From positions 28,954,001 to 29,018,000 of the forward strand of contig OZ231126.1 of the NCBI GenBank assembly GCA_965153355.1: DNA of 64,000 nt, read 5' to 3'. Source of the DNA: Flaccisagitta enflata. Taxonomy: Eukaryota. The translations under genes and the position numbers were made by a program. The notes beneath the pieces were generated by a model that searched no databases, was not told the origin of the DNA, and saw only the letters and a list, made by a program, of their open reading frames with translations. Shown here in pieces: positions 1 through 64,000 of this stretch. The stretch's first letter is position 1. Each line of letters opens with the position of its first letter.

Positions 1-3000
1 GATAACGTCTTTGTCACTTAAATCCGACGACAGCGACTCATTGCATGAATGCAAAGAAGCGTTTGATGAGTCGAGTGAAGAAATTCCGCCAAATTTGGTC
101 GCGGACTACCAGCAAGGGGAAGGCCTGAAAGTATTGAGCAAAACGCGGATTGACAATAGATCCTGCCCGATCAAAAATCGACCATTGCCGAGAACTCCCG
201 TGGTAAGAAGGGAATTTGGCTCTAGAGACGACACCTATTACGCTTACAGAGCCAAAATGGAACGAGAAACGAGCGTCCCCAGTCCACTGGCGAAGCAACC
301 AAGCAGGGACAGTGGCAGAGACAGCACCGGAAGAGACAGCAGCACTTTCGGAGACGACAACCCCTTCCATTCTACGCAATCCAACGAGACTGGAATACCT
401 TCTTCCTCGACAGGCAGTGACGCTAAGACTAGAAGAGGAGACAGTGGTGCCATGTCGGATGAGCCAGAGGACGTGCGGTTCTTTACCGAACCGGAGGAAA
501 CTTTTGAGGACCCTTACACAACTATGAACTCCGATGAAGGTGGAGACCCAGGAGTATTACATAATCCACAGGATCACCTCCCCGGACATGTTCTTTTCAG
601 CGAAGAGTCCACTTACAGCGGGGAGACCATAATAGCTTCTCGTGGCTCCATCGATAACACTTACTTGGCAGAGGACGGCGAAGTGTACAATAAACTGAAG
701 GATGACGGAAAACCCGGCAAGAAAAACTTGGAGGAATTTCTTGGAATGTATGACTGGCAGAGACCTTCAGTGCCCCCGAAAAATAGGGCCGAGTCGATTA
801 TCGCCGATTTGCCGACACCTGGAAAAGCAGACCCGGTGGTGAAACAAGATCCGTCAATAACGTATGGTAGGATCACGAGTTACCATTGTTACAGTTGAAC
901 CTCGCTCTAATGGACCCGCCAACAACAGAATTCCGCCTATAACAGATGCGACTTCATATTCCCTTGAAGTTATTTTTGTTTTCATTTCCTTTGTTGGCAA
1001 TAACAAAAGTCCATCTATAAAAAATCTGATCAGTATCTGGGTCCGCGACGGAAGGGGGTTATAGATCACCAATTCCATAAGATCGCTATGACCAAAAGAT
1101 CGCTAACCTCGTAAGTTCGCTAAAACTATAATTCTTTACATTAAGAGCCTCCATACAAAGTTTCATGCAAATCCGATGAAAAATGGCAAAGTTATGCACA
1201 TTTTTCACTTTTAGGCTAGTAGGGTGGTTGGTTGGTAAACTGGTTTGGATAAATAGTGTGCATATGTTGAGTTCTTTCATTTAGAGACTCCATACCAAGT
1301 TTCAACCAAATTGGTTGAAAAATGTCCAATTTATGCAAGTTTTTAACTTTTAGGCCGGTAAGCTGGTTGGGTGGTAGGTGGGTTTGGCTGGTTGGCATGC
1401 TCAAACATAAATAAATCACATACATGTGCTGAGTCCTTCCATTTAGAGACTCCATACCAAATTTCAACGAAATTGGTTGAAAAACGCCAAAGATATGCAC
1501 ATTTTTCACTTTTAGGCTGGTAGGCTGATTGAGTGGTAGGCTGGTTTGACAGGATAAATAGTGTACATATGTTGAGTTCTTCCATTTAGAGACTCCATAC
1601 CAAGTTTCAACCAAATTGGTTGAAAAATGTAAAAGTTATGCAAGTTTTCACTTTTGGTGGTAGGCTGGTTGGGTGGTAGGTCGGTTTGCAGTTAGCATGC
1701 TCAAATGCATATAAATCACATGTATGTTGAGTCCTTCCATTTAGAGACTCCACACCAAATTTCAACAAAATCGGTTGAAAAATGCCAAAGATATGCACAT
1801 TTTTCATTTTTAGGCTGGTAGGCTGGTTGGGTGGTAGGCTGGTTTGACAGGATAAATAGTGTGCATATGTTGAGTTCTTCCATTTAGAGACTCCATACCA
1901 AGTTTCAACCAAATCAGTTGAAAAATGACAAAGTTACGCAAGTTTTTCACTTTTAGGCCGGTTGGCTGGTTGGGTGGTAGGTCGGTTTGGCCGGTTAGCA
2001 TGCTCAAATGCATATAAATCATATACATATGTTGAGGCCTTCCATTTAGAGACTCCATACCAAATTTCAGCCAAATCGGTTGAAAAATGCCAAAGTTATG
2101 CACGTTTTTCACTTTTAGGCCGGTAGGCTGGTTGGGCCGGTTGGGTTGGTCGGATCACAAAAATCGGATAGGATGTAAAGCGCCTTACCCTAGCACAACT
2201 TCCCACCAAATATGAACCAAATCGGTCAAAGCATAAAAAAGTTATCCATTTTTTAAAATCTGTTACGACAACGACAACAACGACGACAACGACGACACCC
2301 ACCCGCCTTGAATTATAGTCCGCGTCGGAATGATATTCCGTCGCGGACAAAAAAATAAAACAGCTGGTCCCCTGAAATCCGTTAGAGCGAGGTTCGACTG
2401 AGCAAATTAGTCACGTACATTTTTACACGATCATTTGACAACCAATAATTTTTTTCGCATGAACCCTTGTCCCAAAGTTTGCGGGTATTTGTGGAAATAC
2501 TTCCAAATCCCATTGACCATTGTTCCTTGCGTCAAAACCTTAACAGGAACATCCACACTAGCGCCAGAGCCACCATCGGCACCACCGTGGCGTCTCCTTC
2601 GAAAATCGGAAACGGATAAAAACCTCGCATCCTCTCCACAAACGACCCACCAAGTTCGAGCCAGAGGCCGCAGACAATCCGAGTACGCAAGACCAACGTT
2701 CACACTCACACCACAAACGTCAGTGACGTCGACAGAACCGACATTCGACCGGCGAAGAAAACCGTCAGCGCCGACGTTGAATCCTTACGACACGATAGGA
2801 CATCAACCACCGTCATACTACGACGTGCCCTGAGGCGGATCACCCAATAGGCTTAATAGGCTTAAGCCTAGGGCCCCGCGCCTCAGGGGGGCCCCGCGCC
2901 TGCCCCCCCCTAAAAGGGAAAAAAGAAACAGGACAGTAACAAAACATAATAAGTAAAGAAAAAAAGTAAAGAATAAAGCAAGAGTAGAAGAAAAAAGAAA

Positions 3001-5807
3001 AAAAAAAAAAGATCATTAAGAATTGTGATCTGCATCAGTGTATTTGATGCTCAATGATGGTAAATAATTGCAGAGGTATTATTCAAAACAGAAACAGATC
3101 AGTAACAAAGATCTTGTATCTTTAAAAGAAAAAAAACTATATGTCAAGCTTGAATATGAATGGCATAAATGACATTATTAGCTTTGAAAACTATTTTTAG
3201 ATTTACAGCCAAAAAACTTTTTTTTCAGTTCAATCAAAACCAAATGCTGCATTTTGTTTTATGCTTTGTAATTAATTAGTGAAAGAATAATTAAATCTTT
3301 TAAATCAATAAACAGAAATATTGAATAATGTACGACAAATGTAATTGTAAAAATAGGAAAATGATATATAGGACGCCAGAGGATCTAAAAAAGAGATTGG
3401 TTGTCCACCTTCCAGTCAAGTTTAAAGCCCTGCGCTTTGTTGATCTTCTTCAAGCTGATAGGGGGGGAAGAAGGGGGGTTGGGGGGCCCCGCGCCCTAGC
3501 CAAGCCTAGGGCCCCGCGCATTGTTGATCCGCCTCAGGACGTGCCTCAAAGATGCGACTCTTGTCTTGTCGATTGTCAGTGTGCGAATGGCAATTGCCGC
3601 CACGATTGCGAATGCACCGACGGCCATTGCGGTAGCTTGGCAATAAGTGGAAATATGACGAGGCTTTCTGAAACGAAGCATCAACAACTCGACTTCGCCA
3701 AACATCCGTCGTTGATATACGACCACGTGGGAAGGGCCACGGTGACGGATGAATTGGAAACCATTGAGAAGCAACGCAGATTTTTTCTTACGGAACTTAA
3801 GAAAAGAGGTACAGTAGATCTCGTCTAGACTTGAGATGACGGGGGAGGGGGCAATGATCATAGGAAGCGAAATGAAGCTAAGGGACTGATCTAGATTACT
3901 AATTAATGAGATTCAGATCATAGACTAATAAAACAAGCCCGAGCGGGCAAATTGATGCGCCATCAGCGTGATATTTAAGGAGGCGTAACGGACGGATCGA
4001 CAGACGGACCAACCGACCGACCGACGCACACACCCTCTTATAGAGATGCGATGACGCATCTAAAAATGATTTATTCCCTATGATGGTCAGTTGCCATAGA
4101 AACGTTTCCATGTATTCTCGCTAAAACGATATTATGAGAATTTCAAAGGGAACACAGCTCAAAATCAAATTTGCTACTACTTTCCCATGATATGCTCTGT
4201 CAGAATATCGCTAGTTTTGCTGTTGCTAGGGAGCATGTCTGTGTGACAAGTATGTGAATCTCTCTAGCAACCGCTAAACCAGCGATATTCTTTCTGAACA
4301 TACTGTGGGGAACTTTTGGCAAATATGATTTTGAGCAATGTTCCCTCAAAATATTGATTCTTTAGCGAGAAAACAAGGAAAATTGTTTCCATGGTAACCA
4401 ACTATGATGGGAGTTAAATCATCCTCCTACTATTATTAATCTATGATCCAAATATCACTACTCTACGTCTCTAGCTTCATTCGTCTTTCCATAATGCTTG
4501 CTCCTATTTTCTCATATCTAGACGAGATCTATTTACTGTTAACTCCTGGCAATTACACTTCCTTTAAGTTGACTATGCCATTTCTTTATCTTTTTCTTTC
4601 CTGGTTTCACTTATTCTTTCTTTCTCTCTTTCTCTTTCTGTTGTCAGTGGAGGCCACGCAACCCTGTGTGAGGCTTGGTCCAACCAACTGTTTGTCCGTC
4701 TATCAGTCAGTCGGTCTGTTAGAAAGTGGGAGGGGTGTGGGTGGGGATTGGATCCCCCTGCCCACCCATCTGTATCACTTGGGTAATTTCAGGAGAAATC
4801 AACCAAATCAAAAAAACCCTCAAATCATAGATTTTGCTCATTTTTGGTGTACGGGTGTGCCCTGGGGAGTTATTTTAACAGGGGTGTATATAATTGAGCG
4901 GCTTTTGATTTTATTCCCCCCCCCCTGCCTTTGATTTTCTTCCCCGCGACGCGTCGCGTAACGTTACAAAATCTTTGATTTTTGTCCCCTCAAAGCTATA
5001 AAACAGTATATTTTAGGTTTTAATAGTGTTAAATTGTGTTGTAGTAATTATATTTTACCTTTTAGTACTGCCAAAAGTATTAAATCTTCAAAAATTTTCT
5101 TTTTTCTTTTTTTCAAGCTTTTGATTTTCTTCCCCATCTCCAAACCCTTTGATTTTATTACCCCCCCCACTGGGGGGGGGAATACTCAACTTTATACATG
5201 CCTGGTTATTTAAAAATCCCAAATCTTTTCGTTCTACGACCAATATTTTAGATTTTACAGGCATTTGAAATTTTTGGAATTTTGAGAATTTTAGGTATTT
5301 TGCTATGGTCTAAACGGTCATAACTCCACTTGTATACATAGGGATGAGGTGATCTTGGTATCAATCTACAAGTTTAAACCTAGAGAATGTTACGGAACAA
5401 AAATTTTATTGGAAAAATACTCATGTTTTTTTCGCCTATGCGGGGCTATTTTGAATACCCCTAGGTACCTAGTACGATCTAAGCCGGATCAACAAGGCGC
5501 GGGGCCCTAAGCTAGGCCAGGGGCGCGGGGCCCCCTAACCCCCATCTTTGCCCCCCCTGCTAACCCCCTTTTGCCCCCCCCCCTGTTTACCCAATAACTC
5601 AAAACCAGTGGATTGAAATTCTATCTAACATGCGCAACTTCCTGTCTGCCTAAAATTGACATATTTACAGAACTTAAAACAGATGAAATAACAAAATATG
5701 ACATTTCCATTACAGTTAAGTAGATCAACTTTCTCTTTTTCTTTCTTTTTTTTTTTTTTCATTCTTTCTTTCTTTCTTTCTTTCTCTTTTTTCTCTTTTT
5801 TTTTCAT

Positions 5808-5851
<44 letters not shown>

Positions 5852-7945
5852 TTTCTTTCTCTTTCTCTTTCTTTCTTTCCCCTTTTTTTTCTAAGGGTGG
5901 GTGCTGCAGGCGTGGGGCCCCCCTGAGGCGCGGGGTCCTAAGCTATAGCTTTTTAGCCTATTTATTGATCTGGCATAGAGTACGATGAAATTTGATGAAA
6001 AAATATTTGGAAAAGATTCTCTGATGTTTTTTGATTCATATCCAAAATAAAATAAAATGGCGTTTTCCTTCAAAGATCCTGAAAAAAGGGTCAAAGTGAA
6101 GTCTTTTGAGTTTTTGATATGAACAAAACAACATCAGAGAATCTTTTCCAAATATTTTTTCACTAAATTTCATCGTACTAGGTACCTAGGGGTACCTTAA
6201 ATGGCCCCACATAGGCAAAAAAACCACAGAATAAATATTTTTTCAAAAAAATTTTTGTTCTGTAACATTCTTTAAGCTAAAACTTGTAGATTGATACCAA
6301 GATCACCTCATTCCTATATATACACTTGGAGTTATGACCATTTAAACCCTTGCAAAATACCCAAAATTCTTAAAATTCCAAAAATTTCAAACGCCCGTAA
6401 TCTTAAATATTGGTAGTAGAACAAAAAGATTCGGGATTTTTAAACAACTACTCAGGGCACACCTGTACACCAAAAATGAGTAAAATCTATGATTTGAGGG
6501 TTTTATGATTTGGTTGGTTTCTCCTGAAATTACCCACCTGCTTTTCTTTGTTCCATTCATTCACCCTTTTTGGGCAGCGGCCCCAAAGGGCCGATGTCCT
6601 GTAGGACACAGGGGGGAATTTCGAGACGTCCGTCTGTCCTTCCGTCCATCCATCCGTCCGTCCATCCGTCTGTCTGTCCATCCGTCCCCCCCCTTGGCCA
6701 TCGGGGGCCTCAATTTTGCTCTTTTAGGCCTGATTTTGGCCCTCTGAGCCATCAGAATAGGCTGTATAGCCCTTTCAGACCTCAATTTAGCCCTAGAGAC
6801 CTTAAATCAGCTCTCCAGACATCATATCTGCCCTCAAGACCTCAAATCAGCCCTCCAGCCCTCAAATCCGCCCTCCAGGCCTCAAATCAGCTCCTTAGGC
6901 CTCAAATTTGTCCTGTAAGCCTCCATCCTGCCCCTAAAATCTCGAATCTGCTCTTTTGGACTAAATTCTGCCCTTCGTACTTCTCGAAATTCACCCCAGT
7001 ACAGTACAGGACTTCTCGAAATTTACCCCGGTACAGTATAGGACATCGGCCCTTTGGGGCCACTGCCCTGCTCTCACTCCACTATGTCACTTAATCACTC
7101 CAAGCAGGGCATCGGGTACCGCTGACCATGTGCGATCCTTGGATGACTAGTTGGACAGTGGCCCCCAAGGCCCCTAGGGGCCAATGACCTAGGATTGTAT
7201 ACAGAGCAATTGTTTCTCCATTTCCTGTCCCCCCCACCTCAAATCCTTCCAGAAAGGCTCCAAACCCTGCCAGAAAGGCCTCAAATCAGCCATCTCGCAC
7301 CTATGATGAACCTTCTCAAGCCTAAAATCACCTTCCCAGACCAGCCATCTCAGGCCGCAAATCATGCCTCAAAGGCCTCCAATCAGCTCTTCTAGGCAAA
7401 TTAGCCCTCTCCAGTCATGAATTAGCCTACTCAAGCCTCAAATGAGCATTCTCAAATCAGCCCGCTGACGCTCAAGCGACCTGTTCTCCATTCTGTCGCT
7501 AGTTTTCTTTTTCTTTTCCTGACTTACTAACATTCTTCCTTTCTCTTTTTCTACATCCTCTATTCTAATTTTTCTTTCTTGGGTTTACCGCCCTCACACC
7601 CAGGTTTGATCTATAAATCCTCCACCTGGCTCCTCAGCAGTGGACATCACTGACTGGATCTTCATCTACTTGCTTGAACATAACTTCCTACGAAAAAATG
7701 CGATAATTGACCACGACAAAAACTGTTCTATGAATGAATTTTTTGACATCCACCCAGGTTCGTTGCCAATGATTCGCATACCAATTTTGAACGACGTTGG
7801 AGCATCTGACTATGATGTCCCCAAAGGATGTGAAGAAACCTCTTGTCCCTGTACCGTCGCCGGTGTGGCTTTTCCCTCTCCTAAACTACCACCAAAGAAA
7901 AAGAACTCGTCAGTCCCAATACTTCCTCCCAAAAAACATATGTGA
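1..7945 (+). CDS. 3' portion of an unidentified spliced gene; Ser/Pro-rich, adaptor/docking-like protein
   Basis: Exons: <2-866 (open from window start, ends TAT G|GTAGGA, phase 1); 2547-2824 (TTAACAG| acceptor, phase 1); 3538-3808 (ends AGA G|GTACAG); probable last exon 7638-7945 (CTCCTCAG|CA GTG, phase 1, stop TGA). Recurrent YDVP/YDTI and PSVPPK/PKLPPKK/PILPPKK motifs link the pieces. Last-exon linkage is less certain. Confidence 0.65.
2..866 (+). CDS. Large coding exon of the unidentified gene (5'-truncated by window)
   Basis: About 288 open codons with non-repetitive, coding-like composition; phase-1 donor at 867. Confidence 0.75.
892..2400. mobile_element. Tc1/mariner(pogo)-type MITE with a nested Helentron-like insertion
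   Basis: TA|CAGTTGAACCTCGCTCTAA ... TTAGAGCGAGGTTCGACTG terminal inverted repeats; right-hand TA not preserved. Confidence 0.65.
1022..2348 (-). mobile_element. Helentron/DINE-1-like non-autonomous element, family A, with ~143/~160-bp alternating internal tandem repeats
   Basis: Subterminal IR GTCCGCGACGGAA at ~1041; terminal hairpin GTCCGCGTCGGAAT..ATTCCGTCGCGGAC; (ACG/ACA)n microsatellite; A-tract flanks; near-identical copy at 37795-39136. Confidence 0.75.
2547..3808 (+). CDS. Coding exon of the unidentified gene interrupted by a transposon at 2830-3537
   Basis: Removing the element and one TSD copy gives a continuous ORF ...PPSYYDVPQRCDSCLVDCQCANGNC...LKKRG. Confidence 0.7.
2830..3537. 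mobile_element. hAT-like MITE (8-bp TSD) inside a coding exon
   Basis: TIR CTGAGGCGGATCA...TGATCCGCCTCAG; TSD GACGTGCC at 2822-2829 and 3538-3545. Confidence 0.9.
4879..5204. mobile_element. hAT-like MITE (CAGG termini), same family as 51276-51581
   Basis: CAGGGGTGTATA...TATACATGCCTG; shares the CGACGCGTCGC core with the inverted copy at 51276; TSD degenerate. Confidence 0.7.
5479..5978. mobile_element. hAT-like MITE related to 2830-3537, opposite orientation
   Basis: CTAAGCCGGATCA...TGATCTGGCATAG; TSD AGTACGAT at 5471-5478 and 5979-5986; shared GGGGCCCC..CCTGAGGCGCGGG subterminal motifs. Confidence 0.85.
6567..7152 (+). mobile_element. Helentron/DINE-like element, family C (GGGCAGCGGCCCC ends)
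   Basis: TTTTGGGCAGCGGCCCCAAAGGGCCGATG start, (TCCG/TCCA)n, degenerate ~21-bp CCTCAAATC repeats, inverted subterminal copy at ~7042-7070; relatives at 55287-55545 and 56650-60690. Confidence 0.6.
7638..7945 (+). CDS. Probable terminal coding exon of the unidentified gene
   Basis: ORF VDITDWIFIY...DYDVP...PKLPPKKK...PILPPKKHM*; phase-1 acceptor at 7635-7637. Confidence 0.55.
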
Positions 7946-9042
7946 ATTTTGTTTTTTGAAGTCGGAATGAGCTACCTAACTTCGGCTGAAGTTACCGCCA
8001 CAAAATCTCCGGATTCTACACTGTCATAATTCAATGAATAATTGGCGCAGATGAGTCTAAAAAGCTTTCCACGTCAACCCTTTCATTTCATGGCACTTCC
8101 ACTAGATGAAATGTTTTCGGAATGATAGAAAAACATCTTAGCAATGGCAGTCAGTAATAATAATTATTATGATTCATGAAATCATACAGGAGCATTTACA
8201 AATTTACACTAGCTGACATCATTGTAAGTTATGGTACAGCGATTTGACTTGAAAAATAAGTATCACAGAACTTCGTCAGCTTCGAGAGTTAGCCATGCAT
8301 CGCCCAAAAATGCTTTAAATATCAGGTTTCCAAAAATCAGCCCATCATCAAACTATCGCCAGTTTTTTATTTTGGGGAAGGGAGATTACTACAGAGATGG
8401 CCGGAATTTTACTTAACGTATGATTGAACACCCCCAGCAGGTACAGATTTTAATCAGATTTAGTCAACATCCTCAGGTCCTGGCAAAACTATGAATTCTC
8501 TAATATGCAAAGGATGATAGCCTCCGGATTGCTCACAACTATCCTTTACTGTATTTGACCAGCTAGACTAAGCAAATCAACTCGCCCTCCCCCCCCCTTT
8601 TACCAAAAGGAAAACCATTTGATGAAACTAAGTGGGCCGGGCGGTAGGGAACGCGTTTCCTGATTTTAGGGCGAATTTCTTTCTACAAAGAAGAAAAACA
8701 AGGTGGAATACACAGCTACCCTTATCGCATGCAAGTGGGCAGGGGCAGTAATCCTAAGATTGCCCGACGCCCATGACCACCGAAGCAAAGAAAGTGTTAA
8801 CGACTAAAATTTGTGTCGCGTGCACGTGACTAACCCGCAATGATATAGACGTCTGTCCGTTGGTCAGTCCATCCGTCCGTCAATCCGTCCCACATGCCTT
8901 TTCTGGCGGTTCTTGCATTAGAGCTTTTTTGGCGGTTTTTGCATAACAGCTTCTGTCCAAATGCTTGTTTAGCCTTTTTTACCACTGCCCCTGCCCACCC
9001 ACACGAGACTTAGGTAGCTATGTATACGCCCTTGTTCCCTTT

Positions 9043-9597
9043 AGCAAGCCCGACCGGGCGACGATGCGTCCGGACTGTGTTTCTGCGTGTATTGATCATG
9101 TGACATATATGGAGAGGCAGATAGACACACAGACGGTTAAAACGACTGAGTAGTAAAGGAGGCTCTCAAAACATGTTGGCTGATCATTTGTTTCGGCACA
9201 GGATCTCACCGTGGCCAAAAACAGCCAAGACGCGGTTTTTGCACAGGCATAACGGACCGACGGACGGATAGACACTCTTGTAATAGAGATGCATTCCTGA
9301 CGGACGCATCTAAACAAGCCCGGCCGGGCAACGATGCGTCCGGGCTGTGTCTCAGCGTGTTTTGATCATGTGACATATATGTATGGACAGACAGATGGAC
9401 GAACAGACGGGTGGATAGAATCCTCAAAATATGTTGGTTGATCTTTAGTTTCAGTGTAGGATATCACCGTGGCCAAAGACAGCCGAGAAACGCGGTTTTC
9501 GCACAGGCGTGACGGACGGACCAACTGACGGACGGACCGACCGACGGATGGACAGACCCTCTTATAGAGATGCGTTTCTGACGGACGCATCTAAAAA
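9043..9597. mobile_element. Two tandem short DINE/HINE-like elements (AAACAAGCCCG...GACGCATCTAAA)
   Basis: Terminal hairpin AGATGC..GCATCT plus (GGAC/CCGA)n; similar elements at ~3930-4065, 18012-18310, 27975-28490, 30050-30425, 32695-32840, 48782-48995, 49345-49560, 62462-62660. Confidence 0.65.
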
Positions 9598-10597
9598 CGT
9601 TGCCTCAAGTATAGAAAACTGCTTAGACAACTTTGTCCAGGAAAAATCAAGCCACCCCCTCTCCCCTGGTTTCCCATATGCATAGCCACCAATGCAAAGA
9701 CAATCTCTAACAGATCCTAACTCCATATGTTAAGTTTTTTCAATGCAACTTCCCACATGAAGACAGCAAATAATCCTACCAGTTGAAGTGAAATTGAAAC
9801 GAAACCCTTGAATTCTGCCGTCAATGGGCAAGTAGGGTGGTGTCGCATATTTCCCTCGCGGTTACATAAGCAACTTAAAAATAAATCCAGAAAGGTCGCC
9901 AGCAACCTCACCATCGATGATGAAACAGCAGGTGTAAATTAAACTCGTCGAAAAGTAAATATAAATTTCCTCATGATTTTGCACGACTTGATACATTGTT
10001 TTACTTCCTCCACATACGACCGTGCACAACTCCTCTTTTCCTGCTCATCCTCCTTCTCCTCCCACTAAAAAGCGACGAGTCTGTCAAAGACCACCCATGG
10101 CACTCGGCTCACAAGCCACAAGGAGGAAACATAACTGAAAACAATGGTACAGGAGCGAAATTGACAGATTGAGGCAATGAAACCGTAAATATGAATTTTT
10201 GTCTCCTAAAAACTCCGCTTTAATTTGGGAGAGAGAGAGATCAAGGTTAAAACGGAAAGATGAAAAAAGGGATCACCAGGAAGAATAAAACTCGAGGAGG
10301 CCATTGCTCATGGTCATGATGTAACGTGAAAAAATATCTCATGACCGAAAAACGATTCTTTTTTTTCGGGCGGGCTGTGGAAGAAGGGAAGGGAGGTAAG
10401 GAATTAGTGGCAACAAACGGGGTCGATGATTGATGTGATGATTTCAGAATTCAGATGGTTGTACGGATAGTCAATGCATGTAACAATCTCTCTTCCGCCG
10501 GAAAGGAGGCCAACAGAAGACGCGAAATAGTTCTAGGATCGGTAGTGGAACGAAGATCGAGCGAAGATATGTGTGAGGGGCGCGCGAGAGGAAGGAG

Positions 10598-10795
<198 letters not shown>

Positions 10796-11244
10796 ATCGA
10801 GAGTGTTGCGGAGATCATCTGGACGCGAGAAAGTGGAGATTTGCTTACGTTCGCGCGCATTGTCTTTACGCCGTGCGCGTGCATCGCGGCGAAATAATGC
10901 AAACAAGGGCAGCGTGAGGCAAGGTGAGGCTTGTGGTAGATGACAGCTGGAATCGGAGGGTCGTCTCTTTCTTCGCGTTCGTCGTCCCGCTGAGTTAGTC
11001 ACTTCGATTACTTCTTTAGGAACTTCTTGCCGTCGTTGGGAAGGAGCAGAGCCGCTTTTCGGTGGCAATATAGCTGCCATCATCGCCGCCTGGATGCGAA
11101 AGCGCGACGCGCCGGGTGGCCATCACGCAAAGAAAGACTACTCCCTAGTCGCCATGTCGAATTTCGACAACACAAAGATTCCCTTTGAAGCTCGAGTGGG
11201 AGTAAAACTTGGTTATTAGAAGACGCAGCGCAAACTATCTCCCG

Positions 11245-13702
11245 TCATTTCAAGAATGTTCGATACAAAAATTTCGTCTTTGAAGTTTCTTTTTCTTGTT
11301 CCAGAAGGAATAATAAGTCCCTGAGGTTTACTCGTTTAATGCGCGGTCGAAGCTGAAACGGAAGAAAAGTTGGAAAGATATGCAATTCAACTTCAACGTT
11401 TTTGCACGAATTACATGGTAATGAAAATTATATTGGTATCCTAGTCAACCCCCGCCCCAACACAATGCAGGTGAGTCCGCGGTGGGACATCTGTACATGA
11501 GAAAAGTTGAGATAATATTATCTTACCGAAGAACCAGCCGTGGACGCGGATGTGGGGTCGTTCCCTAACGCCTCGCTGTCAAATGTCGAACTGGACGTCC
11601 CACCCACCTGTGCAGATAAATTAGTTAAATATTTTGAGATGTTTTCACGACAAGATGATCGTTCACATACTATCGATTGCAAGGACAATCAAGGCCGGAT
11701 TGACGGCCACCCAACTCGCGCGCAGGTGGGCAGGGGGTATCACAAAGAAAGGCTAACCATGCACGAAAGCAGGGGCAGGACTCGTTAATGCAGAAAAAAG
11801 TGTTACGGACTGACAGATATAGTAAGACCTTAAAAGGAAGCTCGTGTCGATTTTGCTTCCATGTAACAAAAACTTTATTGCCGATTGCTTCCAAGTAACA
11901 AAAACTCGTTTGCTGATTAATAATGAATTTCTCCCGCCATCTTCCACGTCAAAAATACAACAGCAACGTCGTCATGATACCTCGTCTCCTAGTTTCGCTT
12001 TCTTCTTCCTCGGTCCGATCGCCGCCAGCGCCGTTTCGTTGGCTTCCTCGTGTCGCCTCTGTTCGGCCTCCTTTAATTGAAGTTCCTTAGCTTTTTGTTT
12101 GAGACTGAGTTGCTCTGGATCTTCCATTTTGCTCCTGCTCTTAGCCGCCTTTAATAGTCTCTCGCGCTCTTGTTCGTCTTGTCTCTCTTTTTCGAGCCGA
12201 TCCAAGTCCGATAAGAATTTCAACTGAGATTTTACATCCGTCGTTACCTCGAACCGACCGTCCGACTGTTGATGCGGCGATCGAGTGGCAAAAGGTGGCG
12301 ATCGAGTGGAAAATGAGCGGCGATCGAGAGTTGATTGAGTGGCAAATTGGAGGGGGGAGGGGCGAAGATAAGGATAGAAGCAAAAGGTGGAAAACGATCT
12401 CAACTCAAATGCTCAAATTACATTCAGATACTAGTCAGAAAGAAATACATTGTTCAGCATACCTAATGGGAGTGGTGGGATAAAATGGGCCACCCACTTT
12501 GCTCAGCCCATGTATTTATTGATGCAGAATTTTTTTTCTTACAAAATAGACACAATAAGCCTTCCTTGATTGTTACAATCGCCAGTTTTTTCCTCAGACG
12601 CTTCGTAAAAAGTTAGTGACTTTTTTTTAACCCTGTCACATTTTTTACCCCCTGTGACCCATTTTACCCCTGGTAACCCATTGCTCTCCACTCTACCCTA
12701 CATCACGATGAAATCAAAGATGGCTAAATTATGCTGATTACCCTCAAAACGTCCATTCTGTGTTCGGCGATGAGGTTTAGTCTTTCCAAGAGGTTTTTAA
12801 GGCGCTGTTGAACGGCGTAGGCGATGACTGATGAAACATCCGGCGCCACCTCGTCCACGCCGGATTCCTTGGCCAAGTCGTGAATACGCTGATAAAGAGA
12901 ACGAACCAATGGAAGTGAATGTCATTCATATATGCATTGCAATATTGTTGGTGATTGGGTTGAGAAAGAGGAAGAAGGGGGGGGGGGAGAGACGATGAGG
13001 GGGAGACGATGAGGGGGGAGAGACGAGGGGGAACAGGGGAGGGGGAAAAGAGGAGGGGACAGGAGGATGAGGGGGACAGGAGGAGGAGGGGGACAGGATG
13101 ATGCTCAAGGGGGACAGGAGGATGAGGGGACAGGAGGATGAGGGGAAAAGGAGAGGAAATAGGTGGAAGATAAGGGGAGACATCGATGAAGAGGATGAGG
13201 AGCAGAGGAAGAAGAGATAAGAGGTGAGGAGGGGAACAAAGTCAGGAGAGAAGAACAGTGAGATACAATGCGGCGCGGCTGAACAAGAAAAAATTGTACA
13301 GGTTTTCCCTCAAATCTATGAAACAATCTAAAAAGACTTTTGAGCCTATGCTGGAGATTGAGGTACTGTCCCAACGCGCCGAGAAGGCCTCAGCATACAC
13401 GTACCTTGAGCAAGGGTGTGGCGCTCACGAGATCGGGTGAGTCCGAATACGACTCGATTTCTTTGGTTGACCGAATTCTCGTTCCGATCAAGTCCGCCTG
13501 TTGCCGAGGGTGGGAAGGTTTGCGCGAAAAAAATGTTAGTGGAAAATAACAATGCTGTCGGGGGCCGATGAATGATAATGAGAGCACATAACCGTGAGAT
13601 CAATAAACGCTAGTCTGTACCTGAGATGCAAGAATACGGGCGTTCTCTTCGTTGAGATTCACGCCACCCATCGCCGCCACATCATTGATGTCGTCGTCCT
13701 CT
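11245..13702 (-). CDS. TAF4: TAF4 C-terminal exons (histone fold and conserved C-terminal domain)
   Basis: DDDINDVAAMGGVNLNEENARIL; AYAVQQRLKNLLERL; QLKFLSDLDRLEKERQDEQERERLLKAAKSRSKMEDPEQ; RVNLRDLLFLLEQE. Confidence 0.95.
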
Positions 13703-14858
13703 CTGAAAAGCGCAAGTGGAACGGATATGAAGCAATTGTCATCGCCTTAAACTAATCTCACGCCTACTGTCCACTGCATTACTGATACATATCGCGACAA
13801 AGAAAAACTTCTGTAGTGGGGACTTAACTATCAGACCAGTGGACAAACGATCAGATACAGAGACAAAGACAACATACACTATACAGGCCATCAGGCCTAG
13901 GGACCGCCGATCAGAGAAAAACTTCTCACTAATCGGGAAAACTCAAATCAAAAATGAAAGTGAACAAAACGTAGATGAAACGGAGATGAAATGGTAAAAA
14001 AACTTACTCGTCATCGATTGTTATCTCTATTATCTCTTTTCTTGGATAATAGTTGGGTACTGCTGACCTAAAATAGCTGGATGGTTTTCATTTGAAGAAT
14101 TTAGGACACTAATTACAATAACGTCGCTCAAAAGTTCAAAGCACGCGGGTCGTCAAATGATAACTCACTTGAAGGCAGCACTGGCCGAGTGTTTCTCTTT
14201 CCGATGAACGTAGGGCGTCGGCGTCGGCGTCGTCGTCGTTGTCGTGATTTTGGAAGCACTAGAAGATAATGAAGCCGATGATGAGGATGATGAGGAAGAA
14301 GAAGAATCTCTAACATCTGATTTAGACGATCTCGATTGATTTCGATGAGTGGCGGTAGAGACTTGCACTATCCTCGGTCCACCACTTATCCCACCCATCA
14401 TCGCTGGATTCGGAATTACGGTAGCGCCGGGAGGCGCCTGAGGCGTTGTGGAAGGCGCGCTGACGACGATGGGCGCCGGCGATGGCGTCGATGCTTTCGT
14501 CGACATAACGCAAGTGTTTGGAACGTGAATAATGCGCGGTCCGCCAACCGTGCCGGCTGCGGCAGTGACGGCGACGGTACGCGCCATCGCCGATACAACG
14601 GTCGTCGTCGCTGCCGCCGCGGTCGTTACCGTCGCGACCGACGTTGATTGAGGTTGGGGTTGAGGTTGCGACTGAGGTTGCGAGACGGCAGCCATCATAG
14701 CCGCTCCCGGTCGGATGCCCATGCCCGCTACGATGGTGCCGCTAGGAGTCCGAATCAACTGGGTTCCTACGAGGTTGTAATTAGCGAATAACAATAGTGA
14801 AAGACAAACAGAAAAGGAAAGAATGGAAAGAAAAAGAAAGAGAGAAAGAAAGAAAGAG

Positions 14859-14892
<34 letters not shown>

Positions 14893-16437
14893 GAAGAAAG
14901 AAAGAAAGACTGTAATTTTTGAAGCTTTCTCGTTGCGTAAACGCAACTCGAGAGGATACACTACAAGACAGCAATTTCAAGAAAAAAAAATATTGTTTTA
15001 ATGATGACAAAACTTGACAATGATAACAATAGTGGATGATGATGATGATGACAACAATGAATGATAATGACAACCAAAATCTAAGGAAAAAATATTAAAA
15101 AAAAAATTCAAAAAAAAAAAAAAAATTTCAAAAAAAAAAATTTCGAAAAAAAAAATTTTCAAAAAAAAAAAAAAATTTCAAAAAAAAAAAAAAAAATTTG
15201 CAAAAAAAGTTTACAAAAACTTTTCAAACAATTTAATAGTTGAAGATGATGACAGTAGTTGAAGATGATGACAGTAGTTGAGGATGATGACAGTAGTTGA
15301 AGATGATGACAGTAGTTGAAGATGATGACAGTAGTTGAAGATGATGACAGTAGTTGAAGATGATGACAGTAGTTGAAGATGATGACAGTAGTTGAAGATG
15401 ATGACAATAGTTGAAGATGATGACAATAGTTGAAGATGATGACAGTAGTTGAAGATGATGACAGTAGTTGAAGATGATGACAGTAGTTGAAGATGATGAC
15501 AGTAGTTGAAGATGATGACAGTAGTTGAAGATGATGACAGTAGTTGAAGATGATGACAGTAGTTGAAGATGATGACAGTAGTTGAAGATGATGACAGTAG
15601 TTGAAGATGATGACAGTAGTTGAAGATAATGACAGTAGTTGAAGATGATGACAGTAATTGAAGATGATGACAGTAGTTAAAGATGATGACAGTAGTTGAA
15701 GAGGATCACAGTAGTTGTAGATGATGATAGTAGTTGAAGATGAATCTTGAAATCCATGATAGCAAACCTAAAAAAAAATCAGAATGTAATAAATGAGCAA
15801 GTAAAAGAACTCCAATCCTCTATATAAATCAAAGTTCTAGTAACATATTACTACTTTAATAAGCTAATATCTTATAAACCAGACTTCAGATTTAATTTGA
15901 ATTTTGCAGGGGCAGTTCAATTAATATCCTTTACTTGTATACAAATTAAAAAAGCTTAATTACAGTCGACTGGGACTGTAATTTTTGAAACTGTCAATAG
16001 CGACTCGAGAAGATACACTACCAAAAAAAAAAAAAAAAAAAAAAATTCAAAAAAAAAATTTCAAAAAAAAATTTTTTTCAAAAAAATTTTTTCAAAAAAA
16101 TTTTTAAAAAAATTTTCAAAAAAATTTTCAAAAAAATTTTTCAAAAAAAATTCAAAAAAAAAAATTTTTCAAAAAAAAAATTTTGGAAAAAATAATTGAT
16201 GTCCATGATGGCATGCATACCTTACAGTCCATGACGGCATACCTTCAAGTCCATGACGGCATACCTTAAAATCCATGACGGCACACCTTGAACATTAAAC
16301 ACTGAAGTCCAAGAAGGCAAACCTTGGTCCTTGGAGTCCTTGACGGCAAACCTTGTGTTAGAGGAATGGCATGGGTTATTTTATGCAATATCAGCAATAT
16401 GTTTTTAAAACAGTCCACGGGAAGAAAAAACACACTG

Positions 16438-16513
<76 letters not shown>

Positions 16514-18403
16514 CCCACCACAATAATATATTACTACATAAATAAGTTTATATCTCATAAACTAGACTTCAGATTTAAATCGAATTTTGCAGGAGCTGTT
16601 TAATTGACATTATTTACCTGTTTACTAAGTTTTAAAAAAATTCATAAACTTTTACTACCCTTTGCCTATGAAAACTGCTGAAGTCCTAGTAACATATTAC
16701 TACATAAATAAGCTAATATCTCATAAACCAGGCTTCAGATTTAATTCGAATTTTGCAGGGGTTGTTTATTTACTATCCTCTACTTGTATACCAAATTAAA
16801 AAAAAATTCACATGAGTTTACTACCCTCTGCGCATATAAATCGCCTAAGTCCCAGTAACATATTACTACATAAATAAATTAGCTAATATCTCATGAACCA
16901 GACTTCAGATTTAATTCAAATTTTGCAGGGGTTGTTTATTTACTATCCTCTACTTGTATACCAAATTTAAAAAAAATTCACATAAGTTTACTACCCTCTG
17001 CCTATGTAAATCGCCTAAGTCCAGTAAAATATTACCATAAAAAAATGGGCAAAGGGTAGTAAAAGTTAGTGAATTTTTCTGAAAATTGGTACACAAGCTC
17101 CTATTGACCTATAAACAACACCAGCAACGTTTCATAAAATTCTGAAGTCTGGTTCCAAAAATATGAGAGGGTTTTAAACAAACAGACAGACAGACAAACA
17201 GACTACACATCACTGCTACTTCATAGTCACCGACGAAAACTGTTCGTCGGGGACAAAAAATTCACATAACTTTGCTACCCTTTGCCTATGTAAACTGCCT
17301 AAGTCATAGTAAATAAATAAGCTAATATCTCATAAACCAGACTTCAGATTTAATTCAAATTTTGCAGGAGTTAGTTACTTACTACCCTCTACTTGTGTAC
17401 TAAATTAAAAAAAAATTCACATACCTTTACTACCCTTTGCCTATGTAAATTGCCTAAGTCCTAGCAACATACTACTACATAAATAAGCTAATATCTCAGG
17501 AACCAGACCTCAGATTTAATTCGAATTTTGCAGGGGTTGTTTATTTACTACCCTCTGCTTGTATACCAAATTAAAAAAAAATTCATAAACCTTTACTACC
17601 CTCTACCTATGTAAACCACCTAAGTCCCAGCTAAATATTACTACAAAAGTAATAGGCAAAGGGTAGTAAAAGTTAATGAATTTTTCTGAAAATTGGTACA
17701 CAAGCTCCCATTGACATAAAAATACCACTGGTAAAGTTTCATGAACTTCTGAGGTCTGGTTCAAAAGATATGAGAAGGTTTTAAACGCCAACGCCAACGC
17801 CAACGCCAACGACAGACTACACGATCAGGTCCATCACATAGTCACCGACGAAAACTGTTCGTCGGGGACAAAAAAGGGAAAAAGAAAGAAAGGGAAAAAG
17901 TAAGGAAGGGAAAAAGAAAGGAAGAGAGCGTCAAAGAAAGAGACAAAAGAGTCCAAGAAAGAAAACGACAAAGAAAGAAATAAAGAGACAAAGAAAGGGA
18001 AAAAGAAAAAGGAAACAAGCCCGACCGGGCAACGATGCGTCCAGGCTGTCTTAGCGTGTATTGATCATGTGATATATATAAGCGTGTATTGATCAAGTGA
18101 TATATATAAAGAGACAGATGGACAAACAGACGGGTGAAATGACTAAGTAGTAAAGGAGGCTCTCTAAACATGTTGATTGATCATTTGTGTCAGTAAGGGA
18201 TCTCACCGCGGCCAAAACAGCCGAGAAACACGGTTTTTGCACTTGCGTAATGGACGGACCAACAGACTAACGGACAGACCCTCTTATAGAGATGCGAGGA
18301 CGCATCTAAAAAGAAAAAGAGTCAAAGAAAGAAAACGTCTACGACAGAAAGTCAAAGAAGAAAGATAAAGAGACAAAGAAAGAAAGAGGCAAGGAAAGAG
18401 GCA

Positions 18404-18498
<95 letters not shown>

Positions 18499-19159
18499 CG
18501 AGAAAACGGAAAGAGGGGAGGGAGAGGTTAGAAGGGGGGAGAAAGAACGGCTCTTCGCAAAAACGACTACACAGCATTGCAGAAGAAAACCATCATGAAA
18601 TATCTAGTGACTAAACCCGTAACAGACTTACCCGGCATGCCATGTTGAATAACTGGTTGCCCCGGAGCTGCCAGCGCGAAAGCGGGACCCCCAGGCGTGC
18701 CCGCGATGATGGTCGGTCTAAAGCCGGCCGTAGCGGCAGAGGAAGTGATCACACGTTGCTGTTTGAAACGGATATATAGAGCAACGAAATGTATTGATAA
18801 ATTATGTATCATCCAACACAGAGTACACTGCGACCGACCGTCTACTATCACTTGACTAACAGGATGTGCAAAAAATTTGGTATTTTTTTGGAAAAGCATG
18901 TAAAAGCCACCCTATACAGACACTTTCATCTAAGTTGATGTTAATTATGTCAATTAACCATTTTTGAATGTGTATCAAAGGATAAGCAGCAAAGATTTCT
19001 GAAAAAAAGGGTGATGGAGGGCAGGAAAGGCCCATTTGCAGTAGTCCAAGAAATGTTTTCCGCAATGGACAAAAAAGCTTCAAAATTACAGTCCCCGACT
19101 GGGGACTGTAATTTTTGAAGCTTTCTCGTCGCGTAAACGCGACTCGAGAAGATACACTA

Positions 19160-19206
<47 letters not shown>

Positions 19207-22200
19207 AAAAAAAATTTTAAAAAAAAAAAAAAAAAAAAAATTTCAAAAAAAAAAATTTTTTTTGAAAAAATATTCGATGTCCATGATGGCATGCATACCT
19301 TTCAGTCCATGACGGCATACCTTAAAGTCCATGACGGCATACCTTAAAGTCCATGACGGCATACCTTTAAGTCCATGACGGCATACCTTAAAGTCCATGA
19401 CGGCACACCTTAAAGTCCATGACGGCACACCTTGAACATTAAACACTTAAGTCCAAGAAGGCAAACCTTGGTCCTTGGAGTCCTTGACGGCAAACCTTTT
19501 TGTGTGTGCGTGTGCGTGTGTGTGTGTGTGTGTGTACTCCCACAACAGTAATATATTACTACATAAATAAGTTTATATCTCATAAACCAGACTTCAGATT
19601 TAAATCGAATTTTGCAGGAGCTGTTTAATTGACATTATTTACCTGTTTACTTAGTTTTAAAAAAATTCATAAACTTTTACTACCCTTTGCCTATGAAAAC
19701 TGCTTAAGTCCTAGTAACATATTACTACATAAATAAGCTAATATCTCATAAACCAGGCTTCAGATTTAATTCGAATTTTGCAGGGGTTGTTTATTTACTA
19801 TCCTCTACTTGTATACCAAATTAAAAAAAAATTCATAAACTTTTACTACCCTTTGCCTATATAAACTGCCTAAGTCCTAGTAATATATTACTACATAAAT
19901 ACGCTAATATCTTATAAACCAGGCTTCAGATTTAATTCGAATTTTGCAGGGGTGGTTTATTTACTATCCTCTACTTGTATACCAAATTAGAAAAAAATTC
20001 ACATACTTTTACTACCCCCTACCTATGTAAACCACCTAAGTCCCAGCTAAATATTACTACAAAAATAATAGGCAAAGGGTAGTAAAAGTTTATGAATTTT
20101 TTTGAAAATTGGTACACAAGCTCCTATTGACCTATAAACAACACCAGCAAAGTTTCATGAAATTCTGAAGTCTGGATCCAAAGATATGAGAAGGTCTTAA
20201 ACAGACTCACCCACCCACCCACAAACAGACTTACACGATGAGGTCCACCTCATAGTCCACCGACGAAAACTGTTCGTCGGGGACAAAAAAAAATGATGTA
20301 TGATTCAATATTGTTTTTGCAGGTTTTTCAAGATTCTTAGACTAAATTTAAGGCATTATGGTTGTCCTGTTTGATAAAAGAATATCAGTGTTCCTTTACC
20401 ACTTTGGGATACCAGTCATTATATCGTTTTTAGCTACACATAATCGCTGTTTTTACCACATTTTTCCCGGTAAAAATCCCGTGAAAGTATACCTCCAGCA
20501 TAACTACCTGTTTCGCAAACCAGGGAAGCTGAATGCAATACCAATGCACTTTAGCACTCAGTAGGCCTAACTGTGAGATTGTGTTTCATATTTCATCTTC
20601 CTGGGCCATCTAGAAGTATAGTTTTTGGGATAATATGCAAATACCAAATTCTTTGCTAACCCTGTTATAACCGAAATTACAACCCCTACATCCATCCAAC
20701 CATCCTATACATCACAACGATGTTTTGAAGGGAAAGCAGGCATTTCCTTAATAACTATGGCAAAAAAAAATTTTGCAGAGATTTTCGGACAACCAAAAAT
20801 GGTAGTAAATATCAACCGATTTGGATGAAAATTTAGGCGTTACTAGGGTGAATAATCTTAAAGATGCTGTAAAAAAATCAAGGATTTACTCTGAACCGTT
20901 TGGCCGCAATCCACATTTTTCTAAAATTTGTCTAAATTTCATTTGCCCATTATCTTTTTATTCTTAGTGATATTCTCATTCCATAAAACTATACAAAAAA
21001 TGCTCCGACGTTCATAAAATTTTTACTGTAGCTGGGAGACATAATTAGGGGGTAGCAGCTAAAAAATCATGCGGAAATTCCAAAAACTCTAGCTGCAAGA
21101 GCATTCTTTCTTTTCCTTGTCATTTAAAAATGTGTCTCCCTTTGATTTTCATCAATTTCTAAACTTTGCCTTTTTTACTCAAATTGCTCTCTACCCCCCA
21201 AAAATTGGAGGAATTCAATAATTTTTTTACCCAACCATCTTCACAATATACTTTAGCTTCAGTTCAATTTCTATGAAAATTGGATAACGTTAAGTATGGT
21301 TTTACATAGTTTTTGTTTTCCGCAAAATTTTTTTTTTGCCATAGTTAAAGGTCTAAATCGAGGTGTAGTGATGCATTCAATGCAAATCCATTTCAGCTTA
21401 CCGACAAAATGAGAGGATGTTGACCCGAGGCGACCCCGGCTAATTGATTGGGCACAACGGTGACGCCGGATATGGATGAGGAAGTGGGCGTCGCGCTGGC
21501 TGAGGATGACGCCGACGAGGCTGCCGCCGGCATCGACGTCGCTGACGAGGATACGTTGACGATGGCGGTAATGGAACTGGCGGGCGGAGCACGAACGCCA
21601 TCGATGGACATGATTCCGTTAGCGAGTGATTGGCGCAAAAGCGGAAGTGACTTTTTTAGGAATGGAACGAGGTATGGCTGAGGACTGAAAGATGAGAAGA
21701 GGGGGGGGGGGAATCTACTGCGTGCTTATGTATACGCGCTCGTATGCATGCGTGTAATAACTAGGATCATAGCTTAGATGGTAGATTCATATTCAGGGTT
21801 CATATACCGTAACTTTTTCTCTTAATAGTCAGTACCTGGATTTCAACTCAATCTGCAGTTGCTCGGTGAATTTTTCGGGTTGAATTTTGCCATCGATCAA
21901 ACCCTGAAGGGATAAATGAAATTTCGTTAGCTGGACCGTAGAATACGCATGTCAGGGTGCCAAAAACGGGCGAAACTGGCTTTCCCCCGCCATCATCTTT
22001 TTCCTTTGTAAAAGCCCTGTCAAATGAGCCATCGCGCAACCTTCAATTTGATCGGGAACCATCATTAGGGCGTGGTTGAAGTTTGTATTGACTTAGCATT
22101 AAAATCATAATTTATATTATGCAAATTTCGCCTTTGCTATAGATTTCTATGGAAACTTCATGGTCACTCTAACGATGGTTCCCGATTGATTTGAAAATCG

Positions 22201-25200
22201 CGCAACGGCTAATTTGATAGCATTTAAGCAAAGGAAACACATGATGGCGGGGACAAAGCCAGTTTTGGCCGATTCCGGCACTCTGACATGCGTACCGTAG
22301 AACCAACTGATAATATGCTCTTTTTATGACAAAACCGCACTATTTTGTCTTATATACCTGTATTAAATCTTTTACATTCCGTATCGTTTCGGCGGGTTGA
22401 CTCCCAGCTAACTTGATCAAGGTAGAGAGAAAGTTCTTGCATTTCTTCACGTTCTCCATAGCGTTGCCTGAAAATGCCAGAACAAATATTTGATAACCAC
22501 CAATTGGAAAGATGAGCAAGTACCCAGTCCTCCTGAGGGATGCATCGCATAGTCCGTGGCGAAAAGATATTCGATATTGACCCAAAACGAAGTTTGTCAT
22601 GCGAACTGCGCCTAGAGCTTCATTTCAATCACAAAATACAAATTAAGTTCAAGCAAATACATTTTATTTTTGGTTTCATTCTCCGTCATTTCAGGACACT
22701 TATTTGAAGTTAAAGAGAGTCACCGAGAAGTTGCAATACACAGGTTAGGATGGAATATAAAATGCTATATGTCACTTTCTAACCCACCATACCCTACAGC
22801 CCAAACCACCTACAGTAGAGTTATGAAATTTGGTATGGAAAGTCAGTGGGGGAATACTTTTGGGGCCATCAGAGGGTTTTTTTCAATTTCCGCCCCTGAG
22901 TGGAGATATGGGGGTGGGGTGGGGTAGCCCCTGAGGGCTGAAAAATCTCAAATTCTTTTTTTGAAATTTTGGATTTTTTTCAATTGGATATGTTGTATAA
23001 GGCTCCAATAAACATAAAAAACTAAAAATTCTGATTTTAACTGATATTATGAGTATTTTCGATATTTCTGAATTGCTTCGTTTTAATGTTCAAAAGTGCA
23101 TAACTCCTCAAATTTTGATAATAATTCAATAATTTTTGTATATTTAGCATGGTATGAACTAGATTTAACCAATACAATTCAAAAATTTGAAAAAATTGCA
23201 AAAAATTTTTTTTTTGATTTTTCAACCCTTGGGGGTTACCCCACCCTACCCCCATATCTCTGCTCAGGGACGGAAATCGAAAAAAACCCTCTGATGACCC
23301 CAAAAGTATTCCCCCACTGACTTTCCATACTAAATTTAATGTCTCTACTGTAAGTGGTTTGGGCTGTAGGGTATGGTGGGTTAGAAAGTGCCATATAGCA
23401 TTTTATGAATTCCATCCGAACCTGTAATGCATAATATTCCTATCGTCATAGATCAATTGCATTAAGAGCGTCAAGTTAGGTCGGGGCAACTAACTGACAC
23501 ATCGGTGAGAGCTGCGCAGCCGTGTCTAAAAGGACCCAACTCCTCAAAATAAATGTGACCCTTTGGTAGCTTACTTTGAGCAGCGGCGTTATTATTGGCG
23601 TTATTAGCGACGGCGGAGAGCGGTTGAGCGACGAAGGTGGCGCCAGGTGGCAGCGCCGGAGGAGGCATGGCGCCGGAGGCCGATGACGCGGCGACAGGTG
23701 ACGATACCGTCGTTACAACGCCGCCAGTCACAGGACGGATCTAGGAAGAATGGATGGAAAATTATTTTTTAAGAGCAGGGGTAAACAAAAGGCATGGGGG
23801 AAAACAAAAGGCAAGGGTGAAACAAAAGGCAAGGGTGAAACAAAAGGCAAGGGTGAAACAACAGGCAAGGGTGAAACAACAGGCAAGGGTGAAACAAAAG
23901 GCAAGGGTGAAACAAAAGGCAAGGGTGAAACAAAAGGCAAGGGTGAAACAAAAGGCAAGGGTGAAACAAAAGGCAAGGGTGAAACAAAAGGCAAGGGTGA
24001 AACAAAAGGCAAGGGGAAACAAAAGGCAAGGGGGAAACAAAAGGCAAGGGGGAAACAAAAGGCAAGGGGGAAACAAAAGGCAAGGGGGAAACAAAAGGCA
24101 AGGGTGAAACAAAAGGCAAGGGTGAAACAAAAGGCAAGGGTGAAACAAAAGGCAAGGGTGAAACAAAAGGCAAGGGTGAAACAAAAGGCAAGGGTGAAAC
24201 AAAAGGCAAGGGTGAAACAAAAGGCAAGGGTGAAACAAAAGGCAAGGGTGAAACAAAAGGCAAGGGTGAAACAAAAGGCAAGGGGGAAACAAAAGGCAAG
24301 GGGGAAACAAAAGGCAAGGGGGAAACAAAAGGCAAGGGGGAAACAAAAGGCAAGGGGGAAACAAAAGGCAAGGGGGAAACAAAAGGCAGGGGGAAACAAA
24401 AGGCAAGGGGGAAACAAAAGGCAAGGGGGAAACAAAAGGCAAGGGGGAAACAAAAGGCAAGGGGGAAACAAAAGGCAAGGGGGAAACAAAAGGCAAGGGG
24501 GAAACAAAAGGCAAGGGGGGAAACAAAGGGTAAGTCGAGAAAATATAAGGCGAGTGGAGAAAGCATAAGGGGAGAACAAAAGACAAGTGGGGAGAACAAT
24601 AGGTAAGTGGATAAAACAGAAGGCAAGTGAGAAAAACATGGGTAACTGGGAAAAACACATGGGCTATTGAAAAAAAAGTCAATAGGATGACAGGCGATTT
24701 AAAGCAGGACTCAAATAGGTGTACCGGTGCTTTCAGTGGATGGCTACCTGCGCTGTAGCGACGGTCGGTAACTGGCTATTTGTAGCCGCGGAGCTCACGG
24801 AGTGAGCAATTTGTGGCTGCACCACCGATGGAGTGACAGTTCTTGTGATCCCACCCCCGGTCGCGGACATGGCGAGGCCACTTCCAACGGTCCCATTAGT
24901 TGGCTGGGACACCGCCACTGGTGAAGGAGCCACGGCATTTGGCGTAACTGCCTGGGCGAACCTGGAAGATAAAGCATACATCAACGTAAAGTTACGACGA
25001 ACAGATCCTAAGTTTTTGACCTCCAAAATAACTACACTTCTTCGTCTATTATTATACCACCGGAACTTACAGAATTGAAAGATTCACTCTAGAGAAGTCA
25101 CAGGTCAGTAGAAACGCAAATGTTACCGTCAAATTTAAATTGACTCTGAAGTAATGCCTCTTTGCCTACAGTAACACCTGAGCATTGAACCTATCACAGT

Positions 25201-26875
25201 GCCAGTGTTTAAACACGTTTGTAAGAAATCAAATCCTTCTGCTCGTCTGTCTGTAGGTCAGTCACACATTCGCTCGACGATCAACCCGGCGCACGTAACG
25301 ACCTAGTTTGCCGGGTTGCCATGCGAGAAATAAGAGATTTTAAAATAGGATTTTCAGTTTAAAACTGTTTTGCTACCTTGAATCACTCGCTTGTGAAGAT
25401 ATGGGTTGTCTGGACGGAAATTGACTACAAGAGTGTGGAAAACGATAAGGCGCATTCCCAAAACGCAAGGAATGATCATTCGACTGATTACTGGGCCATC
25501 TCCCAAAATTTGGCGCGTGCGACTGCGCCAAAGTATCGCTCAGACGCTGGCGATTGTTGTGAGGGATAGAATGGACGCTCTTTGGTCTAAACTGTAAATT
25601 ATTGCGGTTGTTTAGAGAGTGGTAAAACGCCGGATCATGTCCGAATCCAACGGAATGATTCCAATGCTGATTGTAAGGATAGCGAGTATGATGTAAGTGA
25701 CTAGTCGAGTTGTGGTCAAAAAGATTGTTTGTGGAGCAATTTGGTTGCATGAAATAGCTTTCCTGATTCGGTGAATACTGAGGATGGGTAGAGTGCATAA
25801 ACGATGAGTGAGTATTCTTGGAAGAGACTTGATACGGCAGTTTCGAGCCGTCATCCAAGCTACGAGAAGCGTCAGACGGGTTAAAAGCGGGAACAGAATG
25901 CCGATTTTCCAAGTAAGTTGATTGAGCAGGAGGAGCAGCATACGATGGACAAGAGTAAGACTGTTGTTGATAACGAGGATGAAAGCCGTTGCCGTGACTA
26001 CCGGCCAGAGTGCCATCGACGTTAAGCGTGCCATTGAAAGCGCGTGGATCGTTAGCACCGGGGCTGAAATCATTATCAAAGTTGAACACTTGCCCTGGCT
26101 GCGGAAACCCCGTTGAGATCTGACTGGGTGGTGGGGACACGAAGCTGTTGGTAGGGCTAAAGCTATCGAAAGACTTGGCCGGACTAGTTATGCCACTCGA
26201 AGGACTGGAGCCAATCATGCCGTTCGATTCACTATCTCCCGCATTCAGAGGACTAACGCGTTCGTAATATCTGTAAGTGCCCTGATAATGACCCCCGTGA
26301 TCCGGGTAAGTCGAACCAGAGGAGGAAGACACGGCTGAGTTATCAGTCATTTTCGTAATCAGGGAGTGGTCGAAGTATAACTGCCGTTAAATACTCAGGT
26401 CGGTGTTAAGATCGATACGAAAAAAGAGCCGAAGACTAGATCGGGAGAAAGAGAGAGTTTGAACTTGACAAACCAAAAATGGTTGTCACAAAAAATCAAG
26501 TTAGTTCTGTGGATTTCGATGGCTGCTACTTTTATCAATTTACGCAATTTGGTTAGAAACTGTATGGATCGACGTCTAGACAGTTGATCGATATTTTGGT
26601 AAAGCGATTGAACTATTTTTTCGAATTTAATGAGTAAAGAGTACTTTGTATTTCATTTCTGCGTTGACTATAGTTCTGTCGTATTTGACGTCTTTTACAT
26701 TTGCATAAGCAATGACGAGTAAGATCAACTCTTCCAAAAATGGCACGTGAAATGAGAGAGAAGAATTTCAAACGGTTGAGTTATACCCGACTGTTGAGCG
26801 AGGAGAAATTGATTACTTCAATTCTACCTTGTCAACAACGCCGCACCAACAAGGACGCGAAGCTTACTGGTTCAC

Positions 26876-26956
<81 letters not shown>

Positions 26957-27589
26957 ACTTAACTCACTCTACGGCGACAGCGACGCCGAAGACGACGACA
27001 CGCATCAGTGTCGTCGTAATCGTCGTCACTACAGTAGTTCGCTTCTAGTCCCCTTTTCGATCTTGTTCTTTATGCATAAAAGAGAAAAGCTGCAACCTCC
27101 ACTCACTCGGCGCTACAGCACAACTCTTTTTTTTTTTCTCGTCCTTCCTCTTCTTACGAGCAAGAGGAAGAGGACAAGTAAGGAAAGCAACGACGACAAC
27201 ACGAAGATTCCGATCCCTTTCATTACAAAGAGACTTTTTATATGTGTTGGTTGGTATTTATATATGTTTGTTTAAAAAAACTAAACAGGTTGAGGGACCA
27301 TGGAGCGTGGAGACGCGGAAGTCAAAGTGATTGCATTAACGCACACAACAGAGTCGGCTTATATACAACCAAGAATAAAAGCAACTACGGTTCTATGCGG
27401 GAACGCGCGCGGCGCCTGGTCATCGGCTTGCTATCGTTCCGTTCCGACCTACGTTCTGTAGCATATAGTGGTACCGTCGATAACGGATTGCCACGAGAGT
27501 ACAGTTTTAACTCGCAATCCCGTTCATTACGATTAGCAAATTCTTCACTCCTACGGTTGCGTTGCACTATCCGTCGATGCAAAAAATCG

Positions 27590-27651
<62 letters not shown>

Positions 27652-29031
27652 AATGGTAAGGAAGGAGAGGAAACGCAGCGAGAAGATAAGGTGGAATGCG
27701 GGAGGAATAAAGGTAGAAGGAAAACTAAGCCAGATTAATGGCAATGGGCAGGGTCAGGGCTGTGACGCAAAGGAAACAAACCTCGATAATTCGCTATTAT
27801 CAAGCCGATTATCAAGAGCGATTGTACCGCAAGGTGGATTTGGGTGTTAGGTGATAGGTTGAAGCAAGGGTCGGGCGTAGGAGAGTAAGAATTTTTACTA
27901 TTGCCACTCTTCAATCTGGGTCCGACAAATTTAGTGTCCCAACAGAAACCCACCAGAGTTTTTTAACCCATAAACTAAACAAGGCCCAATAGAACAAAGA
28001 TGCGTCTAGTCTTGGTTTATATGGTCTTTCTTTATACGGTCTTGGTTCATATGGTCTTATTTCATATGGTGTTACTGTATAGGGTCTTACTTTATACGGT
28101 ATCACTTTATATGGTTTTACTTTATATGGTCTTACTTTATACGGTCTCACCTTATATGGTTTTACATGACGATCATGACAACGATGATGGCGACGCTGAT
28201 GATGAACATGACGAAGACGATGACGACAATGATAATGATAATGATGACGATGACGGTGACGACAATGATGACAGTGAAGACGATGACGACGACGATGACA
28301 ATGAAGATGATGACAACGACGACGATGACAACGACGACGACGACGATGATGTCAATGATGATGATGATGATGATTACGATGATGATGCACTTTTATATCG
28401 AGATTATGACAAATTTCGCGTTATTGATGAATGCGTAACCGACCAACCAACGGACGGACACAGCAAATTATACCACGCGTATCAAAAAAAAAAGACGCAC
28501 CCCTTTATTTATAAATAAAACAGATAAAAAAATAATTCTAACTATTTTCAGTTGAATCATTTTTAAAGATTTTCAAAAAATCTTTCATTCTAGACCAACC
28601 TCAGTTCTGTATCTCAAACAGTTTAGGAGCTAGAGCTCTGCAAAGAGAAGCACTATTTTGCTAAAATGCACATTTTACATAAGATTGCGAAACTGAAACA
28701 GGCAATATTTTTTACTCAATCTAATGCCATTTCTAAATGAAAAAGATAGAAATACCAGATTGGCGCCAAATGAAAGTACTTTCAAAGGGCTTTAAAATGG
28801 TCTAAGATTTTAATTAGTTTCTCTTAATCTGTATGGCTAAATGAGCTATTTAAAAGTGAGTTTTTTTTTAAACGCGTGGTAGAGGTGCGAGGACGCATCT
28901 AAAAACATTGATTACTGAAATCATTTCACAATTAACAACTTAGTTTTGCTTTCTCTATCCTTTTTTTTCATTTTTTCCCCTACATATTATCTTTTTCGTT
29001 ATAAGAGGCTTTGTCCGTTCGTCGCGCGAGC

Positions 29032-29066
<35 letters not shown>

Positions 29067-29395
29067 CAAACACACACACACACACACACATAGAGATCCT
29101 GCTAGATTTTTTGCAAAAAGAAAAAAAAACGCCATGGACGGACGGACAAAGCCTCTCATAGGCTCTTGTAGTGATGCGAGGACCCGTCAAAAAACCAAGG
29201 GGGAAAGAAACCGAAAGTCGCTTAACTTTATACATTTCTGAACCGGGATAGTATGAGACAAAATACAGATTGTTAAATGTAGAGAGAAACGCTACCCGAG
29301 CACTGAGATAAGAAGGTCAATAACAATGAGAAATCTTATGAGAGAGCGCGAACATATGCACATGGGGTTGTATAGATGTCTATAAAATAGAGAGA

Positions 29396-29490
<95 letters not shown>

Positions 29491-31028
29491 AAGAGAGAGA
29501 GAGAGAGAGAGAGAGAGAGCAAGCGAGAGAGAGCTAGCGAGAAAGAGCAAACGAGAGAGAGCAAACGAGAGAGAGCAAACGAGAGAGAGCAAACGAGAGA
29601 GAGCAAACGAGAGAGAGCAAACGAGAGAGAGCAAACGAGAGAGAGCAAACGAGAGAGAGCAAACGAGAGAGAGCAAGAGGGTGTCCGCAGCAGCAGAAAG
29701 TAGATGCGCAGCCTGGACGAAATGCGATTTAGCATAAGACCGTAGGGAATTGGAAGAGGAAGAAAAACGCAAAATACATTCTTTTTCCCGTATCGGCGTC
29801 CTTGGATCGATAGGATCAGGTGTATCAGACCGTCGGGGACAAAATGCAAAGACTGAATTCTTTGCATCAAAGGTGTTTAACAACACTGGCAACACATTCA
29901 GGCAAAAAAATGATACGTTGCGGTCAGGATTTCCGGTTGCAAAAAGCTTTGAGAAAAAAAAAGATGGACACCTCACAGATTTTGGCACAAGGGGAGCTAA
30001 AAAGGCTGTAGAACACGATTCTGATATTCATTTTGACCTAACTTAAGCCAAAACAAGCCCAAGAGGGCAACAGTCGCGTGCGTCAGGAAATGACAAACAA
30101 AAGAGCAAAAACATGTCAAAATGTTGAAAAATGTTGAAAAATGTTGAAAAATGTTGAAAAATGTTGAAAAATGTTGAAAAATGTTGAAAAATGTTGAAAA
30201 ATGTTGAAAAATGTTGAAAAATGTTGAAAAATGGTTAAATGTTAAAAAATGCTAAAAGATGTCAAAAAATGTCAAAAAATGTCAAAAAATGTTAAAAATT
30301 TTAAAGAATGTTAAATAATATTAAAAAAGTCATAATTTTAAAAATGTGACGGACCGACCGACGGACGGACCGACGGACCTACCGACCGACACGGCAAGGT
30401 GTAGAGTCGCGTGCACGCGACTAAAAATTAAAAACTTTTTTGTGCCAAAAACAGCTATTTTTCATCAAAAAATGATCAAAAGTGAAACATTTAGAACTTT
30501 TTTTTGCAGAAACATTAAGTACCAATAGCAATTGATACTTGAGTGAACCTACAACAATCTTGAATAAGTCTACAAGGTTCAAAATTTACGTTAAAATCCT
30601 CAAAAATGAAAAAAATGACCCAAAAACGAAAATCTAAAAACTGATATTTTGGAACCGTTTCTATGCTATCAATATGAATTTCATCCATGTACTTAAAACA
30701 ACATGTATGTTATAGGCAAAAAACGCACAACCGCAATATGCAAATGAGATCAAGTGCACATTTTCAAAAGTAATAGAAATCTTGTAAGAACAACAAAAAT
30801 TGAATCAGCAGTGTAAATGATCAAAATACATCAATTTCAGTCAGAACTAATAAAAAATTATCGAAGAATTAGTGTTTTTAGATGCGTTCACGCATCTCTA
30901 CAAGAGGCTTTGTCTGTCCGTCCGTCCGTCGGTTGGTTGGTCCGTCACGCTCGAGTTGAAAACGATAGCAAATGATCGCAAAGTCGATTTCATCATTTTA
31001 GGATCTGACATAGGGCTGATGCAATGTT

Positions 31029-31105
<77 letters not shown>

Positions 31106-31714
31106 TTATGGGATGTGGTATAGAAAATGTGAAAAGGTGATATATGTGGCCAAGACGCAAAATCGTGTAATGGATAGATTTATTGGGCACAGAGCAGATC
31201 TGAGAGGGGAGGACAGCACAAAACCGGCGTTCCACTTCAAACAAGAAGGACACACAAGTGAGGACTTGAGAGTAGTGGTTATAGAGGAGGTGAAGGGGAA
31301 AGACGATATGTACCGAGTTACAAGAGAGAGGTTCTGGATCAACTGCCTTGGGACTTGAAAATGAAAGGAAATGAAGCAACACAAACCTGGGTTTTGGATC
31401 AACTGCCTTGGGACTTGAAAATGAAAGGAAATGAAGCAACACAAACCCGGTTTTTTTTAGAATGAAAAAAACTATGCACCCAGGGGAGTTTGTTAAAAAA
31501 GTGCAGTCTAATTTTGGACTGTACCGAGTTCTGATCGAGATACTACTAAAAAGTTGCTAAAAAAGGTGCAGAATTTAATCAAAAGGAGAAAAAAATGAGA
31601 AATGAGATGAAATTTGATTCATCATGTTTTGTTATGATGATAATATGTATGTCTAAGTTGCAGGTTTTCACGTTTTCACGCCTATGAAAAAGAAGGCAAG
31701 ATTGTGTTTTTATT

Positions 31715-31807
<93 letters not shown>

Positions 31808-34800
31808 AAAAAAAAATTTTTAAATATAAACTGGAGTAAGGTATTTAAGTATCTTAATTTCATTTCACAAACTTGATATTTGAAATATAAGTTGTTCACT
31901 CAATGCTTTTGTCCCTGAGTTTTTCGGTTGCTATGGAAACCAAAATTATTTTTTCAAACATTTATAACCACTAAAATATCAAATTTTGAGAAATATTGTC
32001 AGGAACATTGCTGTACTTATTTCTTAACTTTCCCACAGTATGTTCTGTAAGAATATTGCGTTTGGCCGTTGCTAGGGGGCATCACACCTAGCAACCGCTA
32101 AATGATGCTCCCTAGCAACGGCTAAACGAGCAATATTCTTACAGGACATACTGTGGGAAAGTTGTAGCAAATTTAATTCTGAGCAATGTTCCCTGACAAT
32201 ATTTCTCAAAATATTGATATTCTAGTTATTATAAATATTCAAAAAAAGTAATTTTGGTTTCCATAGCAACTGAAAAACTCGGGGACAAAAGCATTGAGTG
32301 AGCAACTTATATTTTAAATATCAAGTTTGTCAAATGAAATTAAGACACTTAAATACCTTCCTCCAGTTTAGGCTGTTATTCCACGAACCCCACCGTATTA
32401 GAATCGTGTTCTACAGCCTTTTTAGGTTCCCTGTGCAATTAACTGCGATGTGCCCATCTTTTTTTCAAGACCTCTAAAATTGAGATTTTCTCTAACCAGA
32501 ATCCTGATCGACTGAGTAAGGAATGAGTCTCACTATTATCATTAAAAGCAAAAGAAAACCTCAACAATTGAATGGACAAGGTATATTACCTGTGTTAAGG
32601 TCACCTATGTTACCTATGTTAAGACTAAACAATGACGGTCAAAATCCTAGAATCCCAGAATTGAAATTTTCTATTCTTTCCGAAAATCTCCTTTTTAGTT
32701 GCGGACACGCAACTCTATAAGAGGCTTTGTCCGTCCGTCCGTCGGTCCGTTGGTGAGCACGAGTCGAAAAGTGTGAAAACGCGCATTTTCGCTCCTGCCC
32801 ACCCGTCCGCAACTGGTGGCCGTGTATCCGGGCTTGTTTTCAGAAAATTCAAACCTGAAAACAAAAGGCGATCAGCTCGCAACCACGCAGCGTCGGAATT
32901 TTGTGGAAAGTAGATCAAAATTTTGTAAAAACGAAAGTTACGAACCCACATTCAATCAATCAATCAATCGATAGAGTGGCAAAGATGGTTCAATGAAAAT
33001 GAAGATAACGTGCTCCTTGTCAATTAAGGCAATTTTGAATGCAAGGACCAACACATATGAACATACTATCTTGGAAAAAAGTTTGGCAGCACTTATGGTT
33101 TATGGTATGTTTTCTCCCTCATGTGCTCAAAATTCATGTACTTGATTTTTTTTGGTTATTTTTGTATTGATGCTAATTAAAACAAATGAGAAAAACAGTC
33201 TTCAATCCAATTTAGGGACCGCGAGTTTGGTTTGTTAATCACAACTAAGAGGTGGTTGTAGTAATAATAGTAGATTTCAGTCATTTTGAATGCAAATTTA
33301 AAAAAAAATTGGGCTACTTTTCTTTATAAATCTAATTTAAAATCCATGAGATTATAAAACTAGAACTCATTTCTTGGTAAGATCTGAGTGCATGTCAAAG
33401 ATGGAAGGGTAGGAGAAGAAAGAAGCCCTACTTTTTTTGCTGTTTTTGAATGTACATGATCATTGCTCAACTTCAAACTAATGGCATTTCTAAACGGTTT
33501 GATGCACAGAGACGAGATAGCGCTCAGATTGTAGATTTTTTGATGAAGATTAAAATGCTCATAAATTTTATTTACTTATCTGAATAAGAGGTTGAGATAT
33601 CTTTCATTAAAGGTGCTGCCAAACATATTTCCTAGATGGTGAATTCCGCTGACAGACTCCTAGCTCCGGCGGAAAAAACATGATTTCCAACATGATCAGA
33701 ATGATTTTTTTCTTTCAGATACAATCAAAAGGGTGTCTAAGGGGTCCAAATCCATCATCAACCCATCTTGACAGTCTTTCATTTTTTCCCGCATTTTCAC
33801 TATATGTATAGCTTTTAGCCTTTCTCGCATTTATTGAGAATTTTCATGAAATTTTGTTGATCCACTTAAAATCACCTTTGGCAATCTACTACGCGCTATA
33901 TGATGACATTTCAACCAATAAAATCGATTCAAGTCCATTTTGCTATGCATTACTAAACACATAAATTGCATTAGTCAATTTTTCATTTTTTTGTGCAAAA
34001 TGTTCAATAATTTGAAATGTCCGAAACTCGATTTTCTTCTCTTTTGACTTTAAATGTTGGGTTTCAGTGATTTTTTATGGTTTCATTTCAATGCCCCACC
34101 TCTTTTGTTATAATTGGGAGGGATAATCTTCGCAGCGAGAGTTGAGGGGCTTTATGGTAAGGTGGACAGGGCAGGGACAAATAGAAATGTTCAATAATTT
34201 GAAATGTCAGAAACTCAATTTTTCCATTTAAAATTGTTGTAGGCTGTTCACAAGTTGCTTATTGATACGTGTTGTTGTTGGCTACCGTGTATCGTAGTGA
34301 TCAAATAGGGGTGTACATTTTGTGATTCTTTGGATTTGTCATCATAAATTAGAACGTCTTTGACAGACTAACATATTTATGGTATTTTTGGTCATTATTT
34401 CCTCTTTTTCTCCATAGGGGAAACAAACAGAACGTTATCGACTTTTAGCCGCACTTGTGGTTCCAAAAGAGACAAATGGTTCCAAAAGAGAGACAAATTG
34501 TTCATGATATCAATTGACACAACTGAAAGGACTGATAATGGATAAGAATGACTTTTTTGATAAAATTAAACGTCTGTAACGCATTTGTTACATGATAACT
34601 AGGGTTCGGGATATAGTTGAAAACCATTGAAATTTTAGGAAACATGTACCAAAATCGTTTGTTGGGAAAAAAATCGAAAAACGTTTTTCGATTTTTTGAG
34701 TTTCGCTTAGGAATTAATTTTTTCCATTTTCGCTTGAGGCGTTTTGAGGAAGTTGAGTCACGACTAGGCTCGCCCGAGGCTGGGGTTGAAATTGGTACAG

Positions 34801-35837
34801 GGTGAAAGAGGGCACTTTTTTACACCTTCTGGAAAAAATCAGGGCACTGTCGGACCAATACTTTAGGCGCTATGAATTTTTCAATCTTTTTTTATTTTTT
34901 CACATTTTTTGCATTTTTTTCACAGATTTTTATTTTTCATCGATCTCAATTTTGAGCTCTGAGTAACAACAAAAATGAGTTCAGCAGAGGGCAGAGGGAG
35001 GGAGAGGGAGGGAGAGGGGGAGGGGAGAGGGGGAGGGCGTGGTGTAGAGCGGGAGAGGGGGAGGGGGTAAGCAAGAGGGAGGAGGGAAAATGGGGAGGGA
35101 GAGGGAGGGTGAAGGAGCAAGGAGGATGGGAGAGGAGGGAGAGGGAGGGAGAAAGAAGGGGGAGAGGGAGGGAGCAAGAGGGAGGGAGGGAGAGGGGGAG
35201 GGAGAGGGAGGGTGAAGGAGAAGGAGGGAAGGAGAGGGAGGGGAGAGGAGGGGGGAGGAGGGAGAGGAAGGAGGAGGGAAAGGGAGAAGGGAGGAAAAGA
35301 AGGAAAGAGAAAGGGGAAGGGAGGAAGAGAGAGAGAGAGGGGGAGGGAAAGAAAGGGAGAGAGAAGGAGGGAGGGGTAGGGGGAGGGAGAGAGGAAGGGA
35401 GGGAGGGGAGGGAGAGAGAGGGAGGGAGAGGGGGAGAGAGAGGGGAGGGAAATCGAGAGGGGGAGGAGGAGGAGAGAGAGAGAGGAAGGAGGGAGAGGGA
35501 GGGAGGGAGAGGAGGAGGGAGGGGGAGGGAGGGAGGGGGAGCAAAAGGGAGGGAGAGGGAGGAGAGAGAAAGGGGGGAGAGAGAGGGTGAGGGTGAGGGA
35601 AAAGGAGGGAGTAAGAGGGAGGGAGGGAAAGGGGGAGGAAGGGAGAGGGAAAGGAAGAGGGAGAGAAGGACGGAGGGAGGGAGAGAGGGAAAGAGGGAGG
35701 GGGAAGGTGAGGGGAAGGGAGGGAGAGAGAAGGAGGGAGGGAGAGAGGGAGGAAGGGAGGGAGAAAGGGAGGGAGAGAGGTAGGGGGAGGGAGGGAGAGA
35801 GGGAGGGAGCACGGGAGGGAGAGAGAGAGAGAGTGAG

Positions 35838-35871
<34 letters not shown>

Positions 35872-38800
35872 ACACACACACACACACAGACACAAAACAG
35901 CCCTTACGATTTTTTTCCGGTCGGCGAGAGCCGCCTTTACTGGTATTCTTGCTAAATCCCCTCAGCACATCTTGACCTCATGTGAAAATGAGATATCGAA
36001 ACATTTTTATTACCTTCTTGACCATATCCTGTCCCAAATGACACGGTCATGACAACAATTGGTGCTAGGAGCCTGTCCATGAAAATAACCAGATAGTAGG
36101 GCAAACTATGGGATTCAGACTGAGAAGACGACCAAAATGTATCTGGTTGAAATTTCATCCAAATTTTAGGCCCAACTTACTGAAAATTTCATGTACTTAA
36201 ATATCACAGATTCACACTACGAATATTTGCTCTTTCCTCCGACGTAATCAGGAGATAAAACGACAAGAAGATTCAGTGAAATCGAAATGCAATTCTAAAT
36301 CATGAATTAACTAAAAACTGACTACCCCGACAAAGGCCCGACATGAATGTGTCTGATCCTAGCATTTTCGCGAAAATGTCGACAGACAGAATTTAAAATA
36401 CATATATTTCGAACAATTTTTCTCTGGGGTTCCTAAGAATAGTTTTTCCTCACTGTTAAAAACGATGACGAATGGGCACACGGGTCAGTATGTGCTGCTA
36501 TATCTGTTGGTCGATCTGTCTCTCACGAGAGCACTTAGGTTTTCGGGATTTCCGGGCAGATTTGACACCGGTAAGTACCTGTACTGAGTAGCGCCGGCGA
36601 CTCCTCTTCCTTGCGCGATGAACGCCGGATTCGCCGCGCCAGTGTGTATAAGCTGAAGTTGCCCAGTCTCGGTCTTGACCAGAATTGTGCCGGGAGGTAT
36701 GGTGAAACCGGGCGGTAATTGACTCTGCAAAAGACATACAAAATAATCATCCACCAAAGAAGCATAATGTGAAAGAAAATTTGGAAAATTTGTCATTGCC
36801 CAATAATGAGCGCACGTATTTACAGTCGCGTGCTAAACGACTACTACACCTCACTTTGTCCATCCTTCGGTTCATCCGTCGGTCCGACACAAAGATGTCA
36901 ATTCATCTCTATGCAGATTATGAAGATATCGTAAGAATTGTTAGAGATTGACCTAAGATCCGGAATCTGAGTCCTTGTGAATTTTCCAATTTTTCTTTTA
37001 AACGCGGCCGGTCAGAAGATAGTAGCGGCATGAGCTCTAGCATGAACTAATCTGCTTGAATTTGGTCCTGAAAGATACCTTGGCATATGCACATCACTCT
37101 GTTCATCTCATTTACCAAAACTTTGAACTTCTTAGGGGCTAGGGCGGCTACCTGGAGGGTCAAATGTGGTCTAATTTCAGAAAGCCTTAGCCAACTAACC
37201 ATACACACTATGTCTTATTTAAAAAGGAATTGAGACAAGCGGAGATCGGTATCTGGAAAGAAAACCCGCACGGCAACACTATAGAGTTTCAATGGGCGTA
37301 AAATTGCTTTCATATACTTTACCATTGTGTTGCCGTGCGGGTTTCTTGATCAAATACCGACCTCTGTCTGATTTACTGCCCAAATGCCGCTTAGCATGTA
37401 TGGTTAGATGGCGGAGGAATTTTAAAATTTGAGCCAAATTCACCCTTCAGGTAACCAGCCTATTAGGGGCCCCTAAGGGCCTCTAAAAAAGCCTCTAAAG
37501 AGGATTGTTTTTGAAAAAAAATGGGGTGCCATTGATAGGAAATTGTTTAATTTGCCTCGATTTAAAATCTTGTATTTTGACTTTTTTAAAAAAATCTTTG
37601 AAAATTTTTGTGTTGCGCGTCAAGGACTTAAAACAAACACAAAATATTTTTTTGAAAAATAGTTTTCAAAAGTGGGGTGCTATCAATAAGAAATTGTTTG
37701 ATTCGCCTAGATCCAAAATCTTGTATTTTCACTTTTTTTTCAAAAAACTTTGAATTTTTTTTTTTGTGTAGGCGTCAAGGACTAAGAAAAAAAAATCTGA
37801 ACAGTATCTGGGTCCGCGACGGAAGGGGGTTAAAGATCACCAATTCTGTAAGATCGCTATGACCAAAAGATCGCTAACCCTGTAAGTTTGCCAAAACTAT
37901 AAGTCTTGACATTTAGAGCCGCCATACAAAGTTTCATGCAAATCCGTTGATAAATGACAAAGTTATGCAAGTTTTTCACTTTTAGGCTAGTAGGGTGGTT
38001 AGGTGGTTGGGTGGTAGGCTGGTTTAGATAAATAGTGTGCGTATGTTGAGTTCTCCCATTTAGAGACTCCATACCAAGTTTCAACCAATTTGGTTGAAAA
38101 ATGTCCAATTTATGTAAGTTTTTACTTTTAGGCCGGTAAGCTGGTTGGGTGGTAGGTTGGTTTGGCCGGTTAGCATGCTCAAATATAAATAAATCACATA
38201 CATGTGTTGAGTCCTTCCATTTAGAGACTCCATACTAAATTTCAACCAAATTGGTTGAAAAACGCCAAAGATATGCACATTTATCACTTTTTGGTTGGTA
38301 GGCTGGTTGGGTGGTAGGCTGGTTTGACAGGATAAATAGTGCGCATATGTTGAGTTCTTCCATTTAGAGACTCCATACCAAGTTTCAACCAAATCAGTTG
38401 AAAAATGACAAAGTTAAGCAAGTTTTTCACTTTTGGGCCGGTTGGCTGGTTGGGTGGTAGGTCGGTTTGGCCGGTTAGCATGCTCAAATGCATATAAATC
38501 ATATACATATGTTGAGGCCTTCCATTTAGAGACTCCATACCAAATTTCAGCCAAATCGGTTGAAAAATGCCAAAGTTATGCACGTTTTTCACTTTTAGGC
38601 CAGTAGGCTGGTTGGGTGGTAGGCTGGTTTAACAGGATAAATAGTTTGCATATGCTGAGTCCTTCCATTTAGAGACTCCATACCAAGTTTCAACCAAATC
38701 AGTTGAAAAATGACAAAGTTACGCAAGTTTTTCACTTTTAGGCCGGTTGGCTGGTTGGGTGGTAGGTCGGTTTGGCCGGTTAGCATGCTCAAATGCATAT

Positions 38801-40893
38801 AAATCATATACATATGTTGAGGCCTTCCATTTAGAGACTCCATACCAAATTTCAGCCAAATCGGTTGAAAAATGCCAAAGTTATGCACGTTTTTCACTTT
38901 TAGGCCGGTAGGCTGGTTGGGCCGGTTGGGTTGGTCGGATCACAAAAATCGGATAGGATGTAAAGCGCCTTACCCTAGCACAACTTCCCACCAAATATGA
39001 ACCAAATCGGTCAAAGCATAAAAAAGTTATCCATTTTTTAAAATCCGTTACGACGACGACGACAACGACGACGACGACGACGACACCCACCCGCCTTGAA
39101 TTATAGTCCGCGTCGGAATGATATTCCGTCGCGGACAAAAACACAAAATATTTTTTTTAAAAATGTTTTTCAAAAATGGGGTGCAATCAATAGGAAATTG
39201 TTGGATTCGCCTAGGTCCAAAATCCTGTAACCTTACTTTTTTAAAAAAAAAACTTGGACTATGTTGAAATTCACTGTCGGCCATATTTTAAAAAAAAGTT
39301 TAAAGATCCTCCTGGAATTTTTTCAGTTTGATATGGTTCAAACAAATGCTCATAACTTCTAAAGTATTTGAGCCAGAACCTTGAAATTTGGAACGTGCAA
39401 TATTGAAAGCGCTGAGCAGGTCCAAGCTAAAAATTGAGCTACTGACTGACCTACAAAAATTTTCGAGTCTAAGTCTAGAACTGTAAGAAGGGGATTTATG
39501 AATGGACGCAGGCGATGAAGAGCGATGATCGTTAATGAAAATAGGTCGTTATAACTTTTAGCATTCAAAAATTTGTAACAATCAGTTGATTTAAAGTATC
39601 AGTTTAGAGAGTTTTTCTATTCCGAATTGTAAAATTTGAAATTTTTGAAAAAAAAACATTTTTCATCCCCTAAATAACAAATCGTGAACATAGATGAATA
39701 TTTTGCATTTTCAAAAACATCGGACCCAAGATAATGTAATTTACTAGCGTCTGATGTTTTTGGTTTTTCCAATTTTTCAATTTCTATGCAAATTTGTTAT
39801 TTAGGGTGCGCCTATGTCAGATTCAACAGAAATGTGAAAAAAAGAATATTTCAGGTTTATAGTTTTAAATGGGACACTTCCTGTTGAAGAAAAGTCATGA
39901 AACTTTCACGGTAGTTAAATGAAGCACCAAACCACATGCATATCAATTTTCATTATGATCAGACAATTTTTAGAATCCATTTATGCAATTTTTAATATCA
40001 ATTAATGAAATTCATGAAATTAGTCATTTTTTTTTAAAAATCACTTATTTTTTTCTATGATGAGATTTTGCATCAATTTTTTCCGTCAACTGCCCAAAAT
40101 GACATGTACTATCAGGTGAATTATTTGTTTTTGGTAAAAAGAAATGAATTTTTTTTTGCGAAACTGAAGTGTCACAATAGTTTTCATTGTGTCATTAAAT
40201 ACTCGTTATACGATTCGATATATTTCGATATTTTTTCGATATAACATGAGATTTTCATCCAGAATCACAGAGTCAAAGTTCAGCAAATTTGGCGCACGCG
40301 AGGTTGTGCGAATTAACTTGTTTAATCAAAAAGAGCTTCGTCTGTAGGCAGCTTTGCGTTTAACAAAGGTCTGACCGCTTTAAACTGAGCCTAGAATTCG
40401 CAAAAATTTCTTCAGAAATAATTGGCTGACCCACTAAGACCGAGCTCTCGGGCGGACTTGCCCGAGTCAACTTATGTTCTTTATGTAACTTCTACATATG
40501 GACAAAACCCCCATATCTCACCTGTCCCGCCATTTGAATCACGTTGGGACGCGGGGCGATAGCGGGCTGGATTCTGAGGGCCGGCGCCGTCTGAATCCGA
40601 GGTCCTAGGATTTTCTGCGGCTGCGCGTTGGCAATGACGGTGGGCGCCCCTGAGGCGTTGGGCGGCGTCATACTGACCACTTGAACAGCGCCGGATGAAG
40701 ACACCTGCACGCCGGCCATTCCGGCGCCAATGGGCCGAACCACGGTAACGCCTTGATGATGCGCACTCATGGCTGCTGCTGCTGCGGGGTTGCCTACGGC
40801 CGATAGAGTGACGCCCGTCGGCTGACTGGGTCCGTTTGCGTTGACGGCGTTTACATGGTTTACGCTCGCGAGCGACAAAACGGGGCTGGCCAT
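11245..40893 (-). CDS. TAF4: Transcription initiation factor TFIID subunit 4 (TAF4), 15 coding exons, ~959 aa
   Basis: Exons 40893-40522, 36724-36579, 24961-24748, 23740-23575, 22467-22358, 21903-21836, 21684-21402, 18758-18632, 14766-14169, 13702-13621, 13497-13405, 12888-12742, 12265-11981, 11607-11527, 11352-11245; all GT-AG with matching phases. TAFH domain (ENVKKCKNFLSTLIKLA...SSPQPYLVPFLKKSLPLLRQ), EDDDINDVAAMGGVNL, histone fold, ANETALAAIGPRKK, C-terminal RPRIKRVNLRDLLFLLEQEKE...LYRTFLK*. Start ATG preceded by an in-frame TAA. Confidence 0.95.
14908..17869 (-). mobile_element. Helentron/DINE-like family B element containing a same-family nested copy (15960-17254)
   Basis: Left end GACTGTAATTTTTGAAGCTTTCTCG..CGAGA; right hairpin GTCACCGACGAAAACTGTTCGTCGGGGAC|AAAA at both 17254 and 17869; ~165-bp internal tandem units. 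Confidence 0.7.
15236..15745. repeat. 19-bp minisatellite (TAGTTGAAGATGATGACAG)n
   Basis: Direct reading, roughly 26 copies. Confidence 0.95.
19087..20284 (-). mobile_element. Helentron/DINE-like family B element, complete copy
   Basis: Palindromic TTACAGTCCCCGACTGGGGACTGTAA end, 22-bp (GTCCATGACGGCATACCTTAAA)n, (TG)n, ~165-bp tandem units, terminal hairpin ...GTCGGGGAC|AAAA. Confidence 0.75.
21402..22467 (-). CDS. TAF4: TAF4 exons encoding the TAFH/NHR1 domain (22467-22358, 21903-21836, 21684-21402)
   Basis: NVKKCKNFLSTLIKLAGSQPAETIRNVKDLIQ|GLIDGKIQPEKFTEQLQIELKS|SPQPYLVPFLKKSLPLLRQ. Confidence 0.95.
21944..22294. mobile_element. MITE with 8-bp TSD (hAT-like)
   Basis: TIR TACGCATGTCAG..GTGCC / GGCAC..CTGACATGCGTA; TSD CCGTAGAA at 21936-21943 and 22295-22302. 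Confidence 0.9.
22741..23424. mobile_element. Long-TIR palindromic MITE
   Basis: CAGGTTAGGATGGAAT...ATTCCATCCGAACCTG; arms inverted over more than 200 bp. Confidence 0.8.
23790..24530. repeat. 18-bp minisatellite (AAACAAAAGGCAAGGG[T/G]G)n filling most of a TAF4 intron
   Basis: Direct reading; blocks of GGGTG and GGGGG variants. Confidence 0.95.
25377..26350 (-). CDS. TAF4: Putative alternative first coding exon of TAF4 (324 aa, S/N/H/P/Y-rich)
   Basis: Non-repetitive 325-codon ORF in TAF4 intron 2 on the same strand; ends TCA AG|GTAGCA (phase 2), matching the phase-2 acceptor of exon 24961-24748. Confidence 0.7.
28015..28390. repeat. Degenerate 15-bp repeat followed by a (GAT/GAC)n tract inside a DINE-like element
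   Basis: TTATA[T/C]GGTCTTACT-like units, then a trinucleotide run. Confidence 0.8.
29389..29677. repeat. (GA)n grading into 14-bp (AGCAAACGAGAGAG)n
   Basis: Direct reading. Confidence 0.9.
30115..30300. repeat. 10-bp (AAAATGTTGA)n array within a DINE-like element
   Basis: Direct reading. Confidence 0.9.
31105..31450 (+). mobile_element. Penelope-like element 3' fragment (GIY-YIG endonuclease remnant)
   Basis: Peptide C..VIYVAKTQNRVMDRFIGHR...AFHF...GH..EDLRVVVIE...R..RERFWINCLGT matches the PLE GIY-YIG pattern; 60-bp tandem duplication at the 3' end; abuts (GA)n. Confidence 0.8.
31828..32369. mobile_element. Long-TIR palindromic MITE (related fragment at ~4070-4420)
   Basis: AAACTGGAGTAAGGTATTTAAG...CTTAAATACCTTCCTCCAGTTT; nearly the whole element is self-inverted. 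Confidence 0.8.
34985..35895. repeat. ~850-bp low-complexity polypurine (G/A) tract followed by (CA)n
   Basis: Direct reading. Confidence 0.9.
37795..39136 (-). mobile_element. Helentron/DINE-1-like family A element, second copy
   Basis: Near-identical to 1022-2348 including both ends; 162/143-bp alternating units. Confidence 0.8.
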
Positions 40894-40986
40894 TTATTGT
40901 CACCAAACTCCGTTATCGGTTCTAAGTTCCTCAGTATGAAAAGAAGTCCAGGCGCGGCGAACGCCACCGAGCTTAACCATATAATA

Positions 40987-42792
40987 CAGAGGGAGGAATG
41001 TTAAAAACCTTTTAACAGCTTTTAATAGTTTTTAACAGAGGGACCCTCTTATTTTTGGGAGGGGAAATGTTAAAAACCTTAAAGATTGTGTTAAAAGCCA
41101 CGGGCCTTGTTTAATTCAAGCAGCGGTTAAAAATTGCCTTTGTTAAAAACTTGCCCTGTTAAAATCTGTGTTTAGAATCCCTGTTAAAAACCCCTATAAA
41201 AAAAACTGTTAAAAACCTATGTTAAAAACCTATGTTAAAAATCCCTTTTAAAAATCCCTGTTAAAAACCCCTGTTAAAAACCCCCGTTAAAAACCCCCGT
41301 TAAAAACCCCCGTTAAAAAACCGTTAAAAACCCCTGTTAAAAATCCATGTTAAAACATTTTTTTGATCTTGTAAAAAAATTGCACTTATTTTCATTGGTC
41401 AACAACTAAAAATGCCACATTAAAATCTTTTTTTGATCAAGATTTGTTTTATCAAGGTTTTCAACCTGTTGTTAAAAAGGTTTATCACACATTGTTAAAA
41501 AGATTTTGACAGGTTGTTAAAAAGTTTTTAACAGGTTGTTAAAAGGTTTTTAACAAGTTGTTAAAGATGTTTTTAACAGGTTGTTAAAGAGAGTTTTAAC
41601 AGGTTGTTGAAGAGGTTTTTAACAGGTTGTTGAAGAGGTTTTTAACAGGTTGTTGAAGAGGTTTTTAACAGGTTGTTGAAGAGGTTTTTAACAGGTTGTT
41701 AAAAAGTTTCTTAACAGGTTGTTAAAAAGGTTTTTAACAGGTTGTTAAAAAGGTTTTTAACAGGTTGTTAAAAAGGTTTTTAACAGGTTGTTAAAAAGGT
41801 TTTTAACAGGTTGTTAAAAAGGTTTTTAACAGGTTGTTAAAAAGGTTTTTAACAGGTTGTTAAAAAGGTTTTTAACAGGTTGTTAAAAAGGTTTTTAACA
41901 GGTTGTTAAAAAGGTTTTTAACAGGTTGTTAAAAAGGTTTTTAACAGGTTGTTAAAAAGGTTTTTAACAGGTTGTTAAAAAGGTTTTTAACAGGTTGTTA
42001 AAAAGGTTTTTAACAGGTTGTTAAAAAGGTTTTTAACAGGTTGTTAAAAAGGTTTTTAACAGGTTGTTAAAAGGTTTTTAACAGGTTGTTAAAAAGGTTT
42101 TTAACAGGTTGTTAAAAAGGTTTTTAACAGGTTGTTAAAAAGGTTTTTAACAGGTTGTTAAAAAGGTTTTTAACAGGTTGTTAAAAAGGTTTTTAACAGG
42201 TTGTTAAAAAGGTTTTTAACAGGTTGTTAAAAAGGTTTTTAACAGGTTGTTAAAAAGGTTTTTAACAGGTTGTTAAAAAGGTTTTTAACAGGTTGTTAAA
42301 AAGGTTTTTAACAGGTTGTTAAAAAGGTTTTTAACAGGTTGTTAAAAAGGTTTTTAACAGGTTGTTAAAAAGGTTTTTAACAGGTTGTTAAAAAGGTTTT
42401 TAACAGGTTGTTAAAAAGGTTTTTAACAGGTTGCTAAAAAGATTTTTAATAGATTGTTAAAAAGATTTTTAATAGATTGTTAAAAAGGTTTTTAATAGAT
42501 TGTTAAAAAGGTTTTTAACAGGTTGTTAAAAAGGTTTTTAACAGGTTGTTAAAAAGGTTTTTAACAGGTTGTTAAAGGTTTTTAACAGGTTGTTAAAAAG
42601 GTTTTTAACAGGTTGTTAAAAAGGTTTTTAACAGGTTGTTAAAAAGGTTTTTAACAGGTTGTTAAAAAGGTTTTTATCAGTTTTTAACAAAAGTATTCTC
42701 TCTGGGTAGGCTTTTAACGGGCACCTCTTTAATTTTGAGCCTGTTAAAAACTGTTAAAAGCTGTTAAAAGGTTTTTAACATTCCTCCCTCTG
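40987..42792. mobile_element. Non-autonomous DNA transposon with ~52-bp TIRs, 6-bp TSD and an internal 23-bp satellite
   Basis: TIR CAGAGGGAGGAATGTTAAAAACCTTTTAACAGC...; TSD ATAATA at 40981-40986 and 42793-42798. Confidence 0.88.
41480..42680. repeat. 23-bp palindromic minisatellite (AGGTTGTTAAAAAGGTTTTTAAC)n
   Basis: Direct reading, roughly 50 copies. Confidence 0.95.
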
Positions 42793-43663
42793 ATAATAGA
42801 ATGACTCAATTGCCTTCTCTTTTTTTTTCTCCACGATCGAATGCAAATGTGTGTGCGATAAATCGCGCCTATTTTAAGTGCAAATGTAGAAACGACCTCA
42901 AGCGTTGGTTTTTTTGGGAGTGTTCAGTACAACGCTACTCTTTGACAATTGTCCGTCCCTACTCGAACAGGGAGTAAACGGTAAAACGACGGCGGCGTCG
43001 GATCTGCAATGAAGGGATTAACCGACGCACGCGCCGAAGGAAACAAAAAGGAGGAAGACGAAAAGAAGTTCTTGAGATGGAAAAGACTCGAGGATGACTC
43101 GCGCCGCTAAGAAACGGCGCGAAATTCCACCCGATAACTGGGCATGTTAATTCCCTTGACATGCGAGGAGCGGAGAGACAGAGAAAGGGAGCGAGCCACA
43201 GACAGACTTTCGAATTGAAGATCTAGCTCAGAACTTCGTGAATATCGGGCCACTGGCACTGACGAGGAATCACATTCTTAGGTTTTTCCTCTGAGTCATA
43301 ATCGCAGTTTTTCACGGCAAGAACCTGAAGCGGAAAAATATTCCTTTGGTCAAACAGAGACGCTTCTCCATAAATTATCAATCATTCTAACGAACTCAAC
43401 ATAGCTTTTTTTTGTTATAGACAATTTTTTTACAGCCAATAAATGAAATCAGGCCTTTCTATATAGTTCCACATTCCCCCATTAATCAAAGAGTTTAGAG
43501 ATGGGGAAAGAAATCAAAGGAGGAAAAGAGAGAAAAAAAGAAAATTTGTGGAAAATAAAACTTTTAGCAGTACCAAATCATAAAACTGATTATCAAAGCA
43601 GAAATTAACACTGTTTAAACCTTAAAAACGCTGTTTTATTGCTATATGGGGAAGAAAATCATA

Positions 43664-44130
43664 GCACAGCGCAATCTGCAGTACAAAAAAGTGACATTAA
43701 TGCCCCAGGCAAAAGCCCCAATGTCCCCGGTAAAAAAAAGTTAGAGTTTAAATATGCCCGGTTCTATGCCCCGTTAAAAGTTAGTGAAAAAAACGGGGAC
43801 TTAACAGGGCATATGCCCTATTTAGTTTAATTTTGTTTAATCAAAAATACTTCGTCAAAAATCAGTAAACCCTTTTTTCAGTGGCTTTCTTCAGGTCGAT
43901 TTCTACCGTGAAAATCTTCAGGGACTAAATGGGGACTTAACGGGGCATATGCCCTTTTTACTTTAGAAATGAAGAAAATAAGTTAGTCTAATTGGGGGAT
44001 TCCCCGAGGAATTCCCCCAAAATTAAACTGACATTTTTATACTATGCCCGATTCACTTATGAATAATTGTAACAGGGGAATTCCCAGGGAATTCCCCGGG
44101 GCATTAATATCACTACAGATTGCGCTGTGC
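43664..44130. mobile_element. MITE with 3-bp TSD
   Basis: TIR GCACAGCGCAATCTG..; ATA on both flanks; truncates a partial copy of the 51276 family. Confidence 0.7.
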
Positions 44131-45250
44131 ATAGTCTTTAATTCTTTAATGCGTTTAGGGTGAAAATTCGTTCCAGGCGTATTTCTTAATTTGCTATATG
44201 ACTTAATTACGACGGAGCAATTTCACACCCATAAAGACTTTTCGAAACTGACTTGATGGTCCGTTTCATTGTATTTTCAATCATGCAGATTCTAACGCCC
44301 CTCATAATTTGGCATTTCATCAGAAATTCTTTTAAAATTTGGTATGAATATGTCTTGCACAGTTACAAATAGGATTATCGACCACTTTAAGAATTTTGAA
44401 CCCTGGGTATCCCCAAATGAGCAAGATAGCCTGAAAATTGACATAACTTGGGGTAGGGGTCGAAATTTAAAAAGCTGGTCCTGCAGGGCGCTAGGGCATA
44501 TTTACACCTAATTTCAAGAGAGTTGATCCAGCAGTGGCACATGTGTGGTTTGTCAATCAGCAATAGCATCTGTAATTTGGGCACAACCTGTCCTGTATAC
44601 TGTGTATCTCGTCATTGACCTATAAAGTGAAAGTCAGATTCCTTTTTTAAACCTCATTCACAACTTGTTAGATTCCGAATAACTCGAACGTTATCTGTAG
44701 TTTTTTCGTTTCTCTTACAAAAAAACAGTTTCACCACAAAATAGCATGCGAAGTTCATCAATTTTTTAATAAATATGACTATCATTAGAATCTTTTTGAT
44801 AAAAGAAGAAGATTCGAGCAAAAGCTTTTAATTTCATCAAATGATAGCTATTGGAACCAAATAAGTAAAAAATCTATGAATATTCTCTTCAGTGTTGTTC
44901 TTATCTTCCCCGCCCCCCCCTATTTCATCGCTGAAATCAAAAAGCAGGGTTCAATCACTCACAGCTATGTTTTACCAAAACATACATATCAAAGCATCAG
45001 ATGTACTCCACTGACAAATATTTGCGAATTTGCGTCGTAAATTAACTCCACCATGCAAACGGACAAAAACACTTCACCCCCTAGTCTTTTGTGATTTCAA
45101 TTTGTGCCCTTCTCTGCAAATACTTCTACTTTTTTTTCTTAAAGGCTTAATGACACTTTTTATCGCCTTTTCATTTACGGAAAAAAAGATTCACTACCTC
45201 GGCGCTGATTGCCATTGACAGTAGCAATCTCTGTAGCATTCACGAGACAG

Positions 45251-45998
45251 TCGGGTGTGTCAATGTGCAAACATCTGAGATGAATAATATCACTTTGATA
45301 TTAAAGTTGATTTAAATAGTCCCACCTTTAGCTACTCAAAGTACTTGCCTGACCTGGCCGACGAAAACAGTTCAAAACCAGTGTATTATTTCCTTTCACT
45401 TACACTACCGTGACATGTTTTTCTTTTTAACGTGTAGAAAAAAAATTCAAAAAGAAGAAAAATCAAAGACTATGACCTATGGCCTATAACCTTGAGACTA
45501 AAAGCTTTTACTAGCAACAAGTGGCATGAGATATTTCCTATAAGTATTTGATCAGATCATCGACATAAGAGAATGTAAAAAAAATAATTCCCCAATTTTA
45601 AACATTTTTATTTTTTCAAATTTTAATAATTTTTTTATTTTTTAAAGCATGAAAAGATTGTTAGAAATATATTTACTTACAGCATCTGCACCCAATTCTA
45701 ATAAAAATAAAACTTGTTATAAGATTTGTTATTATCTTTTTTTACAACTTCAGTGATAAATAAACAATTTTCACTTTGATGCAACTAAAATAAAAGTTTT
45801 AATTTAATTTAGTTTATGAATAATAATACTGATATAAAGCCATCAAAATAACAATATACAAATTAGAGACTAAAATGTGGTTTTGAAAAGAATAAAAGAT
45901 AAATAAAATAAGTCAAAATAAAAATACTAAAATTCAATATTTTATACAGTCTGATTTTCAATCTTATCAAAAAACCTTTTGCATATTGACACACCCGA
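45251..45998. mobile_element. MITE with 9-bp TSD (Mutator/MULE-like)
   Basis: TIR TCGGGTGTGTCAAT.TGCAAA; TSD ACGAGACAG at 45242-45250 and 45999-46007. Confidence 0.88.
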
Positions 45999-46289
45999 AC
46001 GAGACAGTCCTACAGATCATCTTGACATTTTTTTCTAAAGTCATGTGCGCAGTCTCTAATAGCTAATCCTTTTATGCATTATCTATCCATCAAAGCTTTT
46101 GCTATTTTAACAAATCCACTGAGCGTGAAATGTCCTACGTCCATCAGAAATAAGCGTAAGCTTAGTTGCACTTTCCGCGATCGTTCACAGATAGATTTCC
46201 AAAGAAGACGTAGCGGTGACCGCAAAGATGTTTTTAGTCATCGTAGATCACCCGGGCCAGTGTTTAGGGTCGCAGACTACGTCAATTAG

Positions 46290-46500
46290 CGAAAAATTTT
46301 GCGGAGCCAAAATTTTTCGTTTCCTCCTGCCGCCATTTTTCGTGGAGCAGCGTCCCTCCCGCAGCGCATGCGCAGCCGCTGGGAACGGCGACTGGTTTTG
46401 CTGCAGCAGCGCAGCAAATATAAAGTCAAAGTCGGTAGGAAGAGGAAGAGGAAGAGGAAAGTGAAGAATCTTATCCGGGGTCCAATAGTTCAGGTAATAG
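46290..46500 (-). promoter_or_regulatory. Probable TAF4 core promoter / first non-coding exon region
   Basis: Local CpG/GC enrichment; NRF1-type palindrome GCGCATGCGC (46364-46373); YY1-type AAAATGGCGG on the - strand (46330-46339). Confidence 0.55.
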
Positions 46501-46644
46501 GGCTTACCATTCGAACTAGTTGTAACAAAATATAACTTAAAAGTTAATTCACAAAATATGTTACGCATATGTTAGCGGAAATGGAAATTTGATTCCTCGC
46601 GTCTGTGCTTACTTCGTCTATTTTTTGCGGAAAATTTATGTGAG

Positions 46645-46950
46645 ATCAGAATCGTCAGATCAGAAAACGCGATGTCAGATCAGAATTAGATGATCTCTGT
46701 TTTTGAGTTAGTTTTTTAAGATCTATACTTATTTACATAATCCTTATTTATTTATCAATGGAAAGAAATTATAAACTTATAGTTTTTATTTATTTTTAAT
46801 GTTTATAGTCCCTATTCTCATGCAATAAACTGTAATTAACGGTATGAAAAAACAAATTTCTGAATCTGAGTATAATGATTCAGAGATGCGTTTAAAAACA
46901 AAAATCTGATTAGTCTAGGATGTTAAGTAAAATTTTTTACAATATTTTTT
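46645..46950 (-). repeat. ~300-bp repeat, inverted copy of 52080-52405
   Basis: Shared blocks CAGATCAGAAAACGCGA.GTCAGATCAGAATTAGATGATC, ATGTTTATAGTCCC, TTTCTGAATCTGA..ATGATTCAGAGATGC, TAGGATGTT. Confidence 0.8.
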
Positions 46951-47921
46951 TTGTTTGGTAATTTTATCAAGTTTAAAAAATATAATATATTTTTAAGTGA
47001 AGTTTTAAAATAAATTCTGATTTAAGCTAAATAATGTCATTAGACCTAAGTTGCGTGCATTGGAACTTTAAAAAAGAAATCAAGCAGACATACAGGTAAA
47101 CATTTTTTTTTCAAAAAGATATTTTAAATGATTGTCTACTGCTCCGATTTCTTTTTTACAATACAGGGATATAAAAATGCAATAAAAAATCTTCAAAACC
47201 TATTTGTGATGGACGGATTGATCAATGGACCATCTGACCTTTATTTATGGCTGCGTAAAAATAAACAGGTTAATGCAGATTACTCCAAATAGTGGATTAT
47301 TATGCTGCAAGTAGCTAGAATTTCAAAATAAGTGCACACAACTGTTTGACTTGCTTTATCCATCTGTTTTTTTGATGTTTTATGTTGTTTTAAGTCATTT
47401 TACATTTTATCTTTTAGTCTCAATGACCATATGCAGCTTGAAGGTGTATGCTTAGATTTAATGACTTGGATTTTACTTATTCTAAAATTTCACTATCCAT
47501 TATTAACATATGAATCCAAACAGCGTAAAACAGGAGAAGCGTTGAAACTGCTCTTAATCTCATTCGACGTGTTAGATTCATCAACGATTTCTGTTTCTTT
47601 ATTTTTTTTCTCTGAATGAATTTTATTTTCACTTCAAGCTGTAGGGGAGTCCCATCACAAGACTGTTTTCCATCGAATTCAAAAAGACGAGACAGGTAAG
47701 GTCATTTATACTTGGAGACTAATTGGTGCCGCACGAGCTCTTTTTCGTTGCAATCAAAATAAGAAACATTGGGGTGATTTTTGACACTGTCTCGATTTGT
47801 CTACGTATCTAGATGATGTATCAATCTTGATACGGATATGATCGCTGTATCAGGGACCCACCGCACATCTTTTTCAAAGCGCGGGAACACTTATAAAAAT
47901 AAAAGAGTGATTTAAAAAAAT

Positions 47922-48042
<121 letters not shown>

Positions 48043-48374
48043 GTTCGACCATAATTCTTCTGGGCATTATGAGGTCTCTCGCAAAATTGGGGTTTTTTGC
48101 TCCTGCCCACCAGCCCGTGACTAAAGTTGCCGTGTGTCTCGCCTTGTTTTGACAGTGCAGCTACAACCTGAACCAACGGCGAACCGACCATGCTGGCCCA
48201 CGTGAACTGGAAAGGGAAATGCTGCTCCAAATAGCAATCACGAACTAATGAGGTCTTCTTGCAAAAATTACTTCGAAATAAAATGCTGCTGCTAATACAA
48301 AAGTTGGAATGTGTGTGTGTGTGCGCGCGTGTTTGTTTTTACGTCCGTGCGTGCGTGAAAGTGGTTTTCTATCT

Positions 48375-48445
<71 letters not shown>

Positions 48446-48645
48446 TTGACCATCTTTCTTCCCTTTTGCTGTTTTCTAATTCATCAAAATTTGCATTGTA
48501 GTATTCATTTTGACACTGCAGGTACGACCAGGACCGGAACCAATAGTGAAGCGAACGACTCTGCTGCCTGCCGGCCGCCGTGAATACGACATTACAAAAC
48601 GTACTGCGTCGTAGGGTAATCAAGGACTGAGGAGAAATTACCGGA

Positions 48646-49303
48646 ACACTTTTTTTTATAAGAACCAAGTTTATTAGAACGTTAGGCTTAAAATCCTCAA
48701 GAATTTAAAAACATGCTAAGAATATTGAATAGCTTCATTTTTCATTTTTCATTTTTTTAAAAAAAATGTATTAAAAAGATTTTTTAGTCGTGTGCACGCG
48801 ACTCTACACCCCGCTTTGTCCGTCGGTTGGTTGGTCGGTCGGTTGGTTGGTCAGTCCCCATTTTACTTTTTTTATCAATTTTATTTCTTTATGTCATTTT
48901 AAGTCTTTTTAGGGTAAACTAAGTCATTCTAAGTAATTTTAAGTCATTCTAAGTCAATCTCGCACGCACGCGACTTATATGTGTTGGCCTTGTTTCTCTG
49001 AAAATAAAAAAAACTAGAAATAATTTTGTAAGTTTTTTTTTTTTTTACAGTGTTTTCTTCCGTTTCTACTTTTCTTGATATCCTTTTTCAAAGTCTAAAT
49101 ATATTTCGTTATAGTTTCATAAAAATTTTATTTAACTTCTTCTAGAAGATAAACTCAAACCGATTAAAATTGTTCCTAATAAAAGGTTAAAACCTGTTTA
49201 AACTAAAATCAATTTAAAAAGGTTTAAACATTGAAATTGCCTAAAAATTAAGAACATTGAAAGGTTGCCCAAAAAGTGATGTTCTTATATGAAAAAAAGT
49301 GTA
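48646..49303. mobile_element. MITE (ACACTTTTTTTTATAAGAAC TIR) with a nested DINE-like element; relative at 53410-53832
   Basis: Inverted termini; shared AAGAACATTGA motifs. Confidence 0.55.
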
Positions 49304-49859
49304 CCCGGAGTATAGCACGAAGTGCTTGTGAATGGATAAATAGTCAAACAAGCGACGCGGGGTCACAATATCGTTGCGGACAGGTGGGCAGGGGCATCCA
49401 AGCCCCATCTACACCCCAACCCACCTCCAACACTCATACATACACAAAAAGTATCGAAAACGCTCGTTTTCAACTCGATCACCATGACGGACCGACCAAC
49501 GGACCAACGGACCGACGGACGGACAAAGCCTCTTATAGAGTTGCGTGTCCGCAACTAAAAATATTAGGGACTGACTGATGGACAAATCCGCCAAAGGGAT
49601 GCCCGTGCCCGCAGTAATCTAAGAAAAGTAATGCCTTGTTCTGTTTATGGATAGGGGGCACGATCTCAAGGCAACTCTGGAAGACCCTAGTTGTAAAGAA
49701 CTTCATTCAAAATTTGGTCAAGGCCACATGAAGCGCAAAACGACAGAGCGAAAAAAATTGGTGAGGTTCGAGAACAGCATGACGGACAATGAAAACTTGG
49801 AGACATTTACAGACAAAAAGAAAACACACACACACTCACACACACACGCACACTCACAT

Positions 49860-49926
<67 letters not shown>

Positions 49927-51275
49927 ATAAACACACCCCATAATTTACTTATAGTCACACAACGAACACAAAACAAAAACACAGAAACACATAACACAAA
50001 AACGTACAAAACAAACACAGAACAAAAACACACAGAACAAACACACAGGATGAACACACACACAACGAATACACACAGAGCAAATACACAGAACGAAAAC
50101 ACACACAAACACACGCACACGCACACGCACACACACGCACGCACACACACACACACACGCACACATGTGCCGCAGTCGCTTCGTGGTGATCTTTCCTCTG
50201 CCAGGGGACGCCTGTTTTAATTCTTTTGCTGTGAAAAACATTGGGCTTGTTGAAAAGTATGCTAGCCTATTCAACGTAACGCGAGGCCCTTGATAGCTAC
50301 ACGTACTGGTTTTAATTGAATGATTACCGTCCTAATGAAAAAAGGAAGTAATTATGGATAGCTTGGAGTGTTTCTCCATTTTTAGTCGGGGACAAGCAAC
50401 TCTATAAGACTGTCCATCCGTTGGTCCATCAGTTCAGTGAGGATTGAGTTGAAAAGTGTGCTAAGTGTGTCGGATTGTAGCAAATCAGAAGGGGGGAGAG
50501 GGACAAAGACTGAACAGACAAAATATTGTAGTTACACCGTATTTCTCGCGCCATCATTGCATTGTTTACTGTCAATTTGTTAAAATTTGTAATAAAAGTC
50601 TTGTCATTGAAATGTTTATTTCTCCATGTTATTGCCGAATGATGAACTATCAATGGACTGATAGATTGTCAGGTATAGGGATTTGCCAAAGCAGCATGTA
50701 CTTGTCGCTTTTATCGTGGTTGCTTTTCATGAGATGATCGGTTTTGCTTAGTTAGCTAGTTATTCGCCGTGTCCTGAACTTAAAAAAAAAGTCGCGATTT
50801 TGTTCAGGACACGGTAAAGGATAAAACCGATCTACGTTTGTTTACAACCCGGTCCAGAGACGTACAGGCCTTGAATTCTTATGTAAGGCTCCTAAAAACC
50901 TCCAAAGACCACCAAACTAACCCTTGGACCTGTATATAGATTGAACTCAGTAGCAGACCAATAACCCACAAACTCAACCTTCAAGAATGACGCTAAATAT
51001 CTGCCAAAATGTCTCCTCTGAGCGCCGTAGATGTCCAAAATACATCAAAGAGAGACACAAAAAACGCTATATCCTTCAAACCTCCTTTTGGTAAATGTTT
51101 ACATTTCCGTGATCTTTTAACTGTTTGTTGTATTGTTTTTATATTGTTTTCGAGTGTTTTTTTTCTTTTTATTTGCTTGTTTATGCACATCGCTCTATTC
51201 GATGAATGTTCGCTGTTTCACAAAAATGTCACATAAAAAATATCATAAAAATCAGGAGAAAAGACATCATAATTG

Positions 51276-51581
51276 CAGGCCTGTATATTCTTGAGTTTTT
51301 GGTGGGGGGGGGGGGAAATCAAAGGGTCTGGAGATGGGGAAGGAAATCAAAGGGGGGAAAAAATGAAATTTAGGGAAAATATAACTTTTTACAGTACTAA
51401 ATCATAAGACTCAATTAATAAAACACAATTTAATACTATTTAAACCTTAACTACATAGTTTCATTGCTATATGGGGAAAAAAATCAAGGATATAAAAATG
51501 CGACACGACGCGTCGCAGGGAAGAAAATCAAAGGCAGAGGGGGGAAAAAAATCAAAAGCGACTCAAGAATATACACCCCTG
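51276..51581. mobile_element. hAT-like MITE, 8-bp TSD
   Basis: CAGGCCTGTATATTCTTGAG...CTCAAGAATATACACCCCTG; TSD CATAATTG at 51268-51275 and 51582-51589. Confidence 0.88.
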
Positions 51582-52079
51582 CATAATTGTTTAAGAGGTT
51601 GTCAACAAATGGTAGAAAAAGCCAAAGTTAAAAGTAAGCGATTACCCCCGGTAAAATTGTTATAATTCGAAAATATAAGCAAGTATCTTCAGCCAATGAG
51701 CGTCCAGGCAACAGAGCATGCGCGTTCAGTCAACATCGAGCTAGTCTCTGTGCAACAATAATAAAATAAATGTAAGTGTGGCGTACAAATACGTCAGCAA
51801 AGAAAAACTATGTACAATAATTTAGAAAAAGGGCATCGATAATAAACAAAACAAAAACATGACGTACGAGTACGTCTAACAAGCAAAATTCTGTAACATA
51901 AGAAAAAGTAATAAATAGCGTCAATATAGTGATACATATATAGTTTCCAAGATTTTGAAATGAATAAGGCAACATGATTTTTCATGATTTTCATTTACAT
52001 TGACGCAAAGTGAAAACAAGGCCACCACCCATTTTCAAAGCAGGATCTAGTAACTAGTATCTGTAGTGGTGGCAACTAA

Positions 52080-52405
52080 TTAAAAAAAATTGTAAAAATT
52101 TCTACCCAACATCCTAAACTTATAAGATTTTTTGTAAATGCATCTCTGAATCATCATATTCAGATTCAGAAATTCTTGTCTTAATATCTAAAAAAACCAT
52201 TAATTTTGGTTTATGACATGAAAATGGGGACTATAAACATTGAAAATTATCAAATACTACTAGCTTATAGCTTTTTTCTATTAAAAATAGATAAAGATCA
52301 TATAATCAAGCAAGACTATCAGAAACTAGCTTAAAAACAAGGATCATCTAATTCTGATCTGACGTCGCGTTTTCTGATCTGGTTTTTCTGATCTGACATC
52401 GCGAC
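52080..52405 (+). repeat. ~300-bp repeat immediately upstream of LSM14, inverted copy of 46645-46950
   Basis: See 46645; three TCTGATCTG motifs at the gene-proximal end. Confidence 0.8.
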
Positions 52406-52607
52406 GTCATTTTTTGCCCTGCTTTCAAAATATTCCCCCGCTCGAGAAAAAGAAAATCTTCGCTATCCTTCTCCTCTTTCTCTCTCCGTCTATCGCCATC
52501 TTGGATGATCGTCGGGTTGACTTTTTTTCATCGGAGTCCACATAATCATTGCGTAACTATTGTAAACGTCGTCGCCCAGTAAGGTCGTCTAAAGGGAGGG
52601 TGACACC

Positions 52608-55600
52608 ATGAGCGGGGGTATCCCCTATTTGGGGAGTAAGATAAGCCTCATATCCAAAGCGGAGATACGATATGAGGGAATTTTGTATACCATCGATCCG
52701 AACGAGAGTACAGTCGCGCTCGCGAAAGGTAAGGGAAGTCTTGAGTTATTTCGTGGTCGCCTCTTTTCTGCTGTAGAAAGCGCATTATGCCAATTTTTGT
52801 AAATGGCTCAAATTTTCAGTCTTTTTATCTCATTTCCACCCCGATTCTGAACGTCAGTGCGGTCCTTCGGGACGGAAACGCGACCAACTGAACGCCCCGT
52901 GCAGCCGCGAGATGAGGTTTACGAATATATTATATTCCGGGGGAGCGATATCAAAGATCTTCACGTTTGTGAGGGTCCAAAAACTCAAACTCAGCCCCAA
53001 GACCCAGCTATCGTCCAGGTGATTGCGCTTACTCAGCTTAATTAGAATATTTTCTCATCTTAAATGCAAGTGTAGCTCCCTTCGCCCTTGATCCTTACTT
53101 ATTACTGCTCCTCAATGATGTGCCTCAGTAGCATCTCATTTGTGTTGTCTCCATCATGGCAGCAATCGGCACCCGTCCCAACAACAACGGCCTCGTTTCC
53201 TTCTCCATCGCCGGCCTCGCTCCCTTCACCGGGTGGTACGATAGCGACGAATTCTGCTCCTGGCCCCATCGGTCCCTCACCTACTTCTGGTTATCGACCA
53301 TTCGTTGGTCATCCTCAACCTCCTGCCGCTCAGCCCTCTTATCAAGTAAGCTGTTCATATGAGAACTACTATATCTAAATTGGAAGAGTTTTGCGGGTTC
53401 TTAGTCTATATACACTCTTTTCTTTGACTAAGAACCTTGTTTTTAAGAACATTGAGGCTCAGATTTTGAAAAAAATAAGAACAATCATAAAAACATTGTG
53501 AGCTTTACAATAGGGGTGATTATAAGAACATTCTTTCTGTTTTTGCTCTAGGTCAATGAGGGAACTGCTGTAAATAAAAATAATTGTGACTGTGTGATTA
53601 TTTTAGTTTACTTCAATGAGTTTTAAACTTAAATACAATTTGTTTGTGATTGATAATTAATTTCTCATGTCCTTTTAATTAGCAATCAGAATTTGAATAT
53701 TCCTGTATGAGCTGAGTTTTGGAAAAAATAAAAACATCCCAAGAATAATTTGAGCCTCATATCGCTCTGGAAATAAAAAAATTGAGCCTCAGAAAGAAAA
53801 AAACATGTTCTTATAAGAAAAAAAGCGTGTATCGAGTTTAGTATGTATCTTTATCTCTTATGTTCCTTTTCAGTATGGTGCGGCGCCATCTCTGGTCCTC
53901 CCACCTCAAGGAACCGCCAATGTTCCGGAAGCTCCTTCACCACAAAGGGCGGGCGAGTCCAGCCCTACGTCACCCGGCCAAAATAGGTGGATAAATCTTA
54001 GCCATTGAAACCATGGTCGAATTGTGGGCTGAGCACGAATTCCTATTCTCTCCTCCCATTTCTTATTTTTCTTCTGTGGCGCAATCACTTTCGTTTTGTT
54101 CCATATTGTGCACTCGTGAGTTTGTTCCATTTTGTGTGAGTTTCTCTCCCTTTTTCCACCTTCTTCTCCTCTCTCTATCTCGCTTCTCTCTCCTCCTCAG
54201 GTTGTCTCAGTCTCAATCTCCAGGAAGCACCGCTTTGCCGCCCGCGCCAGCCTCGCATCCTCCTCCATTGCTCGAGCAGGATGTCGGCCTTTTGCCCGGC
54301 CGGGGAGTCAATCGGGCTCCAGGAGCGCCTATCCCCAACTCGCGGGATTACCGAGATCCGAAGAAGGATAACGTCAACGTCGGAAGACAACCACCGAATC
54401 AAGGTAGATACTGTTTTTCTTGCGCACATAGCTCCAAAGAGGATGGATCAAATATATTTGGAAAAGACGAATTATTTTGCTTTGGTTATTTCTAAAAGTG
54501 ATAAAATAAGTACAGGGAATCTAAAGACAATTACCTTCATAAATTTACACACAAAGGTGTGTTGTTATTGACTCATTACAATGTTCTTTTCATTCAGGTG
54601 CACGCGGAGGATCCACGCGTGGAATGGGTGGTCAACCACCTCGGCCCTTCCGCGGTGGCCCTATGCATCACATGGGTGGTCCTATGGGCCCTAACAACAT
54701 GAGTATGGGTCCGAGAGCACCCGCCCCTATGATGGGCTCCATGGGTCCTGGACCGAGGGTTGGTCGTGGTGGCATGCCTGGGCCGGGTAAGATCCAAACT
54801 TCCGTCCAAATTCGCTATGCTTCTTTGTCCGCAAACATACTTTATGGATTGACAGTGCTGTCGCATCCCCTTGTTGAAGATATAGAGAAACGTTCGTTAG
54901 TAAATTGGCTTTCCATAACTCATGGGCCTAGTTCCTCGATTTTGTGAAGATCGCTTGATCGTGCTGCGCAATGGTTCCAATAGGCTACTATACTATACTA
55001 TTACCGGTGTTACCCTTCTTTGTTGTCCACAGCGCATGGTGGGATGCAAAGAGGCGGTCGCGGGCATGGAAGAAACTCAGGATCGAGGAACAACAAAGAC
55101 GTTCTCAAGTTCGACGGCGATTACGACTTTGAAGAAGCCAATGCAAAATTCGAGAAGGACAAGATCGTGGATGAATTGAGTCAAAAGCTCAAAATCAGTG
55201 AGTGATCTTGCCCTCTGTTTATCTGTTGATTAGTCTCTAACGACGGAGTTAGGTTTTAATGCTTTCTTCAAAGCTGATTTACTTTGTGGGCAGCGGCCCC
55301 GAAGAGGACGAAGTCCTGTAGAACACAGGGGGACTTTCGTTCGTTCGTTCGTCCTTCCCCCCCCCGGCCCCCTTATCAGGCCCTTCAGGCCTCAAATCTG
55401 GCCTCTTGAGACCTCATATCTGGCCTCTCAGGCCTCAAATTCAGCCTCTCAGGCTTCAAATCCAGCCTCACAGGCCTCAAAATCTGGCCTCTCAGGCCTC
55501 AAATTAGGCTTCTCAGGCCTTGAATCCAAATTCTCAGGCCTTAATGAAATGAATCAATCAAAGTAGGGTGCAATCAACAGGAAATTGTTTGACTCGCCTA

Positions 55601-58600
55601 GATCCAAAATCCTGTAACTTTACTTTTTTCAAACAAGGCCAACACCTAACACCCCTGACATAATTAGGCGAACTGGGAACATATGCCCTAGAGGGTGAAA
55701 TATTGGCCCAAGCTCTGCAAGATTTGACATAGAGATAGCTAACATGTCATACTTTAACATAGTAGAGCAACATACGGGGATTATTCACTGGAAGAAGGGT
55801 GAGAAGGTGATAATTCAGAAATGGCAAATCAGATTGTGACGGATTTTCCCAGAAATATTTTTACAAAAAGATGGCACAACCCTACAGCTGTTTTTCGCAG
55901 CCTATACCCAAGTTTTTTGGCATTTGATGGCAAAAAACTCATTCTGTAGATAAAAATAAGGAAGGAGGTCAAAGAAATGGGCAGGGGCAGCCCTTGAGGC
56001 TAAAAAAATGTGCAATAAGAAACTTGGTAATAATGGACAAAGTGGAACTGTCCTTTATCAGAGAATGGCTATGAAATAGGATTTCAACCTATTCTTTTTG
56101 GTAAGTTTGGCTGAACTCGGACGGAATTTACCTTGGTCCATATGTACATATCCCAAAGTACCATTTAAATCACTTTGTCAGGCTCAAAAACATGAAATTT
56201 AACCCCAGTTCGCCCAATTTTGTCAGGGGTGTTATAAGTCGCGTGTGAGACATAAATAACTTAAGATGACTTTTATTGACTCAAGATGACTTAAAATGAC
56301 TCAAGATGACTTAAAATGACTCAAGACAACTTTAAATGACTTAAAAAGACCTAAAATGAATGAAATGACTACTTTGACTTATTTGACTTAAGTGACTTGA
56401 AATGACTTGAAATGACTTGAAATGACTTGAAATGACTTGAAATGACTTGAAATGACTTGAAATGACTTGAAATGACTTGAAATGACTTGAAATGACTTAG
56501 AATGACTTAGAATGACTTAGAATGACTTAGAATGACTTAGAATGACTTAGAAAAACTTAGAATGACTTAGAATAACTTAGAATGACTTAGATTGACTTAG
56601 ATTGACTTAGAATAACTTAGATTGACTAGAATTAACTTAAAGTATAATAAAATAGTCGCAAAAGCGTTAGATGGTCAGCGGTACCCGTTGCCCCTATGTG
56701 AGTGTATGTGTGGGAGAGGTGGTTAGAGGGGCAGCGGCCCCGAAGGGGCCGATGACCTACAGTACCGGAATCAAAGAACTGGTGATAAGGAGGGAAGCCA
56801 TATCTCTCCAATTACAAGGATATGAGATCTGAAATTTTTCTGTGGTGTGCACCTATAGTACCCCCACCCCCCGTAAGGGTTTGGAGCTGTTCCGGGCATT
56901 TTTTGTTTTTGGTTGTCAAAATTTTTTTATTTCTTAAAATCACTATTGTGGGCCAAAAAATTTGTTTCAAGATTTTATTTTTATGTTACATGTAGTCAAT
57001 ACCCAGAGCTACAAATTTCATTTTTTGAAAAATATTTTTGGCCAATTTTTAAGAGAATGGCACTGAAAAAAACAAAATTTCAAAAAAATGAAAAATCGCT
57101 ATATTTTCTAAAATAATTGGCTTAGCATGATGATTTTTGGCATGGAAGTAGTCCTGAGAACCATCCATGTGTATGCAAAATTTCAACTCCCATACTTGAA
57201 TTTTAAAGGAGTTATGGGATTTTGAAATTTTGATAATTTTTGGTAAAAAACATTTTTTCTTATAAATTTTTTTTTTGTGAACCATTTTTCATGAAATTTC
57301 ATAGACAAACATGGTAATTGATATTTTTTTGCTTCCAAAAAAAATTTGGGCACTGCAACCCCTTAAGAAAATTTTTTTTTCTAAAAAATTGCTAAAATTG
57401 GCTATTTTTCTAGGTTGAATAAAAACTGTTCCTGTTATCCGATCAACTTCATTTTTGGAGGGATTATCAACCCACATCTGCAGTAACTATGTTTCAAATT
57501 TCAAGTAAATCGGATAATTCGTTCCGGAGATATTCAAGTTCAAAGTGGAAAGGGCAAGCTAAAATCACTGTTTCTGTGGTATTTTAATGATAAGTCTTTA
57601 TTGGCGGTTAGCTACAAGTGTCTCAAAAAGGTAACCTCCAAAATTGTTGCAAATAGGTGTGGTATATGTTAATGCAGCGTAACCAACCAACATTTTTTGA
57701 TTTCACAGTCTTTAAAAAAATAGGCACCAAAAACCTGCAAAAAATGCCTTTTTTGGCATTTTTTGCCACATTTTTGGGGTATAATGCATATCAAACGACA
57801 TCCCCATCCCCAAATTTTTTGTGGCATAGTGGTCCATGATAGGACAGATGTCCCCCCCAAAAATTATAAATTTCCGTCACGTTTAAGCACAAAAATTTTG
57901 GTCTAAAATGGCAAAAAATGCAGTTTTTTTAATTTTTTAAGCAGTTTTTGGGGTGTAATGCATATTAAAAGACATCCCCATCCCCAAACTTTTTGTGGCA
58001 TAGTAGTCCATGATAGGACAGATCTCATCCAAAAAATTTATTCATTTCCGTCACACTTTAAGCACAAAAAATTTGGGGATGTGGATGTTGTTAAGTATGC
58101 GTTACACCCCAAAAACAGCTTTAAAGAATTCAAAAAATCGCATTTTTTGCCGTTTGAAACTATAATTTTTGTGCTTAAAGCATGACGGAAATGAATAAAT
58201 TTTGGGGGGGACATCTGTCCTATCATGGACTACTATGCCTCAAAAAGTTTGGTGATGGGGATGTCGTTTAATATGCATTACACCACAAAAACAGCTTAAA
58301 TAATTCAAAAATTGCATTTTTTGCCATTTTAAACTAAAATTTTTTGTGCTTAAAGCGTGATGGAAATGAATGAATTTTTGGGGGGACATCTGTCCTATCA
58401 TGGACTACTAAGCCACAAAAAATTTGGGGATGGGGATGTCGTTTGATATGCATTACACCCCAAAAACAGCTTTAAAAATTCAAAAAATTGCATTTTTTGC
58501 CATTTTAAACCAAAATTTTTGTGCTTAAAGCGTGACAGAAATGAATAAATTTTTGGGGGGACATCTGTCCTATTATGGACTACTATGCCACAAAAAATTT

Positions 58601-61600
58601 GGGGATGGGGATGTCGTTTGATATGCATTACACCCCAAAAACAGCTTAAATAATTCAAAAATTGCATTTTTTGCTATTTTAAACCAAAATTTTTGTGCTT
58701 AAAGTGTGATGGAAATGAATAAATTTTTGGGGGGACATCTGTCCTATCATGGACTACTAAGCCACAAAAAATTTGGGGATGGGGATGTCGTTTGATATGC
58801 ATTACACCTCAAAAACAGCTTAAATAATTCAAAAATTGCCTTTTTTGCCATTATAAACCAAAATTTTTGTGCTTAAAGTGTAATGGAAATGGATAAATTT
58901 TTGGGGGGACATCTGTCCTATCATGGACTACTAAGCCACAAAAGATTTGGGGATGGGGATGTTGTTTGATATGCATTACACCCCAAAAACAGCTTAAAAA
59001 ATTCAAAAAATTGCATTTTTTGCCATTTTAAACCAAAATTTTTGTGCTTAAAGCATGACGGAAATGAATAACTTTTGGGGGGGACATCTGTCCTATCATG
59101 GACTACTATGCCACAAAAAATTTGGGGATGGGGATGTTGTTTGATATGCATTACACCCCAAAAATGTGGCAAAAACTGCCAAAAAAGGTTTTTTTTGCAG
59201 TTTTTTGGTGCCTATTTTTTTAGAGACTGTGATCCAAAAATGTTGGTTGGTTGTGCTGCAGGGACATATTCCACACCTATTTGCAACAATTTTGGAGTGA
59301 CTTTATTCATATTGATTAAACGTTACCTTTTTGAGACACTTGTAGCTAACCGTCAATAAAGACATACCATTAAGATACCACCGAAACAGTGATTTTAGCT
59401 CGCCCTTTCCACTTTGAACTAGAATATCTCCGGAACGAATTATCCGATTCACTTGAAATTTGAAACATAGTTATTGCAGATATAGGTTGATAATCCCTCC
59501 AAAAATGAAGTTGATCGGATAACAGGAACAGTTTTTATTCAACCTAGAAAAATAGCCAATTTTAGCATTTTTTTAGAAAAAAAAATTTTCTTAAGGGGTC
59601 GCAGTGCCCAAATTTTTTTTGGAAGCAAAAAGATATCAATTACTTTGTTTGCCTATGAAATTTCATGAAAAATGGTTCACAAAAAAAAAATTTATAAGAA
59701 AAAATGTTTTTTACCAAAAATTATCAAAATTTCAAAATCCCATAACTCCTTTAAAATTCAAGTATGGGAGTTGAAATTTTGCATACACATGGATGGTTCT
59801 CAGGACTACTTTCATGCCAAAAATTATCATGCAAAGCCAAGTATTTTAGAAAATATAGCAATTTTTCATTTTTTTGAAATTTTGGTTTTTTTAGTGCCAT
59901 TCCCTTAAAAATTGGCCAAAAATATTTTTCAAAAAATGAAATTTGTAGCTCTGGGTATTGACTACATGTAACATAAAAATAAAATTTTGAAACAAATTTT
60001 TTGGCCTACAATAGTGATTTTAAGAAATAAGAAATTTTTGACAACCAAAAACAAAAAATGCCCGGAACAGCTCCAAACCCTTACGGGGGGTGGGGGTACT
60101 ATAGGTGCACACCACAGAAAAATTTCAGATCTCATATCCTTGTAATTGGAGAGATATGGCTTCCCTCCTTATCACCAGTTCTTTGATTCCGGTACTGTAT
60201 GCTGTTATTATTTGAGCCTCAAGGCTGGGATTAGGGCCTGGAGGCTGGAATTTAGGCCTCCGGACCGGGATTTGATTCTCGAGGCTGGGATTTGAGCTTC
60301 AAGGCTGGGATTTGAGCTTCAAGGCTGGGATTTGAGCCTCGAGGCTAGGTTTTGGGCCTCGAGGCTGGGATTTGAGCCTCAAGACTGGGATTGGAGCCTC
60401 AAGGCTGGGAATTGAGCCTTGAGGCTGGGATTTGAGCCTTGAGGCTGGGATTTGAGCTTCAAGGCTGGGATTTGAGCCTCGAGGCTGGGATTTGAGCCTC
60501 GAGGCTGGGTTTTGAGCCTCGAGGTTGGGTTTCGAGCCTCGAGGCTGGGATTTGAGCCTCGAGGTTAGAATTTGGGCGGGGGGGGGGGGACGGAGAAGAA
60601 GAAGGAGAAGAAGGAGAAGGAGGAGAAGGAGAAAGTTTCCCATATGTGTGAAAGCATAGGTCATCGGCCCCTTCGGGGCCGCTGCCCAAAAGTAGTGTAA
60701 TGGACCAACGGACCAACAAAGCGGGTTGTTGAGTCGCTTGCACTCGACTGAAAACTTGGACTCAGTTGAAATTTTCGAGTCTAAGTCTACTACTCTGTAC
60801 GTTTGCTGCTTTTTGCATAATTATCTCAAATTTGTCTGATTTTCATCTAAAATCTGTCTAAAATTAATCTTTTTTCTCTTTCAAGCTGACGATGAGAAAA
60901 CTCCAGCCGAGCCAACGACAAATCATGTGAATGGAGAAGCAGAAACTCCCAAGGAGAACGCCAACGATGAGGTAAGATTGGGTACAAGCGTTTCACAATT
61001 GGTCGTCGTTACTTCTAAACGTTAAAGGTTCTAGTTAAGATTTTTTTTTCTTTTCGTTCTCTTTCTCTTTCTCTCTTTCTCTCTTTCTCTCTTTCTCTGC
61101 TCGAGCGTCTGCAATTATTGCGTGACATTTCTATCATTGAGTAATCGACGTGAAAATTCATCATTTCAGGGTGAAGCTGTTGTGGAAGGCACTGATATCG
61201 AGAATGAAGAGCTTCACGACGGAAGCGACGTGAACGGCGATGATGAAGAGGAAGAAGATCCCTTCTACAACAAAACGCGAAGTTTCTTTGACAATATCTC
61301 ATGCGAGGCAACGGAGCGTCTCAAAGGAGGGTAAGTTTGATGTGGGCTTATCCCACTTCTACTCTCTCTGCCACTTGTCTGTTGATTAAACCGGCTGTTT
61401 GTTCTTATCAACTTTGAACCTGCCCTTTGCTTCAATCTCATCCCTTCACCTTGCTACAAATTTTCATTTATTCTCCGTAATCCATCTTTCCAAATGCTCG
61501 TTCATTCTCCATTTTCCTTTCCCCTCCCTACCATTCCCAACTTCCCATCCCATCCCATCCCATCCCCGCCACTTTTCCATCCCTGCCACTGTTCTATCCC

Positions 61601-63157
61601 TGCCTCTTTTTCCGTCCCTGTCTCTTTTCCATCCCTGCCTTTCTATCTCAACCCTGCTTTTTTCCCATCCTTTACTTTCCCATCCTTTACTTTCCCAACC
61701 TTTTCTTTCCCGTCCCATTCTTCCCGTCCTTTTTCCCCGTCCTCTTCTTCCCCATGTTTCTTTTCCAGCGCTGTTTCTCTCCTAGGCAGGCTGCCTTTTT
61801 TTTCCAGCCCCGTCATTTTTTCCAGCCCTGCCTTTATTTCCTTCCCCGCTTGGTCTCCTTCAGCTCTTTTGTTTTGTCTCAACGTATTCATTTCTCTCAT
61901 CACCATTTATCCAGGAATCGGCCGTCTTGGAGGGAGGAGAGAGCGTTGAATTCGGAAACATTCGGTGCACCATCCGTGGCAGCTGCGCGAAGATTCCACC
62001 ACGGAAGACATGGGCGAGGTGGATGGCGAGGTGGCGGTGGTGGCGGTTTTAGACGCGGTGGTGGCGGTGGCGGTGGTAACGGCGGAGGCCATGGTAATTC
62101 ATTGTCATTGTAATAGCTACTAGTTTATCCAGGGACTCGGATCAATATTGTTCTGGTGCGCTGATTTTGGGCAACTGATCTGATCTGATCTGATCTATAT
62201 ATACCGTATCTCCCCTAATTAGCGCCCGGGGCGCTTACAAAATTGCAAAATGACATTGCTTTTTTCACCTTCTAATTAGCGCCCCCCTGTAGCATGCAAG
62301 ATGATGGATGCGTCTGCATTCACCATCTTATTTGGATATTTTATCTGGATATCAATATCCAGATACATAGTGAATTTATAAGATTTACTACATGAAATAT
62401 CCGAATATCAATATCCAAATAAAATATCCAAATAAGCTGATTAATGCAGACACACCCTAAGAAAACAAGGCCGGATACACGGCTACTGAAGTCGCATGCG
62501 GGTGGGTAGGGGCCATATTTGAGGTCACCAGATCATTTGGGCAGCAGCGGAGAGGTCAAAGAAATAAAATCATAAAAAAAAGTAAAGTGTGACCGACCGA
62601 CCAACCAACCAACCGACCGATAAAGCGGGTTATAGAGTTGCGTGCACGCGACTAAAAATCCTGAAAATTTAAGTAAAACAGAAGATTTAGGATAGGGAAA
62701 GATAAAAATATGTGATTTCAATAGAAAAATCCACACATGAAATTAAAAAGATACAAAAAATAAAGATAATTTGTGTATTTATTATGTGTATCTATAATTT
62801 TCACTATAATGAAAAACTTAGTTGTGAGGGGATTTTTTTAAAAAAGGGGGGGGCGCTAATTAGAGGGGGGGGGCGTTAATAAGATGAAATACGGTAAATT
62901 GATTAGGATGTTGACCTAGTACATTATTCCTCCGACTTGCCCATCTTTGATATATTTCGCGCGACTCAGGTTATCGAAACGGACCTCCAATGTATCCTCG
63001 CAACGCTTGGGGTAACAATAACAACAACCGCGGAGGTTGGAACGGCCCACGAGGTGGCAACATGGGCGCGGGTGTTGGTGGTCCGAGGGGCGGCGGTGGC
63101 GGAGGCGGCATGAACGGCGGTGGTGGTTTAAACGGTCGGAGGAATCAAGACTATTAA
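52608..63157 (+). CDS. LSM14: LSM14 / RAP55 / Trailer hitch / Scd6 homolog, 11 exons, ~582 aa
   Basis: Exons 52608-52728, 52858-53018, 53163-53345, 53874-53986, 54201-54403, 54598-54786, 55033-55197, 60886-60971, 61170-61330, 61915-62093, 62970-63157; GT-AG with consistent phases. LSm domain ([46 protein letters not shown]), FDF motif ([15 protein letters not shown]), FFD box ([13 protein letters not shown]), TFG box ([10 protein letters not shown]), RGG tail. Confidence 0.96.
55649..56232. mobile_element. TA-flanked MITE inserted into a DINE-like element
   Basis: ACACCCCTGACA.AATT.GGCGAACTGGG inverted at both ends; host AAACAAGGCCAACA|TAAGTCGCGTG is split. Confidence 0.75.
56255..56640. repeat. 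10-bp (AATGACTTGA/AATGACTTAG)n array
   Basis: Direct reading. Confidence 0.9.
56650..60690 (-). mobile_element. Family C DINE-like element interrupted by a foldback element; 21-bp (GAGGCTGGGATTTGAGCCTC[G/A])n array at 60210-60570
   Basis: GGGCAGCGGCCCCGAAGGGGCCGATGACCTA|TGCT split across the insertion, with an inverted copy at 60655-60690. Confidence 0.7.
56760..60197. mobile_element. 3.4-kb foldback element, TA TSD, >1-kb near-perfect inverted arms, ~174-bp internal tandem repeats
   Basis: TA|CAGTACCGGAATCAAAGAACTGG...CCAGTTCTTTGATTCCGGTACTG|TA; no transposase ORF. Confidence 0.92.
62204..62894. mobile_element. Tc1/mariner(pogo)-type MITE with two nested inserts
   Basis: TA|CCGTAT..TAATTAGCGCCC ... 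GGGCGTTAAT..ATACGG|TA; nested short IR element at ~62305-62458 and DINE-like element at 62462-62660. Confidence 0.7.
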
Positions 63158-64000
63158 AGACTGCCATCTCCATTTGATACCCTGGTTTTTGTTGCCATAA
63201 ACAAGTCTCGGACTCATTGAGCGGATAAATCAAGATCGAAGGGGGACAAGGTGGTCTAGGTTTTGAACGACTATGCGTCACCTCCGTCCCTCCCGTTTCT
63301 TTTGTCCGTTCATTCTCCCACGGAATAGAAACTCGTTCTTCGTGTCATCTTGTCCCCATATTCGCTCCTACGTCGTGTCAATGAAGAAAATGGTTCGAAA
63401 TCATGACAACCGTGGCAACTCGCGAAGCGACGACGCCGTTACCAATCGGAGCCCAACGTGCGGACGACAGATCAAGCGTTTGTCACTGGTGTTTCTCGAC
63501 GAGTGAAATTTGGAATCGACGCAACCTAAATTGTCGCCGTTCTAATGCGTGCATGAAAACCACTTACTTATCCGTAAAGGGATATTGTATGAGCAGTCTC
63601 GTTAATTTGATCGTCTTTCACATGTGTGCGTGTTGCGCAGAACTGAATTGTCAGCGCTAATTGCGTAGATTCATCAATTCGTATGTCAAGGGTTTTCATG
63701 GTTGTTATGATGATCGTTTTCGCGACCGTTCAGTCAACACACGTCGTAGGATTTTTGTCGCGAGATGTAAGGAGTATCTTCACAATTTGTAGCCTCGAAC
63801 TTTTTATATGTTCTCCTTTTATTCCATCACTTCCCCTCTCCCCTTACCATCTCTCTTTCTTTCTTCCATGTTTCTTCATTATCATGCTTATGAGTTCTGT
63901 TCACCTGAAGAAAGTCTTATTTAGTAAGAGTGGATAATGAACTCTGTTAAGCTTTTTCTTCCTCCCCTCATCTCCGTTATGGGATTCCCTGCCCCCACCC

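Follow-up and report, generated by a model that had tools for sequence, protein, structure and literature searches.

The window analyzed here, a 64,000-nucleotide stretch of the Flaccisagitta enflata assembly GCA_965153355.1 (contig OZ231126.1, positions 28,954,001 to 29,018,000), opens within a protein-coding gene read on the forward strand. Exon A (positions 2 to 866) is open at the window start and ends at the donor ATG|GTAGGA at 867; its frame and donor were assigned by reading the sequence, and an RNA contig (X5 record 16) covers positions 1 to 846. The middle exon, exon B, is divided by an insertion into an upstream part (2547 to 2821, preceded by the acceptor ...TTAACAG|G) and a downstream part (3538 to 3808, followed by the donor GAG|GTACAG at 3809). 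Exon C (7758 to 7945) is the last coding exon, with a stop codon at 7943 to 7945 followed by the 3' UTR, and is covered by X5 records 19 and 21. The 660-nt RNA contig X5 record 19 joins 2546 to 2821, 3538 to 3806, and 7756 to 7861, covering both parts of exon B. Both introns of the gene that are backed by RNA or reading-frame evidence are of the GT-AG type. Only in the empty form of the gene does an open frame lead from exon A by way of exons B and C to the stop codon. Seven exonic differences separate the other runs from the window, and five of these are synonymous.

All three exons have homologues. Exon A matches P0013 (E=1e-46), exon C matches the C terminus of P0014 (E=3e-11), and exon B has counterparts in other species in P0004 (E=3.6e-07), P0006 (2.1e-05), and P0007 (8.6e-04) and also in P0013 and P0014. 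The S, Y, D, and P that flank the insertion point, in an S-x-Y-D-x-P motif, are invariant in all five aligned rows, which represent four independent sequences, as P0007 is a fragment of P0013. A further match, P0005 (463 aa), was kept out of the alignment; it is repetitive, its similarity is confined to query residues 24 to 64, and we rejected it as an unrelated repeat protein. Exon B (2547 to 3808) is therefore a real, transcribed, and conserved coding exon, as the initial annotation had assumed. As to the function of the product, Pfam returned no families for exon A, P0001, the exon C open reading frame (ORF), P0003, P0013, or P0014, and gave only a subthreshold metallothionein match on P0002; a word-based search with exon A found no homologue among longer proteins. 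An Atlas search with residues 1 to 260 of P0014 yielded only leads below 0.9 (PH domain, syntrophin, and DOK-type docking proteins), so that a disordered adaptor-like protein is a lead only.

The insertion in exon B is a 708-bp element on the forward strand (2830 to 3537), bounded by 13-nt terminal inverted repeats (TIRs) that are 100% complementary to each other (CTGAGGCGGATCA at 2830 to 2842 and TGATCCGCCTCAG at 3525 to 3537) and by two copies of an 8-bp target site duplication (TSD), GACGTGCC, at 2822 to 2829 and 3538 to 3545. The left edge of the insertion reads ...TAC TAC GAC GTG CC|C TGA GGCGGATCA and the right edge TGATCCGCCTCAG|GACGTGCC. Inverted-repeat detection gives 14 rather than 13 nt, because the last base of the left TSD (C2829) pairs with G3538. 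The terminal 100 bp have 62 to 64% GC, and the core is AT rich (27% GC) and of low complexity. The gene frame meets 13 stops inside the element, and the ORF listing holds none longer than about 70 aa within it. Across 50 Markov simulations of the window, a perfect 13-bp inverted repeat within 3 kb never occurred together with a flanking 8-bp direct repeat, which bears out the structure first described for this site. The element thus has the marks of a miniature inverted-repeat transposable element (MITE): TIRs, a fixed 8-bp TSD, a small size with no transposase gene, multiple copies, and an empty site elsewhere. It is a nonautonomous cut-and-paste DNA transposon that was recently active.

Other members of the family lie both within and beyond the window. 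The TIR motif (up to two mismatches) occurs five times in the window against 0.77 expected, a count reached in none of 100 shuffles. A second, diverged copy of 500 bp lies on the reverse strand (5479 to 5978) between its own 8-bp TSD copies, ATCGTACT, at 5471 to 5478 and 5979 to 5986. Its TIR agrees with that of the first copy at 11 of 13 positions; the two copies are conserved over about 85 to 95 bp at their ends, and their cores are unrelated. A third insertion site is indicated by a loose end at 2830 among the X5 RNA contigs, which carries a different flank, ...TTTAGATT, and represents another copy. Summed contig depth in X2, a rough guide only and not a copy number, reached 13,764 in the bin wholly inside the element, compared with 130 to 230 in single-copy bins (about 80-fold); the corresponding values in X3 were 117 and 3 to 7. 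These depths suggest a high-copy family with many near-identical members. Patterns from the conserved 3' end of the element found no matches in the JGI metagenome contigs scanned, and Pfam identified no transposase partner among the 28 of 50 long ORFs of the window that were searched. An 8-bp TSD is typical of hAT elements, whose TIRs begin with YARNG; the TSD fits this superfamily, and the TIR start, CTGAG, departs from the consensus.

The uninterrupted exon is present in other material. Record 2 of X2 (746 bp) runs contiguously from 2373 to 2821 and on from 3538 to 3831, with intron sequence at both sides, and so represents the empty site; X2 is a second sample of the same organism whose label, "DNA?", is a guess, and the genomic nature of the contig rests on this intron sequence. 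Three distinct 217-aa genomic ORFs (P0003, P0008, and P0009), found on five metagenome contigs, all read YYDVPQRC across the site, and each equals the window ORF 2459 to 3828 minus exactly 716 nt, with intron-derived residues at both termini. Record 11 of X3 ends exactly at 2821. In the empty sites, the matching flanks are joined through just one TSD copy. The empty allele, YYDVPQR, that the initial annotation proposed to look for thus exists, and its suggestion of a recent insertion is supported. We call the insertion polymorphic, since in other individuals and populations the exon is present and expressed without the element.

The insertion creates a premature TGA in the gene frame at 2831 to 2833, as had been noted at the outset, and the frame from 3538 stays open to the end of exon B, which upholds the earlier remark that the downstream part has no stops. 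In the course of events that we propose, the assembled haplotype would have received the element in the middle exon of a conserved gene, with the codons of the invariant S-x-Y-D-x-P motif split and the TGA placed three codons into the duplicated target. An mRNA that retained the element would encode a protein shortened at its C terminus by ~150 residues, of which 90 come from exon B and 62 from exon C, and nonsense-mediated decay would be the probable fate of that transcript. We infer that the allele is truncating and is not rescued by splicing. A recent, segregating, truncating MITE insertion in a conserved exon is the best reading of the locus and in our judgment the probable one.

The initial annotation had favored a different outcome, with truncation as the fallback: a nascent introner. 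The spliceosome would take the GT of the left TSD copy (2825) as donor and the CAG that closes the right TIR (3537) as acceptor, removing 713 nt and yielding the peptide YYDDVPQR, and the allele would be a just-born, polymorphic intron. The dinucleotides are where it placed them, with GT at 2825 to 2826 in the left TSD copy and CAG at 3535 to 3537, and removal of 2825 to 3537 in silico keeps the frame and adds 3 nt, one Asp, relative to the empty site. The proposed acceptor, in the context CATTGTTGATCCGCCTCAG|G, is comparable to the real acceptors of the gene. The TIR terminates in AG in both window copies, and GT stands at TSD positions 4 and 5 in two of the three known insertion sites (GACGTGCC and ATCGTACT). 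What PMC9860276 and section 5 of PMC11282704 relate of introners is in keeping with such an event, namely families with their own 3' splice site and a TSD-derived 5' site, an 8-bp-TSD family that adds codons, and an enrichment in aquatic organisms.

The RNA across the site lends no support to splicing of the element. The sole RNA contig spanning it, X5 record 19, skips 716 nt and not the predicted 713. The nine equivalent placements of this skip (GA..AG, AC..GG, CG..GA, GT..AC, TG..CG, GC..GT, CC..TG, CC..GC, and CT..CC) are all noncanonical, and therefore no canonical intron makes the cut. At six of the seven exonic variant positions (2558, 2588, 2635, 2689, 2695, and 2704), the contig also has the letter found in the DNA contigs of the empty site, in X2 and X3, rather than that of the window. 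The spanning RNA derives from the empty haplotype. No 2824^3538 junction was seen among the best-supported 15 of 193 joints in the contig runs. In X23, poly-A RNA from the same organism of which about 6% of the run was read, depth was zero on all three exons, so that this run neither shows nor refutes splicing; its 529 reads on a 9-kb stretch were all partial fits on repeats, none of them on exons.

The splice sites themselves add further doubt. The donor consensus is MAG|GTRAGT, to which the proposed donor, GAC|GTGCCC, has two of seven flanking matches, with no G at -1 and none at +5; its description as weak was apt. The real donors of the gene score four and three of seven, only moderate matches, and both have G at -1. 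Because they are only moderate, the weakness of GAC|GTGCCC is not decisive. Both proposed sites lie within a predicted stem, in which the TSD and TIR ends pair (minimum free energy, -200.3 kcal/mol; z=-4.9; none of 20 shuffles as stable). The additional Asp would alter the spacing of the invariant Y-D-x-P residues. The flank of the third insertion, TTTAGATT, has no GT, and the second copy lies inside an older 3.9-kb intron (3809 to 7757) whose borders it does not form. By arithmetic, a GT at TSD position 1, 4, or 7, which keeps the frame, is expected in about 3/16 (~19%) of random 8-mers; at roughly one in five by chance, it is the only weak part of the original observation. An intron gain at this site is accordingly unsupported, and we consider a nascent introner unlikely; judged from its sequence, the window insertion may count as a modest candidate for a nascent intron only. 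The fallback reading of a truncating allele is preferred over it, with the truncation itself reached by inference.

A broader form of the same idea concerns the family as a whole, which could be a young introner-type MITE. Its TIR would give a 3' CAG in either orientation, the 8-bp target would often have to supply a GT at position 4, and splicing of any such insertion would leave 3 extra nt whatever its phase; the window allele would be a still-polymorphic intron in a marine eukaryote whose introns are otherwise ordinary GT-AG ones. This we regard as quite improbable.

Rescue might instead come from skipping of the whole of exon B, or from a cryptic upstream donor joined to the TIR acceptor, with an in-frame, shortened protein as the product. 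Without the element, exon B has 546 nt (275 plus 271), a multiple of three, and exons A and B each stop one base into a codon, and by arithmetic joining A to C thus keeps the frame; likewise, GT at 2654 or 2723 joined to 3538 would produce in-frame deletions of 168 or 99 nt, respectively. Against this, neither form occurs in the RNA contigs among the best 15 of 193 joints, the cryptic donors are weak, and skipping would cost the protein 182 residues, the conserved Cys-rich and K-D-P-S-L-V-Y-D blocks among them. Such rescue seems very unlikely.

Least probable of all is that the insertion is not germ line: the assembly might be chimeric at this point, or the element might have been acquired somatically or in culture in the sequenced material. 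The filled site is known from the window alone, and a search for the filled allele elsewhere with the element-plus-exon ORF (3325 to 3825) returned only the empty-site cluster (1 of 104 candidates), but a perfect 8-bp TSD around perfect TIRs is the signature of true transposition and speaks against a chimera, while fitting a somatic as well as a germ-line origin.

Several known systems resemble the locus in part. In maize, Ds and dSpm alleles carry exonic transposons that are spliced out as ad hoc introns. A comparable case, within the account in PMC6238269, is Evelknievel, which is spliced from exon 13 of Arabidopsis CMT1. The likeness lies in an element lodged in an exon, whose effect may be partly relieved by splice sites at or close to its ends; those cases, as described, rest on RNA evidence, whereas the window element is known from DNA. 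The introners in Fig. 2B of PMC9860276 (2022) are likewise DNA transposons with TIRs, a TSD, an AG at the end, and a GT in the TSD, and that figure presents them as demonstrated introns in many genes with a 4-bp TSD; in contrast, the window family has an 8-bp TSD and three known insertion sites, none a demonstrated intron. The Aureococcus introners of Fig. 2F and G of the same paper share with the window element the 8-bp TSD and the addition of codons (12 nt, or 4 aa, in the mRNA there; 3 nt, one Asp, in silico here). In Aureococcus, however, both splice sites are part of the spliced elements, whereas the window element carries the AG only and its extra residue would fall in an invariant motif.

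The MITE-derived noncanonical introns of Fritillaria borealis and the nonconventional introns of euglenids, as presented in section 6 of PMC11282704, offer another parallel, in that predicted TIR pairing joins the element ends, and if the element were precisely excised along with one TSD copy, the product would resemble the 716-nt skip. The supported introns of the window gene differ from these in being GT-AG. Precise RNA-level excision was rejected as the origin of the skip; it is needless, because the skipped form exists in DNA between intron sequences and bears the variants of another haplotype. MITE insertion polymorphisms that disrupt a gene have in common with the window element TIRs, a TSD, a small body without coding capacity, numerous copies whose ends are conserved around a variable core, and presence or absence with an intact empty site.

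As found, the insertion is an ordinary product of an active MITE family, namely a segregating allele of the loss-of-function or truncating kind. Filled and empty alleles are now both defined, and the insertion can be used to mark recent transposon activity and warns that the reference haplotype holds a broken copy of the gene. If carriers splice the element out, a segregating exonic transposon with a usable GT...AG pair would represent a rarely observed intermediate predicted by the introner model.

A MITE-like DNA transposon has inserted recently, and polymorphically, into a conserved coding exon. The element proper occupies 2830-3537 (708 bp), and its terminal inverted repeats (TIRs) are flanked by an 8-nt direct repeat, the target site duplication (TSD) GACGTGCC, at 2822-2829 and 3538-3545; the insertion site (2810-3550) reads TAC TAC GAC GTG CC/CTGAGGCGGATCA...TGATCCGCCTCAG/GACGTGCC TCA AAG. 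A repeat finder returned inverted arms of 14 nt at 2829-2842 and 3525-3538 with 100% complementarity, corresponding to a 13-nt TIR plus adjoining TSD bases, and together with direct reading this confirms the 708-bp element, perfect TIRs, and 8-bp TSD of the initial annotation. The structure is not due to chance: when the window was simulated 50 times with a Markov model, no run yielded perfect 13-nt inverted arms within 3 kb and an 8-nt direct repeat flanking them, and the TIR motif (up to 2 mismatches) occurs five times in the window against 0.77 expected. Besides the element, four other pairs of this structure occur in the real window: three belong to a large inverted duplication at 56.8-60.2 kb, and the fourth to a small inverted repeat at 5985-6175. 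As first described, the element creates an immediate stop, TGA at 2831-2833 in the upstream frame (Y Y D V P stop in translation), and the downstream exon part is free of stops, the frame being open from 3538 through the exon end. Within the element, a TIR-like site at 3025-3038 (GTGATCTGCATCAG) shows 86% complementarity to the left TIR, so that the initial ~209 bp (2830-3038) resemble a shorter MITE in their own right, which suggests a composite or internally rearranged make-up.

A diverged relative of the element was found on the minus strand at 5479-5978 by a BLAST search of the element against the window. By direct reading, this second copy has its own 8-nt TSD (ATCGTACT) and TIRs (CTATGCCAGATCA and CTAAGCCGGATCA). 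Similarity between the two covers their 5'-terminal ~95 nt and 3'-terminal ~85 nt, including paired GGGCCCCGCGCC motifs, and their AT-rich cores are unrelated; conserved ends with unrelated cores are the usual MITE pattern. Summed contig depth (which is not copy number) in a bin wholly within the element was 13,764, versus 130 to 230 in single-copy bins, in contigs from a second sample of the same organism, taken to be DNA (X2), and 117 versus 3 to 7 in a marine metagenome (X3). This excess indicates a family with many copies at ≥95% identity. In one metatranscriptome contig, the sequence leading into the element at 2830 is another, AT-rich flank, marking a third insertion site. No transposase was identified among 28 of the window's 50 open reading frames (ORFs) of at least 130 aa. 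The 8-nt TSD suggests a hAT affinity; the TIR start, CTGAG, departs from the hAT consensus. Adjoining the TSD of the second copy (5979-5986) is the ~190-bp, MITE-like inverted-repeat structure at 5985-6175, with arms of ~45 nt, which may be a nested or adjacent insertion. The inverted duplication (56758-60199) has 878-nt arms of 97% identity (56758-57635 and 59322-60199) enclosing an array of ~190- to 340-nt inverted and tandem units, and looks foldback-like.

The element's flanks are real coding exon, as the initial annotation had it; metatranscriptome (X5) contigs, homologues, and a continuous frame all bear this out. The gene lies on the plus strand, where sequence and RNA contigs define exon A (up to 866; donor ATG/GTAGGA), an intron (867-2546), exon B (2547-3808; donor GAG/GTACAG), a second intron (3809-7757), and exon C (7758-7945), which ends in a stop. 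X5 record 16 covers 1-846, and X5 record 19 (660 nt) maps unbroken to 2546-2821, 3538-3806, and 7756-7861. The frame is continuous across the three exons only without the element and one TSD copy. Of seven exonic differences separating the window from other runs, five are synonymous. Intronic repeats at 900-2400, 3900-4200, 4800-5400, and 6300-7200 reach summed depths of 10^5 to 10^6 in the X2 contigs; the first is a tandem array of related units with long, spurious minus-strand ORFs. On the minus strand, an exon at 11975-12412 encodes a TAF4 (TFIID subunit) domain (Pfam PF05236, E=3.6e-26) and thus belongs to a neighboring gene on the opposite strand.

The 95 residues that follow the insertion served as query in an exhaustive HMMER search (E≤0.001), which matched five proteins: P0003 (217 aa, 100% identical to the query), homologues from other organisms (P0004, P0006, and P0007), and P0005, an unrelated repeat protein that was set aside. 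P0013 (595 aa), of which P0007 is a fragment, matches exon A with its N-terminal half (E=1e-46), and an 841-aa relative, P0014, matches exon C (E=3e-11). The S, Y, D, and P of an S-x-Y-D-x-P motif are invariant in all five aligned rows, representing four independent sequences. Its D-V-P is encoded by the TSD (GAC GTG CC), which places the element within the conserved motif. Pfam searches gave no family for this protein, and the protein Atlas gave PH-domain and DOK-type docking proteins as sub-threshold leads only. A second Y-D-V-P in exon C (7800-7830), followed by a Cys-rich stretch (SDYDVPKGCEETSCPC), parallels the interrupted YYDVPQRCDSC of exon B (2816-2830), and P0014 carries both. This tyrosine motif thus occurs twice in the protein, which is tentatively adaptor-like and has no Pfam family.

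DNA contigs bear out the empty-site allele predicted at the outset. X2 record 2 (746 bp, depth 167) joins 2373-2821 directly to 3538-3831; exactly 716 nt are missing from it, comprising the element and one TSD copy, and the 174 nt of upstream and 23 nt of downstream intron that it carries mark it as genomic. Five public metagenome assembly contigs carry slightly different 217-aa ORFs (P0003, P0008, and P0009) that equal in length the window ORF (ATG at 2459 to stop at 3828) minus exactly 716 nt, have intron-derived residues at both ends, and share the sequence PPSYYDVPQRCDSC. X3 record 11 terminates exactly at 2821. A search with a chimeric element-exon ORF (3325-3825) matched the empty-site cluster only, and the filled site was seen only in the window. 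Between the X2 contig and the window there are 11 letter differences and 5 gaps over the 449 nt on the left side of the insertion (2373-2821), but 0 letter differences over the 294 nt on the right side (3538-3831). This abrupt shift in haplotype divergence at the insertion point may reflect recombination history or a mosaic assembly.

X5 record 19 skips 716 nt, versus 713 nt (2825-3537) for the intron initially proposed. The TSD allows nine equivalent placements of this cut, 0 of 9 with GT..AG, GC..AG, or AT..AC ends. At 2558, 2588, 2635, 2689, 2695, and 2704, where it is the sole X5 contig, record 19 has alternative letters common to the X2 and X3 empty-site contigs and absent from the window. 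Lacking canonical ends and carrying these letters, it is mRNA of the uninterrupted haplotype. In a raw-read poly-A RNA run from the same organism (X23), of which ~6% was read, depth was zero on all three exons; the 529 mapped reads were partial fits, all on repeats, and in the 9-kb stretch matched only 3901-4200 and 6301-6600. A transcript of the insertion allele was therefore seen in neither data set. A 713-nt joint was absent from the best-supported 15 of 193 joints in the contig runs; a rare one is possible.

Rescue of the insertion allele by skipping exon B is conceivable: with the element left out, exon B measures 546 nt, and its end is in the same phase as that of exon A. That the element is a nascent intron, spliced out in frame, is quite improbable. 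The candidate acceptor's context is like that of the gene's real acceptors, and the real donors themselves fit the consensus only moderately well. However, both real donors have G at -1, whereas the candidate (GAC/GTGCCC), rightly called weak, lacks G at -1 and has a base other than A or G at both +4 and +5. A predicted RNA fold (z=-4.9; 0 of 20 shuffles as stable) would also bury both sites, the left TSD and TIR pairing with the right TIR and TSD, and the product would read Y-D-D-V-P instead of the invariant Y-D-x-P. Two papers document introners with their own 3' site and a TSD-derived 5' site, a codon-adding family with an 8-bp TSD, and enrichment in aquatic organisms (PMC9860276; PMC11282704), all in keeping with a nascent intron. 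GT also stands at TSD positions 4-5 of the second copy; the third flank lacks it. Two scans of metagenome contigs with patterns from the conserved 3' end of the element's family gave 0 matches. GT at TSD position 1, 4, or 7 is expected in ~3/16 of random insertions, and every insertion of the family brings a terminal AG, so in-frame spliceability is a weak coincidence.

Outside the insertion, the window allele looks undamaged: its exon A aligns without gaps to another allele at 97% identity, and exon B to the left of the element has 98% identity to an empty-site ORF. An allele in this state fits a young event. All factual statements of the initial annotation hold; of its two readings, intron gain by an introner draws no support from the RNA seen. 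Transposon insertion into an exon is an event of already known type, and present evidence favors reading this one as a truncating allele, which the assembled haplotype happens to carry.
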